Shown here: piece by piece, positions 1-61,744 of the stretch
How the letters are laid out: the number at the start of each line of letters is the position of its first letter
Position numbering within the stretch: the first letter of the stretch is position 1
Origin: Gemmatimonadota bacterium
GTDB lineage: Bacteria > Gemmatimonadota > Gemmatimonadetes > Longimicrobiales > Gaopeijiaceae
Reading direction: 5' to 3'
Length of the DNA: 61,744 nucleotides
Assembly (NCBI GenBank): GCA_039589315.1
Contig: JBDHHQ010000041.1
Span: 1-61,744, forward strand
Translations under genes and position numbers: made by a program
The notes under the pieces: model-generated
Database searches by the model: none
The model's input: only the letters and a program-made list of their open reading frames with translations
Told to the model about the DNA's origin: nothing

Positions 1-1550
1 CCGGTGGTCAGGTCGCCCAGATCCTCCCAGGTGACGCCCCGGTCCCGGCTCCGCCAGAAGCGACGGGTCCCCGCGTAGACGGTGTTGGCGTCGTGAGCGC
101 TGATGACGAACGGGCCGTCCCAGTTGGCCGGCTCCATGGCGTTGCCCAGCCGTTCGTCGGGAAGGTCCGGATCCGGCCACGTGGTCCAGTTGCGCCGCGG
201 GCTTATGGCGCCCGTGGGGTCGCCGGGCCGGATCGTCTGGTGCTGTCCAGTGACCATGTCCACGCGGCTGAGGCCCAGGTATTGGGACTCGGTGTACAGG
301 GTCCGGTTGTCGGTCGTGTCCACCAGATTCAAGAAGCCGTCGCCGCCCCCGTACCGGATCCAGTCCTGGCTCAGGATCCCGTCCGAGCGGTACGAGTCGT
401 TGGGGCCGCCCCAACTCCCGTTGTCCTGTAGGCCGCCGTAGACCCAGTACGGATCGCGGTAGTCGTAGCTGACCCGGTAATACTGGCTCACGGGCAGGTG
501 GGGGATGTATTGCCACGTCAGGCCGCGGTCGTAGGAGATCCCCAGTCCGCCGTCGTCGGCCTTCATGACGTGCTCCGAGTCGTGGGGATCGACCCAGACC
601 AGCCGGTCGTCGCCATGGAGGCTCTGGTCGGGTTCAGTGAAGGTGCGTCCGCCGTCGTCCGAGAACGAGTAGCTGTTCAGCATGTAGATCCGCTGATCGT
701 CGTTCGGGTCGACCAGAGGCTGGCTGGCGTACATGGGCCGGGGGTTCCAGTCGCCCATGTGCTCCCAGGTGGCCCCCTTGTCTTCGGAGCGGTAGATGCC
801 GGCGAGGCGCTGCTCGTAGGCCGTTGACGCATTGTAGCGCTCGCCCTGCTCGATGCTCACGTAGACGATGTTCGGATCGGTCCGGTAGATGGAGATGCCG
901 ATCCGGCCGTAGTCCCCCTCGGGCAGGCCACCCTGGTGGGAGAGCTCCGCCCACGTATCGCCCCCGTCGGTGCTCTTGTACAGGCCGCTCCCAGGGCCGC
1001 CACCGTGGAAGCCCCAGGGCCTCCGGCGGCGCTGGTAGAGGGCCGCGAAGAGGGTGTTCGGGTCCTGGGGATCCATGGCCACGTCCACGGCCCCGGTGTC
1101 GTCGTCACCCGCCAGGATGCGCTCCCACGTCGAGCCGCCATCGCGAGATCGGTAGAGACCTCGTTCCTGGTTGGGGCCCCACAGGTGCCCCATGGCCGCC
1201 ACGTAGACCAGGGCCGTATCGGTGGGGTGCAGCACCACGCGGCCGATGTGCTTCGAGTCGCGCAGGCCCATGTTCTGCCAGGTCACGCCTCCGTCGGTGG
1301 ACTTGTAGACGCCGTCGCCCCAACCGGAGCTCTGGCGGCTGGCCCGCTCGCCGGTCCCCAGCCAGACGATGGACGTATCCGCCTGATGCACGGCCACGTC
1401 GCCGAGGGAGAAGACCGGCTGATCGTCGAAGAGGATCGTGAAGTTGGTGCCTCGATCGTTGGTCTTCCACAGCCCGCCGGTGGACGTGGCCACGTAGATC
1501 ACGTCCACGTCGCTCTCCACCACGTCCAGGTCTACGACCCGGCCGCTCAT
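1..1550 (-). CDS. BNR/VPS10-type beta-propeller protein (glycosyl hydrolase-like); runs off the left edge
   Basis: Manual translation from ATG 1550: MSGRVVDLDVVESDVDVIYVATSTGGLWKTNDRGTNF...GTGERASRQSSGWGDGVYKSTDGGVTWQNMGL...GLYRSRDGGSTWE, with repeated S-x-D-x-G-x-T-W Asp-boxes. Absent from the ORF track because there is no stop in the window. AGGAGG lies 7 nt upstream of the ATG. Confidence 0.88.
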   Translation of the reverse strand, partial: MSGRVVDLDVVESDVDVIYVATSTGGLWKTNDRGTNFTILFDDQPVFSLGDVAVHQADTSIVWLGTGERASRQSSGWGDGVYKSTDGGVTWQNMGLRDSKHIGRVVLHPTDTALVYVAAMGHLWGPNQERGLYRSRDGGSTWERILAGDDDTGAVDVAMDPQDPNTLFAALYQRRRRPWGFHGGGPGSGLYKSTDGGDTWAELSHQGGLPEGDYGRIGISIYRTDPNIVYVSIEQGERYNASTAYEQRLAGIYRSEDKGATWEHMGDWNPRPMYASQPLVDPNDDQRIYMLNSYSFSDDGGRTFTEPDQSLHGDDRLVWVDPHDSEHVMKADDGGLGISYDRGLTWQYIPHLPVSQYYRVSYDYRDPYWVYGGLQDNGSWGGPNDSYRSDGILSQDWIRYGGGDGFLNLVDTTDNRTLYTESQYLGLSRVDMVTGQHQTIRPGDPTGAISPRRNWTTWPDPDLPDERLGNAMEPANWDGPFVISAHDANTVYAGTRRFWRSRDRGVTWEDLGDLTT

Positions 1551-1687
1551 GGATCGGCCTCCTGGGCCGCGAGGGTATCGGGAAGAGCGGGACTGGCCAG
1601 CGCGGCGGCCGCCCAGGCCGCAACCAGGATCGAAGGAACAGGGCGGCGGGCGCGCCCTGTGGGCACGCCGATTCGGGTCAGATCCAT
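1547..1687 (-). pseudogene. 46-aa signal-peptide-like ORF, out of frame with the downstream BNR/VPS10 gene (probable detached N-terminus)
   Basis: MDLTRIGVPTGRARRPVPSILVAAWAAAALASPALPDTLAAQEADP*; GGAG upstream; its TGA overlaps the ATG of the propeller ORF (ATGA). Confidence 0.55.
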
Positions 1688-1753
1688 CACGTCGACTCCA
1701 GGCGAATGTCTCGGGGACTCACGTATCGTGTGGGAACTCGGGCTGTGGATTCG

Positions 1754-2059
1754 TCAGCGGCCGGCCCCTCGCCGCGTCAGCGACACGACGCCTACAACGG
1801 CAGCCAGGTACAAGAACGGCGTCAGGAGCAGCAGGTCCACGCGGATCGGCGCGATCACGCTCCTCATCCAGAAGTACATGTAGGTCTCGTACACCCCGTA
1901 GACGAGCCAGAGGAGGGTCGCGCCGACAGCGAGTCGTCGCGGCCACGCGCCGAGGCTCCCCCATCGCCAGCGCAAGGCGGCCGCCAATGCGAAGCCGGGG
2001 AGCAGCGCCAGACCGGGAACCGCTGCGAGCACCACCACCGGAAGGAAGAAGAGCTCCAT
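1754..2059 (-). CDS. small membrane protein, 101 aa, about 3 TM segments
   Basis: MELFFLPVVVLAAVPGLALLPGFALAAAL...LLWLVYGVYETYMYFW...IRVDLLLLTPFLYLAAVVGVV; hydrophobic stretches; GC-rich third codon positions. Confidence 0.7.
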   Translation of the reverse strand: MELFFLPVVVLAAVPGLALLPGFALAAALRWRWGSLGAWPRRLAVGATLLWLVYGVYETYMYFWMRSVIAPIRVDLLLLTPFLYLAAVVGVVSLTRRGAGR

Positions 2060-2261
2060 AGCAGCGGAAGATGTGGCGCGCCGGGACCCGGCGCCACGTG
2101 GGCGGAGGCCCCCGGGAGGCCAGCAGCGCCGAGTCGTGATGCTTGCAGCACCCTGCAGCCTTCGGGCATCTTGAGGGCTGCGCTCGCCATCCCGTCTGGT
2201 CGCCCGCCATCGGTCGACCCCGGGCCCAACCGTCGAAGTCACCAGTCTTCCGGGAGCTCGC

Positions 2262-3935
2262 ATGATCCGCCACCGCCGCGGCCGCTCACTCCGGCCGAGA
2301 ACCCACCTCGCCCGTTGGGCACCTGTCGCCGCTACCTGCACCCTCGCCCTTGTCCTGACCGTCGCCCACACCGCGGCAGCTCAGGATCTGACCCACGTGG
2401 AAGGGCTGGGAAGCCTCTCATTCCCCAATTCTGGCGCGGCAGAGGCCCAGCCCGACTTCATTCGTGGCGTGCTGCTGCTTCACAGCTTCGAGTACGACTA
2501 CGCAGCCGACGCCTTCAAGAAGGCCCAGGAGATCGATCCCGACTTCGCGCTGGCGTACTGGGGTGAGGCCATGACCTACACCCACCCGGTGTGGAACCAG
2601 AAGGACGGCGACGCGGCGCGGGCCGCCCTCGCCCGGTACGCGCCGACGCCGGAGGCGCGCGCGGCCAGAGCCCCCACCGAGCGCGAGCGGGCCTATCTGC
2701 AGGCGTTGGACGTGCTCTACGGCGAGGGCCAGAAGGAGACGCTGGACACGTTGTACTCCAGGGAGATGGAGAAGCTGTCTGCCATTTACCCGGACGACTT
2801 CGAGGCCCAGGCGTTCTACGCTCTCTCGCTCCTGGGGTTGAGCCAGGGCGACCGTGACGTGCCCACGTACATGCGGGCCGGCGCCATCGCGCTGGACCTG
2901 TTGGGGAAGAACCCTGACCATCCCGGAGCCGCCCACTACACGATACACTCCTTCGACGACCCCACCCACGCGCCCCTGGCCATGAAGGCCGCCCGGGCCT
3001 ACGGGCCCGTGGCGCCGGATGCCGGACACGCGCAGCACATGACCACCCACATCTTCCTTGCCATGGGCATGTGGGACGACGTGGTCGAAGCGAACGTGCG
3101 GGCGGACGCCGTCACCGACCGTAATCTCGCCGCCCGTGACCTGCCCCCCACCAACTGCGGCCACTACAACGAGTGGTTGATGTACGGCTACCAGCAACAG
3201 GGGCGGTACGACGACGCCGAAGCCCTGCTCCTGGGGTGCTTCCGGCAAGCTCATGACGAACGCTTTCCCGACGGAATGCGGAGCGGCGCCGCCCGGTCGT
3301 ACGCCTACATGCGGAGCATCAACCTGGCCGACACGCGCAACTTCGAGGGGGAGCCCGCCAACTCGGAGGTCGACACCAGCCATGCCCCGACCTTCGTCCA
3401 GCTCATGCAGGCGTGGGGCAGCGGCATGGCGGCCGTCCACCGGGGAGACCGGAGCCTGGCGGAGAAGCACCACGCCTTCCTCGTGGAGCGCGGCGCCAAG
3501 GCCGAGGACGAGTGGGAGAGCCCATACGTACCCGTGTGGCAGGGGACGCTGGAGGCGCTCCTTCTGGCCGACGCCGGGGAGGGCGAGGAGGCCCTGACCG
3601 CCGCGGCCGAAGCCGCCGACTACGAGGCGTCGCTCCCCGTGGACTTCGGCCCTCCCATCGCCTTCAAGCCCGCCCGTGAGCTGGAGGGCGAGATCCTCCT
3701 GGAGCTGGGACGGGCCGAGGACGCCATGACCGCGTTCGAGATGGCGCTGGCACGAACGCCGAATCGAGTGCTGAGCCTGGCCGGGTACGCCCGGGCCGCG
3801 GTAGCCGCGGAGCAGCCGGAGGTGGCTTCGGAGGCGTACGCCGCCCTGGCCGAGCTGCTCACGTTGGCCGACGATGACATGCCGGAAGCGCGTGAAGCTC
3901 GGGCGTTCCTGTCGGCGCGCTCGGAGCAGCCCTAG
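2262..3935 (+). CDS. secreted TPR-repeat protein with His-rich motifs, function unknown
   Basis: 557 aa; signal peptide ending AAA-Q; LGSLSFPNSG, RGVLLLHSFEY, DPDFALAYWGEAM, HPGAAHYTIHSFD, HAQHMTTHIF; helical TPR-like C-terminus. Confidence 0.8.
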   Translation: MIRHRRGRSLRPRTHLARWAPVAATCTLALVLTVAHTAAAQDLTHVEGLGSLSFPNSGAAEAQPDFIRGVLLLHSFEYDYAADAFKKAQEIDPDFALAYWGEAMTYTHPVWNQKDGDAARAALARYAPTPEARAARAPTERERAYLQALDVLYGEGQKETLDTLYSREMEKLSAIYPDDFEAQAFYALSLLGLSQGDRDVPTYMRAGAIALDLLGKNPDHPGAAHYTIHSFDDPTHAPLAMKAARAYGPVAPDAGHAQHMTTHIFLAMGMWDDVVEANVRADAVTDRNLAARDLPPTNCGHYNEWLMYGYQQQGRYDDAEALLLGCFRQAHDERFPDGMRSGAARSYAYMRSINLADTRNFEGEPANSEVDTSHAPTFVQLMQAWGSGMAAVHRGDRSLAEKHHAFLVERGAKAEDEWESPYVPVWQGTLEALLLADAGEGEEALTAAAEAADYEASLPVDFGPPIAFKPARELEGEILLELGRAEDAMTAFEMALARTPNRVLSLAGYARAAVAAEQPEVASEAYAALAELLTLADDDMPEAREARAFLSARSEQP

Positions 3936-4004
3936 CTTCCCTTCCGGCCGCCCTGAGCGCGAACCACCCCCGTTCCCGCTCGATCCGCTACGACGGGGTC
4001 CAGG

Positions 4005-6263
4005 ATGTCCCTTCAGGAGCGCCTCGCAAAAGCGCTGGCGCCTCGGTATCGCGTGGAAGCCGAGGTGGGTAGGGGCGGTATGGCCATCGTCTTCGGGGGC
4101 GAGGACCTGGACCTGGGCCGTCGGGTCGCCATCAAGGTCCTGAGACCGGAGCTGGCGACGGCGAGGGGTGCACAGCGCTTTCTGCGGGAGGCCCGCACGC
4201 TCGCCAACCTGTCCCACCCCAACATCGTGCCCGTCCACGAGGTGGGAGAGCGGGACGGGCTTCACTACTTCGTCATGGACTTCGTCCAGGGCGACACCCT
4301 GGCCACCAGACTCGAGGGGGGGCCTCTCGACGAGGACACGGCCAAGGAGCTCGCCGACGGAGTCCTGGATGCACTGGGTGTGGTCCACCGCGCCATGGTC
4401 GTGCACCGGGACATCAAGCCGGCCAACATCCTCCTGGTACGGGGCCGTCCTCTCCTGTCCGACTTCGGGATCGCCCGTGTGCAGGATACCACCGACCCGC
4501 TGACGCGAGAGGGCGTGGTCCCCGGCACGCCGGAGTACATGGCCCCCGAGCTGGCCGACGGTGAGCCCGCTTCCCCCAGCTCCGACCTCTACGCCGTGGC
4601 AGCCGTACTGTTCGAGTCGGCCACCGGGCGCAGGTGGCGGCGTGCCGAAAGCGGCACATGGAAAGGGGTCCCTCCGGGTCTCCTGCCCGTCCTGCGCAAG
4701 GCGCTGGCCGATCGGCCCGCTGACCGGTACGCCGACGCGGGCTCGTTCCGGGACGCGCTCCGTCCCGGAGCCGACCGGAGAGCCTGGCTCGTGACGGCTT
4801 CGGCCGTGGGCGCGGCCACCGTGCTCGGCGCCCTGGTCGTGTGGCGAGCCCTCCCTCCCGAGACACCAACCGGCCCTGCCGTCATCCTCGTCGCGCCGCT
4901 CGAGGAGCTGGGCGGAAGCGGTGAGCTCGAGACGCTGGCCGACGGCCTGAACGCCGAAATCACGACCGTTCTGGGAACCTCCACGCAGATGGTGCCCATC
5001 GGCCGCATTACGGCCAGGTCCCTCCAAGGCCCCATCGACCTGGCGTCGTTGAGGGAGGACCTGGATGTGGATTACGTCCTCCATGGCGGTGTCTCCGAAG
5101 CCGGGACGGGTATCCGAGCTTCGTTCGCGCTGACGTCCACAGCCGACCGGATCGAGCGATGGTCTGACTCGTTCGAATACGACCGGAACGATCACCTGCG
5201 GATGCAAGAGGACGTCGCGTGGTCCGTGGTCCTCTCCATCGAAGAGGAGATCAGCGGAACCGAGCCACAGCGGTACTTGCGCCACCGAACCACCAGCACG
5301 GAAGCGTTCGACGCCTATCACCGTGGGAGGCGCGCCTGGGAAAGGCGCCGACCCGCGGATCTCATGGTTGCGCTCGAGGCGTTCCAGGAGGCCGTGGCCC
5401 TCGACTCCACCTATGCCCTGGCATGGGTCGGCTTGTCCGACGTCTACAACGTCCTCGGGTCGTTCGACTACGGTGCCATGCACCCCCGGCAGGCCTTCGA
5501 GATGGCCCTCGGCGCGGCCGACCGCGCGATCGCCCTGCAGGACAGTCTTGGAGAGGCCTGGGTCGCGCGCGGCATGGCCATCTACAACGGCCAGTGGGAC
5601 CTCGACCGAGCCGAAGCGGCGTTCCTCCAGGGTCTGTCCCTCTATCCGGGCTACATGCCCGCACATCAATGGTACTCCATCCTCCTGAACTCCAGGGAGG
5701 AGTGGGACCAGGCCCTGGCGAGGGTGCGGCGGGCCGTGGCGCTCGACCGGCGCTCGGCCCTGGTCCGGACCCAGGTGGCGCGTCACTACTACCTGGCGGG
5801 CGACATGGCGAATGCGGCGCGGGAGTACCGGGAGGCTATCGAGCTCGACGCCGAGTTGCCCATCGCCCATATGGGCCTGGGCCTGGTGCTGCTCCTCCAG
5901 GACAGCGTTCCCCAGGCCGTGGAGGCCTATGAACAGGGCGGTCGCCACACAGGCGGCCAGGCGTTGGCCCCCGTCGGCCTGGTCGGCATGGCCCGGGCCC
6001 TACAGGGGGACACGGCCGCCGCCAGGGCTGCTCTGGCCGCCCTGGCGGACGTGGCAGGCCGGTACGTGCCACCGGAGTACGCCGCCCTGATACACCTGGG
6101 CCTCGGGGATCGCGACGCCGCCATCGACTCGCTGCGCGCGGCGTGGCGGAACGGCTCCAACGCCGTGACCCTGTTCCACATCGATCCGCTCCTCACGGGT
6201 CTTCGTGGGCGTCCCGACTTCGAGGCTCTGCTGGACTCCGTCGGCGTGCGGGGGCAGCTGTGA
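4005..6263 (+). CDS. membrane Hanks-type Ser/Thr protein kinase with TolB-N-like and TPR domains
   Basis: GRGGMAIV, VAIKVL, HRDIKPANILL, DFGIAR, GTPEYMAPE, SDLYAV; TM segment AWLVTASAVGAATVLGALVVW; C-terminal TPRs (AVALDSTYALAWVGLS, AIELDAELPIAHMGLG). Confidence 0.93.
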   Translation: MSLQERLAKALAPRYRVEAEVGRGGMAIVFGGEDLDLGRRVAIKVLRPELATARGAQRFLREARTLANLSHPNIVPVHEVGERDGLHYFVMDFVQGDTLATRLEGGPLDEDTAKELADGVLDALGVVHRAMVVHRDIKPANILLVRGRPLLSDFGIARVQDTTDPLTREGVVPGTPEYMAPELADGEPASPSSDLYAVAAVLFESATGRRWRRAESGTWKGVPPGLLPVLRKALADRPADRYADAGSFRDALRPGADRRAWLVTASAVGAATVLGALVVWRALPPETPTGPAVILVAPLEELGGSGELETLADGLNAEITTVLGTSTQMVPIGRITARSLQGPIDLASLREDLDVDYVLHGGVSEAGTGIRASFALTSTADRIERWSDSFEYDRNDHLRMQEDVAWSVVLSIEEEISGTEPQRYLRHRTTSTEAFDAYHRGRRAWERRRPADLMVALEAFQEAVALDSTYALAWVGLSDVYNVLGSFDYGAMHPRQAFEMALGAADRAIALQDSLGEAWVARGMAIYNGQWDLDRAEAAFLQGLSLYPGYMPAHQWYSILLNSREEWDQALARVRRAVALDRRSALVRTQVARHYYLAGDMANAAREYREAIELDAELPIAHMGLGLVLLLQDSVPQAVEAYEQGGRHTGGQALAPVGLVGMARALQGDTAAARAALAALADVAGRYVPPEYAALIHLGLGDRDAAIDSLRAAWRNGSNAVTLFHIDPLLTGLRGRPDFEALLDSVGVRGQL

Positions 6264-8071
6264 TCGAGATTCTGGCCCTCGGTCCCCCGGTCGTCGGGGT
6301 CGGCGGCGGTGATCCACCGCGTGAGCTCCTGTGGAAGAAGAACCTGGCGCTACTCGTCTACCTGGCCCTGTCGCCTCACGGGCGCCGAGGGCGGGAGCAC
6401 CTGATCGGCCTCTTCTGGGCCGACAAGACCGAGGCCAAGGCTCGCCACTCCCTCAACGAGGCCCTACGAGCCCTCCGCAAGGCCGCCGGCGACGAGTCGG
6501 TCACGTCCCGGGGAGACCAGGTGGTCCTGGACCCGGATTCCGTGAGGATCGACGTAGACGACTTCATGGACGCCATGACCCGCGGGGACACACGCGAAGC
6601 CGCCGCGCTGATCCGAGGCCCTTTCATGGAAGGGTTCTTCGTGGCGGGGTCGTCCGGCTTCGAGGATTGGCTCCATACGGAGCGCGCCGAGCTCTCCCTG
6701 GCGGGATCCACGGCCCTTGTCGCGGCCGGAGAGGATCTGCTCGCCCGGGGACACGTGGTGGCGGCCCGGGACGTTTCGGACCGGGCTCTGCAACTCGATC
6801 GTTTTGCCGAGGGTCCGCTGCGGATGGCCCTGCTGGCCCGCGCCCTCGCGGGAGAGCGAGCTCAGGCCGTCGCCCTATTCGACGAGTTCTCCGAACGCCT
6901 TCGGGGGGAGCTGGAGCTGGAACCCTCCGACGAGACCCTCGAGCTGATCGAGCGGATCCGGCGCGAGAAGGCGTGGAAGCTACCCACGTCGATGCCCGAG
7001 CAGGAGCGGGTCGCTCGGCGGGTGCCACTGGTGGGTCGCTCGGAGGAGCTCACCGCGTCGCTCGCGGCGCTGTCAGCAGGATTCGAAGCCCGTCGAGCCA
7101 CGGCACTCTTCGTCCTCGGGGATCCCGGCCTGGGGAAGACACGTCTCGCCGAGGAGATCCTGGCCCGAGCCCGGATGGACGGGGCCCGCACGGTGAGGGT
7201 GCGCGCCATCTCCGCCGATCGCGACACCCCAGGCGCCGTCGAGTCGGGCCTCCTCCGTGAGCTCCGGGCACCGGAAGACGTGCCACCCGAGGGCGACTCT
7301 CTGGCGGACGCCATCCGTGACGAGGTGCGGGACGCTCCGCTTCTGATCTGGCTCGATGATGCCGATCAGGCCGACGCACGGTCCCTCGGCGAGATCCGTC
7401 GTCTGCTCGCCGACGCGCGGGACCTTCCGGTCGCGTTCGGGTTCGGCGCTACGGCTGTGCCCAGTGTCGCGTCGCTGGACGAGCTGAGGGCCGATGTCGG
7501 TCGTGAGATCGACGGCGCGATCGTCCACCTGAAGCCCTTCACCCTCGATCTGGTGGGAGAGTTGGCCCAAACGCTCTTGCCAGCCATGACCGACGTGGCT
7601 CGGGACCGGCTCTGCCGGCGCGTCTTCGCCGACTCCGCGGGGCTACCGCTGCTCTCTCTGGAGCTGCTGAACGCCGTTCGCCTCGGCCTCGAGCTACACC
7701 GAATCGAAGGAAGCTGGCCCAAGGCATCCATGACGCTGGTCGACACCTTCCCCGGTGACCTCCCCGATTCGGTCGTCGCCGCGATCCGGGTGGGATTCCG
7801 CAGGCTGAGCGAGCACGCGCAGCAGGTCCTCACGGCCGCGGCGATTCTGGGTGAACGGGTATCCCAGGCCCGCCTGGCCCAGATGACCGGGCTCGACGAG
7901 GAAGACCTCACGTCGGCCCTGGACGAGCTGGAATGGCAACGGTGGCTGACCGCCGACGCCCGTGGCTATTCCTTCGTCGCCCCGGTCGTGAAGGACGTCG
8001 TCGCCCGAGACATGCTCACGCCGGGGCAGAAGCGGCGCTTGCTGGTCTCGGCCGGATTGCTCTCCGACTGA
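6260..8071 (+). CDS. SARP/BTAD-domain transcriptional activator with AAA/STAND-like ATPase domain
   Basis: GTG start overlaps the kinase stop (GTGA); LALLVYLAL...REHLIGLFW...ARHSLNEALRALRK; RGPFMEGF...FEDWLHTER; Walker A GDPGLGKT; Walker B IWLDDAD; 603 aa. Confidence 0.88.
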   Translation: MIEILALGPPVVGVGGGDPPRELLWKKNLALLVYLALSPHGRRGREHLIGLFWADKTEAKARHSLNEALRALRKAAGDESVTSRGDQVVLDPDSVRIDVDDFMDAMTRGDTREAAALIRGPFMEGFFVAGSSGFEDWLHTERAELSLAGSTALVAAGEDLLARGHVVAARDVSDRALQLDRFAEGPLRMALLARALAGERAQAVALFDEFSERLRGELELEPSDETLELIERIRREKAWKLPTSMPEQERVARRVPLVGRSEELTASLAALSAGFEARRATALFVLGDPGLGKTRLAEEILARARMDGARTVRVRAISADRDTPGAVESGLLRELRAPEDVPPEGDSLADAIRDEVRDAPLLIWLDDADQADARSLGEIRRLLADARDLPVAFGFGATAVPSVASLDELRADVGREIDGAIVHLKPFTLDLVGELAQTLLPAMTDVARDRLCRRVFADSAGLPLLSLELLNAVRLGLELHRIEGSWPKASMTLVDTFPGDLPDSVVAAIRVGFRRLSEHAQQVLTAAAILGERVSQARLAQMTGLDEEDLTSALDELEWQRWLTADARGYSFVAPVVKDVVARDMLTPGQKRRLLVSAGLLSD

Positions 8072-8109
8072 GCCTCACCCGACCCCGGTCCCGGCTCCGG
8101 GGGTTCACC

Positions 8110-8130
8110 CGCTTGATCCTCGCTTGAGCC
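8110..8130 (+). promoter_or_regulatory. candidate SARP-binding direct repeat (CGCTTGA twice, 11-nt period)
   Basis: CGCTTGA at 8110 and 8121, between the SARP gene and the next gene; 11-bp periodicity is typical of SARP operators. Confidence 0.4.
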
Positions 8131-8200
8131 CCCGCACGCAGGCTCGTGGGTGCGAGACCGAGCTCACCGGTCGTCGCATCACCTTCGCCTGGAGGCTCCG

Positions 8201-9415
8201 ATGCCCAGCGCCCGAAGCGTCTCTACCGTCGTTCTACTTACCTGCGTGACGACTGGCGGCTGTGACCGCGCCACAGACGTCGCGCCTACGGCCCTCTCTC
8301 CAACGGTCGAGCCCGGCCTGTCGAGTCCGGCCGTGCCCACTCCACTCGAAGCTGTGGCGACACCTTTCGGGTCCGTCTCCCTGTGGCCCTTCACGGGCGT
8401 GGACGTGCAGGGCACGCCCAGCGATCCAATCAACCTGATCTTCCTCGGCCAGAGCGACGTCCGGGCGCTCCGCGCGGCCCTGATGTTCCTGGACGGGGAC
8501 AGGACGGCGTACGGTCTACCCCCCGTTCCGCCCTTCAACTGCACCTGGGACGACGCCGTTGGAGCGTCCCAGACCGCGTACACCGAATCCTCGGGGTGGT
8601 CAGGCTCCGTCGTGCAGCTCGAGTGCGGTGACTACGACCCCGTTCGGTTCCACATCCGTCTCTTCGAGTCGGGCGACGTCACACTGGGCAACGCCCACTT
8701 CGAGGTGATCGTACCGGGAACCAGCAGCCATCAGGTGCTCAGCTGGGAGCTCGCCAAGCAGTTGGCCGTCATCGACCTTCTGCGAACGGGGCTGCTCGAC
8801 GGATCGATCCCCATGGTGGCTTCGACGCAGATCCACCCGTCGCCCTACCGGGAGATCCCCGACTTCCTGTACAACGGGCTGCCCGTCGAGCTCAGGGGAG
8901 CGATCGGCGGACCTCTATCCGACGTTGCCCAGCCGGTGCCGATCTGGACGGACGGCACCGCCACGGCCTTCAACCTGGTCAACGCCGCCACGATCTCGGC
9001 CGGAGTGGCGACCCGAGAGTTCACCATCGAATTCGGTCAGGTGATCCCCAAGCCCTTCTGCGCCCCAGGGCCGGGCAGCTTCCTCTACGTGAGCGGGCCG
9101 GTCGAAGTGAGGCAAACGGTGCGGGTCACGCCCTCGGGCAACCTGCACAGCAGCTTCATGGCCCGCGGCACGCTCGAGCTCACGCCAGTGAACCCGTCCA
9201 CGCTGCCCCCGACGCCGATCGGTGAGACCTATGTCGCCAGGGTGCTCGAGGTCCAGCATTCGGTGGCCACGGACCGACACACGCTCGTTTCCCACCTGCA
9301 GATCCAGGCCGAGCTCCCCCCGATGGGAGCAGACCGTGGCCGCCTCATGTCGATGTTACGTGTGGGACCTGGGAGCTCTGCGGGGAGCGATTTGACGGTT
9401 CAGTGCGGCGGATGA
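8201..9415 (+). CDS. hypothetical lipoprotein, N-terminal half weakly LssY C-terminal-like
   Basis: GGAGG RBS; MPSARSVSTVVLLTCVTTGGC lipobox-like; SDPINLIFLG and RFHIRLF motifs; 404 aa. Confidence 0.7.
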   Translation: MPSARSVSTVVLLTCVTTGGCDRATDVAPTALSPTVEPGLSSPAVPTPLEAVATPFGSVSLWPFTGVDVQGTPSDPINLIFLGQSDVRALRAALMFLDGDRTAYGLPPVPPFNCTWDDAVGASQTAYTESSGWSGSVVQLECGDYDPVRFHIRLFESGDVTLGNAHFEVIVPGTSSHQVLSWELAKQLAVIDLLRTGLLDGSIPMVASTQIHPSPYREIPDFLYNGLPVELRGAIGGPLSDVAQPVPIWTDGTATAFNLVNAATISAGVATREFTIEFGQVIPKPFCAPGPGSFLYVSGPVEVRQTVRVTPSGNLHSSFMARGTLELTPVNPSTLPPTPIGETYVARVLEVQHSVATDRHTLVSHLQIQAELPPMGADRGRLMSMLRVGPGSSAGSDLTVQCGG

Positions 9416-9643
9416 GTCGGTTTCATCCGGGCCGTGCCCGTTGATCCTCAGCGAGATCCGGGCACGATTCACGACCGAGCCCCTGTCCTTGACCGGGTTT
9501 AGCTCCGCCCACCGATGCGTCGATAAAGACTGGTGAAGGCCCCGTCCCCGGGCGGGGCAGGGGCTCCCGACGTCCCGTCCGGATGCTGGGAGCAGAGACT
9601 CCACGGCACCGCCGGTCTCACCGGCAGAAAACGAGGGCGCCCG

Positions 9644-10963
9644 TTGGCTTCCACCGCGTCCCACCACAGGCTGCTATACGTCGACGACGACGCCGACGTG
9701 CGGACCGCCTTTGCCAAGGCGGCCGGCACCGCCGGCATCGATGTGGACCTCGCCTCGTCAGGTCAGCAAGCGCTTCGCATGGCTGAGACCCACGACTACC
9801 CAGTCGTGGCAACGGACCTGCGGATGCCTGATCTCGACGGGGTCGGCCTCATGAAGAAGCTGACCGACAGAGCCCCGGCCACGGTGTTCATCGTGGTCTC
9901 GGGATACCCCAATCTCCTGTCGTTCTATTCCAGCCCGGTGATCGAGCGGTCCATCAGCTCTCTGGTCGTGAAGCCCTGGGATCAAACCGAGCTCGTGGAA
10001 GTCCTCCAGAGGGCCTTCGACCTCCACGACGCGCGGGCGTCGGCCCTCAAGCGGCCAACGCAGGAGGCAGCGGCACCGTTTCTCGTCGTCGACGAGAGCG
10101 ATGAAGACGCCAGGCAATTCGCCCTGCTCCTGGCTGATACCGACTTCGCGGGGCGCCCTCTCGAGCGGGCGTGCTCGCTGAACGACGCTATTCCCCTGAT
10201 CCAGGAACGGGAGTTCGAGCTGGTGATCACGGACCTGGCGCTACCCGATGCCCGGGGCCTCGATACCGTCTATCGCCTCAGGACCGTCACGGCCCACAAC
10301 GCCTTCGTGGTGTTGGCCGGCTTCTGGGACCAGGTGCTTGCCATGCAGGCGCTGGAGATCGGGGCCCTGGACTACCTCGTCAAGCCGAGTTTGGACGCGA
10401 GCCAGCTCAACCGCGCACTCCACTACGCGTTGAAGCGGAAGCGGTCCGAGGAGAGTCTCGCACGGCGCGCGCACGCCGACGCCTTGACCGGGTTGCTGTC
10501 CCCGTCGGCCTTCGCGGACCGTTTGGAGCACGCGCTCTCCGTGGCCCGTCGCCATGACCGCCGGCTTGCCACCATGGTGCTGGACCTGGAGGGCCTGGAC
10601 GAGGTGAACGAGCAGCTCGGCTTCGCGGCCGGCAACGCCGTCCTGCGCCGGTTCGCCGCCCGGCTCCAGCACACGCTGCGAGGCACCGATTCGGCCACTC
10701 GACTCGGAGGCAGCGAGTTCGGCGTGCTCCTGGAAGACGTGGACCCGTTGGGAGTCGGCATCGTCACCGAGCGACTTCTGAGAGCCACCGGGGAGCCCCT
10801 CGGACTGGCGGGCACCGACATCGAGATGAATTGGAGCGTGGGTGTCGCACTCTATCCGGAGTCGGGAGAGGACAGCGAGGAGCTGCTGCGCTCGGCGCGG
10901 GCGTCCCTGGAGGCTGGGAAGCGTCGTGGCGTCGAAGCCAGCCGGATCAAGACCCCGGCCTGA
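9644..10963 (+). CDS. REC-REC-GGDEF response regulator with degenerate GGDEF domain
   Basis: LLYVDDD...TDLRMPDLDG...KPW; second receiver ITDLALPDARG...DYLVKP; DALTGL...RGTDSATRLGGSEF. TTG start chosen after GAGGG. Confidence 0.88.
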   Translation: MASTASHHRLLYVDDDADVRTAFAKAAGTAGIDVDLASSGQQALRMAETHDYPVVATDLRMPDLDGVGLMKKLTDRAPATVFIVVSGYPNLLSFYSSPVIERSISSLVVKPWDQTELVEVLQRAFDLHDARASALKRPTQEAAAPFLVVDESDEDARQFALLLADTDFAGRPLERACSLNDAIPLIQEREFELVITDLALPDARGLDTVYRLRTVTAHNAFVVLAGFWDQVLAMQALEIGALDYLVKPSLDASQLNRALHYALKRKRSEESLARRAHADALTGLLSPSAFADRLEHALSVARRHDRRLATMVLDLEGLDEVNEQLGFAAGNAVLRRFAARLQHTLRGTDSATRLGGSEFGVLLEDVDPLGVGIVTERLLRATGEPLGLAGTDIEMNWSVGVALYPESGEDSEELLRSARASLEAGKRRGVEASRIKTPA

Positions 10964-11115
10964 GCCAGTCACCACCGAGCACCTGACGCCGCCATCACGA
11001 ACGGCGCAGCCTCGCGGCCGCCGAGGCGCCAGCCGCAGCCTTCGCCCAGGCGCACCCATGAGGCCGTGGTCTCCGTCCTGGGTCCCTTCTGGCCGCCTGT
11101 TTCGCCGGGTGCGGC

Positions 11116-12087
11116 TTACGACGGGGTGAGGAGGATCTTCCCTCGGGTTCGCCTCGCGTTCATGTAACGATGCGCAGCCGGCGCCTCCTCCAGGTCGAAG
11201 CTGCGGTCGATGCGCACGTCCAACTCCCCCGCCCCGATCCACCCGAACAGGTCGCCGGCCCGTGCCAGGAGCTCGCCGCGGCCGGCCACGTGATGCCCGA
11301 GTGAGGGGCGCGTGAGGAAGATGGAGCCCTGACGGTTCAGGATCTGCGGGTCCAGGCGTCCCACGGGTCCGGACGACTGACCGTAGAGGGCCAGCGTGCC
11401 CCTCGGCCGCACGCACTCGAGACTTTGCTCGAACGTGTTCCGGCCCACCGAATCGTACACCACGTCCACACCGCGACCCTCGGTGTATGCGAGCGTTTCC
11501 CTGAGGAAGTCGGCCCGCGTGTAGATGATGACGTAGTCCGCCCCGGCTGCTCGAGCCAGCTCGGCCTTCTCCTCGGTGGAAACCGTTCCGATCACCCGGG
11601 CGCCGAGGCGGTGTGCCATCTGCACAAGGAGCAGGCCGACGCCGCCCGCAGCCGCGTGGACGAGGGCCGTGTCGCCGGGCCCCAGTGAATAGGTGTCGTG
11701 ACTCAGGTAGTGGGCGGTCATGCCCTGGAGCATGGCGGCGGCTGCCACGGGCAGCTCGATCCCGGAAGGCAGGGCGACCAGCTTCGCCGCCGGAACGTCG
11801 GCCATCTCGGCGTAGGCCCCCCTGTGCATCGCGTAGGCCACGCGGTCGCCGGGTGAGAAGCCCGCGACCTCAGCGCCCACGGCTTCCACGACCCCCGCGC
11901 CCTCCCGCCCTGGGGTGAACGGCAACTGAGCGGCATACACGCCCGTGCGTTCGTAGATGTCGATGAAGTTGACGCCGACCGCTTCCTGTCTGAGTCGGGC
12001 GGACCCCACATCCAGCTCCCGCGTCTCCACGTCCTCGATGCGCATCACATCGGGATCACCGTGCTCGCGGACTACGATCGCTTTCAA
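11116..12087 (-). CDS. qor: NADPH:quinone oxidoreductase (zeta-crystallin/MDR family)
   Basis: MKAIVVREHGDPDVM, GVNFIDIYERTGVY, PGREGAG, MLQGMTAHYL, VHAAAGGVG, GVDVVYDSVG, GSIFLTRPSL; 323 aa. Confidence 0.92.
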   Translation of the reverse strand: MKAIVVREHGDPDVMRIEDVETRELDVGSARLRQEAVGVNFIDIYERTGVYAAQLPFTPGREGAGVVEAVGAEVAGFSPGDRVAYAMHRGAYAEMADVPAAKLVALPSGIELPVAAAAMLQGMTAHYLSHDTYSLGPGDTALVHAAAGGVGLLLVQMAHRLGARVIGTVSTEEKAELARAAGADYVIIYTRADFLRETLAYTEGRGVDVVYDSVGRNTFEQSLECVRPRGTLALYGQSSGPVGRLDPQILNRQGSIFLTRPSLGHHVAGRGELLARAGDLFGWIGAGELDVRIDRSFDLEEAPAAHRYMNARRTRGKILLTPS

Positions 12088-12229
12088 CGGGACGCCTCCG
12101 GGGCTGATCGGGTTCGGCCATCCAGACCCCGGGGGTGGCGGGGGGTTCCTCCCGGTCCGCGACGCTGGCCGTTGGGTGGCCGTCGTGCCAATGTGCTCGT
12201 GTGCTCTTCGTCGTGAGGGAGGTGAAGCG

Positions 12230-13786
12230 GTGGTGAGGAAGGCCCTGGTCCTGGTACTGGCGTCCAGTCTCCTGGCGTGCGGCCGGGACGCGAACAGAGC
12301 GCCCGCGGCGGTGTCCGCCGACGCACGACGAGTCCTCGAGGCGGCCGCACGACGACTCGGCTCCGTCGAGGCCCCGGGACGCGCCGTCGGGTTCGTGGCC
12401 GAGGGCACCCTCGACAAGGCTCAGGAAGGACAGGGTTTTCAGCCGGGTCAGTCCAGTCCGGGCCCGTTCGGAGAGCGCCTCGCGGTCGATCCTTCCTCGG
12501 GCAGGGTGGCCCGGCATTACCACGAAGAGCGCTTCGACGGTTCTTTCGAGATGGTGGGAGAGGTCTACGGGCCCGATGATGGCACACTGGTCGTGCTCCC
12601 CACCTACGGGGTCGTCGTCCGCTCCACGGACGCCCAGGCACAGGAAACCGCACAGCGCATCGCACGGCGGATCCCACACGTGCTCGTTCGCGAGCTCCTC
12701 GAAGATGCCCAACGCGTGGAACGGGCGTGGGGCGAGCGTGACGCGGTCGTGGTCGCGGGCCGGCTTCGTGACGGGCACGCGGTCACGGTGAGGCTCGACC
12801 GAAGCGACAGCACGGTGTCCTCGGTCGCGCTCGTGGACGAGTTGGCAGGTCGGGGACCGACGACGGTCGTGTGGTCGTTCGCCGACTACCGGACCGTGGG
12901 CTCGGGCGTGGCGCTTCCCTGGCGCTACGACGTGGACCTCGACGGCGCCCCCTATCTGCGGATGCATGTGACGGCGCCGCTGGATGGGGTCGAGCTCGAG
13001 GCGGCGTTCGCGGTGCCGGACTCACTGCGAGTGATCGACGTCGAGAGCGCTGGTGCCGCCGGGGCGGAACCGGCTCCGCTGGAGCTGGTCCAGCTCGCGG
13101 ACGGCGTCTTTCAGGTGCCGGAGGTTCGCGGTGGGTTCGCCCCGCTCGTGATGGCGTTCGAGGGCTTCTCGGTCGTCGTGGACGCGCCGGCGAGCTTCCC
13201 GTTGCTCGCAGAGCTTCCGCCTGGACACACGGATCCGGCTCCCTCCATGAGCCACCACTCGGAGCGGCTGATTGACGCGGTGGCGGCGGCGCTGCCCGAT
13301 CAGCCGATCCGGTACGTAGTGCTTACCCACGGCCACCTGGATCACGTGGGCGGCGTCCGGGCGTTCGTCCACGCCGGCGCAACCGTGCTCGGGGCGCCCT
13401 CCGTCCGGGCCAGCGTCGAGCGCCTGGTGGAGCGCGACGACGTGCGCCCGGATCGGCTGGCCGGGAACCCACGACCTCTGCAGTGGGAAGACGTCACGGG
13501 CGCCCGGGACATCACCGACGGGCAGCGAACGCTCCGCCTGCTCCCCCTGGGCCACAACCCCCACGATGCGGGCACGATAGTGGTCCACGTCGTGGGCGCG
13601 GATCTGCTCTTCGTGAGCGACCTGTTCACGCCGACCCGCCTGGAGGACTACCCCCGAGCCCATCACGTGGCATTGGACCGCTTCCTGGACAGCTGGCTGC
13701 TGGCTCAGGCGCTGGAGCCCGACCGAATCGTGTCCATGCACGGCTCGGGCGAGATCACGGCCGCGCATCGGGCCAAGCTCAGGTAA
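12230..13786 (+). CDS. MBL-fold metallo-hydrolase lipoprotein
   Basis: GGAGG RBS; lipobox SLLAC; VVLTHGHLDHVGG (HxHxDH), FVSDLF, IVSMHG; beta-rich N-terminal domain with FADYRTVGSGVALP. Confidence 0.87.
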   Translation: MVRKALVLVLASSLLACGRDANRAPAAVSADARRVLEAAARRLGSVEAPGRAVGFVAEGTLDKAQEGQGFQPGQSSPGPFGERLAVDPSSGRVARHYHEERFDGSFEMVGEVYGPDDGTLVVLPTYGVVVRSTDAQAQETAQRIARRIPHVLVRELLEDAQRVERAWGERDAVVVAGRLRDGHAVTVRLDRSDSTVSSVALVDELAGRGPTTVVWSFADYRTVGSGVALPWRYDVDLDGAPYLRMHVTAPLDGVELEAAFAVPDSLRVIDVESAGAAGAEPAPLELVQLADGVFQVPEVRGGFAPLVMAFEGFSVVVDAPASFPLLAELPPGHTDPAPSMSHHSERLIDAVAAALPDQPIRYVVLTHGHLDHVGGVRAFVHAGATVLGAPSVRASVERLVERDDVRPDRLAGNPRPLQWEDVTGARDITDGQRTLRLLPLGHNPHDAGTIVVHVVGADLLFVSDLFTPTRLEDYPRAHHVALDRFLDSWLLAQALEPDRIVSMHGSGEITAAHRAKLR

Positions 13787-13840
13787 GGGCCCGCTCCGGA
13801 GCAGACGGACGGGACGAGTCCTCCTGACGTCACGGGTCTC

Positions 13841-13870
13841 TTGCATTCATCGATTTAACTTTTATAAATT
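13841..13870 (+). promoter_or_regulatory. sigma70-type promoter with overlapping inverted repeat (possible PadR operator)
   Basis: TTGCAT-N16-TATAAA in a conspicuous AT-rich island; ATTTA-N7-TAAAT dyad at 13853-13869; lies upstream of the padR-family gene. Confidence 0.55.
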
Positions 13871-14005
13871 GCTGGACCGCCGACCACGCGGGGGAGATGA
13901 CGACACCGTGTCCCGCTCCCGGCGAGCGACGCGACGTCAGGGCCTGGAGCCCGCGCCGAAGCGGGCATGGGGACCGCGCTTTGCCCTCACCGAAAGGACA
14001 AGCCA

Positions 14006-14353
14006 GTGGGCCGAGGACATCTGCCAGGTGAGTTCGAGCAGGTCGTGCTGCTGACCCTTGCCGGCTTCGACGGGGAGGTCCGCGGGCGAGACGTGTACGA
14101 GGCTCTGGTTCATTCGACGGGGCGGGACGTCTCGGTGGCGGCGGTCCACATCACGCTCGGGCGGCTGGAAGAGAAGGGCTGGGCCACGTGCCGGACGTCT
14201 CAGCCGGAGCCGGGGCGGGGCGGCAAGCCTCGGCGGCACTACGCCCTGTCCGAGGCGGGGGCGGCCGTCCTCACGGAGATCAGGCGGCAACTCGACGGTC
14301 TGTGGGAGGCCGCCCAGGCCAACCCGCTGATCGGCCGGAGCTCCGGGCGGTGA
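14006..14353 (+). CDS. PadR-family transcriptional regulator
   Basis: GEFEQVVLLTL...VSVAAVHITLGRLEEKGW...GGKPRRHYALSEAG; AAAGGA RBS; coupled to the ADOP permease. Confidence 0.92.
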   Translation: MGRGHLPGEFEQVVLLTLAGFDGEVRGRDVYEALVHSTGRDVSVAAVHITLGRLEEKGWATCRTSQPEPGRGGKPRRHYALSEAGAAVLTEIRRQLDGLWEAAQANPLIGRSSGR

Positions 14354-17049
14354 GCGACGCGGCCAGGGGACGCCCTCCTCGACTCGCACGCGCGGCGCTC
14401 GCCTTCCTGCTCCCCCGCGACGCCAGAGACCAGGTCCTGGACGATCTCGACGAGATGTGGGCGGAGCGCGTGAGCGGCCGGTCCAGGAGGGCAGCGAACC
14501 GCTGGTACCGGTCTCAGGTCGGCAGGGCTGTCCTGCCCGCCATCCGCCGGCACGCCGCTCGGTTCATCGAGGACCGACGAGTTTCACCACGGGGGGTGAG
14601 GAGAGGTGACGTGATGGGATCGGTGAAGCAGGACCTGGCGTTCGCCTTGAAGCAGCTCAAGAGGAATCCGGCCATGGCGGTCACGGTGGTGGTCACCCTG
14701 GCCCTCGGGATCGGGGCCACCACCGCGATCTTCTCGGCGGTCCACGGGGTGCTCCTCCGCCCGCTCCCCTACGAGGACCCCCACGAGCTCGTGATGATCA
14801 CCTCGGAGATGGGCGGGTCCAGCGAGGTTCGCTACCTCTCGGGTCCGGACGCCATGGACCTGGTAGGCGAGGTCGAGTCGGTGGGCGAGCTGGCATTCTT
14901 CAGCGAGACCACGGTTGGACCGCTCACGGAGGTGGACCGACCCCAGCACGTCAAGACGACGTGGGCCTCGTGGAACGCCTTCGACCTCCTGGGCGTGGAG
15001 GCATCGTTGGGGCGGACCTTCGTCGCCGACGACGGCATCCCGATCCCCCAATCGGACAGCGTGCGCCCACCCTGGGCTGCGGTGATCAGCCACGACTTCT
15101 GGGTACGCTCGTTCGGCTCCGACCCCGACGTGCTGGGCCGCGTCGTCCACATCTGGGGCGGCGGCGCGGAGATCGTGGGTGTGCTTCCGCCTGACCTGCG
15201 CCTCCTCACGCCGCCGGAGCTCAACCTGGGCGGTGACGTGGACATCTGGAACGTGTACCGCTGGGACTTCCAGGAATCGTCGCGGGAAGGGCGGTGGTAC
15301 CGTGTGATCGGCCGTCTGGCTGGTGGCACGGACGTGCGGCAGGCCCGACAGGAGGTCGACGCGTTCGCGGGCCGCCTCAAGGAGCGGCACCTGCATCACG
15401 CCCAGGAGGAGACCCGCTTCAGGGTCGCCTCCGTCGAGACCTCGGTCGCAGGCCCGGTGCGCGGTCCCCTCGTGCTGCTGATGGGCGCCGTCTCCATGGT
15501 GCTCCTCATCGCCTGCTTCAACGTGGCCAACCTGCTCCTGGCACACGGCACCACCCGGGCCGGAGAGATGGCGGTTCGGTCGTCGCTGGGAGCGGAGCGG
15601 TCCCGGCTGGTCCGACAGCTGCTCACCGAGAGCGCGGTCCTGGCCGGGATGGGAGCGCTGGCCGGAGTCGCGCTGGCGGCCGTGGGCCTTGACGCCCTCC
15701 AGGCCATCCGGCCGGCCGACCTGTACCGATTCCAGGACGTTCGTCTCGATCTGCCGGTGCTGTCGTTCACGCTGGTGGTGGCCGTCGCGGCGACGCTGCT
15801 CGCGGGGCTGCTGCCCGCGGCGCAGGTGGCCCGATCCTCCCTCGGGGACTGGCTCCGAGTACGGGGGGGCACCGGGGTCGCGCAGCGCTCACGCAGGGTC
15901 CTCGTCGTCGCCGAGGTTGCGCTGTCGGTGGTCTTGCTGGCGGGAGCAGGCCTGCTGATCCGGACGCTGTCGGAGCTCCAGAGCCTGCCCCTGGGCTTCG
16001 AGCCCGAAGGCGTGCTGACGGTCACGGCCACCCAGACCGGCCGGCCGCGGGAGGAGCGCCAGGCGTACGAGGCAGATCTCATGAACGCCGTCACGTCGGT
16101 GCCGGGCGTCCAGGCAGCCGGCATCGTCTTCCCCCTGCCCATGAACGGTGTCTACGACCGGAGCGCCGAGTACGCCATGGAGGGCGAGCACGCTGATCCG
16201 GCCGGCTGGACCGAAGTCTACTTCCGGACCGTGTCGCCGTCGTACTTCGACGCCATGGGAATCCAGCTGCTGCGGGGACGTGGCTTCGCGTCTGCAGACG
16301 AAGATTACGAGGTGCCTGTGGTCATCCTGGACCGCCGGCTCGCCGAGCGGGAGTGGGGCACCCGTGATCCGGTGGGGGACCACTTCTGGGTGCGGGGCAT
16401 GGAGGGCGACACGCTACAGGCCCGGGTGATAGGCGTGGTGGAGCACGTGCCCCAGTGGGACCACCGGGACACCCAGCCCACCATGTACTTCCCCCGGGTC
16501 TTCTACCAGAGCCACGAGGTGTCGGTGGTGGCGCGCGTGGCCGGTGACCCGAGTCGCGTGGGGCCGGCGCTGATGTCGGCCATCCGGAGCGTTGACCCGG
16601 GCTTCCCGTCCGACATGATGCCCATGACCGGCTTCGTTTCGGAGCGACTGGCCGCCTCTCGCTTCTTCCTGACCCTGATGGAAGTGTTCGCGGGCGTCGC
16701 GCTGCTGCTGTCCGCCGTCGGGCTGTACGGGGTGCTGTCGTACGCCGTGAGGCAGCGGACCCGCGAGCTGGGCATTCGCCTGGCCTTCGGCGCCGCGGCA
16801 AGCTCGCTCACCGCCGACGTGGTCTGGAGCGGGGCCCGGTTGGCGCTGACGGGAATCGCGGTCGGACTGTTGGGTGCGATCGCGATCGGCCGGGGCCTGG
16901 AAGCGCAGCTGTTCCGCGTGGAGGCCACGGACCCGTGGGCTTTGGCAGCGACGGTCGGCGCTGTGCTGCTGGTGTCACTGGCGGCGAGCCTGATCCCAGC
17001 CGTGCGCGCCGCGCGCGTCGATCCCATGGTCGCCCTCAGGGAGGACTGA
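14350..17049 (+). CDS. ADOP-type duplicated MacB/FtsX ABC permease
   Basis: GTGA overlap with padR; TLALGIGATTAIFSAVHGVLLRPLPY, LLIACFNVANLLLA, VGLYGVLSYAVRQRTRELGIRLAFGA, PAVRAARVDPMVALR; 899 aa. Confidence 0.93.
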   Translation: MSDAARGRPPRLARAALAFLLPRDARDQVLDDLDEMWAERVSGRSRRAANRWYRSQVGRAVLPAIRRHAARFIEDRRVSPRGVRRGDVMGSVKQDLAFALKQLKRNPAMAVTVVVTLALGIGATTAIFSAVHGVLLRPLPYEDPHELVMITSEMGGSSEVRYLSGPDAMDLVGEVESVGELAFFSETTVGPLTEVDRPQHVKTTWASWNAFDLLGVEASLGRTFVADDGIPIPQSDSVRPPWAAVISHDFWVRSFGSDPDVLGRVVHIWGGGAEIVGVLPPDLRLLTPPELNLGGDVDIWNVYRWDFQESSREGRWYRVIGRLAGGTDVRQARQEVDAFAGRLKERHLHHAQEETRFRVASVETSVAGPVRGPLVLLMGAVSMVLLIACFNVANLLLAHGTTRAGEMAVRSSLGAERSRLVRQLLTESAVLAGMGALAGVALAAVGLDALQAIRPADLYRFQDVRLDLPVLSFTLVVAVAATLLAGLLPAAQVARSSLGDWLRVRGGTGVAQRSRRVLVVAEVALSVVLLAGAGLLIRTLSELQSLPLGFEPEGVLTVTATQTGRPREERQAYEADLMNAVTSVPGVQAAGIVFPLPMNGVYDRSAEYAMEGEHADPAGWTEVYFRTVSPSYFDAMGIQLLRGRGFASADEDYEVPVVILDRRLAEREWGTRDPVGDHFWVRGMEGDTLQARVIGVVEHVPQWDHRDTQPTMYFPRVFYQSHEVSVVARVAGDPSRVGPALMSAIRSVDPGFPSDMMPMTGFVSERLAASRFFLTLMEVFAGVALLLSAVGLYGVLSYAVRQRTRELGIRLAFGAAASSLTADVVWSGARLALTGIAVGLLGAIAIGRGLEAQLFRVEATDPWALAATVGAVLLVSLAASLIPAVRAARVDPMVALRED

Positions 17050-17368
17050 CGGCCGGCGGCGCCGATCGCTCGGGGTCGCCCGACACCGGCCGCCCGCTGT
17101 GGTGGCGTTGAGTCGCCCCGCCTCGGTGGTGGCTGCGAAGCGCCGGGCACCGGCCGACCGACCGGTCGGCTCTGGACGAAACGGGGCCCGTCACCGACAA
17201 TCCGGTGACGGGCCCTCCGTCGCCTCGGGGCCTGAGCGGACGGCCCGCTGGCCCGGGGCCCTTCGCCAGGGGCGTCGGCAGCCACGTCGTTACGGTGCGC
17301 CAGGACATGGGGCGAGCACGTCCGTCGTCCGTCCGGCGCGCCCCAGCGAGCACCCGAGCAAGACGATC

Positions 17369-18667
17369 ATGATCCGCCCCTGCTCCGCCGCCGACTTCGA
17401 CCAGATCCATGCCGTCATCAACGACGGCGCGGAAGCCTACCGCGGCCTGATCCCCGCCGACCGCTGGCACGAACCGTACATGACTCGAGACGAGCTCGCG
17501 GTCGAGATCGCCCGGGGCGTGCGCTTCAGCGCGTTCGTGGCCGATGGCGAGCTGAGCGGCGTCATGGGTGTCCAGGACGTGGAGGACGTGACGCTGATCC
17601 GCCACGCCTACGTCCGCACGACTCACCAGGGCAGAGGGGTCGGCGGCCAGCTCCTCGGGCACCTCATGGCCGGCTGCCACCGCCCCGTCCTGGTCGGGAC
17701 CTGGGCCGCTGCGACGTGGGCCATCCGCTTCTACGAGCACCACGGATTCCGCCTGCTCTCGGCGGACGACCGGACCCGGCTGCTGCACCGCTATTGGTCC
17801 ATCCCCGAGCGCCAGGTGGAGACGTCTGTGGTGCTCGCCGATCAGCGCTGGCTCGACGTGTACGAGGTGCCGTGCCAATTCAGTGACGTGGATCACTCCT
17901 CGGATCCCGACGCACTGACCGCCTATCTGGACGGTGTGGCGGAGCTGCCCACCGTTCTGGCCTACAAGGCAGCGGTCCTGGACATCCTCGACCCGAACCG
18001 GGGTGACCGAGTTCTGGACGTGGGCTGCGGGCTGGGCGACGACGTCGTGCAGCTGGCCCGCCGGGTTGGGCCAGCAGGCCGGGTCATCGCCCTGGACTAC
18101 AGCCGTGCCATGGTCGAGCTGACGTCGGATCGCCTCGAGCCTGGGAGTCCGGTGAGCGGGGTCGTGGGCGACGCGCGCCGCCTGCCCTTCCCCGACCGCC
18201 TCTTCGACGGCTGTCGCAGCGACAAGGTCCTCCAGCACATCGACAGCCCAGCGCGAGCGGTGACCGAGATGGCGCGCGTGATCCGGGAGGGTGGGCGCGT
18301 CGTCATCGCCGAGCCGGATTGGCGGACCTTCACGGTCACCGCTCCCGTGCCGGAGGTCGGAGCCGTTCTCGGCCGCTACGCCTGCGACTCGATCGCGGCC
18401 GGCTGGATCGGCAGCGCGGTCGGCGAGCTGCTCGAGGAGGCCGGCATGGACGAGGTCAACGTGGTCAGACACAGACTCGTGGCCGAAGACCTACCGACTG
18501 CCGACCGGCTTTTCCGTGTCAGGGATTTCGTGGAGGGCGCAGGGCGCGAGGGCCTCATGACGCCGGACCAGGGTCTCGCCTGGATCGAGGCGGCAGCGGC
18601 GGCGAGCGAAGCAGGCGCGTTCACGGCGCACCTCGGCCTCTTCGTCTCGTCGGGCGTGAGGGGCTGA
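17369..18667 (+). CDS. GNAT acetyltransferase fused to a class I SAM methyltransferase
   Basis: N-half: YRGLIPADRWHEPYM, IRHAYVRTTHQGRGVGGQLL, AIRFYEHHGF. C-half: VLDVGCGLG, GDARRLPFPDRLFD, EPDW. Single frame, 432 aa. Confidence 0.85.
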   Translation: MIRPCSAADFDQIHAVINDGAEAYRGLIPADRWHEPYMTRDELAVEIARGVRFSAFVADGELSGVMGVQDVEDVTLIRHAYVRTTHQGRGVGGQLLGHLMAGCHRPVLVGTWAAATWAIRFYEHHGFRLLSADDRTRLLHRYWSIPERQVETSVVLADQRWLDVYEVPCQFSDVDHSSDPDALTAYLDGVAELPTVLAYKAAVLDILDPNRGDRVLDVGCGLGDDVVQLARRVGPAGRVIALDYSRAMVELTSDRLEPGSPVSGVVGDARRLPFPDRLFDGCRSDKVLQHIDSPARAVTEMARVIREGGRVVIAEPDWRTFTVTAPVPEVGAVLGRYACDSIAAGWIGSAVGELLEEAGMDEVNVVRHRLVAEDLPTADRLFRVRDFVEGAGREGLMTPDQGLAWIEAAAAASEAGAFTAHLGLFVSSGVRG

Positions 18668-18809
18668 GCAGGGCGGTCAGAGCGCCAGCGCCAGACCAGC
18701 CCCGAGACCGCTTGCCGCGCCGGCCAAAGTGGGGCACGGTGAGTGGTCGTCGATGCGGCCACCGACAAGGTCCGATCGAAGGATCCGATTCGTCCCCGGG
18801 AGAGACCTG

Positions 18810-19814
18810 ATGCCATTCGTCCGCCCTACCACTTCACCGCCCGCGCCGGCCGCCAAGGCCGCCATGCTCCGCAGCCCCGTCGCCCGCTCGACGGTGGCGT
18901 CCGCTCTGGCACTGGCCGTCACCGTCCTGGCGACAGCCCCCGCAGCCTCACAGACGTCGCCGGTCTGGTCGCAGGAGAAGGTGAAGAACTTCCTGCCGCA
19001 CATGACCGTGCCCGAGGTCCGGGACCTTCTGACCCGGAGCGACATGGTCATCATCCCCGTGACCTCGCTGGAACAGCACGGCCTGCACCTGCCCGTCGGC
19101 ACCGACTACTTCGGTGGCGTGGAGCGAGCCAAGCTCGTCGCGCAGCATACGGAAGTCCTCGTCGCACCCATCCTCTACCCCGGTCAGTCGCCGTACCACA
19201 TGGAGTTTCCCGGGACGATCACGCTCTCGTCGGAGACGATCCAGGCGGTCATCGTGGAAGCCGCCGAGAGCCTCATCCGACACGGTTTCAAGCGTTTCCT
19301 GATCCTGAACGCCCATGGTGGGAACCGAGCGATCACCACCTTCGTGGTGGACCGGATCAACCAGGAGACCCCGGGGATCGCCGTCGACCTGAGTGCCGCG
19401 GCGGCGCCCTTCAGAGACCGGGACCGCCTGGCGGCCATCGAGCGGTCACCCCTCTTCGATCGCCACGGGGGCGTGAGCGAGACTTCCCGGGCCCTCTACC
19501 TGGCACCCTCGCTCGTGGATCTGGATGCGGCGGTCCCGGCCGAGCTGCGCCTGCCTGCCCACCTGGACGCCATGATGCCGAAAGTCCTGGACGGAGATCC
19601 CACGGCCCTGACGGTCTTCCTGGCCGAGGGGCTGAAGGCCAGCGAGACCGGGAAGGGAACCTCCGCCGCCGACATGTCCACCACCGGCGTGTGGGGGGTG
19701 CGCGACCCGGCGGAGGCGACCGTCGCCCAGGGCCGCACGGAGACCGAGGTGTTCGTCGATGCGGCTGTCGCGTTCATCGAGCGGTGGAAGGAGCTGCGGC
19801 CGATGGAACGATGA
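18810..19814 (+). CDS. creatininase/creatinine amidohydrolase-family protein with signal peptide
   Basis: SLEQHGLHLPVGTD, SPYHMEFPGTITL, LNAHGGN, HGGVSETS; alternative start at 18864. Confidence 0.9.
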   Translation: MPFVRPTTSPPAPAAKAAMLRSPVARSTVASALALAVTVLATAPAASQTSPVWSQEKVKNFLPHMTVPEVRDLLTRSDMVIIPVTSLEQHGLHLPVGTDYFGGVERAKLVAQHTEVLVAPILYPGQSPYHMEFPGTITLSSETIQAVIVEAAESLIRHGFKRFLILNAHGGNRAITTFVVDRINQETPGIAVDLSAAAAPFRDRDRLAAIERSPLFDRHGGVSETSRALYLAPSLVDLDAAVPAELRLPAHLDAMMPKVLDGDPTALTVFLAEGLKASETGKGTSAADMSTTGVWGVRDPAEATVAQGRTETEVFVDAAVAFIERWKELRPMER

Positions 19815-19969
19815 ACCCGGGCGAGTCTCGGCGCCGGCGCCCGCGGACGACTGGGTGCTCCCCGGCTCCTCTAGCGTTCGCCGGCTCCCGGGTGTCTTAT
19901 GAGTGCCGGCCGATGGGTGGGGAGGGGATCGTACACCAACTCGGGCCCACGTTGGCCCAGGAGACAAGC

Positions 19970-22033
19970 ATGGCTCGGTTCCTCCGCGCCCCGACCCGAA
20001 CAGGCACCCCCTGGGCGCTGACGCTCGCCACGGCGATCCTCTCCCTCGGGCTCGCCGCCCCGGCCGCTTCCCAGGACGGCGTCAAGACCCTCGACCTGGA
20101 GACCTATCTGGACTGGGAGTGGGTCTCCGAGCCGCAGATCTCGCCCGACGGCACCCAGATCGTCTACACACGGTCGTGGGTGGACAAGATCAACGACAGG
20201 CGGGAATCGTCGCTCTGGATCATGAACGCCGATGGAACCAGGAACCGGTTCCTGGTGGAAGGCGCCTCGCCGCGTTGGTCGCCCGACGGCACGCGCATCG
20301 CCTTCACGGACCGGGCCGCCCCGGAAGGGTCGGAGATCTTCGTCCGCTGGATGGACGCCGAGGGCGCGACGACGCAGATCACGCGGCTCGAGCACGGTCC
20401 GTCGAACATCGCCTGGTCACCGGACGGCAACAGCATCTCGTTCACGATGATGGTCGAGAGCGAGCCGGTTTGGGAGGTGGAGCTGCCCGACCCGCCCGCA
20501 GGCGCCGAGTGGACGGAGGACCCCAAGGTCGTCGACCGCCTCTCGTACCGGCGGGACCGCATCGGCTACACGGATGAGGGCTACACGCACGTGTTCCTCG
20601 TCCCCGCGGAAGGCGGTACGCCGCGGCAGCTCACGGACGGGGACTGGAACCACCGCAATCCCGCGTGGGCGCCGGATGGCGCCGAGCTCTACTTCACGTC
20701 GCTGCGGATCGAAGACGCCGAGTATCAGTGGCGGGAGTCGGAGATCTACGCCGTGGAAGTGGGCTCGGGCGCCATTCGGCAGGTCACCACGCGGAACGGG
20801 CCGGACGGAGACCCCGTCCCCTCGCCCGACGGTGACCTGATCGCCTATCAGGGCACGGACTGGAGCGACGACACGTACGTCGAAACCGGCCTGTACCTCA
20901 TGAACCGGGACGGCTCGAATCCGAGACGGATCGCGGGCGAGCTGGGACGTGGACTCGGCAACGTCACCTGGGCGCCAGACGGGAGCGGCGTCTACTTCAA
21001 CAGCGCCATGAAGGGCACGGCCAACGTATGGTTCGCGCCAGTGAGCGGGGAGCCCACGCCGGTCACGGTGGGCAACCACATGCTTCGGTTCACGAGCATC
21101 GACCGGGACGGGCGTACCATGGTGGGAACGCGCTCGAGCTACCACGAGCCGGGCGACGTGATTTCGCTCACGGTGGGATCACCGGACCGGGTGGCCGAGC
21201 TCACGCACGTGAACGACGACGTGCTGGCGGGCGTTACGCTGGGTGAGGTGGAGGAGATCTGGTACAAATCGGTCGACGACTACGATGTCCAGGGATGGAT
21301 CGTGAAGCCGCCGGACTTCGATCCGAGCAAGCGCTACCCCATGATGCTGTCGATCCACGGCGGCCCCCACGGCATGTACAACGTTGGATTCCGGTTCGAC
21401 TGGCAAAACCATGCCGCGAACGGGTACGTGGTGCTCTACACCAACCCCAGAGGTAGCTCCGGCTACGGCAGCCCCTTCGGCAACGCCATCAAGAATGCGT
21501 ATCCGGGCAAGGACTTCGACGATCTGATGAACGGCGTCGACGAGGCGATCGCAAAGGGCTACGTGGACGAGCAGAACATGTTCGTCTACGGATGCTCCGG
21601 AGGAGGCGTGCTCACGTCCTGGGTGGTTGGTCACACGGACCGCTTCGCCGCAGCCTCGGCCAATTGCCCAGTCACCAACTGGCTCTCCTTCGTGGGCACG
21701 ACCGACGGCGCCAGCTGGTACCGGAACTTCGAGCACCTGCCGTGGGACGACCCGTCGGAGCACCTGCGCCGGTCACCCCTCATGTACGTGGGCAACGTGA
21801 AGACTCCCACCATGCTCATGACCGGCATCATGGATCTGAGGACGCCCATGCCTCAGACCGAGGAATACTACCAGGCCCTCAAGCTGCTCAAGGTCCCCAG
21901 CGTCATGGTGCGCTTCAGGAACGAGTGGCACGGCACCAGCCGCACGCCCTCCAACTTCCTGCGGACGCAGCTCTTCCTGCGGGAGTGGTTCGAGAAGTGG
22001 AAGCGGGACCCGCAGGTGGCGGACGCGAACTGA
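19970..22033 (+). CDS. secreted S9-family peptidase (acylaminoacyl/dipeptidyl aminopeptidase)
   Basis: Signal peptide AAS-Q; WSPDG propeller repeats; IHGGPH, NPRGSSGYG, nucleophile GCSGGG, DLRTP, EWHG; 687 aa. Confidence 0.94.
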   Translation: MARFLRAPTRTGTPWALTLATAILSLGLAAPAASQDGVKTLDLETYLDWEWVSEPQISPDGTQIVYTRSWVDKINDRRESSLWIMNADGTRNRFLVEGASPRWSPDGTRIAFTDRAAPEGSEIFVRWMDAEGATTQITRLEHGPSNIAWSPDGNSISFTMMVESEPVWEVELPDPPAGAEWTEDPKVVDRLSYRRDRIGYTDEGYTHVFLVPAEGGTPRQLTDGDWNHRNPAWAPDGAELYFTSLRIEDAEYQWRESEIYAVEVGSGAIRQVTTRNGPDGDPVPSPDGDLIAYQGTDWSDDTYVETGLYLMNRDGSNPRRIAGELGRGLGNVTWAPDGSGVYFNSAMKGTANVWFAPVSGEPTPVTVGNHMLRFTSIDRDGRTMVGTRSSYHEPGDVISLTVGSPDRVAELTHVNDDVLAGVTLGEVEEIWYKSVDDYDVQGWIVKPPDFDPSKRYPMMLSIHGGPHGMYNVGFRFDWQNHAANGYVVLYTNPRGSSGYGSPFGNAIKNAYPGKDFDDLMNGVDEAIAKGYVDEQNMFVYGCSGGGVLTSWVVGHTDRFAAASANCPVTNWLSFVGTTDGASWYRNFEHLPWDDPSEHLRRSPLMYVGNVKTPTMLMTGIMDLRTPMPQTEEYYQALKLLKVPSVMVRFRNEWHGTSRTPSNFLRTQLFLREWFEKWKRDPQVADAN

Positions 22034-22116
22034 CGGCCCGCCATCATCGGTCGCGGCAAGCGCGCACGGACTAGGGACCCGGCTCCCTCTCCCCGCCCCC
22101 CTGGAGCCGGCGTCCA

Positions 22117-22156
22117 GCCCCGGGTGACCCTGTTGGTCATCCGGGGCCTCTTGCTT
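22117..22156 (+). terminator. probable intrinsic terminator
   Basis: Stem GCCCCGGGTGACC / GGTCATCCGGGGC with a 5-nt loop, followed by CTCTTGCTT; lies between convergent genes. Confidence 0.5.
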
Positions 22157-22290
22157 ACGGCCGCCGTCGCCTCGCGGTCCGCGCCACGCACGGAGGACCG
22201 CTTCGCTCGGCGGCGACCAGGGCCCCGGACGCGTCGGTGATCCAAGGCGAGCTGGCGATCTCGAGGACCTCAGCGCGCGTGCTCGGGGGG

Positions 22291-24072
22291 CTACTGATCC
22301 GTGGCCGCGCCGGCGGCAGACCAGATCTCCTTCCCGCCCACGATCGTGCTCAGGATGGGCACGTAGCGGATCCGGTCTTCGTCCATCGTGAGGATGTCCT
22401 CGCCGAGGACCACGAAATCCGCGTACTTGCCCACTTCGATCGTGCCCTTCACGTCCTCCGCAAAGGTCTGGTAAGCGGGAGCCCAGGTGTGAAGGCGAAT
22501 GGCCTCTTCGCGGGTGACGGCCTCTTCGGGTCCGTAGACGGCGTCGTCCCAGCCCTTTCGTGTGATTCCGGTCCACAGCGCGACCCGGGGCCCGTGAGGC
22601 GCGCCGTCCGAGCCCCAGCTGACCCATACGCCGGCGTCCAGGAGTGACCTGGTCGGGTTCATGGTAGCTTCGCGCTCGCCCGCCAGGGCCTCCACCGCGA
22701 ACGAGCCCAGTCCCACCGTGAAGACGGGCTGACTGGCCACGCCCATGCCCATGCGGGCCATCTTGTCGATGGTCTCCTGCGGTGGCTTCACCGCGACGTG
22801 GTGGAGGTAATGGCGGTGATTCTCCCGGGGCATCTCCTCGAGGATGCGCTCCACCTCGTCCACCACCATGACCACCGCGCCGTCACCCATGGTGTGGATA
22901 CCGAGCTGCCACCCCAGCTCGTGAGCACGCCGAGCCACCGGATAGAATGCCTCGGCGGGAATGCGGATCACGCCCGTGAAGTCCGGCCGGCTCTCGTACG
23001 GCTCCAGCGACCAGAAGACCGGTGCGCTCAGGCCTCCGTCGATGCTCATCTTGATGGCGCCCAGCCGAAGACGATCGTCACCGAAACCCGTGACGAAGCC
23101 CAGTGACTCCATCTCCGCGATGGCCACACGCGCGCCTTCTTCCAGATCGTCGAAGGTGTCGTAGCCGGGGCTGAGGCGAAGCTGGATCGTGGCCCTGGGG
23201 AGCTCGTCGCCGTGCCGCTCGTAGAGGGCCTGGAAGAGGCGGAGCTGGTCCGGACGGACGCTGGCGACGTTGACGCTGCTCACCCCGGAGCTGGCGAACT
23301 GGAGCATCCGGTGCCGCATGTTCTCCACCGCGGTGTCGTCATCGACGGGGCCCCGCCGGGTGGGGGGCAGCACGTCGGCCATCAGACGGCGTGCGGCGTC
23401 GTAGAGGCGGCCGTCGGGCTCGCCCTGCTCGTCCTTGCCGACCTCTCCTCCCCCGATGAACTCCGTGTCCCGGGTGATGCCGGCCATCTCCAGGGCCCTG
23501 GAGTTCAGAATCGACGTGTGGGGTCCCCGGGTCAGGTAGACCGGGTGGTCCAGGGTGCCCTCGTCGAGGTCCCACCGGGTCGGCAGGGTCTGGTTCGGCC
23601 ACACCTCTCGGCTCAGCGAGCCCCGTACCCACTCGCCCGAGCTCAGACCGGCGGCTCGATCCTGAATGGCCTCCTTCAGCCGCTCGTTCGTCGTGATGCC
23701 CCGGAGCCAGTCGGGAACGGCCGAGATGAGGCCGCCCTTCCACTCCATGAGCTCGCCCCCGCCGGCCCCCACGTGGACGTGGTTGTCGAAGAACCCCGGG
23801 AGCATGGTGTGGCCCTCCAGGTCCACGCGACGGGTAGCCCCCGACGCGGTGCCCAGAACCTCGTCGTCGGACCCTACGGCCACGATCCGTCCGTTCTTTA
23901 CGGCCACGGCTTCAGCCAGGTCGAAGGCCTCGTTGCCGGTGAACACCTTGCCGTTGTGGTAGACCACGTCGGGGGCGTCGGACTCCTGTGCGGCGTCAGC
24001 CAGAGGGGGGGCGCAGGCGGAAAGGCCACCCGCGGCCAGGCCGAGTGCCATGAGGAAGAGGGTCGGCTTCAC
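22291..24072 (-). CDS. amidohydrolase family 3 (YtcJ-like) lipoprotein
   Basis: GTG start, lipobox LSAC; MLPGFFDNHVH, IKMSIDG, QLGIHTMGD, GSDGAP, GTIEVGKYADFVVL; 593 aa. Confidence 0.9.
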   Translation of the reverse strand: MKPTLFLMALGLAAGGLSACAPPLADAAQESDAPDVVYHNGKVFTGNEAFDLAEAVAVKNGRIVAVGSDDEVLGTASGATRRVDLEGHTMLPGFFDNHVHVGAGGGELMEWKGGLISAVPDWLRGITTNERLKEAIQDRAAGLSSGEWVRGSLSREVWPNQTLPTRWDLDEGTLDHPVYLTRGPHTSILNSRALEMAGITRDTEFIGGGEVGKDEQGEPDGRLYDAARRLMADVLPPTRRGPVDDDTAVENMRHRMLQFASSGVSSVNVASVRPDQLRLFQALYERHGDELPRATIQLRLSPGYDTFDDLEEGARVAIAEMESLGFVTGFGDDRLRLGAIKMSIDGGLSAPVFWSLEPYESRPDFTGVIRIPAEAFYPVARRAHELGWQLGIHTMGDGAVVMVVDEVERILEEMPRENHRHYLHHVAVKPPQETIDKMARMGMGVASQPVFTVGLGSFAVEALAGEREATMNPTRSLLDAGVWVSWGSDGAPHGPRVALWTGITRKGWDDAVYGPEEAVTREEAIRLHTWAPAYQTFAEDVKGTIEVGKYADFVVLGEDILTMDEDRIRYVPILSTIVGGKEIWSAAGAATDQ

Positions 24073-24471
24073 GGGATCCTCCTTTTCCGGAGCCCTGTCG
24101 CCAGGGTGGTGTGGAACCCCCTTGCGACGCCTGGCACGCGGTGCACCAGAGGGCGGGGCAAGACCGAGCGTGCTGCGCTGCCTCAACGTGCGGGCCACGC
24201 GTCGGTGAAGCAATGGAGCGTGCGGGCCCGACGCGAGAGACACGTCGTGGCGCCACGGGCGCGGCACGCCGACCCGACGGATCGGATCGGCCGGTCGCCC
24301 GTGCAGGGGCGGGATTCGAGTGGCATCCGGGATTCATCCCGGTTCGGAAGCTGTTGGCACTTGCCCCAAGACGCTTGTTGAACCGAGGGGTTCTGCCCCA
24401 TCTTGCTTCTCGATCGCCTGACCAAGGGTGCGCCACATCGGCCGACCCCCTTCCGTCCCCCCGGCCGCGGA

Positions 24472-26913
24472 ATGTTCCCCATCAAGAACCTCGTCCACGA
24501 AGTCCACCGCCGTTCCCTCTGGCAGGTGCTGGGCATCTACCTGGCAGTGTCCTGGATCGTGATCCAGGTCGTGGAGACGCTGACGGAGAGCGCGGGCCTG
24601 CCGGACTGGGTGCCTCCATTCGCGTTGGTGCTGCTTCTGATCGGGCTGCCGATCGTGCTGGCCACGGCATTCGTGCAGGAGGGCGTGGGCGGCGGTGGGC
24701 CTGCGCCTGCGTCGCCGGCCCCTGCTGACAATCTGCCCGAGGGCGCGCCGGAGGCGGGGTTCTCCACCTCCGGAGCCCAACCGACGACCACCGCTGATCG
24801 CAGCCCAGCTGGGGCGGCGGCCAGCGATCCTGAAGGGGCCGCCTCGCCGCCCTCGCCCGCGCCCAACAACCTCGCCGCCGGGACCGGTTCCCTCGATCGA
24901 CCCAGCACCCGCCCCTCCCGCATCACACGCCTCCTTACGTGGCGTAACGCAATCACCGGCGGGGTCCTGGCCTTTGCCGCCCTGGGTGTCCTGGTCGTCT
25001 CGTACTGGTTCATGTGGGCCACGGGCGTGGGGCCCGTCGGGTCGCTCGTCGCGCAGGGCGTCATCGAAGAGAACGATCCCATCATTCTGGCCGCGTTCGA
25101 GAACGCCACGGCCGACCCGCTCATGGGAGACCTCGTCACGTCCACGCTGCGCGTCGATCTCGTGGAGTCTCCGGTCATCGCCCTGGTGGAGCCCCGCTCG
25201 GTGCAGAACGCCTTGCAGCGGATGGGACGGGAGCCCTCGGAGCTGGTTACCGCGGATCTGGCTCAGGAAATCGCCATACGGGAGGGCTTGAAGGCCACCA
25301 TCGAGGGTGAGGTCCGTGCGGCCGGGAGCCAGGTGGTCATCACCGCGATCATCCGAGGCGCCGCGGCCGGAGAGTCCCTCGCGGCCTTCCGGGTGGTAGC
25401 AGAGGACGAAGCCCGGATCGTGGCCGCCATCGACGAGCTGTCCCAGGACATCCGGGAGCGGGCCGGGGAGTCCCTGCGGTCGATTCGAGCGGGTGAGCCC
25501 CTCGAGAACGTGACCACGGGCTCCCTCGAAGCACTCCGGAAGTTCACCGAGGCCGAGCAGCTCACCGAGCAGGGCGACGACCGGGCGGCCATGTCACTGT
25601 TGGAAGACGCCGTCGAGCTCGACCCCGAATTCGCCATGGCGTACCGCCGGATCGCCGTGATCTACGCGAACAACAACCTGGATCCGGAGCGGATGATCGA
25701 CGCCGCCACGCGGGCATACGAGCTCAGCTCGCGCCGGGCGGACCGGGAGCGCTACCTGGCCGAGGCCTTCTACCACGACCAGGTGACGGGAGACCGGGAG
25801 GCGACGATCCAGGCCTACCGAGCCGTCCTGCGCTCCCATCCGGACGATCAGGCTGCCCTGAACAACCTGGCCAACGAGTACATTGGCGTTGACGATGAGG
25901 CGGCCATCGAGCTGTACCGCCGTGCGAACGAGGGTCCGGGTGAATCCAACACATCCAACCAGAACCTGGTGCGGGTGCTCCTCAAGATGGGGCGGATGGA
26001 CGAGGCCCGAGAGGCGCAGAGCCGGTACGAGACCCGTTATCCCGCCGACCTCGCCGCACCTGCATTTCGCTACTGGGTCCACTTCCTCGGCGGTGAGTTC
26101 GACGCCGCAGACAGCGTGGCCCTGGATCTCGCCCGCGAGCCGAACGCCACGGCACGCTGGCAGACCGCGGCCCATCGGCGCCTCGCCGCCACTGATTTGT
26201 TCCACGGGCGGATTCGCGACGCCTCGGATCATCTCGACGACGCGATCCGCGCAGCCGCTGAGCAAGGCCCGACCGCCGAGTTCTTCCAGGTCATGAGCCA
26301 GGCCGCACTCTACGTCCACCTCGACGTCGATCCGGCCCGCGGGATGAGGATGCTCGACGACGCCCAGGAGCTGCTCGAGCGCGTTCCCCCTGTCGCGCGG
26401 CCGTACCTGTTCCTCTCGGCGGGGGCCTCCATCGCCAACCAGCCCGACCGGGCCGAGGCGTTCATCGAGGCATGGGAAGCGACCGTGCCGGTGGACTACC
26501 AGACCGACGATGGCCGGGCCAATCGCACCGTCGCCGAGGGTCTGCTGGCGTGGCGGCGAGGAGATCCGGCTGGGGCACTGGAATTGGTGGACCAGGGCCG
26601 TCAGGACCTGGGGTGCGTGAACTGCTGGCAGTTCGAGCGGGCGTTGGTCATCGAAGACCTCGGTGCGCCGGGCGAGGCGATCGCCGGGTGGGAAGAGCGC
26701 GCCAACGCCGTGGACCTGTTCTTCTACGTCAACGCCACCGAGTGGCCGATCGCGTACGAGAAGCTCTGCCACCTGCACGCCGAACACGGGGAGACCACGG
26801 CGGCGGCCCAGTATTGCTCCCGTTTCGTGGACCTCTGGGCCGACGCCGATCCAGAGCTGCAGCCGCGGGTGAGAGCAGCCCAGCAACGCCTGGACGCGGT
26901 GACGGAGGGCTGA
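24472..26913 (+). CDS. membrane-anchored TolB-N-like/TPR protein, tandem paralog 1
   Basis: EVHRRSLWQVLGIYLAVSWIVIQVVE TM hairpin, low-complexity linker, third TM, TTGSLEALRKF, AVELDPEFAMAYRRIA TPRs, C-terminal LWADADPELQPRV; 813 aa. Confidence 0.85.
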   Translation: MFPIKNLVHEVHRRSLWQVLGIYLAVSWIVIQVVETLTESAGLPDWVPPFALVLLLIGLPIVLATAFVQEGVGGGGPAPASPAPADNLPEGAPEAGFSTSGAQPTTTADRSPAGAAASDPEGAASPPSPAPNNLAAGTGSLDRPSTRPSRITRLLTWRNAITGGVLAFAALGVLVVSYWFMWATGVGPVGSLVAQGVIEENDPIILAAFENATADPLMGDLVTSTLRVDLVESPVIALVEPRSVQNALQRMGREPSELVTADLAQEIAIREGLKATIEGEVRAAGSQVVITAIIRGAAAGESLAAFRVVAEDEARIVAAIDELSQDIRERAGESLRSIRAGEPLENVTTGSLEALRKFTEAEQLTEQGDDRAAMSLLEDAVELDPEFAMAYRRIAVIYANNNLDPERMIDAATRAYELSSRRADRERYLAEAFYHDQVTGDREATIQAYRAVLRSHPDDQAALNNLANEYIGVDDEAAIELYRRANEGPGESNTSNQNLVRVLLKMGRMDEAREAQSRYETRYPADLAAPAFRYWVHFLGGEFDAADSVALDLAREPNATARWQTAAHRRLAATDLFHGRIRDASDHLDDAIRAAAEQGPTAEFFQVMSQAALYVHLDVDPARGMRMLDDAQELLERVPPVARPYLFLSAGASIANQPDRAEAFIEAWEATVPVDYQTDDGRANRTVAEGLLAWRRGDPAGALELVDQGRQDLGCVNCWQFERALVIEDLGAPGEAIAGWEERANAVDLFFYVNATEWPIAYEKLCHLHAEHGETTAAAQYCSRFVDLWADADPELQPRVRAAQQRLDAVTEG

Positions 26914-26914
26914 C

Positions 26915-29323
26915 GTGAAGACGCTCATACACGAGATCCATCGCCGGTCGCTTTGGCAGGTGCTCGGCATCTACCTGGCGGTGTCCTGGGTGGCGATCCA
27001 GGTCGTGGAAACGCTGACCCAGAGCGCCGGGCTGCCAGACTGGGTGCCGCCGGGCGCAATCGTCCTGTTGGTGATCGGGCTCCCCATCGTCATGGCAACG
27101 GCCTTCGTCCAGGAGGGCGTGCGCGGAAAGGGTGAAGCACCCGACGGAGCGGGAGCCTCGGAAGCCGGGTTGGCCGGGCCGACCGGGACTGCCCCGGACA
27201 CTCGCCCAGCAACCCACGAGCGTGGCGCGACCGACGCGTCGGGGAATGAGTTGCCGGCGACGGAAGCCACCGCCGGCGACCTCTCCGCAGGCACCGGATC
27301 CCTGGACCGGCCGAGCACGCGGCCCTCTCGCTTCGCTCGCCTGTTCACGTGGCGCAACGCCATCGCCGGAGGCGTCCTGGCCTTCGCGGGCCTGGGCGCA
27401 CTCGTCACGTCGTACTGGTTCATGTGGGCCACGGGTGTGGGCCCCGTTGGCTCCCTGGTGGCTCAGGGCGTCATCGAGGAAGCCGACGTCATCATCCTGG
27501 CGGACTTCGAGAACGCCACCGACGACCCGTTGATGGGCGACCTGGTCACGTCGACGCTTCGCATCGACCTGGTGGAATCGCCAATGATCACCGTGGCGGA
27601 GCCCCTCTTCCTCGAGCAGGTGCTACAGCGCATGGGACGGGATCCCGCCGAGCCGATCACGCCGGCCGTCGCCCGGGAGATCGCCGTGCGCGAGGGTCTC
27701 AAGGCCGTGATCGAGGGCGAGGTGCGGACGGCCGGATCGGAGTTCCTGTTGTCTGCCACCATCCGAAGCGCGGACGACGGTCGATCCCTCGCGGCATTCC
27801 GGGTCGTGGCCGAGGACGAGGGCGAGGTGGTCGAAGCGCTCGACGAGCTCTCTCAGGACATCCGGGAAAGGGCCGGCGAGTCGCTCAAGTCCATCCGCGC
27901 AGACGCTCCGTTGGAGAGCGTGACCACCAGCTCACTCGACGCGCTCCGGAAGTTCACGGAAGCCGAACGCCTCACGGAGGAGGGCGACGAGATGGCCGCG
28001 TTGACCCTGCTCGATGACGCCGTGGAGCTCGATGCCGAGTTCGCCATGGCATACCGGAAGATCGCCGTCCTCTACGCGAACACGGGCCTGGACCCGGTCC
28101 GGATGATCGAGGCGGCTACGAAGGCCTACGAGCTCGGTGCGCGGCTGGCCGACCGTGAGCGGTACCTGGCCGAGGCCAACTACCACGTCGTGGTGACCGG
28201 TGACCGTGAGGCCGCGATTCAGGCCTATCGCACTGTGCTGCGGTCCCATCCGGACGACCAATCGGCGCTCAACAACCTGGCCAACCAGTACATCGGGTTC
28301 GACGACGAAGCGGCCTTGGAGCTGTACCGGCGGGCCAACAGCGGTCCGGGTGAGTCCAACACCTCCAACGCCAACCTCGTCATCACGCTGCTGCGGCTGG
28401 GCCGCTTCGGCGAAGCCGAAGAGGCCCTCGTCCGCTACGAGTCACGCTACCCTCTTGATCTCGCGGCGCAGGTACAACGGTACTGGCTCCACTTCTTCCG
28501 GGGGGAGTTCGAGGCGGCCGACAGCGTGGCTCTGGACCTGGCACGGAACCCACGAGCGTCCGCCCAGTCGCGCCAGGCAGGCCACAGCAACCTCGGGGCC
28601 ACCGACTTGTTCCACGGTCGCATCGAGGCGGCGGCAGCGCATCATGGTGACGCGCAGCGTGCCGCTGCCGAAGCGGGCCCCACCGCCGAGTATTACGAGG
28701 CCTGGCTGATGCCGGTCACCGAGCTCATGCTGGATCTCGACTCGGGAGCGGGGCTGCGCATGCTCGATGACCTGGGCGACCTCTTCGAGCAGGTCCCGCC
28801 CGTCGCCCGGCCGTACCTCGTCCTCGGGGCCTTGGCGGCCACGGCGGGAGAACCGGAGCGAGCCAGGCGCTACCTGGACGACTGGGAAGCCAACGTACCC
28901 GTCGACTACCGAAGTGACGACGACGAAGCGAACCGCATCGTCGCCGAGGGATTGATCGACTGGAGAACCGGCGATCCGGCACGAGGCCTGGAGCTCGTGG
29001 ACCAGGGCCGTCAGGACCTGAACTGCAACTTCTGCTGGCTCTTCATTCGCGCGCTGGTGGTCGAGGATGCGGGGACCCCGGACGAGGCGCTGGCGGCCTG
29101 GGAGGAGTTCGCCAATACGATCCAGGGCTTCTACTACATCAACGCCCGAGGCTGGCCGCTGGCGTGGGAGCGGCTCTGTCATCTCCACGCCGAGCACGGT
29201 GAGGCTACTAGCGCCGCTCAGTACTGCTCGCGCTTCGTCGACGTCTGGGCCGACGCGGATCCTCGACTCCAGCCCAGGGTGCGATCGGCGCAGCAGCGTT
29301 TGGACGCGTTGACGGGGTCGTGA
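26915..29323 (+). CDS. membrane-anchored TolB-N-like/TPR protein, tandem paralog 2
   Basis: Collinear with the upstream gene along its whole length (e.g. SYWFMWATGVGPVGSLVAQGVIEE is identical); 802 aa. Confidence 0.85.
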   Translation: MKTLIHEIHRRSLWQVLGIYLAVSWVAIQVVETLTQSAGLPDWVPPGAIVLLVIGLPIVMATAFVQEGVRGKGEAPDGAGASEAGLAGPTGTAPDTRPATHERGATDASGNELPATEATAGDLSAGTGSLDRPSTRPSRFARLFTWRNAIAGGVLAFAGLGALVTSYWFMWATGVGPVGSLVAQGVIEEADVIILADFENATDDPLMGDLVTSTLRIDLVESPMITVAEPLFLEQVLQRMGRDPAEPITPAVAREIAVREGLKAVIEGEVRTAGSEFLLSATIRSADDGRSLAAFRVVAEDEGEVVEALDELSQDIRERAGESLKSIRADAPLESVTTSSLDALRKFTEAERLTEEGDEMAALTLLDDAVELDAEFAMAYRKIAVLYANTGLDPVRMIEAATKAYELGARLADRERYLAEANYHVVVTGDREAAIQAYRTVLRSHPDDQSALNNLANQYIGFDDEAALELYRRANSGPGESNTSNANLVITLLRLGRFGEAEEALVRYESRYPLDLAAQVQRYWLHFFRGEFEAADSVALDLARNPRASAQSRQAGHSNLGATDLFHGRIEAAAAHHGDAQRAAAEAGPTAEYYEAWLMPVTELMLDLDSGAGLRMLDDLGDLFEQVPPVARPYLVLGALAATAGEPERARRYLDDWEANVPVDYRSDDDEANRIVAEGLIDWRTGDPARGLELVDQGRQDLNCNFCWLFIRALVVEDAGTPDEALAAWEEFANTIQGFYYINARGWPLAWERLCHLHAEHGEATSAAQYCSRFVDVWADADPRLQPRVRSAQQRLDALTGS

Positions 29324-30954
29324 GACCGAGCAGCCGGGACCGGCCGGCCCGTGTCGCCGTAAAGGTAGTCGCCAGCCTTTCGCTCGCAGCCAGCCTCGCG
29401 CTGACCGTCGGCTGCGCCCCCCCGGCCGACGACGCGACGGGCGGCCGGGAAGGGCCCGCCGTTTCCGCGGAAACGTCCGCACCCTTCCGCTTCACCGCCG
29501 TCCAGCCCGACCTGTTCTCTGCGCCAGGCGCCCAGCCCAACGCCTGGGCCGACTTCGACAACGACGGCGATCTCGACCTGTTCGTGGGCTTCCGGGGCGC
29601 GACCGACCGACTCTACCGGAACGACGGCGGCACCTTCACCGATGTCGCCCCTGAGCTGGGGCTCGACGATCCGTCCGAGACCCGGGCGGCCGCCTGGGGA
29701 GATTTCAACGGTGACGGCCACCTGGATCTGTTCGTGGGCTACCCGGCCCGCGAGGAGAAGCCAGTTCGTCTGTACCGCAACGAAGGAGACGGTGCTGCCT
29801 TCACCGACGTGGCGGCCGAGTGGGGGCTCGACGCCCAGGCCACCACCCGTCAGCCCGCCTTCATCGACTACGACCAGGACGGCGACCTGGACCTGTTCGT
29901 GGCCTTCCGCGACGCGCCCAACCGGCTCTGGCGGAACGACGGGTCCCGTTTCACCGACGTGACGGAATCAGCCGGCGTCGGCGACCCCCGGCGCACCGTG
30001 GGTGTGGCCTGGTTCGACATGGACATGGACGGTGACCTGGATCACCACGTGTCCAATCAGAACGGCGACGCCGACGCGTTCTTCCGGAACAACGGAGACG
30101 GCACCTTCACCGACGTGGCCCCGGACCTGGGCATGGACTGGCCCGACCGAGGTGAGGAGTACGGCAGCGTGGGCCCGGCCGTCACCGACTACGACAACGA
30201 CGGCGACCTGGATCTGTTCATCGCTACGTACGGGCCGGACGTGCTCTGGCAGAATCAGGGCGACGGCACGTTCGTCAACGTGGCCCCGGGCACGGTGCTG
30301 TCCCCCGACCACCACTCCACCACGGCCGCGTGGGGTGACGCGGACCATGACGGTTGGCCCGACCTGTTCGTCGCCGCGTATCTGAATACGGTGGCAGAGG
30401 AGCCGGACAAGCTGTTCCGGAACGTGGCGGCTGACGGATTCGACTCGAGCTCGGGCACGGTTGCCGCCGCCGCCTCGGGTGCCCCCGCGCCCTTCGCCGA
30501 AGCCACGCCCCCTGGCTTCCTGGAACGGGGCGCCAGCCATGGTGTGAGCTGGGCCGATTTCGACGCGGACGGAGACCTGGACCTGGCGCTCGCCAACAAC
30601 AACGCCGTCGGGACGCATGCCCTCTACCGGAACGACCTGCCCAATGACGCGGGAGGGTCGTTGCAGGTGGCCGTGGTCGACGCCGAAGGCCGATGGCTCT
30701 ATGCGGGCGCGGAGGTCCGCGTGTACGACGTAACGAGCGGCCGGCTGCTGGGAACGCGCCTGGTCGACACCGGAGGTGGGTATTGCTCCCAGGGAGTCGG
30801 GCCGGTGCACTTCGGACTGGGGCCGGACCCGGGTCCCGTTCGGGTCGAGGTCACGATTCTCTGGGGCGGCCGTCGTATCACGACGGTGCGGGGCGCCATC
30901 GACTCCGGTCCCCTGGTCGGGGATCGGCTCGTGATCATCCCTGACCTCGACTGA
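29320..30954 (+). CDS. CRTAC1-like FG-GAP/VCBS repeat lipoprotein with ASPIC/UnbV C-terminus
   Basis: Repeated D-[FY]-D-x-D-G-D-L-D-L motifs; YRNDGGTFTDVA; C-terminal GGGYCSQ...VHFGLG; lipobox TVGC; GTGA overlap with the upstream gene. Confidence 0.9.
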   Translation: MRPSSRDRPARVAVKVVASLSLAASLALTVGCAPPADDATGGREGPAVSAETSAPFRFTAVQPDLFSAPGAQPNAWADFDNDGDLDLFVGFRGATDRLYRNDGGTFTDVAPELGLDDPSETRAAAWGDFNGDGHLDLFVGYPAREEKPVRLYRNEGDGAAFTDVAAEWGLDAQATTRQPAFIDYDQDGDLDLFVAFRDAPNRLWRNDGSRFTDVTESAGVGDPRRTVGVAWFDMDMDGDLDHHVSNQNGDADAFFRNNGDGTFTDVAPDLGMDWPDRGEEYGSVGPAVTDYDNDGDLDLFIATYGPDVLWQNQGDGTFVNVAPGTVLSPDHHSTTAAWGDADHDGWPDLFVAAYLNTVAEEPDKLFRNVAADGFDSSSGTVAAAASGAPAPFAEATPPGFLERGASHGVSWADFDADGDLDLALANNNAVGTHALYRNDLPNDAGGSLQVAVVDAEGRWLYAGAEVRVYDVTSGRLLGTRLVDTGGGYCSQGVGPVHFGLGPDPGPVRVEVTILWGGRRITTVRGAIDSGPLVGDRLVIIPDLD

Positions 30955-31273
30955 CCCCTGCGCCGCTTCGCCGCGCAACTCTGCATATCCCGGCCCACCG
31001 TGCCCAATACGTAGCTGCGATCGCCCTAGCGCCCGGATGATGATCCCCGCCGGCGGTGGTGGCGGGACCATTCCGGCCATGTCGACGAGCCACCACTTCC
31101 TGCGCGGCAATTCCCCTCAGAACTTCTGGGTTTTCCCCTACAGCATTCCTATATGATCCTCTGGTAGATTATTGGCCGGATTCGGAAGCCTCGTGTCTTT
31201 CGGCACTTCGGCCGGACGAAACGGTTCCCAGGCGGACACCGGATCCGATGAGTCGACGCCGACTCGGATCGAT

Positions 31274-32335
31274 ATGAGGACTCTTGCGGCGGGCCTGGCC
31301 TGCCTGGTCATAACACTCGCCGCCGTGCCGCCCCTGCACGGCCAGGACGCATCCGACGGACCGAGCGTCCAGTGGAGCCTGGTGAGCTCCGACCTCGCCG
31401 ACCTCTGGTTCGGAGGGCTCGCCCAGGTCGGCTTCATGGGCTTCGGCTCCGTCCCGCTGTACGACGCCGCCTACGCGAGCCGGATCCAGGCCCACAAGCT
31501 GACCCAGGGCGTGGTTCCCAGCCGCCTCGACCAGGAGGCTGACGGGCTTCGTATCATGTTCGAGGCGGACCCGGCCTTCGAGGTCCTCCACTTCGTCCCG
31601 GTCTACTTCGCGGGTGTGGGCAGGGCCGAGGCTCTGGACGCGCTGGAAGCCATCGCCGCGTCGCCGTCGGGGATCCCCGACGCCCCCAGCACCGGGAGCA
31701 CGTTCGGCACGACCGCGGTCGCCACTGTGCTCACTGGACGAGACCAGCGCGAGATCCTGGGCGCTTTCGTGGCGGCGCTGCGGGACGATTGGACTCAGTA
31801 TCTCTCAGCCGCCCGGGATGTGGATTCGGTCGCTCGGACTGAAGCGCTTGCGCGACTCCGCGCACGCTGGGACGAAGCCTACGCGCCCTACCTGGGCGAC
31901 TACCTGACGCAGCAGCACCTCGAGTTCGGCATCGCACTCGTATCGCCGGCTCTCGGTCGCGAGGGACGCTTTTTCCAGGGCGATCCCACCAACTCGGCGG
32001 ACAACATCGTGGCAGTCGGCGTGGCGGGCTGGGAGGCGTCACCCGACCGGGCTCTCTCGGGGGTCGTGCGGGAACTCTGCTTCCCCGTGGTCCGGCGGGC
32101 CTTCGCAGAGATCGAGGCCCAGTTCGATGATCGCCTCGAGGCCGCCCGAGCCAGCGATCGAGCCGCGACCCGTTGCGGCGAGATGCTCCTCGAGGCCCAC
32201 GCAGCGCATCTGTTACCGGCCTATCGGGAAGCCTTCCCCGGAGGGCCCGTCCCGTCTCGAGCCGAAACCGCTGACGGTCCCTCGATGGACCCCACCATCG
32301 AAGAGGCCCTGAAGAAGTCGTTCAGGAGCAACTGA
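31274..32335 (+). CDS. hypothetical secreted protein
   Basis: MRTLAAGLACLVITLAAVPPLHG-Q signal peptide; 353 aa; coding-like codon bias; no recognised motif. Confidence 0.72.
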   Translation: MRTLAAGLACLVITLAAVPPLHGQDASDGPSVQWSLVSSDLADLWFGGLAQVGFMGFGSVPLYDAAYASRIQAHKLTQGVVPSRLDQEADGLRIMFEADPAFEVLHFVPVYFAGVGRAEALDALEAIAASPSGIPDAPSTGSTFGTTAVATVLTGRDQREILGAFVAALRDDWTQYLSAARDVDSVARTEALARLRARWDEAYAPYLGDYLTQQHLEFGIALVSPALGREGRFFQGDPTNSADNIVAVGVAGWEASPDRALSGVVRELCFPVVRRAFAEIEAQFDDRLEAARASDRAATRCGEMLLEAHAAHLLPAYREAFPGGPVPSRAETADGPSMDPTIEEALKKSFRSN

Positions 32336-32372
32336 CCACCGGCCCGCTCGGGCGCTGTGACGGGAGGTTGCC

Positions 32373-33725
32373 GTGTCACATAGCAGTTTGAGTCGAGCCC
32401 TGAGCTCGCTTGCCCTCGTATTCGCCCTCGCGGGCCCCGCGTCCGCAACGGACGGACACTTCCTCCACGGGGTGGGTGCCATCAACTCCGCCATGGGCGG
32501 AGCCGGCGTTGCCGCGCCAGGTGATCTGATGGGGAGCATGTACCTGAACCCAGCTGGGCTGACCACCATCGAGGGAGTCCGCTTCACCCTGGGGTTCGAG
32601 ATGTTCAAGCCCGATCGTACGCTCTCCAGCACCGTGCCGAGGCCGGACGGGGGCAGCTTCAGCGGATCCACGCCGAGCGAGAGCGCCTTCACGCCGATCC
32701 CGAACTTCGGCCTCTCCGTGCAGGTCAGCGACCAGGTGACGCTCGGCCTCGCAGGCCTGGGCGTGGGCGGCTTCGGCGTCGACTATCCACAGAACAACCT
32801 GAACCCGATCCAGGCGCCGCGCCCCCAGGGCTTCGGTCAGATCTTCAGCTCCTTCCAGCTGATGAAGTTCGTGGTGCCGGTGGCGTGGAAGCCCAATGAG
32901 CAGATCTCCCTGGGCGCCGCGTTCAACATGGACTGGGCGCAGCTGGCCGTGGATCCGTTCCCGGTCGCGTCCCCGGCGATCTCCAACCCCACCGAGCCCG
33001 ATCCCTTCTACTCCAGGGCGACTGCGGCTGACGGCGCGTTCGGGTACGGCTTCCAGCTTGGACTGATCTGGCATGTCGTCTCGACGTTCAACGTGGGGTT
33101 GGCGTACACCAGCAAGCAGTCCTTCCAGGACTTCGAGTTCAACTCCAAGTGGGAGAATCCGAACATCTTGGGTCAGGCCGGCCAACAGCCCCCGGACCAG
33201 GCCTTCGGCACCGACCGGACCATGACGTTCAAGCTGGACGTGCCGGCGGTGTACGCCGGGGGTGTCACCTGGATGCCGGATCGGTGGATGCTCAGCGCGG
33301 ACGCCCGCTATATCACGTATTCCAGCACCGCTGGATTCGACGAGTCCGGCTTCGACCAGACCGGTGCCGTTCAGGGCTTCGGCTGGGATGACATCTGGGT
33401 GTTCGCGGGCGGCCTACAGTTCCAGGCCAACCGGCACTGGGCGCTCCGGGGCGGCTACAACTACACCGACAATCCGATCCCCGACGCGCAATCGTTCTTC
33501 AACGCACCGGCACCCGCCATCGTGCAGAACCACCTGACGCTCGGCATCGGCTGGCAGGCCCGCGGTCTGGCCATCGACGCGGGGTACTACAGGGCGTTCG
33601 GGAACGAGATCACCGGACCGGTTTGGGGACTCAGCGGACCGATCCCGAGTAGCAGCGTCACGGCCGAGCTGTCCGAGGACTCGTTCCTGTTGCAGTTCAG
33701 CTTCTCGCCTGGGAACGACGACTGA
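32373..33725 (+). CDS. OmpP1/FadL/TodX-family outer-membrane transporter
   Basis: TDGHFLHGVGAINSAMGGAGVA...MYLNPAGL, GGFGVDYP, GFGWDD, LRGGYNY, PAIVQNHLTLG. Confidence 0.9.
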   Translation: MSHSSLSRALSSLALVFALAGPASATDGHFLHGVGAINSAMGGAGVAAPGDLMGSMYLNPAGLTTIEGVRFTLGFEMFKPDRTLSSTVPRPDGGSFSGSTPSESAFTPIPNFGLSVQVSDQVTLGLAGLGVGGFGVDYPQNNLNPIQAPRPQGFGQIFSSFQLMKFVVPVAWKPNEQISLGAAFNMDWAQLAVDPFPVASPAISNPTEPDPFYSRATAADGAFGYGFQLGLIWHVVSTFNVGLAYTSKQSFQDFEFNSKWENPNILGQAGQQPPDQAFGTDRTMTFKLDVPAVYAGGVTWMPDRWMLSADARYITYSSTAGFDESGFDQTGAVQGFGWDDIWVFAGGLQFQANRHWALRGGYNYTDNPIPDAQSFFNAPAPAIVQNHLTLGIGWQARGLAIDAGYYRAFGNEITGPVWGLSGPIPSSSVTAELSEDSFLLQFSFSPGNDD

Positions 33726-33739
33726 ATGATCGATCGCCC

Positions 33740-33832
33740 ATGAAGACCTTCTACGACGTCCTCGCCATCGGCGCCCACCCCGACGACGTGGAGGTTTTCA
33801 TGGGCGGCACGGTCGCCAAGCTGGCCGACCAG
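33740..33832 (+). pseudogene. 5' remnant of a PIG-L/BshB1-type N-acetyl-sugar deacetylase
   Basis: MKTFYDVLAIGAHPDDVEVFMGGTVAKLADQ carries the AHPDD motif; similarity ends after about 31 codons and the frame then runs antisense into the next gene. Confidence 0.75.
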
Positions 33833-33887
33833 GATCTCTCCCAGTCGGCCAGGCACCGCCGAGAGCCTCGACGAGTCTCGCCCTCGG

Positions 33888-36233
33888 TCAATCGGCGACG
33901 TGCCCCAGCTCTTCGAGGGCCGCCTCGGCCTCTGCCCTCAGGGGCTCCAGCTCGGGGTCGCAGTCGGACCACGCTCTCGCGAACAACTCGTAGAAATACA
34001 GAGCCTCCTGGCGCTCACCCATGGCGGCGTAGGCGTGTCCCAGGTAGAGCCAGGACTGCACGGGCACGCCCGCGTTGAAGTGGTTGAAGGTCGCGAAGTA
34101 GCCCGCGGCCTCCTGCGGCCGGTCCAAGGCCAGCAGGGCTTTGCCGAGCTCGAAGCGCAGCACCTGGTGCGTCCAACCTCCGACCCCCACCTCGACCATG
34201 CGGCCCAGCGCGTCGGCGACGGCCGCGGCACCCGAGTCGACGTCGCCTCGCCGGATCGCTACGTACCCGGCTGCGGCATCGCCGAACGCGAGGGAGAGGA
34301 CCCGCTGCCTCTCGTCCTCTTCCTCGGCGGCTTCCTGGGCCGCCGCACGACCGCGGGTCAGCCAACGCTCGGCCTCGTCGAAGTCACCGCGGTTGGCCGC
34401 GAGGATCGTCAGCCAGGTGTGGTCCCCGGCGGATGGATCCTCCGAGAGCACCGCCTCCGACGCCGCGAGGCGCTCCGGATCAGCGTACGTCAACGCCGCG
34501 ATGTAGGCTTCACCGCGGGCCGCCCACTTCGCCGACTGGTCGTCCAGGTCCCAGATGCGTCGCGCGTCACGGATCCGACCGGCCTTCCAGGCGGTGATCC
34601 CGGCCAAGCCCGCGTTCTGCGGTACGCCTCGCTCCCAGAGAGATTCGAAAGAACGGGTGAGGTCGGCGAGGAAGCGGGGCGTCGCCGGGAGCCCGCTGAG
34701 ACTGCAGGCGGGACGGGCCGTGCCTTCCCGCTCCAGGATCTCCAGCGCTTCGGCGCGGGCAGCCTCGCCACCCCAGAGCATGGCGTACGCCCATTCAAAG
34801 TCGCCACAGACCGGTGTGTCCGCGTCGATCCGGGCGAAGTCATCGATCAGAGCCCGGGTTCCCACGCTGTCCCAGCGCGAGAAGGAGTCCTCGATGAGGT
34901 GGACGTAGGCTGGCCCGAAGTAGGGATCCAGCTCGATGGCGCGGCGCAGTGCGCTCCGGAATCGATCTGCCGAGAGGAGTGCGCCCCCACCCATGTGGAC
35001 GTAGGCGTCGCCCAGAATCGCCCAACCCTCGACGTCGTCCGGATACTTGTGCGTCAGCTCCTCCAACGCCTTCAGCGCCTGCGGGTCGCCGCTGTTGAAC
35101 ATGGCGTAGCCCTGGACCAGGAGCCTCTCCCGCTCCTGCAAGCGATCCGACAACTCGAGAGCCTTACCCACGGATTCCTCCACCAGGTCCTCCCGCTCGC
35201 CGGGCCAGCTGTACGTCAGACCACGCCGATACCAGGCCATGGCGAAGGCGGAGTCCGCGGCGATGGCCTCGTTGAACGCGTCGGCGGCCTCGGGCCACCG
35301 CGAGCGACGATAGAGCTGCTCTCCCCGTAGGTAAGCCCTCAGTGCGTCGAGTGAGGTGGTGGTCGTACGGGAGATGTCGAACTGCGGCAGGTCACCCTCG
35401 ATGGGCACGAGCCCTGCCCGAAGGATCTCCAGGCTGAGGCGGTCCACGATTCCCAGCACGTCTTGGGGAGAGCCGTCTACGTGGGCGGTGCCGAGCACCT
35501 GGTCCGTACGCGTGTCGTAGACCTCTACGCTCGCCCGGACTTGATCGCCCGAACCCACCAGCGTCCCCGTCAGCGCATACCAGGCACCCAGATCCCGCGC
35601 CACGTCGTAGGCGGCCTCGGAGCTGGGCGCGTCCTGGCCTTCGCCGATGGACCGGCGCCAGCGGGAGATGATCGCGGTCGGGTCGGTCTTCCGGACCCCC
35701 GCCACGCCCTCGAGGTTCGTCGAGAGCAGATCGACCATTCCCTCGCGCCAAAGACCCAGATCACCTTCGGCCCCCGTCACCCTGAAGGGCAGCACGGCGA
35801 AGCCGGGGAGTGGCGACGCCTCTGCCTCTGCCACGAGGGGCAGGCTCGGTGCCTCGCCAGTGACCAACACATAGGCGCCGGCAGCACCGAACAGCAGCGA
35901 AAACGCCATCACGCCGCCGAGGATCGCCCGCCCCCACGTAAGGTGCGGAAGCCTGGCCTGAGAGATCGACTTCCCCAGGTCCTTCAGGTCGATCTCCCAA
36001 GAGTCGGGCGCGTCCTCGCTGGCCGCCAAGTGGGCGAGCCCTGCCTGGACGAGCGCCGTACCCATGACCACCACCAGGCCGACCAGCAGTAGCACCAGAG
36101 CGAATGGCATCACCCAATCTGGTAGGCCGAACCCGTCCTGGATCACCTCGGTGACCTGGAGCACGACCCAGGCGGCACCGAGATAGACGACGAGCACCCG
36201 AAACAGGCGCGCGTTTCGGATTCCATCCCACAT
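33888..36233 (-). CDS. membrane-anchored TolB-N-like/TPR protein, third and more distant family member
   Basis: RLFRVLVVYLGAAWVVLQV...GLPDWVMPFALVLLLVGL, LTWGRAILGG, FAVLPF, TTTSLDALRAYLRGE, AWSDCDPELEP; 781 aa. Confidence 0.83.
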   Translation of the reverse strand: MWDGIRNARLFRVLVVYLGAAWVVLQVTEVIQDGFGLPDWVMPFALVLLLVGLVVVMGTALVQAGLAHLAASEDAPDSWEIDLKDLGKSISQARLPHLTWGRAILGGVMAFSLLFGAAGAYVLVTGEAPSLPLVAEAEASPLPGFAVLPFRVTGAEGDLGLWREGMVDLLSTNLEGVAGVRKTDPTAIISRWRRSIGEGQDAPSSEAAYDVARDLGAWYALTGTLVGSGDQVRASVEVYDTRTDQVLGTAHVDGSPQDVLGIVDRLSLEILRAGLVPIEGDLPQFDISRTTTTSLDALRAYLRGEQLYRRSRWPEAADAFNEAIAADSAFAMAWYRRGLTYSWPGEREDLVEESVGKALELSDRLQERERLLVQGYAMFNSGDPQALKALEELTHKYPDDVEGWAILGDAYVHMGGGALLSADRFRSALRRAIELDPYFGPAYVHLIEDSFSRWDSVGTRALIDDFARIDADTPVCGDFEWAYAMLWGGEAARAEALEILEREGTARPACSLSGLPATPRFLADLTRSFESLWERGVPQNAGLAGITAWKAGRIRDARRIWDLDDQSAKWAARGEAYIAALTYADPERLAASEAVLSEDPSAGDHTWLTILAANRGDFDEAERWLTRGRAAAQEAAEEEDERQRVLSLAFGDAAAGYVAIRRGDVDSGAAAVADALGRMVEVGVGGWTHQVLRFELGKALLALDRPQEAAGYFATFNHFNAGVPVQSWLYLGHAYAAMGERQEALYFYELFARAWSDCDPELEPLRAEAEAALEELGHVAD

Positions 36234-36348
36234 ATGGGTACCTCTTGACGGGGGGAACGCGGTGGAAGGCCTCGACGAGGACCGGCGCGACCCAAAGTAG
36301 GCCAGACGACGCCCAGCCTGCAACGATTCTGGGGCGCTCGCGGTCTCC

Positions 36349-37290
36349 TTACGCCTCACCCAGGGCGCCCACCATATACCCGTAGTCGCCCGGGTTCACG
36401 AGATTCCGGCTCAGGTGGGACAGGATCATGATCCCCCGGCCAACCGGACTGCGGATCACCTCGAGCTCCTCGAAGCTGTAGGGGCTGATCACCCTGCCCA
36501 GGACACGGCCTCCCGCGATGTGCTCGCCCAGGGGCGGGGCCTCGGTCTCGAGCCATCCACCTTGGGTCGGTCGGATCGTCTCGATGCCACGCACGACGGT
36601 CTGTACGGGCGGTGGGTCTGGATCTCCGTCCAGCGTACCCGTGGTCCTCAGGATGTTGAGCACGCCGGCCACACCCCGCTCCACATAGGGTGTCTGATCC
36701 ACGATGCCGCCCCCCAACTCCACCACCACCGACGGGATTCCGTGACGATCAATGGTGACGTCCTTGGTCGTGCCCGTGAAGGTGGTCCCGGCAACGCCCA
36801 CCTCGGGGCGGTACAGGACCCGTGAGCCGAAGGCACGGGAGAGCGACTCCGCGTTCAAGATGTACACGTAGTCCACGGTCGGCCGGTCGGTACCGGCGTG
36901 GAGGTCGATGTGGACGTCGATCTCGTCGAGGAACTCTCGGGTGATGGCTGCGGCCAGCTGATCGGTGTGCCACCCGCTGGCGTCACCCGGGAACTGGCGG
37001 TTCAGGTTGAGCTCGTCCACCGGGGTGAACCTGTGGTTGACGGCCATGGCCCGCGGGTTGGCCACCGGCAGGAGCAGCACCCGGCCCCTGAGCGGCGTGC
37101 TGCTCAGCACTGGCCACAGGGCCCGCACGATCTGTGCGCTCGTGTTCTCGTTGCCGTGGATCGCCGCAGACACGCCCACGGTGGGGCCGTCACCGGCGTG
37201 GCCGGTGAGCTCGTGGATGTGCAGCACGGCATCGGTGCCGTCGGCCATCGTGGTGAACTTGTGGATCCGCAACCGATGGTCGCTGGCCAT
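36349..37290 (-). CDS. succinylglutamate desuccinylase/aspartoacylase (M14-like) family hydrolase
   Basis: AAIHGNE, PVANP, NLNRQFPG, IDLHAG, VVELGGG; 313 aa. Confidence 0.9.
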   Translation of the reverse strand: MASDHRLRIHKFTTMADGTDAVLHIHELTGHAGDGPTVGVSAAIHGNENTSAQIVRALWPVLSSTPLRGRVLLLPVANPRAMAVNHRFTPVDELNLNRQFPGDASGWHTDQLAAAITREFLDEIDVHIDLHAGTDRPTVDYVYILNAESLSRAFGSRVLYRPEVGVAGTTFTGTTKDVTIDRHGIPSVVVELGGGIVDQTPYVERGVAGVLNILRTTGTLDGDPDPPPVQTVVRGIETIRPTQGGWLETEAPPLGEHIAGGRVLGRVISPYSFEELEVIRSPVGRGIMILSHLSRNLVNPGDYGYMVGALGEA

Positions 37291-37376
37291 GTGGGTTTTC
37301 CTTGTAGCGCCGAGGGGCGTGCCTGGTCCCCCGTCTGTCCGTGTGGCAGTCCGAGCGACTCCTGGCCCTCCGGCTC

Positions 37377-37510
37377 CTAGTGTGGTGCTGCAAGAGTCGT
37401 GATGCTATTCGAGAGCCACTGCATCCCGCCCGGCGGCGTTGCGGTTCCTCCCAATAGCGCTGCTATTACTCGTCTCCGCGCCTTGCCGGTTCGGGCGCAT
37501 CGGCCCTCCG
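37377..37510 (+). repeat. CTAG-initiated structured repeat (MITE/REP-like), copy 1; overlaps the permease 3' end
   Basis: First 35 nt CTAGTGTGGTGCTGCAAGAGTCGTGATGCTATTCG match 41701-41735 at 33/35; internal dyad AATAGC-GCT-GCTATT within a longer imperfect stem; right boundary approximate. Confidence 0.65.
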
Positions 37511-38485
37511 GCGGACCCGGCGGGACTGCCCTCTCGGGTCGAGCCGGTCGCGAAGTCCGTCGCCGAATACGTTGAAGCCGAGCACGGTGATCATGATGGC
37601 CAGGCCCGCCGCAGTCGAGAGCCAAGGATCGGACCGAAGGCTGCGCGCCCCGTAGGCGAGCGTCCACCCCCAGCTCGGCGTGGGCGGCTCGACACCGAAG
37701 CCCAGGAAGCTCAGCCCCGACTCGGCGATGATGGCGGTCCCCATGCCCAGCGTAGCCAGCACGATTACCGGCCCGATCACGTTGGGCAAGATCTGCCGGA
37801 CCATGATGCGCAGATCGGACGCGCCGATGGCCCGGGCCGCGGTTACGTAGTCGAGCTCTCGCTCCGCCAGGGTCAACGACCGGACCACCCGGGCATACTC
37901 CGTCCAGAACACCGCAGCCAGCGAGGCCACCAGGTTGGTCACACCGGGGCCCAGCGCTGCGACGATGGCCAGTGCCAGGACGATGGGCGGAAAGCCGAGG
38001 AACACGTCCACGATCCGCATGACGACCAGGTCCACCCAGCCACCGAAGTAGCCCGTGGCCAATCCGACGAGCGTTCCGACCACGACCGCGATACCCACGG
38101 ACGCCACCGCGATGGTCACGGAGACCCGGGCGCCCAGCGCCATGCGAACCCAGAGGTCGCGGCCGAAGTTGTCGGTGCCCAGCCAGTGCAGCGCGCTGGG
38201 GAGGCCGTACCGGTTGGCCATGTCGGTGGCCTCGGGGTCGTGCCCGGAGAGGGCCGGGCCGAGAGCGGCGAAGGCTGCGATGGCAACGATGAGCGCTCCG
38301 CCGAGGTACAGAGTGGGGTTGGAACGCACCCGCCCGGCCAGCGTACGGAATCGGAGCGCCGACCCGTTGGCCGAAGACCCGGGATCCGTCTCCGTATGGC
38401 CCACACCGGTCCGCCCACCCTGAACGCCCCTCCCGGTTTCCAGCGTCGGGCCGTCCATGCCGGTGCCGTCGCCCGGTCCGCTCAT
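37466..38485 (-). CDS. peptide/nickel ABC transporter permease (DppC/OppC-like)
   Basis: HWLGTDNFGRDL, YVTAARAIGAS, ESGLSFLGFG, FNVFGDGLRDRLDPR; ATGA overlap with the upstream permease. Confidence 0.92.
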   Translation of the reverse strand: MSGPGDGTGMDGPTLETGRGVQGGRTGVGHTETDPGSSANGSALRFRTLAGRVRSNPTLYLGGALIVAIAAFAALGPALSGHDPEATDMANRYGLPSALHWLGTDNFGRDLWVRMALGARVSVTIAVASVGIAVVVGTLVGLATGYFGGWVDLVVMRIVDVFLGFPPIVLALAIVAALGPGVTNLVASLAAVFWTEYARVVRSLTLAERELDYVTAARAIGASDLRIMVRQILPNVIGPVIVLATLGMGTAIIAESGLSFLGFGVEPPTPSWGWTLAYGARSLRSDPWLSTAAGLAIMITVLGFNVFGDGLRDRLDPRGQSRRVRRRADAPEPARRGDE

Positions 38486-39462
38486 TCGAGACGGATCCGC
38501 GGGTCGATGACGCCGTAGAGCAGGTCGACCAGGAGGTTCACGAGCGCGAACATCAGGGCGAAGGTCAGGACGATACCCTGGATCAGTGGCAGGTCGCGCT
38601 GGGAGACGGCGGCCACCGCCAGTTGCCCTAGTCCCGGCCACCCGAAGATGCCCTCGGTCAGCACCGCTCCGCCCAGCAGGGCGCCGAAGCGGAGGCCCAC
38701 CACGCTCACGATGGGCAGGAGGGCGTTCCGGAGGGCGTGGACCCACACCACCCGGCGTCTGGTCAAGCCCTTCGCGTAGGCGGTGCGAATGTAGTCCTGG
38801 TCCAGCGTCTCCAGCATGGCGATGCGGACCAGACGACTGACCACGGCGGCACCGCTCAGCCCGAGGGTGAGGGCCGGCATGGCGAGGTGGGCGAGGCTGT
38901 CCAGAAGCGGGCCCGGCTGGCCGACCGAGAGCCGACCCAGCGCCGCGAGTAGCGGCATTCCCCGGCCGATGGCCGGCAGCCAGCCGAGCTGCACCGCGAA
39001 GAGCAGCATCAGGAGGATGCCCAGCCAGAATACCGGCATGGACACCCCCAGTTGGGCGAAGAGCATGACGGCCCGATCGAGCGCCGTGCCTCGCCGGAGC
39101 GCTGCGCCGACGCCGAAGACGACACCTACGACCACGGCGACGAAGAGGGCCGCCGCCGCCAACTCCAACGTCGCCCCCAGTCGGGCACCGATGACCTCCG
39201 CGACGGGCTGGCCCTGGAAGATGGACGTACCCAGGTCTCCCTGGATGAGCCCGGCGAAGTAGGCCCCCAGGCGCAGGTACCAGGGATCGTCGAGATGGAG
39301 CAACCCCCGCAGCTCCGCCACGGCCTCGGCGCTGGCGTCCTGCCCCAGCAGAACCAGTGCCGGATCACCCGGCAGAAGCAGCGTCAAGCCGAACGTGACG
39401 AGGACGATCCCCACTGTGAGGGGGACGAACAGCACCACGCGGCGGAGGCCGTAGGCGAACAC
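38482..39462 (-). CDS. peptide/nickel ABC transporter permease (DppB/OppB-like)
   Basis: LPGDPA, GDLGTS, DYIRTAYAKGL, HALRNALLP, TEGIFGWPGLG, DLLYGVIDPRIR. Confidence 0.94.
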   Translation of the reverse strand: MFAYGLRRVVLFVPLTVGIVLVTFGLTLLLPGDPALVLLGQDASAEAVAELRGLLHLDDPWYLRLGAYFAGLIQGDLGTSIFQGQPVAEVIGARLGATLELAAAALFVAVVVGVVFGVGAALRRGTALDRAVMLFAQLGVSMPVFWLGILLMLLFAVQLGWLPAIGRGMPLLAALGRLSVGQPGPLLDSLAHLAMPALTLGLSGAAVVSRLVRIAMLETLDQDYIRTAYAKGLTRRRVVWVHALRNALLPIVSVVGLRFGALLGGAVLTEGIFGWPGLGQLAVAAVSQRDLPLIQGIVLTFALMFALVNLLVDLLYGVIDPRIRLE

Positions 39463-39472
39463 GGTCAGGATC

Positions 39473-41008
39473 TCACAGGCCGAGGGCGCTCCGCATCATG
39501 CCGCGTACATCGGCCTCCAGGGTGATCTCCGGCCGGTGGAACAGCTGGTAGTCCTGATACGAGATCACCAGGAACGGCAGCTCATGCGCCAGTATCCCGG
39601 CGGCCGCCCGGTACGCGCCCCTCCGTGCCCGCTGGTCGGTGCTGGACCGACCGAGTGCCAGGAGAGAGTCCACCGCCGCGTTGGAGTATCCCCCGTAGTT
39701 GAGGGCACCGCCGGTCGTGAACTGCCCGTACATGAGACGGTCGGGGTCCACGACCTGGGTCCAGCCGAGGAGCGCGATCTCATGGCGACCCGCCTGGACC
39801 GCGGCGAAGAAGGCAGGCCAGTCGCTGATGGCCACGCGGGCGCCGACGCCGTGCTCGCGGAAGCCCGCTTGCATGTACTCCGCCGCCTGGATCCGGTTGG
39901 GGTCTTCGCTGTGGGTGGAAAGCTCGACGGTCAATGGCTCCCCGTCGCGGTCCAGCACGCCGTCCCCGTCCGTGTCCGACCAACCGAGCTCGGACAGCAG
40001 CAGCCGCGCGCCATCGGGATCGAAGTCGGGCTGGCTGATCTCGGGAGAGTAGGCCCAGGAGGAGGGCAGCAGGATCGAGGACCCCACCCGGTCCACGCCC
40101 TCATAGATCTCGTTCACGATCGTCTCTCGATCGACGAGCATGGCCAGGCTGCGGCGCAGGGCGGGGTCGCTCAAGGTCGGCCCACGGGTGTTGATGTTCA
40201 GATAGGTGATGGCGAGACCCGGCACGATCGTGTGCCGAAAGCGGTCGTCGGCCTCGAGCCGACGGATGTCCTGCGGCGACAGCGGTGACTGGATGATGTC
40301 CAGGTCGCCCGCCTCGAAGGCCTGCGCCCGCGCCGTGTTGTCAGCCACGATCACGAACTCGAAGCGCTGGACGGTGGGTGCCCCCGCCCAGTGCTCCGCG
40401 AACGCCTCGAGCGTGATCCGGGAGCCCCGCTGCCAGGACGCCAGTCGCATGGGCCCCGTGCCGATGGGCCGAGTCGCTGTGTCGCCACCCGCCTCCACGT
40501 AGCCCCGGGACACGATGCCCGCATCCAGGTAGCTCAGCAGAGGCGCGTAGGGCTCCGAGAGCTCGAGCCGCACCGTTCGCCCGTCCACGGCCTCCACGTG
40601 GCGAATCGGGAGGAGTAACGGCCGAAACGGAGATCCAAGCCTAGGGTCCAGTATCGTTCGATAGGTGAAGACGACGTCCTCGGCCGTGAGAGCCGTTCCG
40701 TCGTGGAAGCGCACGTCATCGCGCAGGTGGAAGATCCAGGTCGTGGGATCAGGGTTCTCCCACGACTCTGCCAGGCCAGGACCGGGACTCAGGTCCGCGT
40801 CCAGGCGAACCAGTCCGTCGTAGAGCAGGTCGTTCACCCGGTATGCAGTCGTGTTCCGCATCAGCCGGGGGTCCAGGGTGCCCGCGTCGACGTCCGTACC
40901 CAGGCGGGTGGCGGAGACGAGTGGCGAGACCTCGCCCGAGCACGCCGTCAGGCTGATGGCGGTCGCCAGGGCGACCCGGGCATTCCTCAGGGTTCGTGGG
41001 CTCAACAA
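39473..41008 (-). CDS. ABC transporter substrate-binding lipoprotein, family 5 (DppA/OppA-like)
   Basis: Lipobox LTAC; LYDGLV, PGLAESWE, FHLRDDVRFHDGTALTAEDVVFT, PIGTGPM. Confidence 0.93.
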   Translation of the reverse strand: MLSPRTLRNARVALATAISLTACSGEVSPLVSATRLGTDVDAGTLDPRLMRNTTAYRVNDLLYDGLVRLDADLSPGPGLAESWENPDPTTWIFHLRDDVRFHDGTALTAEDVVFTYRTILDPRLGSPFRPLLLPIRHVEAVDGRTVRLELSEPYAPLLSYLDAGIVSRGYVEAGGDTATRPIGTGPMRLASWQRGSRITLEAFAEHWAGAPTVQRFEFVIVADNTARAQAFEAGDLDIIQSPLSPQDIRRLEADDRFRHTIVPGLAITYLNINTRGPTLSDPALRRSLAMLVDRETIVNEIYEGVDRVGSSILLPSSWAYSPEISQPDFDPDGARLLLSELGWSDTDGDGVLDRDGEPLTVELSTHSEDPNRIQAAEYMQAGFREHGVGARVAISDWPAFFAAVQAGRHEIALLGWTQVVDPDRLMYGQFTTGGALNYGGYSNAAVDSLLALGRSSTDQRARRGAYRAAAGILAHELPFLVISYQDYQLFHRPEITLEADVRGMMRSALGL

Positions 41009-41343
41009 GATACGGGCGACTCTCCTTCCAGGCTTCTTCGCATCGAGCGCACCGATTGGCTCACCCCTCGGACGGGCGGGGCGTGGTACGGCGCTGCGTC
41101 CTCGTCTCGCGAAGATGCCCCGGCGCCTCGACAGCGGGCAAACAGCGGGCGGCTGAGGTGTTGCGGGCCCAACGTCTGTCGGCTGGCAAGTTTCGTTGCA
41201 GTCTGCGTTGTCCCCTGGCAGATCGTGAGGACGTCGAGCAACCCACCTGTAACGTCTCTTTCCACTCCATGTCGTCGCCCAGGCGGCACCTAACCTCCTA
41301 TAGCTTTTGTAGCAAATGACTTACGGATAATCCACCCTGCGTG

Positions 41344-41358
41344 TGGCACGGCGTCTGC
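41344..41358 (+). promoter_or_regulatory. sigma54 (-24/-12) promoter candidate
   Basis: TGGCACG-GCGT-CTGC (GG-N10-GC), preceded by an AT-rich, IHF-site-like tract at 41290-41330; upstream of ATG 41475. Confidence 0.55.
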
Positions 41359-41474
41359 CTGAAGTCAGGTCACGGGCAGGCTCCAGAGAGAGCGCACGAG
41401 CGCTCGGCGATTGACTCCGCGGAACATGCGTGGGATTCGACGCGGATCAACGAATCGGGAAAGGTGCAGGAGCG

Positions 41475-41704
41475 ATGACGAACTTCGAGACGCAGGCCAG
41501 GGGAGCACTGCGGATGCAGCCCATCCTGGGCGCGTGCATCTTCATCCTCGGCACTCTGAGCTTTGGGTGGAAACGGACACGGTTCCGAGCTACTCGATGA
41601 CGTGGGTCGTCGATCCCGACACGCCGGGCAAGGTCAAGCTCGCGGTGCAGCCCCGCACGGCTTCGTCGGACTCGCAGGCGGACACCGTCGCACGTCAGCC
41701 CTAG
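41475..41704 (+). pseudogene. small single-TM protein gene, apparently frameshifted near 41560
   Basis: AGGAG RBS; frame A MTNFETQARGALRMQPILGACIFILGTLSF.. stops at 41600; the -1 frame continues WVETDTVPSYSMTWVVDPDTPGKVKLAVQPR..* with strong GC3 bias and ends at the TAG of the CTAG repeat. Confidence 0.4.
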
Positions 41705-41735
41705 CGTGGTGCTGCAAAAGTCGTGATGCTATTCG
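41701..41735 (+). repeat. CTAG-initiated repeat, copy 2 (short)
   Basis: CTAGCGTGGTGCTGCAAAAGTCGTGATGCTATTCG, 33/35 identical to 37377-37411, same orientation. Confidence 0.7.
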
Positions 41736-41766
41736 TGATCCGCTGATCGAGCGCGCTGGCGTAGGT

Positions 41767-43371
41767 CTACCTGGCCTCGCCGCCGTCCACGCGCCACCGG
41801 GCGCTCTCCTTCGCCTCGCGCACCAATCGCAGCACGTCCTGCCGCAAGACCTCCGCGTCGTATACGATCCCGTCCTTCACCACGTAACGGATGCCCCGGG
41901 ATCGGCCGATCTCGCCAGAATCCTCGTCCACGTGATAGGTACCCGTGGCGTAGAGCACCTTGAAGTTTGCCAAGGGGTTCTCCTCGACCAGGACCAGGTC
42001 CGCCAGCTTGCCCGGCTCCACGGTGCCGAACTCCACGGACCCGCCAGACGGCTCCATGATGGTCCGAGCCCCGTCCAGCGTGCCTGTGCGAACGGCCTCG
42101 AGGGGCGTGAAGCCCGCCTCCTGGAGAATCTCCAGGTCCCTGACGAAGCTGAACCCGTACAGTGACAGCCCCACACCGGCATCGGTGCCGATGGTGACGC
42201 GCCCGCCCCGGTTCTTGAACTCGTTCACGAAGGCCATCCACCGCTGGTACATGTTCCTGTACTCGACCTCGAACTCGGTCGTCCAGTGGTAGAAGAACGC
42301 CGCGTGTACCTCTCGGCTCGGCATGAACAGGCTCATGGTCCCGGGATGAGTGTACTCGTCCATCCATGGCCCGTTCAGCGCCTTTTCCACGTCCCGGTAC
42401 GTGTTGTAGATGCTGAACGTGGGGTTGAGGGTCACCTCCGAGGCCAAGAGCGCCTCCATGACCTCTCCCCACTTCTCGCTGCCGACGTCGGCCGCGTCCT
42501 CCCAGAGGAGCCCGACCCCACGGAAGCGGTCCACCTCGTCCCGGTAGTCGTAGTCGACCAGATAGTCGGTGAGCGCCTGGTCTTCCAGCAACGCCTCGGC
42601 CAGGCCGTAGAAGTGCTCCAGGGTGGTCACCCCCGCTTTGGCCGCGTCCACCGCGTTCAGGCGCGCTACGTGGACCTGAGCCAGGTGCACGGCGGTCCCT
42701 AACCCGTGTTCGGCCGCCTCGTCGACGAGGGCGTCGAAGATGTCCGGCGGAAACCCGTAGCTCTTGAAGCCGTCCACACCCTGCTCGGCTGCCCATCGGA
42801 CGTACGCGCGGGCCGACTCCGGCGTGGTGATCGGCCCACCGTTCCATCCCGGCTGCTGCCGAGTGTACGCCGGGTCGGTGCGTGCGTACACGAAGACGCG
42901 TGGAGCGACGATCTCGTTCCGCTCCGAGCGCTGGCGCAGCTCCACGGACTCGGCGATGCCCCGGTGGGACGCCGCGTCCCTCACCGTCGTGATCCCGTGG
43001 GCCAGCCACAGCTTGAAGATGTACTCGGGAGGCAGCCCCTGGGGCTGGTCCCGGATGTGGCCGTGCATGTCGACGAAGCCCGGGAGCACGTACATGCCCG
43101 AGGCGTCGATGACCCGGTCGGCTTCCACATCCAGGGGCGGACCGTTCCAGCTGCGCACGGCGGTGATGCGGTTCCCCTCGATCAGGATGTCCGTGCCACT
43201 GATGGGGGGAGCGCCGCTACCATCGACCAGCGTGGCGCCGCGTATCAGCAGCCGCTGATAGGGCCCCTGGGAAAGCTCGGATTCCTGAGCGCCTGCCCCA
43301 GTGGACGAGGTCGCGATGGCCGCAACCATGGCGAGAAGAGCAGCCGAAGCGAGACGTGTCGACGTGAGCAT
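41767..43371 (-). CDS. secreted amidohydrolase-family protein
   Basis: Signal peptide AGA-Q; YVLPGFVDMHGH, TTLEHFYG, IGTDAG, GTVEPGKLADLVLVEENPL; 534 aa. Confidence 0.9.
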   Translation of the reverse strand: MLTSTRLASAALLAMVAAIATSSTGAGAQESELSQGPYQRLLIRGATLVDGSGAPPISGTDILIEGNRITAVRSWNGPPLDVEADRVIDASGMYVLPGFVDMHGHIRDQPQGLPPEYIFKLWLAHGITTVRDAASHRGIAESVELRQRSERNEIVAPRVFVYARTDPAYTRQQPGWNGGPITTPESARAYVRWAAEQGVDGFKSYGFPPDIFDALVDEAAEHGLGTAVHLAQVHVARLNAVDAAKAGVTTLEHFYGLAEALLEDQALTDYLVDYDYRDEVDRFRGVGLLWEDAADVGSEKWGEVMEALLASEVTLNPTFSIYNTYRDVEKALNGPWMDEYTHPGTMSLFMPSREVHAAFFYHWTTEFEVEYRNMYQRWMAFVNEFKNRGGRVTIGTDAGVGLSLYGFSFVRDLEILQEAGFTPLEAVRTGTLDGARTIMEPSGGSVEFGTVEPGKLADLVLVEENPLANFKVLYATGTYHVDEDSGEIGRSRGIRYVVKDGIVYDAEVLRQDVLRLVREAKESARWRVDGGEAR

Positions 43372-43914
43372 GCGGTCCTCCGGGAGTGCTGCCGACCTGT
43401 GGTGGCCGTGGCAACATGCCGGTGAAATGCGCCGCTCACAACGTAACCGGGTGGGAGGCCCGCCGTCCGCTCCGCTCCTCTAGGGTTCTGGGCCAGCGCT
43501 GACTGGCGACCGGGGTTACCCCGGTCGGCGGGGCCGTCCCACCCGGTCTCTCGACAACGGGTCCGTCTCGGAGCCCATCTGTTGCATCAATCTACCGGCA
43601 GGAGATGTCCTGGAGGATGTCAGGATGGGACGCGTTCTTCTGCGGTTCATCGGCGGCGGCGTCCACGACCTGTAAGAGGACAGCCACTGACCCGCCCAGG
43701 GAGTCAGAGCACCTGGGAACCGTTGGCCGACCGGCGCTCGGCAGACGTGCGGGCGCCCTCGTTCCCGGAGGGTGGCGGGCGCTCGCCCCCCTTCGCTGTG
43801 GGGATTCCCCCTCCTGGCAGCAGAGGAGAAGCCCCGACTTCGCTCACCCCACCCGCGCACGAATATTGCAAACATTCGGTTCTCTAGATTGCCCCACGGT
43901 CGGAGAACGCTTGG

Positions 43915-44934
43915 ATGGCGCCGAGAACTTGGACATATGTCACGCTGACCGGATTGGTCGTCGCACTCGGTGTGGCGTGCCAGGACCAGTGGCCCGAGCC
44001 GCTGGACCCACAGCCGCAGGCCGCAAAGGGCTCATGCCCGCCGGGTCAGGTGAAGAAGGGGTGCACCAACGAACCCCCGACCGAGCCCCCCGCTGACCTC
44101 CACCTTCCCCCGGTGGTCGTCGATCAGATGATCTCGCCCCTCCGGCTGGGGCACACACCGATGGGGTGGATCCTTCTCACGGATTCGCGTCTGCAGATGG
44201 TCCTTCGCATCGACCCTGGGACGCTGCAGCCCATCGAAGGATTCGAGACGTCCGGGCGTCCGCTGGGTGTCACGGGGCTGGGTGAGTCGATCTTCGTCGG
44301 AAACGCCACCGACCAAACGATCGACGTCTACAGCGCCGCCGGTGGCGGCTTCACCACCACCTTCGGCCCGGGCGCCGTGCATTACCCGGCCGACCTCGAG
44401 GCCGACTTCAACGTGAATCTGATCTTCGCGCTGGACGGCGGGCGCCGCGACGTCCGCGTCTTCGACCCCGAGGGTCAGCTGATCAGCGTGATCTCGGGCC
44501 CCGGTACCGCCGACGATCAACTCGAGAATCCCACGGCCTTGGGCCTCGACCCCGTCCGGCAATGGGTCATGGTGAGCGACTATGGTTCCTTGGACGGCGG
44601 AATCGCGTCGCTGAAGATCTTCGGGTATGACGGCACCTTCCTGACCCGTGTCTCCGGTGAGGGCAGCTGCGGCATGCTGGGGTGCTCGGGAGGCTTCTCC
44701 CGGCCCCAGGGCGCCGAGGTGGACGCGGCAGGTCTGGTCTATCTACCCGACGCCTTGCTGGCGCAGGTGCTCGTCTTCGACCCGGCCACCTGGGATCAGA
44801 CGGACACATACGGCACCCGGGGGTTCCTGCGCGTTCCGACCGACGTCCGCGTCGACGACCTGGGCGACCTCTTCGTCGCCAGCAACAGAACCCGGGACGT
44901 CAAGGTCTTCCGTGGAGTGGGCGGCGCGCCATGA
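43915..44934 (+). CDS. NHL-repeat beta-propeller lipoprotein
   Basis: Lipobox GVAC; CPPGQVKKGC; NHL-like repeats (LENPTALGLDP, FSRPQGAEVDAAGLVYLPD, LRVPTDVRVDDLGDLFVAS); 339 aa. Confidence 0.85.
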   Translation: MAPRTWTYVTLTGLVVALGVACQDQWPEPLDPQPQAAKGSCPPGQVKKGCTNEPPTEPPADLHLPPVVVDQMISPLRLGHTPMGWILLTDSRLQMVLRIDPGTLQPIEGFETSGRPLGVTGLGESIFVGNATDQTIDVYSAAGGGFTTTFGPGAVHYPADLEADFNVNLIFALDGGRRDVRVFDPEGQLISVISGPGTADDQLENPTALGLDPVRQWVMVSDYGSLDGGIASLKIFGYDGTFLTRVSGEGSCGMLGCSGGFSRPQGAEVDAAGLVYLPDALLAQVLVFDPATWDQTDTYGTRGFLRVPTDVRVDDLGDLFVASNRTRDVKVFRGVGGAP

Positions 44935-46925
44935 GGACGCCGCTGCGTATCGGCTGGCTGCTGGTTGGTGCCATAGTGGGCGCGCCGCTGCTTCCCAGTG
45001 CCCCCAATCAGCTCGAGGCCCAGACTCCAAAGCACGGCTGCGACGTGTGCCACAACCTTCACGGAGGCAGCTACAGTGCGCTCTCCGACCACGCGGTGGC
45101 AGAGGAACTTTGTATCACCTGCCACGGTGACGGCGGCCCGCAGGGGGTGCCCAAGCAGGAAGGCATCCACGACGGGCTCAAGCACACCACACCCACGAGC
45201 TGCTGGGACTGTCACGACCATGAGGGTTCGGCGGGCTCCAACCTCTTCATGATCCCGGAGGTTCGGGAGGACCTGCCGCAGGGCGGCTCGGCCACCGTCA
45301 CGTTCCAGAACAACGCCGCTCAAGCGGACTTCATCGGTACGGAAGGGGTGTGCTACGTCTGCCACACGGACCCGGGGACCCAAGCCAACGGTTTCGCCGG
45401 CCACAACGGACCGGACGTCTGCACCAACTGCCACACCCACGATGGCGGCTTCCAGGGTGCCGGCGGCGCGTGCTCCGATTGCCACAACTCCACTCGGCTG
45501 GCTAGCGGCCACACTCACGCCCCTCGCCGGCAGGTCATAGGCACCGGTGGGGACTACGACCGCACGAGCGTGCACGTGACGAACGTGACCGACGACGACT
45601 GCGTGGTCTGCCACGACCAGCGCACCGACCACAGCACGGACGACCTCGGCGTGCTCCTGTACGACCACGACGATGGTACGTCCATCGAGCTCACGCACGA
45701 CGGTGATCCCAACACCAATTCCACGGAAGCGGCGAAGCTCGAGCAGTTCTGCCTCGGTTGCCACGGCGACGGAAGCGCCGACAAGACGGGTGTGACGTTC
45801 CCCACGGGCGCGGGCGCGGCGCAGCCGTTCACCGGCCTAGCGACGATACCGGGTGTGGATTCGTTGGTGTGGGCCGCCTCATCCCACGAGGGGAATCTCA
45901 CCGGCGGTTGCTACGGCGACGGTGCCTTCGGCTGCCACGGCAACGGCCACGGCTCCGAAAAGCTCGACCTACTGGCGCCGTCCAGCTTCGCGCCCGACCC
46001 CATCACCCTCTACGAGGAGGAAGAGGGCTTCTGCTTCGGCTGCCACGACGGAACGGTCACGGGCGCAGCCAACATCAAGGCGCAGTTCGACTCGACGACG
46101 ATCAACTGGTCGGAGAGCGAATGGGGGCTGAACCAGATCACCACATTCAACGATCGCCACGACGTCTCACACGCCGCATCGCGGGTGAGTGGTGCCAAGA
46201 TCGAGTGCGTGAACTGTCACCGACCCCACGCGGACAACAGCTCTCAAAAATACAACCCGGATCCGGACCCGGCGAACACGCCGCCCTCCTGGACCGGCCA
46301 GTCAGCGATGGATGCCTTCTGCGCGGACTGCCACGACGGGACGCTCCCTACCGGCGTCCAGGACCACACGGGCGGCCCCATGACCAACGTGGCCAATGCG
46401 TGGGCGAACGTGGACAGGATGGGGGCCGTGGCCGACATGGGCAGTGCCCTCCTACAGGAGTACATGCTGGTGGAGAAGACGGTGGGAGCCGGCGGCACGA
46501 ATGCGTCCAGCGATGGCGGGGGGGACATGGACCTGGTGTCGATCTCGAGCGAGTTCGGGACCAACATGGTCCTGAACTGCACGCAATGTCACCGTCCACA
46601 CCCCAAGGCGGCCGCCGACTGGCCCGGCGCCCACAAGTACGACCTTCTGAGCTTCCAGGATTCTATCCGCCTGAGCGACGGAAGAGCCATCGCCTATCCG
46701 ACGTCCGTCACGGAAGCGAGCATGGGCAGCCCGGCTGTCTACACCGGCGCGGTCTGGGACACGGGCCTAATCACGGACTCTAACGAGGCCGGCAGTTCGG
46801 ATCTGACCAAGGGCGGCTTCCTTTGCAACAACTGTCACGAAAAGGAGGCCATGAACGGCAAGACCGCTGGCTGCGCCACGGGCGGAGGGTGCCACTCACA
46901 CGGAGCCTCGATGACGGGAATGTAG
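44931..46925 (+). CDS. secreted multiheme cytochrome c (13 CxxCH plus CX7CH and CX5CH)
   Basis: ATGA overlap with the NHL gene; signal peptide LEA-Q; CDVCH, CITCH, CWDCH, CYVCH, CTNCH, CSDCH, CVVCH, CLGCH, CFGCH, CVNCH, CADCH, CTQCH, CNNCH, plus CYGDGAFGCH and CATGGGCH; 664 aa. Confidence 0.93.
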   Translation: MRTPLRIGWLLVGAIVGAPLLPSAPNQLEAQTPKHGCDVCHNLHGGSYSALSDHAVAEELCITCHGDGGPQGVPKQEGIHDGLKHTTPTSCWDCHDHEGSAGSNLFMIPEVREDLPQGGSATVTFQNNAAQADFIGTEGVCYVCHTDPGTQANGFAGHNGPDVCTNCHTHDGGFQGAGGACSDCHNSTRLASGHTHAPRRQVIGTGGDYDRTSVHVTNVTDDDCVVCHDQRTDHSTDDLGVLLYDHDDGTSIELTHDGDPNTNSTEAAKLEQFCLGCHGDGSADKTGVTFPTGAGAAQPFTGLATIPGVDSLVWAASSHEGNLTGGCYGDGAFGCHGNGHGSEKLDLLAPSSFAPDPITLYEEEEGFCFGCHDGTVTGAANIKAQFDSTTINWSESEWGLNQITTFNDRHDVSHAASRVSGAKIECVNCHRPHADNSSQKYNPDPDPANTPPSWTGQSAMDAFCADCHDGTLPTGVQDHTGGPMTNVANAWANVDRMGAVADMGSALLQEYMLVEKTVGAGGTNASSDGGGDMDLVSISSEFGTNMVLNCTQCHRPHPKAAADWPGAHKYDLLSFQDSIRLSDGRAIAYPTSVTEASMGSPAVYTGAVWDTGLITDSNEAGSSDLTKGGFLCNNCHEKEAMNGKTAGCATGGGCHSHGASMTGM

Positions 46926-46934
46926 CGGCCATCC

Positions 46935-49922
46935 CTATCCCTGGAGCTCGCTGCGCCGGTCCGCCCTGGCCAGCGCGGCGAGTTGGCGGAAGAACGTGTC
47001 GTCGGCTCCTCCCGCGAACATCCGGGCTCGATGGGCATCCCATCGATCGAGCGCGACCTGGGCGTTTCCCAGCCCGATGTGCGCCGCCATGACCGAAGCT
47101 ACCAGATAGCGCAGCCGTGCCCTTCCCAGATGCTCCACGCTTCCGTCGGCGAGCAGCGGGTCACCCACGGCCACCACCGCCTCGGCCTCTCTGGCCCCTA
47201 TGGCTCGGTAGAGTCGCATCCAAGCCTCGTCTTCGCTCCTCATGATCTCCATGCACGGAAGCGTGTCCAGGGCGTCCCAGACCGCCACCAACTCGGGCGG
47301 CCGGAGGTCCGCGACAATGGCCGCAGCGATGAGGTGCACAGCGGACGCCGCCTCCTCTCGGCTCCCCGCATCGACACACTGCTGATATAGGCCTCGAGCA
47401 TTCGCCCAGGCCCGCTGGACGGGTCCTTCAGGAAGAGAGGCGGGTGCGGTGAGGCCCGTGACGAGATCGCGGAACGCCATCGCCGTCAGGACGCGAGCGG
47501 AGTAGAAGAAGAGGTCCGAGGTCGTCACGCTCGTCCGGTTCCGGGTGGGAGCCGTCTCACCCAGGAGCTCGAGGACGGGGAGCGGCTGCACGTAGAGGCG
47601 AAGGAGCTCCGTGGCGTTGCGCTGCATGAACTGGTCGCGTGCGGCCAACTGATCCACGTCGGGTCGGAAGTCCGAGTTCGGTCGTGCGCCGTAGAGGTCA
47701 CCGAGCGGGCCGAAGGTCCGTTGCGTGCCCGCCAGCCGGATCTCCAAGTCCTGTGCCGTTCGGACGTGAATCTGGGAGAGGTCCTGAAGGAGAGCGGGGG
47801 AGATCGACGACCCCGTCGCGATCCTGGGGGGCCGTGCTTCGATCGTACCGACCAGGAGGAGATCTCCGTCCGTGCCCGCGTAGACGTCGAAGTATGGGAA
47901 GGCGGTCCGCAACGCTTCGAGAATCGAGACGACTCGCCTGGTATCGATCACGGGTAGCTGAAGCCACTGGACCAACACGCCTCCTGGAGCCAGAGAGCTG
48001 GCTGCCAGCCGGTAGAATTCCCTCGAAAAGAGGGCCGAGTTCCCCGACACCCATGGGTTCGAGGGTTGGGTCACGATCACGTCGAAGGCCGTCCGCGAGG
48101 TGGCCAGGAAGGCGCGGGCGTCTTCGATGACGATTCGGCTGCGTGGGTCTTCGAAGGTGCGCTCGTTCCTCGGCGCGAAGGCCGGGGCCAACTCGACGAT
48201 CGCGGCCTCGATCTCCACGGTGGTCACGCTCTCCAGGGCGTCCGAGGCGAGCAGGACGTGTGAGGTGATGCCCGAGCCCATCCCGATGTTGAGCGCGGTT
48301 CGGGCCTCGGGCTTCAACAGCACCGGCAGCCCCCCGAGCAGGGTGCCCACTACCTCGTCCGCGGACGGAGGAAGCTCAGGCCAGATCGTGATCGAGGCAG
48401 CGGGCTTGCCGTTCGTGCGGATGCTTCGGTTCTCGAGGCGATCCAGGACGCTGATCGTGGCCGTGCGACCGTCACGCTGATCCAGGACGGACGCCTCGCT
48501 GAAGTCCGCCAGCCTGGCGATCCGGCGGTACACCCCCGAGTTCAGGACGACGGGGTCCAACGACACCAGGAGCATTGTTGCGATGACCGCTGCGATCGCC
48601 CCTGAGGAGACCAGAACCGGCCTCCCGCGCTGACGTGCCGGACACATCAGCCAGAGGAGCCCGAGCCCCACGGCTACGTCGAGCCCTGCGCCGAAGGCCA
48701 GCGTGCCCTTCAAGCCCAGCACGGGAAGACCGACGTGCACCGCCGCCAGGGCTCCGACGACCGCGCCCATCGTGTTCCAGGCGTAGACGCGACCGATGCT
48801 CCGCTCACCGCCCCCGCCGTCCCGCATCAGGATCAGGGTGACCAGCGGCAGCGTCATACCGGCACAAAACGTCGCCGGCAACATGACGCTCAGAGCCATC
48901 CCGTGGCTGAAGAAGCTGAAGATCGCGTACCCGACTTCCGTCGGCGGGAGGTTGAACAACAGCCCGTCCATGAACGAGAACAGCCCCCGGTAGACCGGCA
49001 GCGTCGCGACCGCCAACACACCCATGGCGATCTGCACGTGAGCGAGAAACCGAACCGGCGAATCCAACCGGTCGATCCTGCGACGGATCCAGAGTCCCCC
49101 CAGCGCGATGCCGAGGATGAAGGCGCTCAGCATGAGCTCGAACGCATGGGTCGAGCTGCTGAGCACGAGGCTGAGCATCCGGATCCACGCGATCTCGTAG
49201 ATGAACGAGGCGAGGCCGGTCAGCGCTGCGACGGCCACGAGGATTCCGGCATGTCCGCGCCCCATCGCGGCCATCGAGTCCAACCGCCTCGTCTGAGGCA
49301 CCGGATCCGGTCCTCCGCCGACCGATCGCCACACGTAAGCCGCCAGGGTCAGGTTCAGGAGCCCGGCCGCGACCATCGCGCCGGGAAGCCCCCACCACCG
49401 CACGAGGAAAAATCCGCTGGCCAGCACGCCGACCGCACCGCCGAGCGCGTTGGCGAAGTAGAGCAGCGCCAGGCTCCCACCCGGTTCCTCAGGATATCTT
49501 CTGATCAGCCCTGCGCTCATGAGCGGGAAGGTCATCCCGAGCAACACCGAAGGCGGCAGAATCAGAAGGACCGCCCCCGTCCAGGCGGCAAACCGCAGCG
49601 TGTCCGACGACAATCCCGAGAGCAGCCCGGACTCGAAGAGCGCCGACTGGAGCGTGACGAAGGCCGGATGGAAGCCGAGCGCCAGCAGCCCGAGGACGCC
49701 CTCGACCAGCGCATAGCCGCGGATCAGCCGAGTCCAGCGGTCCGTGCTTCTGCTGACCCACCACGCACCCAGCGCCGTACCTCCCATGAAGACCGCGAGC
49801 ACCAGGCTCTGCGCGTACGCCGCCGCCCCGAGGAGAACCCGAAGGTAGTGCGACCAGACCGACTCGTAGATCAGCCCGGCAAAGCCGGAAGCCCCGAACA
49901 CGACGATCAGCGCCGTCCTCAT
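46935..49922 (-). CDS. fused multi-TM (MFS-like) / spermidine-synthase-like protein
   Basis: SGFAGLIYESVW, LLGMTFPL, LYFANALGG, repeated as TGLASFIYEIAW / VYAWNTMGAVVG; SpeE-like domain NGKPAAS, IGMGSGIT, VEIE, EDAR, QPSNPWVSGNSALFSREFY; 995 aa. Confidence 0.9.
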   Translation of the reverse strand: MRTALIVVFGASGFAGLIYESVWSHYLRVLLGAAAYAQSLVLAVFMGGTALGAWWVSRSTDRWTRLIRGYALVEGVLGLLALGFHPAFVTLQSALFESGLLSGLSSDTLRFAAWTGAVLLILPPSVLLGMTFPLMSAGLIRRYPEEPGGSLALLYFANALGGAVGVLASGFFLVRWWGLPGAMVAAGLLNLTLAAYVWRSVGGGPDPVPQTRRLDSMAAMGRGHAGILVAVAALTGLASFIYEIAWIRMLSLVLSSSTHAFELMLSAFILGIALGGLWIRRRIDRLDSPVRFLAHVQIAMGVLAVATLPVYRGLFSFMDGLLFNLPPTEVGYAIFSFFSHGMALSVMLPATFCAGMTLPLVTLILMRDGGGGERSIGRVYAWNTMGAVVGALAAVHVGLPVLGLKGTLAFGAGLDVAVGLGLLWLMCPARQRGRPVLVSSGAIAAVIATMLLVSLDPVVLNSGVYRRIARLADFSEASVLDQRDGRTATISVLDRLENRSIRTNGKPAASITIWPELPPSADEVVGTLLGGLPVLLKPEARTALNIGMGSGITSHVLLASDALESVTTVEIEAAIVELAPAFAPRNERTFEDPRSRIVIEDARAFLATSRTAFDVIVTQPSNPWVSGNSALFSREFYRLAASSLAPGGVLVQWLQLPVIDTRRVVSILEALRTAFPYFDVYAGTDGDLLLVGTIEARPPRIATGSSISPALLQDLSQIHVRTAQDLEIRLAGTQRTFGPLGDLYGARPNSDFRPDVDQLAARDQFMQRNATELLRLYVQPLPVLELLGETAPTRNRTSVTTSDLFFYSARVLTAMAFRDLVTGLTAPASLPEGPVQRAWANARGLYQQCVDAGSREEAASAVHLIAAAIVADLRPPELVAVWDALDTLPCMEIMRSEDEAWMRLYRAIGAREAEAVVAVGDPLLADGSVEHLGRARLRYLVASVMAAHIGLGNAQVALDRWDAHRARMFAGGADDTFFRQLAALARADRRSELQG

Positions 49923-50160
49923 ACGCTCGCACCCAGCGGTGAGCCGTGCGCGCTTGCCGGCACGGGTAGGGCGAGAGGGCGGCTCAAGAGGCGCTCTCGG
50001 GGCTTCGACCCCAACCGCTGTGGGGTGATCCCCCACGGACGGAGCGGGTCATTTCCCCCCAACGGATGTGAGTCCTTCTGTATCGCACGGAACCCCGTTG
50101 CAGAAGCATATTTGGATAACATGCGGAACGATTCGAGCAGACAGTGAGTCGAGAACCGGC

Positions 50161-50907
50161 ATGCATAGAAAGAAAGGCCACAGGACGCCTCTGATCATCA
50201 CCGTCGCGTTGGTCGGAAGCGCGCTTCCGACCATTGCGCACGGCCAATCCGTGAGCTCGGACCCCGGTCCGGTCGTCGATCGGGTCCTCGAAGCGTACGG
50301 GGGCGGCGACGCTGTTCGCTCCGTCGATTCGTACCGCCAAGAGGGCATGCTCGTGACGGCGCGGGGAGCGGCCCATGGGCAAGTGTATCGGATCTCCGAG
50401 GGTGCCAGCAAACTCAGCGTCCTCGTCGATTATCCCGGGCGTTCGGAGGTCCGGCTCCTGGAAGAGGATGTAGCCTGGCGCGGAACCAGCCCCGCGTCGC
50501 TCACCCCGGTCGAGGGTCCCCTGCAGGGAGCGATGGCGCTGCAGGCGGCTCGCATCGCGCTGCCTCGACTGCTCGATGAGCTTCGGGCGGAGACCGAGCT
50601 CGCAGGACCGTCCGATGAAGGCATGGCCGTTCTGGTGGTCCGCGTGGGTCAGGATCTCCTCCTCCGGGTGTACGTCGAAGAGGAGACGAACCTGATCGTT
50701 CGGACGGAGTCCGTCATCGAGTCCGCGCCGGCAGTGGTGGGGTTCGCCACGAACTACTCCGACCACCGGTCGGTCGACGGAGTGGTGTTCGCCTTCCGCG
50801 AGGAGACCTATGCCTCGGGTCGTCATACGGCCACCTCCATCATCGAGTCGGTAGAGCTCAACCCGGAGGGCCCCAGGGCGAGACTGCCGATCCCCCAGGG
50901 AAACTGA
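50161..50907 (+). CDS. hypothetical secreted protein (possible LolA-like fold), first gene of the nap operon
   Basis: Signal peptide AHG-Q; VLEAYGG, YSDHRSVDGVVFAFREE, VELNP; ends 4 nt before napD. Confidence 0.75.
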   Translation: MHRKKGHRTPLIITVALVGSALPTIAHGQSVSSDPGPVVDRVLEAYGGGDAVRSVDSYRQEGMLVTARGAAHGQVYRISEGASKLSVLVDYPGRSEVRLLEEDVAWRGTSPASLTPVEGPLQGAMALQAARIALPRLLDELRAETELAGPSDEGMAVLVVRVGQDLLLRVYVEEETNLIVRTESVIESAPAVVGFATNYSDHRSVDGVVFAFREETYASGRHTATSIIESVELNPEGPRARLPIPQGN

Positions 50908-50911
50908 AGCG

Positions 50912-51265
50912 ATGCCTGTTTGCAGCTATGTGGTCCTCCCGCGCCCGGGGGGCCAGGACGACCTCGCCAAAGAGCTCGCGAAGATCGAGGGTTGCGAGGT
51001 GGTTCGGGCCCAGAACGCCCGCGTGCTGCTGCTGGTCACGACGACCGACAGCTTCGACGCGGATGTCGAGCTGCGCCATGAGGTCGAGGCCCTGCCAGGC
51101 ATCGAGGCTTTGCTGATGACGTTCGGCGAGATCGACCCGGAAACCACCGTTGGAGACCCACTCTCGCGGGGTGCCGGCCGGCGGCGTCCAGCCGTGGGCG
51201 GCAAGCATCGTTCCGGCTCGACTCTGCCGCTCGCCGACACGGGCCAGGCGAGGAGACCTCGATGA
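50912..51265 (+). CDS. napD: NapD chaperone for NapA
   Basis: MPVCSYVVLPRPGGQDDLAKELAKIEGCEV...LLLVT...VEALPGI; small ferredoxin-fold pattern; overlaps the napA start (ATGA). Confidence 0.8.
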   Translation: MPVCSYVVLPRPGGQDDLAKELAKIEGCEVVRAQNARVLLLVTTTDSFDADVELRHEVEALPGIEALLMTFGEIDPETTVGDPLSRGAGRRRPAVGGKHRSGSTLPLADTGQARRPR

Positions 51266-53634
51266 CCGCCATGGACCGAAGGGAGTTCCTTTGGCGCTCG
51301 GCCCTCGCTTCGGCCGCTGCGGCCGCGGCCTCGATGGTGCCGGGGGTGGCATTCGGGTTGGATTGGTTGGAGGGTCAGGAGGGCGTAACCTGGCTCAAGG
51401 CGCCGTGTCGCTTTTGCGGCACCGGGTGCGGCTTGCTGATCGGCATCTCGGAGGGTCGGGCCGTCGGGGTGCGCGGCGATCCCGACTCCCCGGTGAACCG
51501 GGGACTTTGCTGCGTCAAAGGATACCACTCGGTACAGGCGCTCTACGGGAGCGATCGGATTCGACGCGCTCAAGTAAGACGAGGCGGCCGCCTGGTGGAC
51601 GTGCCCCTCTCCGAGGCACTGGACCTGGTGGCACGGCGGCTGGCGGCGACGGTCGAGGAGCACGGCAAGGACGCCGTGGCCATGTACGGGTCGGGGCAGT
51701 GGGCGATTCCCGATGCGTACGCGGCGTTGAAGCTCTTCAAGGGAGGGATCGGCACCAACAACGTCGAGGCGAACGCGCGCCTGTGCATGGCCAGCGCGGT
51801 CACCGGATTCATGTCGTCGTTCGGGCTCGACGAGCCCATGGGGTGCTACGAGGACATCGACCACGCCGATGTCTTCGTCCTGTGGGGCAACAACATGGCC
51901 GAGACGCATCCCATCCTGTTCTCGCGGATGCTGGAGCGCCGCCGGACCGACCCCGACGTCCGCATCATCGACCTGGCCACCCGTACCACGCGCACCAGCT
52001 ACGCGTCGGACCGGAGCGTGCTCTTCAATCCTCAGAGCGACCTGGCTCTGGCCAACGCCATCTGCCACGAGATCCTCCGGAGTGGCTGGGACCGGGAGGA
52101 CTTCGTCCGGAACCACGTGGCGTTCAAGTCGGGGCGGACGGGAATCGGCTACGGGCTGGACGACGAGGTCGCCGTCGCGGGCGAAGCCGAGCGAAGCCTC
52201 GCGGCGCTGCTCGGCTCGGCCGATGCCCTCGATGCGGACCGCAGTGGTTACGAGGCGTTCCTCGAGAGCTACACGCCTGACGGGGTGGCCGAGCTCACCG
52301 GGGTGCCGGCGGACGAGATCCGCTATCTGGCCTCACTCTACGGCGACCCCGCGAAGAAGGTCGTCTCGTTCTGGTGCATGGGGGTGAACCAGCATGTGCG
52401 CGGGACGTGGATGAACAACCTGATCTACAACATCCACCTGTTGGTGGGGAAGATATCCGAGCCTGGCAACGGCCCCTTCTCCCTCACCGGCCAACCCAGT
52501 GCTTGCGGGTCCGTGCGGGAGGTGGGAGCGCTCACCCACACACTCCCCCATGGCGACGTCACCAATGAAGACGCCCGTGCCCTGGCCGCGGAGATCTGGC
52601 AGGTCCCGGCGGAACGGATCCCGGAGCACCCGACGTACGACACGGTCGAGATGTTCCGTGCCCTGGATCGGGGGGACATCCGGTTCATGTGGATCCAGGC
52701 CACGAATCCAATGGTCTCGCTACCGAACCGCGACCGGTACCGTGAGGGGGCCTCGGGGGATGACCGCTTCATGGTGGTTTCCGACGTCTACCCAACGCCC
52801 ACTACGGACATCGCGGACGTAGTGCTGCCCTCCGCCATGTGGATCGAGCGGGAGGGCATGTTCGGCAACTCCGAGCGGCGGACGCAGCATTGGGAGCAGA
52901 TGCTGGAGCCGCCGGGCGATTGCATGAGCGATGCCTGGCAGATCATCCAGGTCGCTCGTCGAATGGGATTCGAGGCGCTCTTCCCCTGGAGAGAAGAGAG
53001 CCACATCGAGGAGATCTGGCGCGAGTACACCCGATTCCACGACCACCCGAGCCATCGCATGGCCTCGTACGAGGACCTCAGGACGCGCCCGGGAGTGATG
53101 TGGCCCTACGTGGAAGGGCGCGAGACACAGTGGCGATTCAACGCGCGGTATGATCCGGCGGCGGACCCGGACCGCGGCTTCGATTTCTACGGCCACCCCG
53201 ACCATCGGGCATGGATCTGGCTCCGTCCGTACGAGGCTGCTGCCGAAGCCCCGGACGAGGAGTATCCGTTCTGGCTTTCCACGGGGCGCGTGCTCGAGCA
53301 CTGGCACACGGGATCGCTCACGCGACGGATCCCCGTCCTCCATCAGGCCGTGCCCCACGCCTACGCGGAGATCAACGCCGAGGACGCCCGCGAGCTCGGC
53401 GTCCGGAACGGCGACAGGGTTCGGCTCGTGAGCCCGCGGGGCACCCTGGAGATCGAAGCTCGGGTGGATTATCGCGCGCAGCCGGCCCGCGGCCATGTGT
53501 TCGTGCCCTTCTTCGACGAGGCTCTCCTCATCAACAGGCTCACACTGGACGCGTACTGTCCCATCTCGCGGCAGCCGGACTACAAGAAATGTGCAGTCCG
53601 TGTCGAGCGTCTGGGTCGAGGGGGGAGTCCGTGA
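51262..53634 (+). CDS. napA: periplasmic nitrate reductase catalytic subunit
   Basis: Tat motif DRREFL; KAPCRFCGTGCG...NRGLCCVKGY; Mo-ligand NARLCMASA; DEPMGCYED, WGNNMAETHPILF, SLTGQPSACG, GRVLEHWHTGSLTRR, PDYKKCAV; 790 aa. Confidence 0.95.
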   Translation: MTAMDRREFLWRSALASAAAAAASMVPGVAFGLDWLEGQEGVTWLKAPCRFCGTGCGLLIGISEGRAVGVRGDPDSPVNRGLCCVKGYHSVQALYGSDRIRRAQVRRGGRLVDVPLSEALDLVARRLAATVEEHGKDAVAMYGSGQWAIPDAYAALKLFKGGIGTNNVEANARLCMASAVTGFMSSFGLDEPMGCYEDIDHADVFVLWGNNMAETHPILFSRMLERRRTDPDVRIIDLATRTTRTSYASDRSVLFNPQSDLALANAICHEILRSGWDREDFVRNHVAFKSGRTGIGYGLDDEVAVAGEAERSLAALLGSADALDADRSGYEAFLESYTPDGVAELTGVPADEIRYLASLYGDPAKKVVSFWCMGVNQHVRGTWMNNLIYNIHLLVGKISEPGNGPFSLTGQPSACGSVREVGALTHTLPHGDVTNEDARALAAEIWQVPAERIPEHPTYDTVEMFRALDRGDIRFMWIQATNPMVSLPNRDRYREGASGDDRFMVVSDVYPTPTTDIADVVLPSAMWIEREGMFGNSERRTQHWEQMLEPPGDCMSDAWQIIQVARRMGFEALFPWREESHIEEIWREYTRFHDHPSHRMASYEDLRTRPGVMWPYVEGRETQWRFNARYDPAADPDRGFDFYGHPDHRAWIWLRPYEAAAEAPDEEYPFWLSTGRVLEHWHTGSLTRRIPVLHQAVPHAYAEINAEDARELGVRNGDRVRLVSPRGTLEIEARVDYRAQPARGHVFVPFFDEALLINRLTLDAYCPISRQPDYKKCAVRVERLGRGGSP

Positions 53635-54362
53635 GGCCGGCCCGGTCGGCGGGCTATGGCCCGCTTCTCCGCCGCGTCGGCCTGATCGGCGTTACCGTCT
53701 TCGCCATGTTCCAGGGTGTCGTGATGTTACGCCCCGGCCCAGGGGAACGGGAGGACTTTCGATCCGTCGCCACAGTCGAGGCGCCGGATGCCGGACGACC
53801 GATCAGAGCGGAGGCCGGGGCATTCAGGGATCTACGCGAGGGACGGCTCAACGTCGGCGAAGCCGACGCTGCTCCCCACGTAGTCGTACCCACCCGCACG
53901 AACCGGAGTGGGCGCCGCGCGTACGACGGGGCGCCCCCGGTCATTCCCCATGACCTTGCCCCGGAGACCGAGCGCACACAGGACTGCGCGCCCTGCCACA
54001 CCTTTGGTGGCTACAATCCGGGCTTGAGGACATACTCGCCCCGGTCCCCCCATCCCGAGCTGGTAAACTGTCTTCAGTGCCACGTGCGTCCGGTCACCTC
54101 GGCCAGCTTCGTCGAATCCGACTGGGTGACGCCGGACGTACCCACATACGGTCTGGGTGGCACCATACTCGGGGCCCCGCCGGCTATTCCCCACGCCCTT
54201 CTGATGAGAGAGCACTGCGTCTCCTGCCATGGGGGGGCAGCGGCGGCACCGGACATCCGAACCGACCACCCCGAACGCTTCAACTGCCGGCAGTGTCATG
54301 CGGCCGTAGAAGCCCCCGGACAGCTCTTCTCGCGGCCACTGGGGCCCGGAGCGGATCGATGA
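53631..54362 (+). CDS. napB: NapB-like cytochrome c, internally duplicated (4 hemes)
   Basis: GTGA overlap; N-terminal TM; RRAYDGAPPVIPH..CAPCH..CLQCH, then GAPPAIPH..CVSCH..RFNCRQCH; 243 aa. Confidence 0.82.
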   Translation: MRPARSAGYGPLLRRVGLIGVTVFAMFQGVVMLRPGPGEREDFRSVATVEAPDAGRPIRAEAGAFRDLREGRLNVGEADAAPHVVVPTRTNRSGRRAYDGAPPVIPHDLAPETERTQDCAPCHTFGGYNPGLRTYSPRSPHPELVNCLQCHVRPVTSASFVESDWVTPDVPTYGLGGTILGAPPAIPHALLMREHCVSCHGGAAAAPDIRTDHPERFNCRQCHAAVEAPGQLFSRPLGPGADR

Positions 54363-55246
54363 GGCGCGCGCTGGATCCGGTCCGTGTTGCCCTGCTCATC
54401 GCCGGGCTAGGGTTGGCGGGCACCCTCGCCTGTAGGCCCGGCACGCCGCACGAGGCCCTGCCGGAGCTCGCCCATGGAGACGAGGCGGCGGAATCGGAAG
54501 ACCACGAAGCGGCCACCGTGTCACACGGCAGAGCAGAGCCCGGCGAAGCCGATGTCCATGATGAGGGGACCTCCGGAACGCACGGTGAGCCGGCAGACAA
54601 CTCGCTGTTGGCGGCCGCTGTTCGCGGCATCCCCTCGGCTCCGGCCGTCGGGTTCCAGGGGCCGGAGGGCACGCCGTTCTTCGTCGCCCTGCGGACCCCC
54701 GAGGTCGGTCACTTCCCGTGCGAGTCCTGCCACATCCGCCCCATCGGAGCGAAGAGCACCACCCTCCTGCAGATGCACGCCAATCGAGCCGAGCATCAGG
54801 GAGCAGCCCGCATCGACTGCAACGCCTGCCACAATCCGAGCAGTCCGGGCGCACTCGTGCTGGACTGTGCGGAGTGCCACGAGCGCGAAGGACTGCGGGA
54901 ATTGATGCCGAGCACGACGGCCCACCTCACAGTGCGGCTCAGCCACCCCGGTGGATACCTGCGTAACTGCTTCACATGTCATTCCCCAGAGAATCCTGGA
55001 TACCTGACCCTACAGGACGGGAGCCTGGCGAGCCTCGACGAGGCATACCGCCTCTGCGCGGGGTGTCACTACACGCAGGCGGACGACTGGGCGGGAGGTG
55101 CCCACGGCAAGCGGCTCGGGGGATGGCAGAGCGATCAAAGGGTCATCCTGAGCTGTACCGGCTGTCACAACCCCCACTCGCCCAAGTTCCCGATCCGGCG
55201 GCCCGTCACATTTCCCAAGATCGCCCGAAGGGAGGCGCCACGGTGA
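54359..55246 (+). CDS. hexaheme cytochrome c lipoprotein
   Basis: ATGA overlap; lipobox TLAC; acidic His-rich linker; CESCH, CNACH, CAECH, CFTCH, CAGCH, CTGCH; DWAGGAHGKRLGGW; 295 aa. Confidence 0.88.
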   Translation: MRRALDPVRVALLIAGLGLAGTLACRPGTPHEALPELAHGDEAAESEDHEAATVSHGRAEPGEADVHDEGTSGTHGEPADNSLLAAAVRGIPSAPAVGFQGPEGTPFFVALRTPEVGHFPCESCHIRPIGAKSTTLLQMHANRAEHQGAARIDCNACHNPSSPGALVLDCAECHEREGLRELMPSTTAHLTVRLSHPGGYLRNCFTCHSPENPGYLTLQDGSLASLDEAYRLCAGCHYTQADDWAGGAHGKRLGGWQSDQRVILSCTGCHNPHSPKFPIRRPVTFPKIARREAPR

Positions 55247-56394
55247 GCTCGGATGCCTCCGGCCCCTCCGAGGGCACCAAGCGAGAGCTGACGTTCGAGG
55301 ACGTCCTCCGGTGGCAAGCCATGTCCCGCATCGTCGAACGCTCGATGGTGGACCAGGGGGTCGAAGACGTGACCCGGTGTCCGCTCGGAGACGCAGTGGT
55401 TCCCCCAGATCCACCACGAGGCCCTGGCGAGCCCGACGTTGTGCCGGCGGAAGGTCCCGGGAGCCAACTCCTCGCCAAGCCCATGGGGCGAAGGCATGCG
55501 CTCAGCACGCTGTTCGGCACCCTGCTGGCGGGCACCCAAGCCGCGGCCGCATGCACCGATGTCGTGCCGGCGGACGGGACGAGAAGAGAACGACTCCTCC
55601 TCGAGTTCCAGGAGGTTCTGAAGGGCAACTTCCGCGTGATGTCGGACGACGAGAAGCGGGAGACGATCCAGCGGCTCGAGCGACTGTCAGAGCTGAGCCG
55701 GGGCGTCCACGTGGATCTCTCGGGGGAGGACGCCCAACAGGGAGTCCTCTTCGGTTACGCCTTCAACGTCTCCAAGTGCAAGGGCTACCGGGAGTGCGTG
55801 GCGGGGTGCGTGAGAGAGAACAACCAGGACCGGGCGAGCGGGATCCAGTACATCCGGATCTTCGAGATGGAGGGTGGAGAGGTCGACTTCGAAGAGGCAA
55901 CCGCCGAGTTCCAGCACGAGGTCCCTCGAGAGGACCACTTCTACCTCGGCACCCAGTGCTTCCAGTGCGCAAACCCCCCGTGCGTCGATGTATGTCCGGT
56001 TGCTGCCACATGGCAGGAGCCTGACGGCATCGTGGTGATCGACTATGACTGGTGCATCGGGTGCCGGTACTGCATTGCAGCGTGCCCCTACTGGGCGCGC
56101 CGATTCAACTGGGCGGAGCCGGCGGTCCCGGACGATGACGTGAACCCGAACCAGCACTACCTCGGCAATCGTCTGCGGAGGAAGGGATGCGTCGAGAAGT
56201 GCACCTTCTGCATCCAGCGGACCCGGAAAGGCCGGATGCCGGCGTGTGCGGAGGCCTGTCCGACGGGAGCCCGCATCTTCGGCAACCTCCTGGACCCGGA
56301 TTCGGAAATCCGATGGGTCCTGGAGAACAAGTCGGTCTTTCGTCTCAAGGAAGATCTCGGGACTGAGCCCCGCTTCTGGTACTTCATGGATTGA
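55243..56394 (+). CDS. NrfC/DmsB-family 4Fe-4S electron-transfer protein
   Basis: CKGYRECVAGC, CFQCANPPCVDVCP, CIGCRYCIAACPY, EKCTFC...PACAEACPTGARIFG, LGTEPRFWY; GTGA overlap; start uncertain (alternatives 55321, 55483). Confidence 0.9.
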   Translation: MSSDASGPSEGTKRELTFEDVLRWQAMSRIVERSMVDQGVEDVTRCPLGDAVVPPDPPRGPGEPDVVPAEGPGSQLLAKPMGRRHALSTLFGTLLAGTQAAAACTDVVPADGTRRERLLLEFQEVLKGNFRVMSDDEKRETIQRLERLSELSRGVHVDLSGEDAQQGVLFGYAFNVSKCKGYRECVAGCVRENNQDRASGIQYIRIFEMEGGEVDFEEATAEFQHEVPREDHFYLGTQCFQCANPPCVDVCPVAATWQEPDGIVVIDYDWCIGCRYCIAACPYWARRFNWAEPAVPDDDVNPNQHYLGNRLRRKGCVEKCTFCIQRTRKGRMPACAEACPTGARIFGNLLDPDSEIRWVLENKSVFRLKEDLGTEPRFWYFMD

Positions 56395-56410
56395 CGCGCT
56401 CGATACGCCG

Positions 56411-57667
56411 ATGAAACACGTCAGGGCCTTCTTGTTATCCGCTTTGGACGCCGCGACCAGCGGTGGGCGTCTCTATCACGTTTGGATGGGCTGCCTTTCG
56501 GCAGTCATGGTCTTCGGCGGATACGCCTACTTCATCCAGTTGCGGGACGGTCTGCAGGTCACCGGCATGACCGATCACGTCAGCTGGGGCCTGTACATCT
56601 CGAACTTCACCTTTCTCGTGGGCATGGCGGCCGCCGCGGTCATGCTGGTGCTTCCCGCCTACGTTCTGCACGACGTGGATTTCAGCAAGGCCGTGCTGAT
56701 CGGTGAAGGGCTCGCGGTCGCGGCCCTGACCATGTGTCTGGGCTTCGTCGTTGTGGATCTGGGGAGCCCAATGCGATCCTGGCACCTGACGCCCGGGATC
56801 GGCTTCCTGAACTTCCCCAGGTCTCTCCTGGCTTGGGACGTCCTGGTTCTCAACGGATACCTGGCGCTCAACCTGGGAATCCCGCTCTACATCCTGTTCA
56901 CCCACTACATGGGACGTAAGCCCAACCCCAGGCGGTACGTCCCCTTCGTGTACCTCTCGGTCTTCTGGGCGGTGAGCATCCACATGGTCACCGCCTTTCT
57001 CCTCGCCGGGCTGCCGGCCAGGCCGTTCTGGAACAGCTCGCTCCTCGGTCCGCGCTTCCTGGCCTCGGCGTTCGCGGCGGGACCGTGCTTCATCATCCTC
57101 ATGCTCATCGTGGTCCGATCCAAGACACCCTACCACGTGGAGGACGCGGCCATCTCCAAGCTGGCGATGATCGCCACCGTGGCGGCACAGGTGAACCTGG
57201 TCATGATCGGATCCGAGATCTTCAAGGAGTTCTACTTCCCGACGCACCACAGCCTCAGCGCGCAGTACCTGTTCTTCGGACTGCACGGACATGACGCTCT
57301 CGTCGGTTGGATCCGGATCTCGATCGGGCTCAACATCCTGGCCACGGGCGTGCTCATGATCCACCCGTTGCGAAAGGACACGCGATGGCTGACTGCGGCC
57401 TGCCTCGTGATGTTCGTCGCCATCTGGATGGACAAGGGCATGGGGCTGGTCATCCCCGGCTTCGTGCCGTCGCCCCTGGGCGAGATCGTCGAGTACAGGC
57501 CGACGTGGGTCGAGTTCGCGGTCACCGCGGGGATCTGGGCCTTCGGTCTCTTCGTGTTCACGGTGCTCGTGCGGGTGGCTCTTCCCATCGAGCTCGGGGA
57601 GAGCCGGAGCCCCTACCTCGAAAGGCGTCCAGGGGCTGATCGATCGACCGCGGCCATAGGTGTGTAG
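56411..57667 (+). CDS. NrfD/PsrC-family integral membrane quinol-interacting subunit (DsrP/HmcC-like)
   Basis: TGMTDHVSWGLYISNFTFLVGMAAAAVML, VDLGSP, SLLAWDVLVLNGY, AVSIHMVTAFL, PRFLASAFAAGP, DKGMGLVIPGF, EYRPTWVE; about 10 TM; 418 aa. Confidence 0.92.
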   Translation: MKHVRAFLLSALDAATSGGRLYHVWMGCLSAVMVFGGYAYFIQLRDGLQVTGMTDHVSWGLYISNFTFLVGMAAAAVMLVLPAYVLHDVDFSKAVLIGEGLAVAALTMCLGFVVVDLGSPMRSWHLTPGIGFLNFPRSLLAWDVLVLNGYLALNLGIPLYILFTHYMGRKPNPRRYVPFVYLSVFWAVSIHMVTAFLLAGLPARPFWNSSLLGPRFLASAFAAGPCFIILMLIVVRSKTPYHVEDAAISKLAMIATVAAQVNLVMIGSEIFKEFYFPTHHSLSAQYLFFGLHGHDALVGWIRISIGLNILATGVLMIHPLRKDTRWLTAACLVMFVAIWMDKGMGLVIPGFVPSPLGEIVEYRPTWVEFAVTAGIWAFGLFVFTVLVRVALPIELGESRSPYLERRPGADRSTAAIGV

Positions 57668-57838
57668 TCGGGCGGTCCACTCCCGACGACGATCCACGGA
57701 CGGTCGGGCCTCGACTCGTATGGAACCGCTCCCTCTCCGCACCTCGGCAGAGCGCCCTCTATAACGAGCGCGCGCCACGGCGAATCCGCGAATGGAGCTC
57801 GGTGTTGCCCTGTTCCGGGATCCGAGGCGCGGATGCGA

Positions 57839-58579
57839 TCAGGAGGCTGTCGGGCGCAACTGGCTGACGGCCTGATCCACCACCGGGCCGCGTGACAGGG
57901 CCGGCGAGGCGGACCCGACGTTGAGGCGGTAGCCCTGGAAGATCAGGCAGAGACCCAGGAACTCGCCGACGTACAGAACCTCGACGTGCCCCATGCGGGT
58001 GGCAGCGCCTCCGATGGCCGGAAGCAGCGCTCCCACCGCGATGAGCGTGTTGCCCCAGGCCCGGTCTCTCGTACGCGGGTTCCGTCCGTAGCGCCAGGCC
58101 GAAAGCGCGGCGCCGCCCACCAGGAACACGAGTGCGTACACGTTGATCCACGGGCTGAAGAGCCGCACCCACTGCCATTCCATGACGCTGCCGGAGAGCC
58201 GGTACGTTTCCACCAGGGCGTGGTTGATGGGCGTCAGAATCACGCACACCGAGGCGATCGCGATGAACGGGATCAACACGGCGGTGAGTCGGTTCGCGGT
58301 CTTCCGGCTGAACAGCAGGTAGACCGTGCCCTGCGCCAGGGGCGCACCGCCGAGCAGGGCGCCCGCGATGTACCAGGACCGGAACGACAGCTCGTTCCAG
58401 CCGAACAGGGTCACCGACGCCTCGGTCAGCGTTCCCAGGCCATAGATGAAGATGCCAGCCGCCCACCAGGCCAGATGAGGTCCCGAGCGCCGCTCCAGGT
58501 ATCTGCGAGTGACGACGATGCCGAACCAGAGGGCCAGGAGCGTCGTTACGATGGGAACATAGTGGACGGGCTGTGCCAC
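57839..58579 (-). CDS. hypothetical integral membrane protein (6-7 TM)
   Basis: HLAWWAAGIFIYGLGTLTE, WYIAGALLGGAPLAQGTVYLL, GNTLIAVGALLPAIGG; 246 aa; downstream of the TonB receptor on the same strand. Confidence 0.8.
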   Translation of the reverse strand: MAQPVHYVPIVTTLLALWFGIVVTRRYLERRSGPHLAWWAAGIFIYGLGTLTEASVTLFGWNELSFRSWYIAGALLGGAPLAQGTVYLLFSRKTANRLTAVLIPFIAIASVCVILTPINHALVETYRLSGSVMEWQWVRLFSPWINVYALVFLVGGAALSAWRYGRNPRTRDRAWGNTLIAVGALLPAIGGAATRMGHVEVLYVGEFLGLCLIFQGYRLNVGSASPALSRGPVVDQAVSQLRPTAS

Positions 58580-58628
58580 GGGGGTCCTCGCGTTACGCGG
58601 CCCCTTGCGGGGCCGCTTTGAAGGAGAC

Positions 58629-58695
58629 GAGTCCGGCGATGACCCGGCGGGCCGGTCCCCGGGGAAGGACCCTGCCCGCCGGCATCGGCCGACTC
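58629..58695 (-). other. long imperfect GC-rich hairpin directly after the TonB receptor stop
   Basis: Arms GAGTC..CGATG..CCGGCGGGC..GGTCC and GGACC..GCCCGCCGG..CATCG..GACTC; no clear U-tract. Confidence 0.45.
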
Positions 58696-60904
58696 AGAAC
58701 ACGAGCTGGTACGAAAGCCAGAGGTTCCGCTTGGCCTCCGGACGGAAGAAGCTCGCGTTGGCGAACTCGGCATAGAGCTCGTTCGTGAGGTTCGCCAAGG
58801 TGACTCCGACGTGGTGCTCGATCCCGCTGCCCGACTGGCTCAGCCGGATACCGCCGCGCACGTCATGCACGGTGAACGCCGGGAGGACAGCGCCGATGGG
58901 GCTGGTGCCCAGATCGACGTCCTTCTGGTCGCCATTGTGCCGCACACCGTACTCCGCCCAGAACAGGTTCGTCGGGTGATCGTACCGGAATGCACCGGTG
59001 ATCTTGGTCGCGAACGTCTCGCCTACGGGGTTGTTGGGCTCGTGGACGTCCTCCGAGTCCAGGTAGGTGTAGGAGCCGTCCAGCGAGAATCCGGATGGCA
59101 GAAAGGCCGTCGCAGACAACTCCACCCCACGGTAGAGCAGCTCGTCGACATTCACGTTGTGATACGCCGGGATCCCGTTGACTTCCTCTCCCGTGGGAGC
59201 GATGCGGATCCCGTCGTAGATGGTGTTCCGGAACACGAACGCCTCGGCAGCGAGCCAACGACTCCGGAACCGCGCGCCCAGGTCCACGTTGAGGCTCGTC
59301 TCGGCCACCAGGTCGGGGTTGCTGAGCTGGTAGCCCGAGCCTTCGGGGGTCGGTCCCTCGAAGAACCACTCGATGATGTTCGGGGCGCGGAAGGCACTGC
59401 CGACGGAGCCCACCAGGCTCAGGCCATCCACCACTTCGTAGATCGCGTTGAGCGCGCCCACCGCGGTCCGGTCCTCCTTCGTGGTCAGGTCACCCTCGAA
59501 GTTCGCCGTCGGGCGCGTCTCGGCCCTGATGTCCTGGACACGTCCTCCCAGGATCAGCGTCCCGCGACGGAGCACCTGGAACTCCCCCTGCGCGAAGGCG
59601 CCGATGGAACGGTAGACGGCATTCGGCACGCTCGGCGTCGCGCTCGAGTCCACCATGGGAGGTCCGAACCCGTGGATGTTCATGACGCTGCGGTCGGTGT
59701 TCTGGGAGTCGTCCCGGAACATGTCCACCCCATACGTCACCAGAATCGAGGGATGGGCGAGCTTCTTGGCCTCCAGGCGGAAGCCGAACGTGGACAGGTC
59801 GGTGAAGTTGTTGCTCGACAGCTCCATCCCCGCGCCTGGAGGCGCGTCGGGGCCGAACGAGGTAGCGATGTCCATGGTGAGGCCCCGCTCGTTCCGCTGG
59901 AGGTAGCTCACGAAGTCCAGACGGTCGGCCACGGCCCATCCCATGTCTGTCACACCGTAACCCACGGTGCCCTTGATGAAGTCCTGGTTGGGATAGCGAA
60001 TCCTCACCTCTGCCTGGTCCGGCGCATACGCCAGGGGGTCGACGAACCCGAAGCCCGCGTCCGAAGCGGTATACGACTCCAGCTTGCCCCAGACGGCGTT
60101 TCGGCGAGACAGCTGATAACCCAGGCGGAAGTCCAGGCTGCGGTCCTGGACGCCGGTGTCGAAGACCGGGGTGTCATCGACCAGCTCGATGTCGCCGAAG
60201 GTGCCCGACGGTGCCTCGTAGGATCCGGCGTCCCTCATGCTGAAGCCCGCCTGCAGGTCGAGATTGCCGAAGCGACCGAAGAATCGGCCGATGCCTCGAT
60301 GCTGGGTCTCGACGGAGCCGTACCGGTAACCGACCGATCCGTGGACACCGTCCTGCACGGGCGTGCGCGTGATCATGTTCACGACGCCGCCGATGGCATC
60401 CGTCCCGTAGAGCACGGACGACGGACCCCGTACCACCTCCACGCGCTGAATGCTGGTGACGTCGACGAGCGCTGGAATCTCGCCGAAGTCCTGTTGGCGG
60501 CGAGAGTTGTTCAGGCGAAGCCCGTCGGCGAGCAGCAGGATCCGCTGACCCCGCTGGCCACGGATCGTCGGGCGCGTCTGGTTGACACCGACTCCATTGA
60601 CGTCCAGTCCGGGTTGAGACCGGAATAGATCAGAGGTCGAGTTGGGCATCTTGCGGGCGATGAGGGTCTGATCCATGACCAGCACCGGGGCAGGTGCCGT
60701 GAAGACCTCACGCGGCGACCGGGTAGCCGTCACGGTGATCTCGTCGACCGCGAACACCACCGTGTCTTCTCGAGCCTCCTCTTCTGTGGCCTGTTGGGGT
60801 GGGTTGGCTTGTGCAGACAGGGCGTGGCTGGGGAGCAGGAGGAGCAAGGTCAGGGTCGTAAGGGCGAGTACCGCGGAGCTGGTGCTGTCCGCCGGTCTGA
60901 CCAT
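58694..60904 (-). CDS. TonB-dependent outer-membrane receptor
   Basis: Signal peptide; TonB box DEITVTATR; PTIRG, RVEVVRGPSSVLYGTDAIGGVVNMIT plug; FRAP...NPDL; C-terminal Phe (YQLVF); 736 aa. Confidence 0.94.
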   Translation of the reverse strand: MVRPADSTSSAVLALTTLTLLLLLPSHALSAQANPPQQATEEEAREDTVVFAVDEITVTATRSPREVFTAPAPVLVMDQTLIARKMPNSTSDLFRSQPGLDVNGVGVNQTRPTIRGQRGQRILLLADGLRLNNSRRQQDFGEIPALVDVTSIQRVEVVRGPSSVLYGTDAIGGVVNMITRTPVQDGVHGSVGYRYGSVETQHRGIGRFFGRFGNLDLQAGFSMRDAGSYEAPSGTFGDIELVDDTPVFDTGVQDRSLDFRLGYQLSRRNAVWGKLESYTASDAGFGFVDPLAYAPDQAEVRIRYPNQDFIKGTVGYGVTDMGWAVADRLDFVSYLQRNERGLTMDIATSFGPDAPPGAGMELSSNNFTDLSTFGFRLEAKKLAHPSILVTYGVDMFRDDSQNTDRSVMNIHGFGPPMVDSSATPSVPNAVYRSIGAFAQGEFQVLRRGTLILGGRVQDIRAETRPTANFEGDLTTKEDRTAVGALNAIYEVVDGLSLVGSVGSAFRAPNIIEWFFEGPTPEGSGYQLSNPDLVAETSLNVDLGARFRSRWLAAEAFVFRNTIYDGIRIAPTGEEVNGIPAYHNVNVDELLYRGVELSATAFLPSGFSLDGSYTYLDSEDVHEPNNPVGETFATKITGAFRYDHPTNLFWAEYGVRHNGDQKDVDLGTSPIGAVLPAFTVHDVRGGIRLSQSGSGIEHHVGVTLANLTNELYAEFANASFFRPEAKRNLWLSYQLVF

Positions 60905-60970
60905 CGGATCACCTCTCTTCTGAATAACCAGCGTCATCGAATCGGCATCTTCTTGCCGGACACGTTTACG

Positions 60971-60996
60971 GGCACGCATATCGCATACAGCGTGCC
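60971..60996. promoter_or_regulatory. symmetric site reading as a sigma54 -24/-12 motif on both strands
   Basis: Plus GGCACGCATATCGC (60971-60984) and minus GGCACGCTGTATGC (60996-60983); both are GG-N10-GC and share the same GC; dyad GGCACGC-N12-GCGTGCC. Confidence 0.55.
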
Positions 60997-61240
60997 GCGA
61001 TCCCCCGGAGTGTGGTCAGTGCTCCTAAGCCGATATCTTTCAGGAAGTTGAGGACTATGACGCCGAGGTAGAGCGACGACCGATGATTCGGGTTTGTGAG
61101 ACCGTGGGCGTCCCATTGAGACGGGGAGCGTCACAGTGTCCCGCTCACGGCGAGTGGGGCGCCAAGCCTCTCGGGGTGTACCGCCGCCCAGGCGCCGCCC
61201 GTACCTTTGCGGCAATCCGGCACACCGTGAGCGAGGCAGG

Positions 61241-61744
61241 GTGAATTCCAACAAGCTCCTCCCCCGAACGAGTATCAAGGCGAAGCTCGCCGTGGCGTTT
61301 GGCGTCGTGGCGGCCGTTCCGCTCCTGCTCGTTGGCCTGCTGGTCATGGGAGGAATCGTTCGACGTCTTGTCGAGAACGCCGAGATCGCTCTCGATCACC
61401 AGGTGGAGCTGGCCACCCTGGGCGTGCTCAGACCGATCCAGGAGGCGGAGCGGCATGTGGCCATCATCGAGGATGCGTTCGTTGGAGGTGCACCGAACGG
61501 GGACATCTCGGTGGACTCCCGGGCAGCGACCCGAATCGCCCGCACCTTGCTGAGCGCGGACTCCTCGGCTCTGGTCCGAGTGGCGATCGTGGACTCGCTC
61601 GGGCGCAACCTCCTGCTCGCACAACGGCCCGCCCCGCCCGCCGAGTCGGCATCGGCCCTCGATGCTCTCGCCTACGTCGAGGCGGCCCGCACCGCCGGCA
61701 CCGAGTGGACCTGGGTGTTTCCGTTGCCCTCCGTGGGCACGGGG
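61241..61744 (+). CDS. membrane sensor protein N-terminus (histidine kinase/Cache-type); runs off the right edge
   Basis: Manual translation MNSNKLLPRTSIKAKLAVAFGVVAAVPLLLVGLLVMGG...LVRVAIVDSLGRNLL; typical TM1 plus periplasmic sensor start; catalytic domain not visible. Confidence 0.65.
   Translation, partial: MNSNKLLPRTSIKAKLAVAFGVVAAVPLLLVGLLVMGGIVRRLVENAEIALDHQVELATLGVLRPIQEAERHVAIIEDAFVGGAPNGDISVDSRAATRIARTLLSADSSALVRVAIVDSLGRNLLLAQRPAPPAESASALDALAYVEAARTAGTEWTWVFPLPSVGTG

Follow-up and report, generated by a model that had tools for sequence, protein, structure and literature searches.

The window analysed here, a 61,744-nucleotide stretch of Gemmatimonadota DNA, carries a periplasmic nitrate reductase operon with a six-gene core, in which NapA is encoded together with a module akin to the DsrOP of sulfate reducers (DsrOP-like module). 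The reading considered probable is that quinol is oxidised by this module and the electrons are passed to an intact NapA, probably without movement of charge across the membrane. As judged from sequence comparisons, replacement of NapC or NapGH by the module as a dedicated quinol-to-nitrate chain is well supported, because the linkage of module and napA is near-perfect, the NapA and membrane-subunit clades match, and the canonical donors are missing. From this arrangement we infer co-transcription, physical contacts between the products, the order of the carriers, the direction of electron flow, the type of quinone and electroneutrality.

Composition of the operon

The seven open reading frames of the region (50161..57667) are arranged as an earlier note on this DNA had described, sharing one orientation, with 4-nt overlaps (ATGA/GTGA) at four junctions and gaps of 4 and 16 nt at the other two (Table 1). 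As also claimed, napC, napG, napH and napF were absent from the cluster. Pfam matches were to NapD (PF03927), NapB (PF03892, first half only), Fer4_11 and NrfD (PF03916), and a promoter and terminator scan of the operon revealed nothing above chance.

Table 1. Genes of the operon region, with positions in the window
Feature	Coordinates	Strand	Evidence
Secreted protein, 248 aa, function not assigned	50161..50907	+	4 nt upstream of napD, co-oriented
napD, NapA chaperone	50912..51265	+	PF03927 32.3 bits (cut-off 28)
napA, Tat-exported Mo-bisPGD nitrate reductase (predicted)	51262..53634	+	NF010055 926.9 (cut-off 904)
Tetraheme cytochrome c, two tandem NapB-like diheme units	53631..54362	+	PF03892; N-terminal hydrophobic segment
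Predicted lipoprotein cytochrome c, 6 CxxCH	54359..55246	+	Tetraheme core plus two-heme insertion
DsrO-like Fe-S protein, internal twin-Arg motif	55243..56394	+	NF045797 189 bits (cut-off 200)
DsrP-like NrfD-family membrane protein, 10-helix, predicted quinol-oxidising subunit	56411..57667	+	NF045798 402.9 (cut-off 350)

The secreted protein gave no Pfam or NCBIfam match, and its atlas neighbours (score 0.97) were clusters automatically named lipoprotein-sorting-like or hypothetical. Although it adjoins napD here, as its earlier inclusion in the cluster implied, a homolog was found near the operon in just one other fetched locus (L073); it was accordingly rejected as a subunit, and its gene is an accessory lying outside the core.

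NapA passed one of its family models and narrowly missed another (TIGR01706, 900.4 against 930.55). When aligned with the enzymes of E. coli (2nya) and C. necator (3ml1) it was found to keep the checked active-site motifs, and the Tat signal, the CxxCxxxC [4Fe-4S] motif, the conserved Lys, the Mo-ligand Cys175-Met176 and the substrate-site motifs were all present, so that it is likely to be a periplasmic nitrate reductase with an intact active site and predicted activity. The napD gene was present in 46 of the 54 surveyed loci with enough upstream DNA, the eight loci lacking it all having a NapA devoid of the Mo-ligand Cys. In a derived Gemmatimonadota branch (10 loci) the module is kept beside such a Cys-less NapA, which indicates that it can persist without nitrate reduction.

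The cytochrome encoded next to NapA, with four CxxCH motifs, had been described as a tetraheme NapB. The homology to NapB holds, but the protein is really a tandem duplication of a NapB-homologous diheme unit, its halves sharing 42% identity across 52 aa (E 5e-12); a profile of the duplicated family matched the NapB chains 3ml1_B (6e-7), 1ogy_B and 1jni. The following cytochrome, in which we take Cys25 to be the lipobox cysteine on the strength of the consensus, does contain the six motifs previously counted. Alignments confined its insertion to close kin, six hemes occurring only in the window and in three close relatives (L067, L073 and L076) and four at other loci; as a defining subunit the hexaheme was therefore rejected, the six hemes being a local variant. 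A profile of the tetraheme core matched the tetrahemes of Nap-less tetraheme-O-P modules with E-values of 1e-41 to 1e-22.

The Fe-S protein, for which there are two candidate starts (GTG 55243 or ATG 55483), had been labelled NrfC-like; it is a Fer4_11 protein whose nearest model was that of DsrO, at a score below the cut-off. In its first cluster motif the second Cys is replaced by Tyr, whence three [4Fe-4S] clusters and one three-Cys cluster are predicted. The pattern CxG(Y/F)xxCxxxC was present in 53 of 53 Nap-linked rows, and CxGCxxC in 8 of the 9 Nap-less modules checked.

Affinities of the module

The membrane subunit proved to be of the DsrP type within the NrfD family to which it had been referred, scoring 54 bits against 570 with the QrcD model (NF041784) and 19 bits with that of NrfD (TIGR03148); the DsrP model itself was also passed by Nap-less modules and is thus not specific. 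Ten hydrophobic segments were found, and the fold predicted by AF2 with an alignment (pLDDT 85.8) resembled that of ActC (6btm_C; Z 36.1, rmsd 4.4, 382 aligned). In the phylogeny of the membrane subunit, which the earlier note had proposed, the Nap-linked proteins formed their own clade in the careful tree (support 100/99), separate from the DsrP encoded in dsrMKJOP (100/100). This clade and the cable-bacterium-type DsrPh were separate branches whose fork, outside canonical DsrP, was left without resolution; a Tor-linked clade was sister to the Nap clade in the quick tree (87), a position not resolved in the smaller careful tree. The quinol-site positions are conserved as in DsrP, and so is an Asp at the position of the ActC quinol residue His139; no DsrP or QrcD chain was among the Foldseek/VIA structure matches, and residues were mapped to these proteins by published numbering.

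Compared with canonical Nap systems, the operon is alike in its intact NapA motifs, its NapD and its NapB-homologous cytochrome, but is without NapC, NapG, NapH, NapF and NapM, has NapB duplicated to four hemes, and adds the tetra/hexaheme, DsrO-like and DsrP-like genes. This layout is absent from the four operon types (napEDABC, napDAGHB, napCMADGH and napAGHBFLD) given in the accessible portion of a review (PMC13223375). By sequence, the last three genes belong to the family of the DsrOhPh-tetrahaem (DsrOhPhCyt) module, reported from cable bacteria, some Desulfobulbales and Gamma/Betaproteobacteria with no function assigned (PMC13047784 section 11): comparison was made through loci with published gene order, and L180-L182 (TMH1-O-P-tetrahaem) matched all three window proteins. 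The homologous tetraheme, DsrO-like and DsrP-like trio likewise lies outside dsrMKJOP there; the membrane subunits are 35-37% identical, the gene order differs, and the window operon lacks TMH1, includes a terminal reductase and encodes an Fe-S protein with three Cys in its first cluster motif.

With the DsrJOP part of DsrMKJOP the module shares the DsrP score, the Asp at the ActC-His position, other DsrP residues and a DsrO-like partner, whereas electrons here would remain periplasmic and in DsrMKJOP cross to DsrK. Membership of that complex was rejected, given the separate clade and a host genome with no dsrM, dsrK, dsrJ or dsrA. The plan of multiheme, Fe-S and NrfD-family subunits and the ActC fold are common to E. 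coli NrfABCD, QrcABCD and alternative complex III (ACIII), each of which was also rejected: NrfABCD on account of ten segments against the 8-helix NrfD, the low NrfD score and the lack of a full-length NrfA; QrcABCD on account of its model score and of a NapA catalytically intact by its motifs, QrcB and ActB being cofactor-less; and ACIII, despite the fold, on account of the change of His139 to Asp, five channel residues that are hydrophobic, and the lack of ActB and ActF in the operon. Ten-helix members of the NrfD family are known to accompany non-standard catalytic subunits (PMC6303296).

Other combinations of these parts were encountered. In five Gemmatimonadota genomes (L143-L147) the same duplicated NapB occurs with a related NapA, Rieske/cytochrome b and an octaheme, and in nap of the cable-bacterium type a Rieske/cytochrome b pair has the role filled here by the DsrOP-like module. 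A natural swap that favours the proposed wiring was met at L184: the C-terminal TorC domain there carries the tetraheme core instead of the NapC-like domain of TorC, and the fusion gene, for which there are 5 protein clusters, has a torA-like gene on one side and the genes for the Fe-S and membrane proteins on the other. A literature search outside Duarte et al. (2021, BBA 148416), Simon and Klotz (2013), Table S2 of PMC13047784 and part of the supplement to PMC10732223 found no account of the present operon architecture.

Linkage to napA and alternative donors

The suspicion that similar clusters exist in other phyla was borne out, the layout recurring in at least seven; nor is it peculiar to a lineage that has been little studied, since both Desulfobulbales and Flavobacteriaceae commonly have it. 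In the synteny survey that had been suggested, napA, tetraheme, multiheme and Fe-S genes lay upstream of the membrane gene at 63 of 63 informative loci (those with at least 3 kb of DNA before the gene; of the 78 surveyed, 15 were too short). Among 201 genomes of Flavobacteriaceae, the family of L105, napA was found in 39 and a DsrP-like gene in 38 of those, in every case on the same contig and strand and 2430-3068 nt downstream of napA; the contig breaks off within the thirty-ninth napA, and the 162 napA-less genomes were all without the DsrP-like gene. In 201 Gemmatimonadota genomes, 13 of the 14 members of the clade lay behind a napA-like gene and the remaining one on a cut contig, while of the seven other napA matches five had the Rieske/cytochrome b/octaheme layout and two a classical-type NapA, no genome with one of these carrying the Nap-linked membrane subunit. 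These counts overstate the linkage, related genomes and loci not being independent. The linked NapA sequences formed a single clade (support 100, quick tree). No carrier except the centre genome was met in 251 genomes spread over the phylum of L105, and the operon is thus patchy there.

The host genome (95% complete) was searched for canonical donors as the earlier note had advised, and no napG, napH or full-length napC was found; tblastn with NrfH, NapH-like and DsrMKJ queries gave no match either. NapC-like domains were partial only, N-terminal in two 16/17-heme proteins outside the operon. The genome also had no full-length NrfA, no NirK and no MqnC, and contigs C41 and C115 showed no end overlap. 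In the 28 other carriers NapH was never above cut-off, and a full-length NapC-family gene was present in nine, none adjoining nap. The host carries ACIII, elsewhere than in the operon, and NarGHI; these and the two 16/17-heme proteins could offer electrons another route.

An improbable alternative is that the module is a general outlet from quinol to the periplasm, for example to a neighbouring 16-heme conduit, NapA being fed by ACIII or by the NapC-domain 16/17-heme proteins. The module does occur without nap in many genomes; in G001, which belongs to the same genus, the membrane gene is followed directly by a 16-heme NapC-domain gene cluster; the Cys-less NapA branch often has the module beside 16-18-heme genes; and the part of PMC6195509 available describes the Campylobacter Nap as supplied through Qcr. 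Against this, no 16-heme gene was seen in 8 Flavobacteriaceae loci or in the Desulfobulbales loci surveyed, at all of which the six genes are intact, the module was never without napA among the 201 Flavobacteriaceae genomes, and junction overlaps tie it to napA.

Electron path and energy conservation

Under the preferred reading of a dedicated chain, quinol would be oxidised at the DsrP-like subunit, and electrons would pass through the DsrO-like clusters to the lipoprotein tetra/hexaheme, to the second and then the first diheme unit of the duplicated NapB, and through the [4Fe-4S] cluster of NapA to the Mo site, where nitrate would be reduced to nitrite. Such a NapC-like step would close a redox loop, proton-motive force being generated at the site of quinone reduction. 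In the structure of DsrMKJOP, DsrP, the closest family member to have been solved, binds and oxidises menadiol, with protons exiting to the periplasm and no clear basis for vectorial transport or a pumping path (bioRxiv 10.64898/2026.08.25.746951). That proton exit, together with the five hydrophobic channel positions, makes electroneutrality the default: with donor and acceptor sites both periplasmic, any charge movement must stem from pumping by the membrane subunit. Qrc is electrogenic through reduction of menaquinone with cytoplasmic protons (PMC6303296), whereas the present module must oxidise quinol; for Campylobacter, electrogenic Nap operates through Qcr (PMC6195509, in the part available).

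The earlier note had proposed a quinol-to-nitrate complex that could make periplasmic nitrate reduction energy-conserving; the wiring is upheld by linkage, clades and missing donors, but energy conservation is weakly supported. It seems rather unlikely that, with the same wiring, the DsrP-like subunit pumps cytoplasmic protons and nitrate reduction is thereby directly energy-conserving, and similarly doubtful that the products form a single membrane-anchored quinol:nitrate oxidoreductase with such a subunit, the DsrOhPh-tetrahaem module serving Nap and Tor as a swappable pumping quinol oxidase. The two potentials are some 0.5 V apart (menaquinol -75 mV, nitrate +420 mV; available part of PMC6195509), the modelled subunit has the 10-helix ActC fold, and the DsrMKJOP authors leave pumping as a possible advantage of DsrP (same preprint). 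Inspection of the channel residues was divided: the polar ActC cytoplasmic-channel residues H97, T100, S103, R114 and R119 align with the hydrophobic A74, V77, V80, F91 and L96, but E99, Y150, H191, E269 and D341-K342 are kept (ActC E122, Y176, H247, E326 and E394-R395), and of these E99, Y150, H191, E269 and K342 lie within the membrane, do not vary among members of the Nap clade, and fall at half-channel positions proposed for DsrP/ActC (PMC8076601 Table 2). Besides the hydrophobic positions and the DsrP structure, pumping is opposed by Qrc, which was shown not to pump (PMC6303296), and by Lutibacter profundi, a member of the Flavobacteriaceae with NapAB that converts nitrate to nitrite with no anaerobic growth on nitrate (PMC5219744); its operon is presumably of the present type, to judge from the family pattern.

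Two observations sit awkwardly with the preferred reading, namely the Cys-less NapA branch that keeps the module and a nitrate-negative carrier, Desulfosediminicola flagellatus IMCC35005, which has the whole operon (L066) but did not reduce nitrate when it was described (3 mM nitrate, acetate; PMC8497536). The latter would also suit a complex that works chiefly on a different oxyanion, or chiefly as a sink for redox balance, and not in nitrate respiration, as would the ability of NapA enzymes to reduce chlorate and perchlorate (available part of PMC12769810) and a host with NarGHI and no NrfA or NirK match; all checked NapA active-site motifs nevertheless match those of solved nitrate reductases, and this explanation is considered very improbable.

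A Nap architecture missing from the available part of the review's list (PMC13223375) lies behind 38 of the 39 napA genes in the Flavobacteriaceae sample, and a module family described as of unknown function in 2026 papers would probably serve to oxidise quinol for a reductase in the periplasm. There is also an annotation trap: in genomes that lack the Dsr pathway, these genes exceed the cut-off of the DsrP model or go under the names polysulfide reductase or HybB-like. The operon suits the open question of whether DsrP-type proteins pump protons, and cultured, non-pathogenic carriers exist, among them Tamlana sp. I1 (L105) and Desulfogranum mediterraneum (L053); if the pumping complex were true, many Flavobacteriaceae, Desulfobulbales and Gemmatimonadota would have an energy-conserving Nap, and a definite function would for the first time be assigned to the DsrOhPh-tetrahaem module.

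Operon layout and subunit composition

The seven co-oriented genes that the earlier note had placed here were all present, four of the junctions being 4-nt overlaps and the remaining two 4 and 16 nt apart. Pfam and NCBIfam searches identified a NapD family member, a NapA that passed its model (NF010055, 926.9 vs. a cut-off of 904), a NapB-like tetraheme and a six-CxxCH cytochrome. The best model for the Fe-S protein was DsrO (score 189, under the cut-off of 200), while the membrane protein passed the DsrP model (402.9 > 350; QrcD 54, NrfD 19), which corrects the original NrfD-like naming. The closest homologs carried source names from Gemmatimonadota, Longimicrobiales. A homolog of the upstream secreted protein lay close to the operon in just one other locus.

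Alignment confirmed that the Tat motif, [4Fe-4S] cysteines and Mo-ligand Cys175-Met176 of NapA were intact, and other motifs of the solved E. coli and C. necator enzymes were likewise conserved. The tetraheme proved to be a tandem duplicate of a NapB-like diheme unit (42% identity between halves; profile match to solved NapB at 6e-7), and the hexaheme to have a conserved core of four hemes into which two more are inserted, the insertion occurring only here and in three closely related loci. The second Cys of the first Fe-S motif was replaced by Tyr or Phe in 53/53 Nap-linked rows, which we take, from the usual DmsB-type ligation pattern, to predict a three-Cys cluster at the cytochrome-facing end of the Fe-S protein. 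The membrane protein contained 10 hydrophobic segments, and its fold, confidently predicted with an alignment (pLDDT 85.8), had ActC as best structural match (Z 36.1, rmsd 4.4, 382 aligned).

Coordinates of the operon, its neighbours and features at related loci
Feature	Position	Strand	Remarks
Seven co-oriented genes with the nap operon	window 50161-57667		
NHL-like beta-propeller protein	window 43915-44934	+	lipoprotein-like start
13-CxxCH cytochrome	window 44682-46925	+	behind NHL-like protein, 3 kb upstream of operon
246-aa membrane protein	window 57839-58579	-	no Pfam/NCBIfam match; 65% identical paralog on contig C13
TonB-dependent receptor	window 58694-60979	-	best on heme/hemoglobin receptor models, under their cut-offs
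719-aa, 8-CxxCH protein	L020:7019-9178 (G008)		immediately upstream of napD; no family match
Second nap cluster	L161:3736-12900 (G032)		tetraheme, napA (37%), NapH-like gene, tetraheme, Fe-S; then an NrfD-family protein of another type, plus an octaheme
Apparent Tor locus	L184:117-4825 (G263)		P0121-P0125: partial torA-like gene, TorC/tetraheme fusion, DsrO-like and DsrP-like genes

Quinol donors and the wider module family

Within the organism's own genome (95% complete, 5% contaminated), neither napH nor napG exceeded its cut-off, dsrA was not found, and tblastn queries taken from retrieved loci (NrfH, NapH-like, NrfA, DsrMKJ) gave no match. The sole NapC-family matches were partial N-terminal domains of one 16-heme and one 17-heme protein on other contigs. 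Profiles of the module (lipoprotein multiheme, DsrO-like and DsrP-like genes) detected one copy, that of the nap operon. NarGHI, an ACIII-like cluster and two further NrfD-family molybdoenzyme clusters were also encoded; a NosZ-like gene scored under cut-off, and NirK and full-length NrfA were not found. The 16- and 17-heme proteins, which have a membrane helix at the N-terminus and a partial NapC-like domain, lead two multiheme clusters (L026, G000:C115; L025, G000:C12), and in a genome of the same genus (G001) a C115-type cluster lies immediately downstream of the nap operon.

Loci sharing the TMH1-O-P-tetrahaem gene order that has been published for cable bacteria (PMC13047784) matched all three module proteins, and the module is therefore part of that wider, function-unknown family. 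In the L184 fusion the tetraheme core lies behind a C-terminal TorC domain and TorC's NapC-like domain is missing; the fusion occurs in five protein clusters, with gene context known from one locus. L184 is apparently a Tor system using the same module as the window Nap, and the missing NapC-like domain provides independent support for the module replacing a NapC-type quinol dehydrogenase. In a Nap-less clade sharing the three-Cys Fe-S motif (L204, L205, L211), the module is followed by a gene of ~430 aa, which in L204 is multi-rhodanese, and by the beginning of a molybdoenzyme gene; here the module may serve sulfur reduction. At three Desulfobulbales loci (L160, L183, L185) an 11-heme cytochrome follows the tetraheme-O-P module.

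Linkage, distribution and phylogeny

A species-genome scan with the membrane protein gave 142 relatives, the best 78 loci being returned, a sample skewed to close kin. Among these best 78, napA, tetraheme, multiheme and Fe-S genes occurred in order in 63/63 loci with at least 3 kb upstream, the upstream DNA of the other 15 being too short to judge. The 65 napA-showing loci comprised Thermodesulfobacteriota 27, Gemmatimonadota 16, Myxococcota 4, Bacteroidota 2, Acidobacteriota, Pseudomonadota and Planctomycetota 1 each, and 13 without phylum assignment; the similar clusters suspected in other phyla do occur, at least seven phyla being represented in all. In 201 genomes of Flavobacteriaceae, the family of the Tamlana sp. 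I1 locus, napA was present in 39 and the DsrP-like gene in 38, always 2430-3068 nt downstream on the same strand (38/38); the 39th napA ran off the end of its contig, and the DsrP-like gene was absent from every genome of this sample that lacked napA. All six genes were present at each of the eight such loci inspected; in one of them napA contained a stop. A 251-genome sample across the same phylum yielded no additional carrier, indicating a patchy occurrence there. In 201 Gemmatimonadota genomes the clade of Nap-linked membrane subunits appeared in 14, with a napA-like gene upstream in 13; none of the genomes with the seven other napA matches, five of Rieske/cytochrome b/octaheme layout (Pfam checked for one) and two of classical-type NapA, carried a clade member. 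Since kin are not independent, these counts describe conservation rather than constitute a statistical test.

NapH exceeded its cut-off in 0/28 other carriers, and full-length NapC-family genes, present in nine, adjoined nap in none; two Desulfobulbales carriers had an additional NapM-type nap with a NapH-like gene under cut-off. A gene order reminiscent of the cable-bacterium nap region (Rieske, cytochrome b, octaheme, napA, duplicated napB) was seen in five Gemmatimonadota genomes (L143-L147), and the L161 cluster may be a single locus for nitrate/nitrite ammonification.

For 33 selected rows, a careful tree grouped the Nap-linked membrane subunits in a single clade (100/99), separate from both dsrMKJOP-encoded DsrP (100/100) and the Nap-less tetraheme-O-P modules. 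Larger quick trees concurred, with ActC-, HybB- and other NrfD-family rows outside. The proposed phylogenetic placing of this subunit thus gave a Nap-linked clade of its own with DsrP-type scores, QrcD, which had no reference among the tree rows, being compared by score only.

Electron path, energy conservation and novelty

Quinol would most likely be oxidised on the periplasmic face of the DsrP-like protein, with electrons passing via the Fe-S clusters, lipoprotein cytochrome and duplicated NapB to NapA, which would reduce nitrate to nitrite. D116 aligned to the ActC quinol-site His139, S138 to Ser164 and D143 to Asp169; D116 was conserved in 44/45 clade rows and the others in 45/45, 23 of these rows being close homologs taken without their gene neighbourhood. 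The A. fulgidus DsrP structure, in which menadiol is bound and oxidised, has Asp at the ActC-His position (bioRxiv 10.64898/2026.08.25.746951), and E368 may, by numbering offset only, be the counterpart of its Glu359.

The earlier note had proposed a dedicated quinol-to-nitrate complex that could make Nap energy-conserving. Linkage, clades, the lack of canonical donors and the TorC swap argue that wiring from quinol through the module to NapA is likely, but energy conservation is doubtful. Proton exit towards the periplasm with no clear pumping basis is described for A. fulgidus DsrP in the same preprint, and Qrc is reported as electrogenic in the opposite direction, without pumping (PMC6303296). 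As to proton-channel residues, the positions of the ActC cytoplasmic-channel residues H97, T100, S103, R114 and R119 (PMC8076601 Table 2) are hydrophobic in the window protein, which counts against pumping by the DsrP-like subunit, while the retained E99, Y150, H191, E269 and D341-K342 speak for it; such pumping seems unlikely. Given DsrP, Qrc and the hydrophobic channel positions, the default would be an electroneutral step, as with NapC. D. flagellatus, an operon carrier, was nitrate-negative in test (PMC8497536), which counts against the nitrate-reduction reading; in L. profundi nitrate is converted to nitrite but supports no anaerobic growth (PMC5219744), a phenotype that, should its operon belong to this type, would suit a Nap that works without conserving energy.

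The component families are all already known; the operon itself is real and widespread, and apparently undescribed. The novelty check found no description in searches of openly available full text. The window layout is not among the four operon types in the available text of a 2026 Nap review (PMC13223375), and that of an NrfD survey names no Nap-linked complex and has zero occurrences of napA (PMC8076601). DsrO homolog clades of unclear function are mentioned in PMC10504309. The operon is an exception to the pairing of 10-helix NrfD-family members with non-standard catalytic subunits, as put in PMC6303296. Two Planctomycetota MAGs have, following their Nap and Nxr genes, a multiheme/Fe-S/NrfD/ActD cluster (PMC10732223) that is possibly a passing sighting of the operon.

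In a quick tree the NapAs linked to the module likewise formed a single clade (100), nested within which was a Gemmatimonadota branch whose NapA lacks the Mo-ligand Cys; the window NapA lies outside this branch. All eight napD-less scan loci had such a Cys-less NapA. At the loci of this branch (L032, L074, L079, L088, L090, L099, L101, L107, L140, L141, L196, L197, L199) no napD was seen, and 16-18-heme genes were often alongside. NapA of the Cys-less branch would be tallied as nitrate reductase by surveys.
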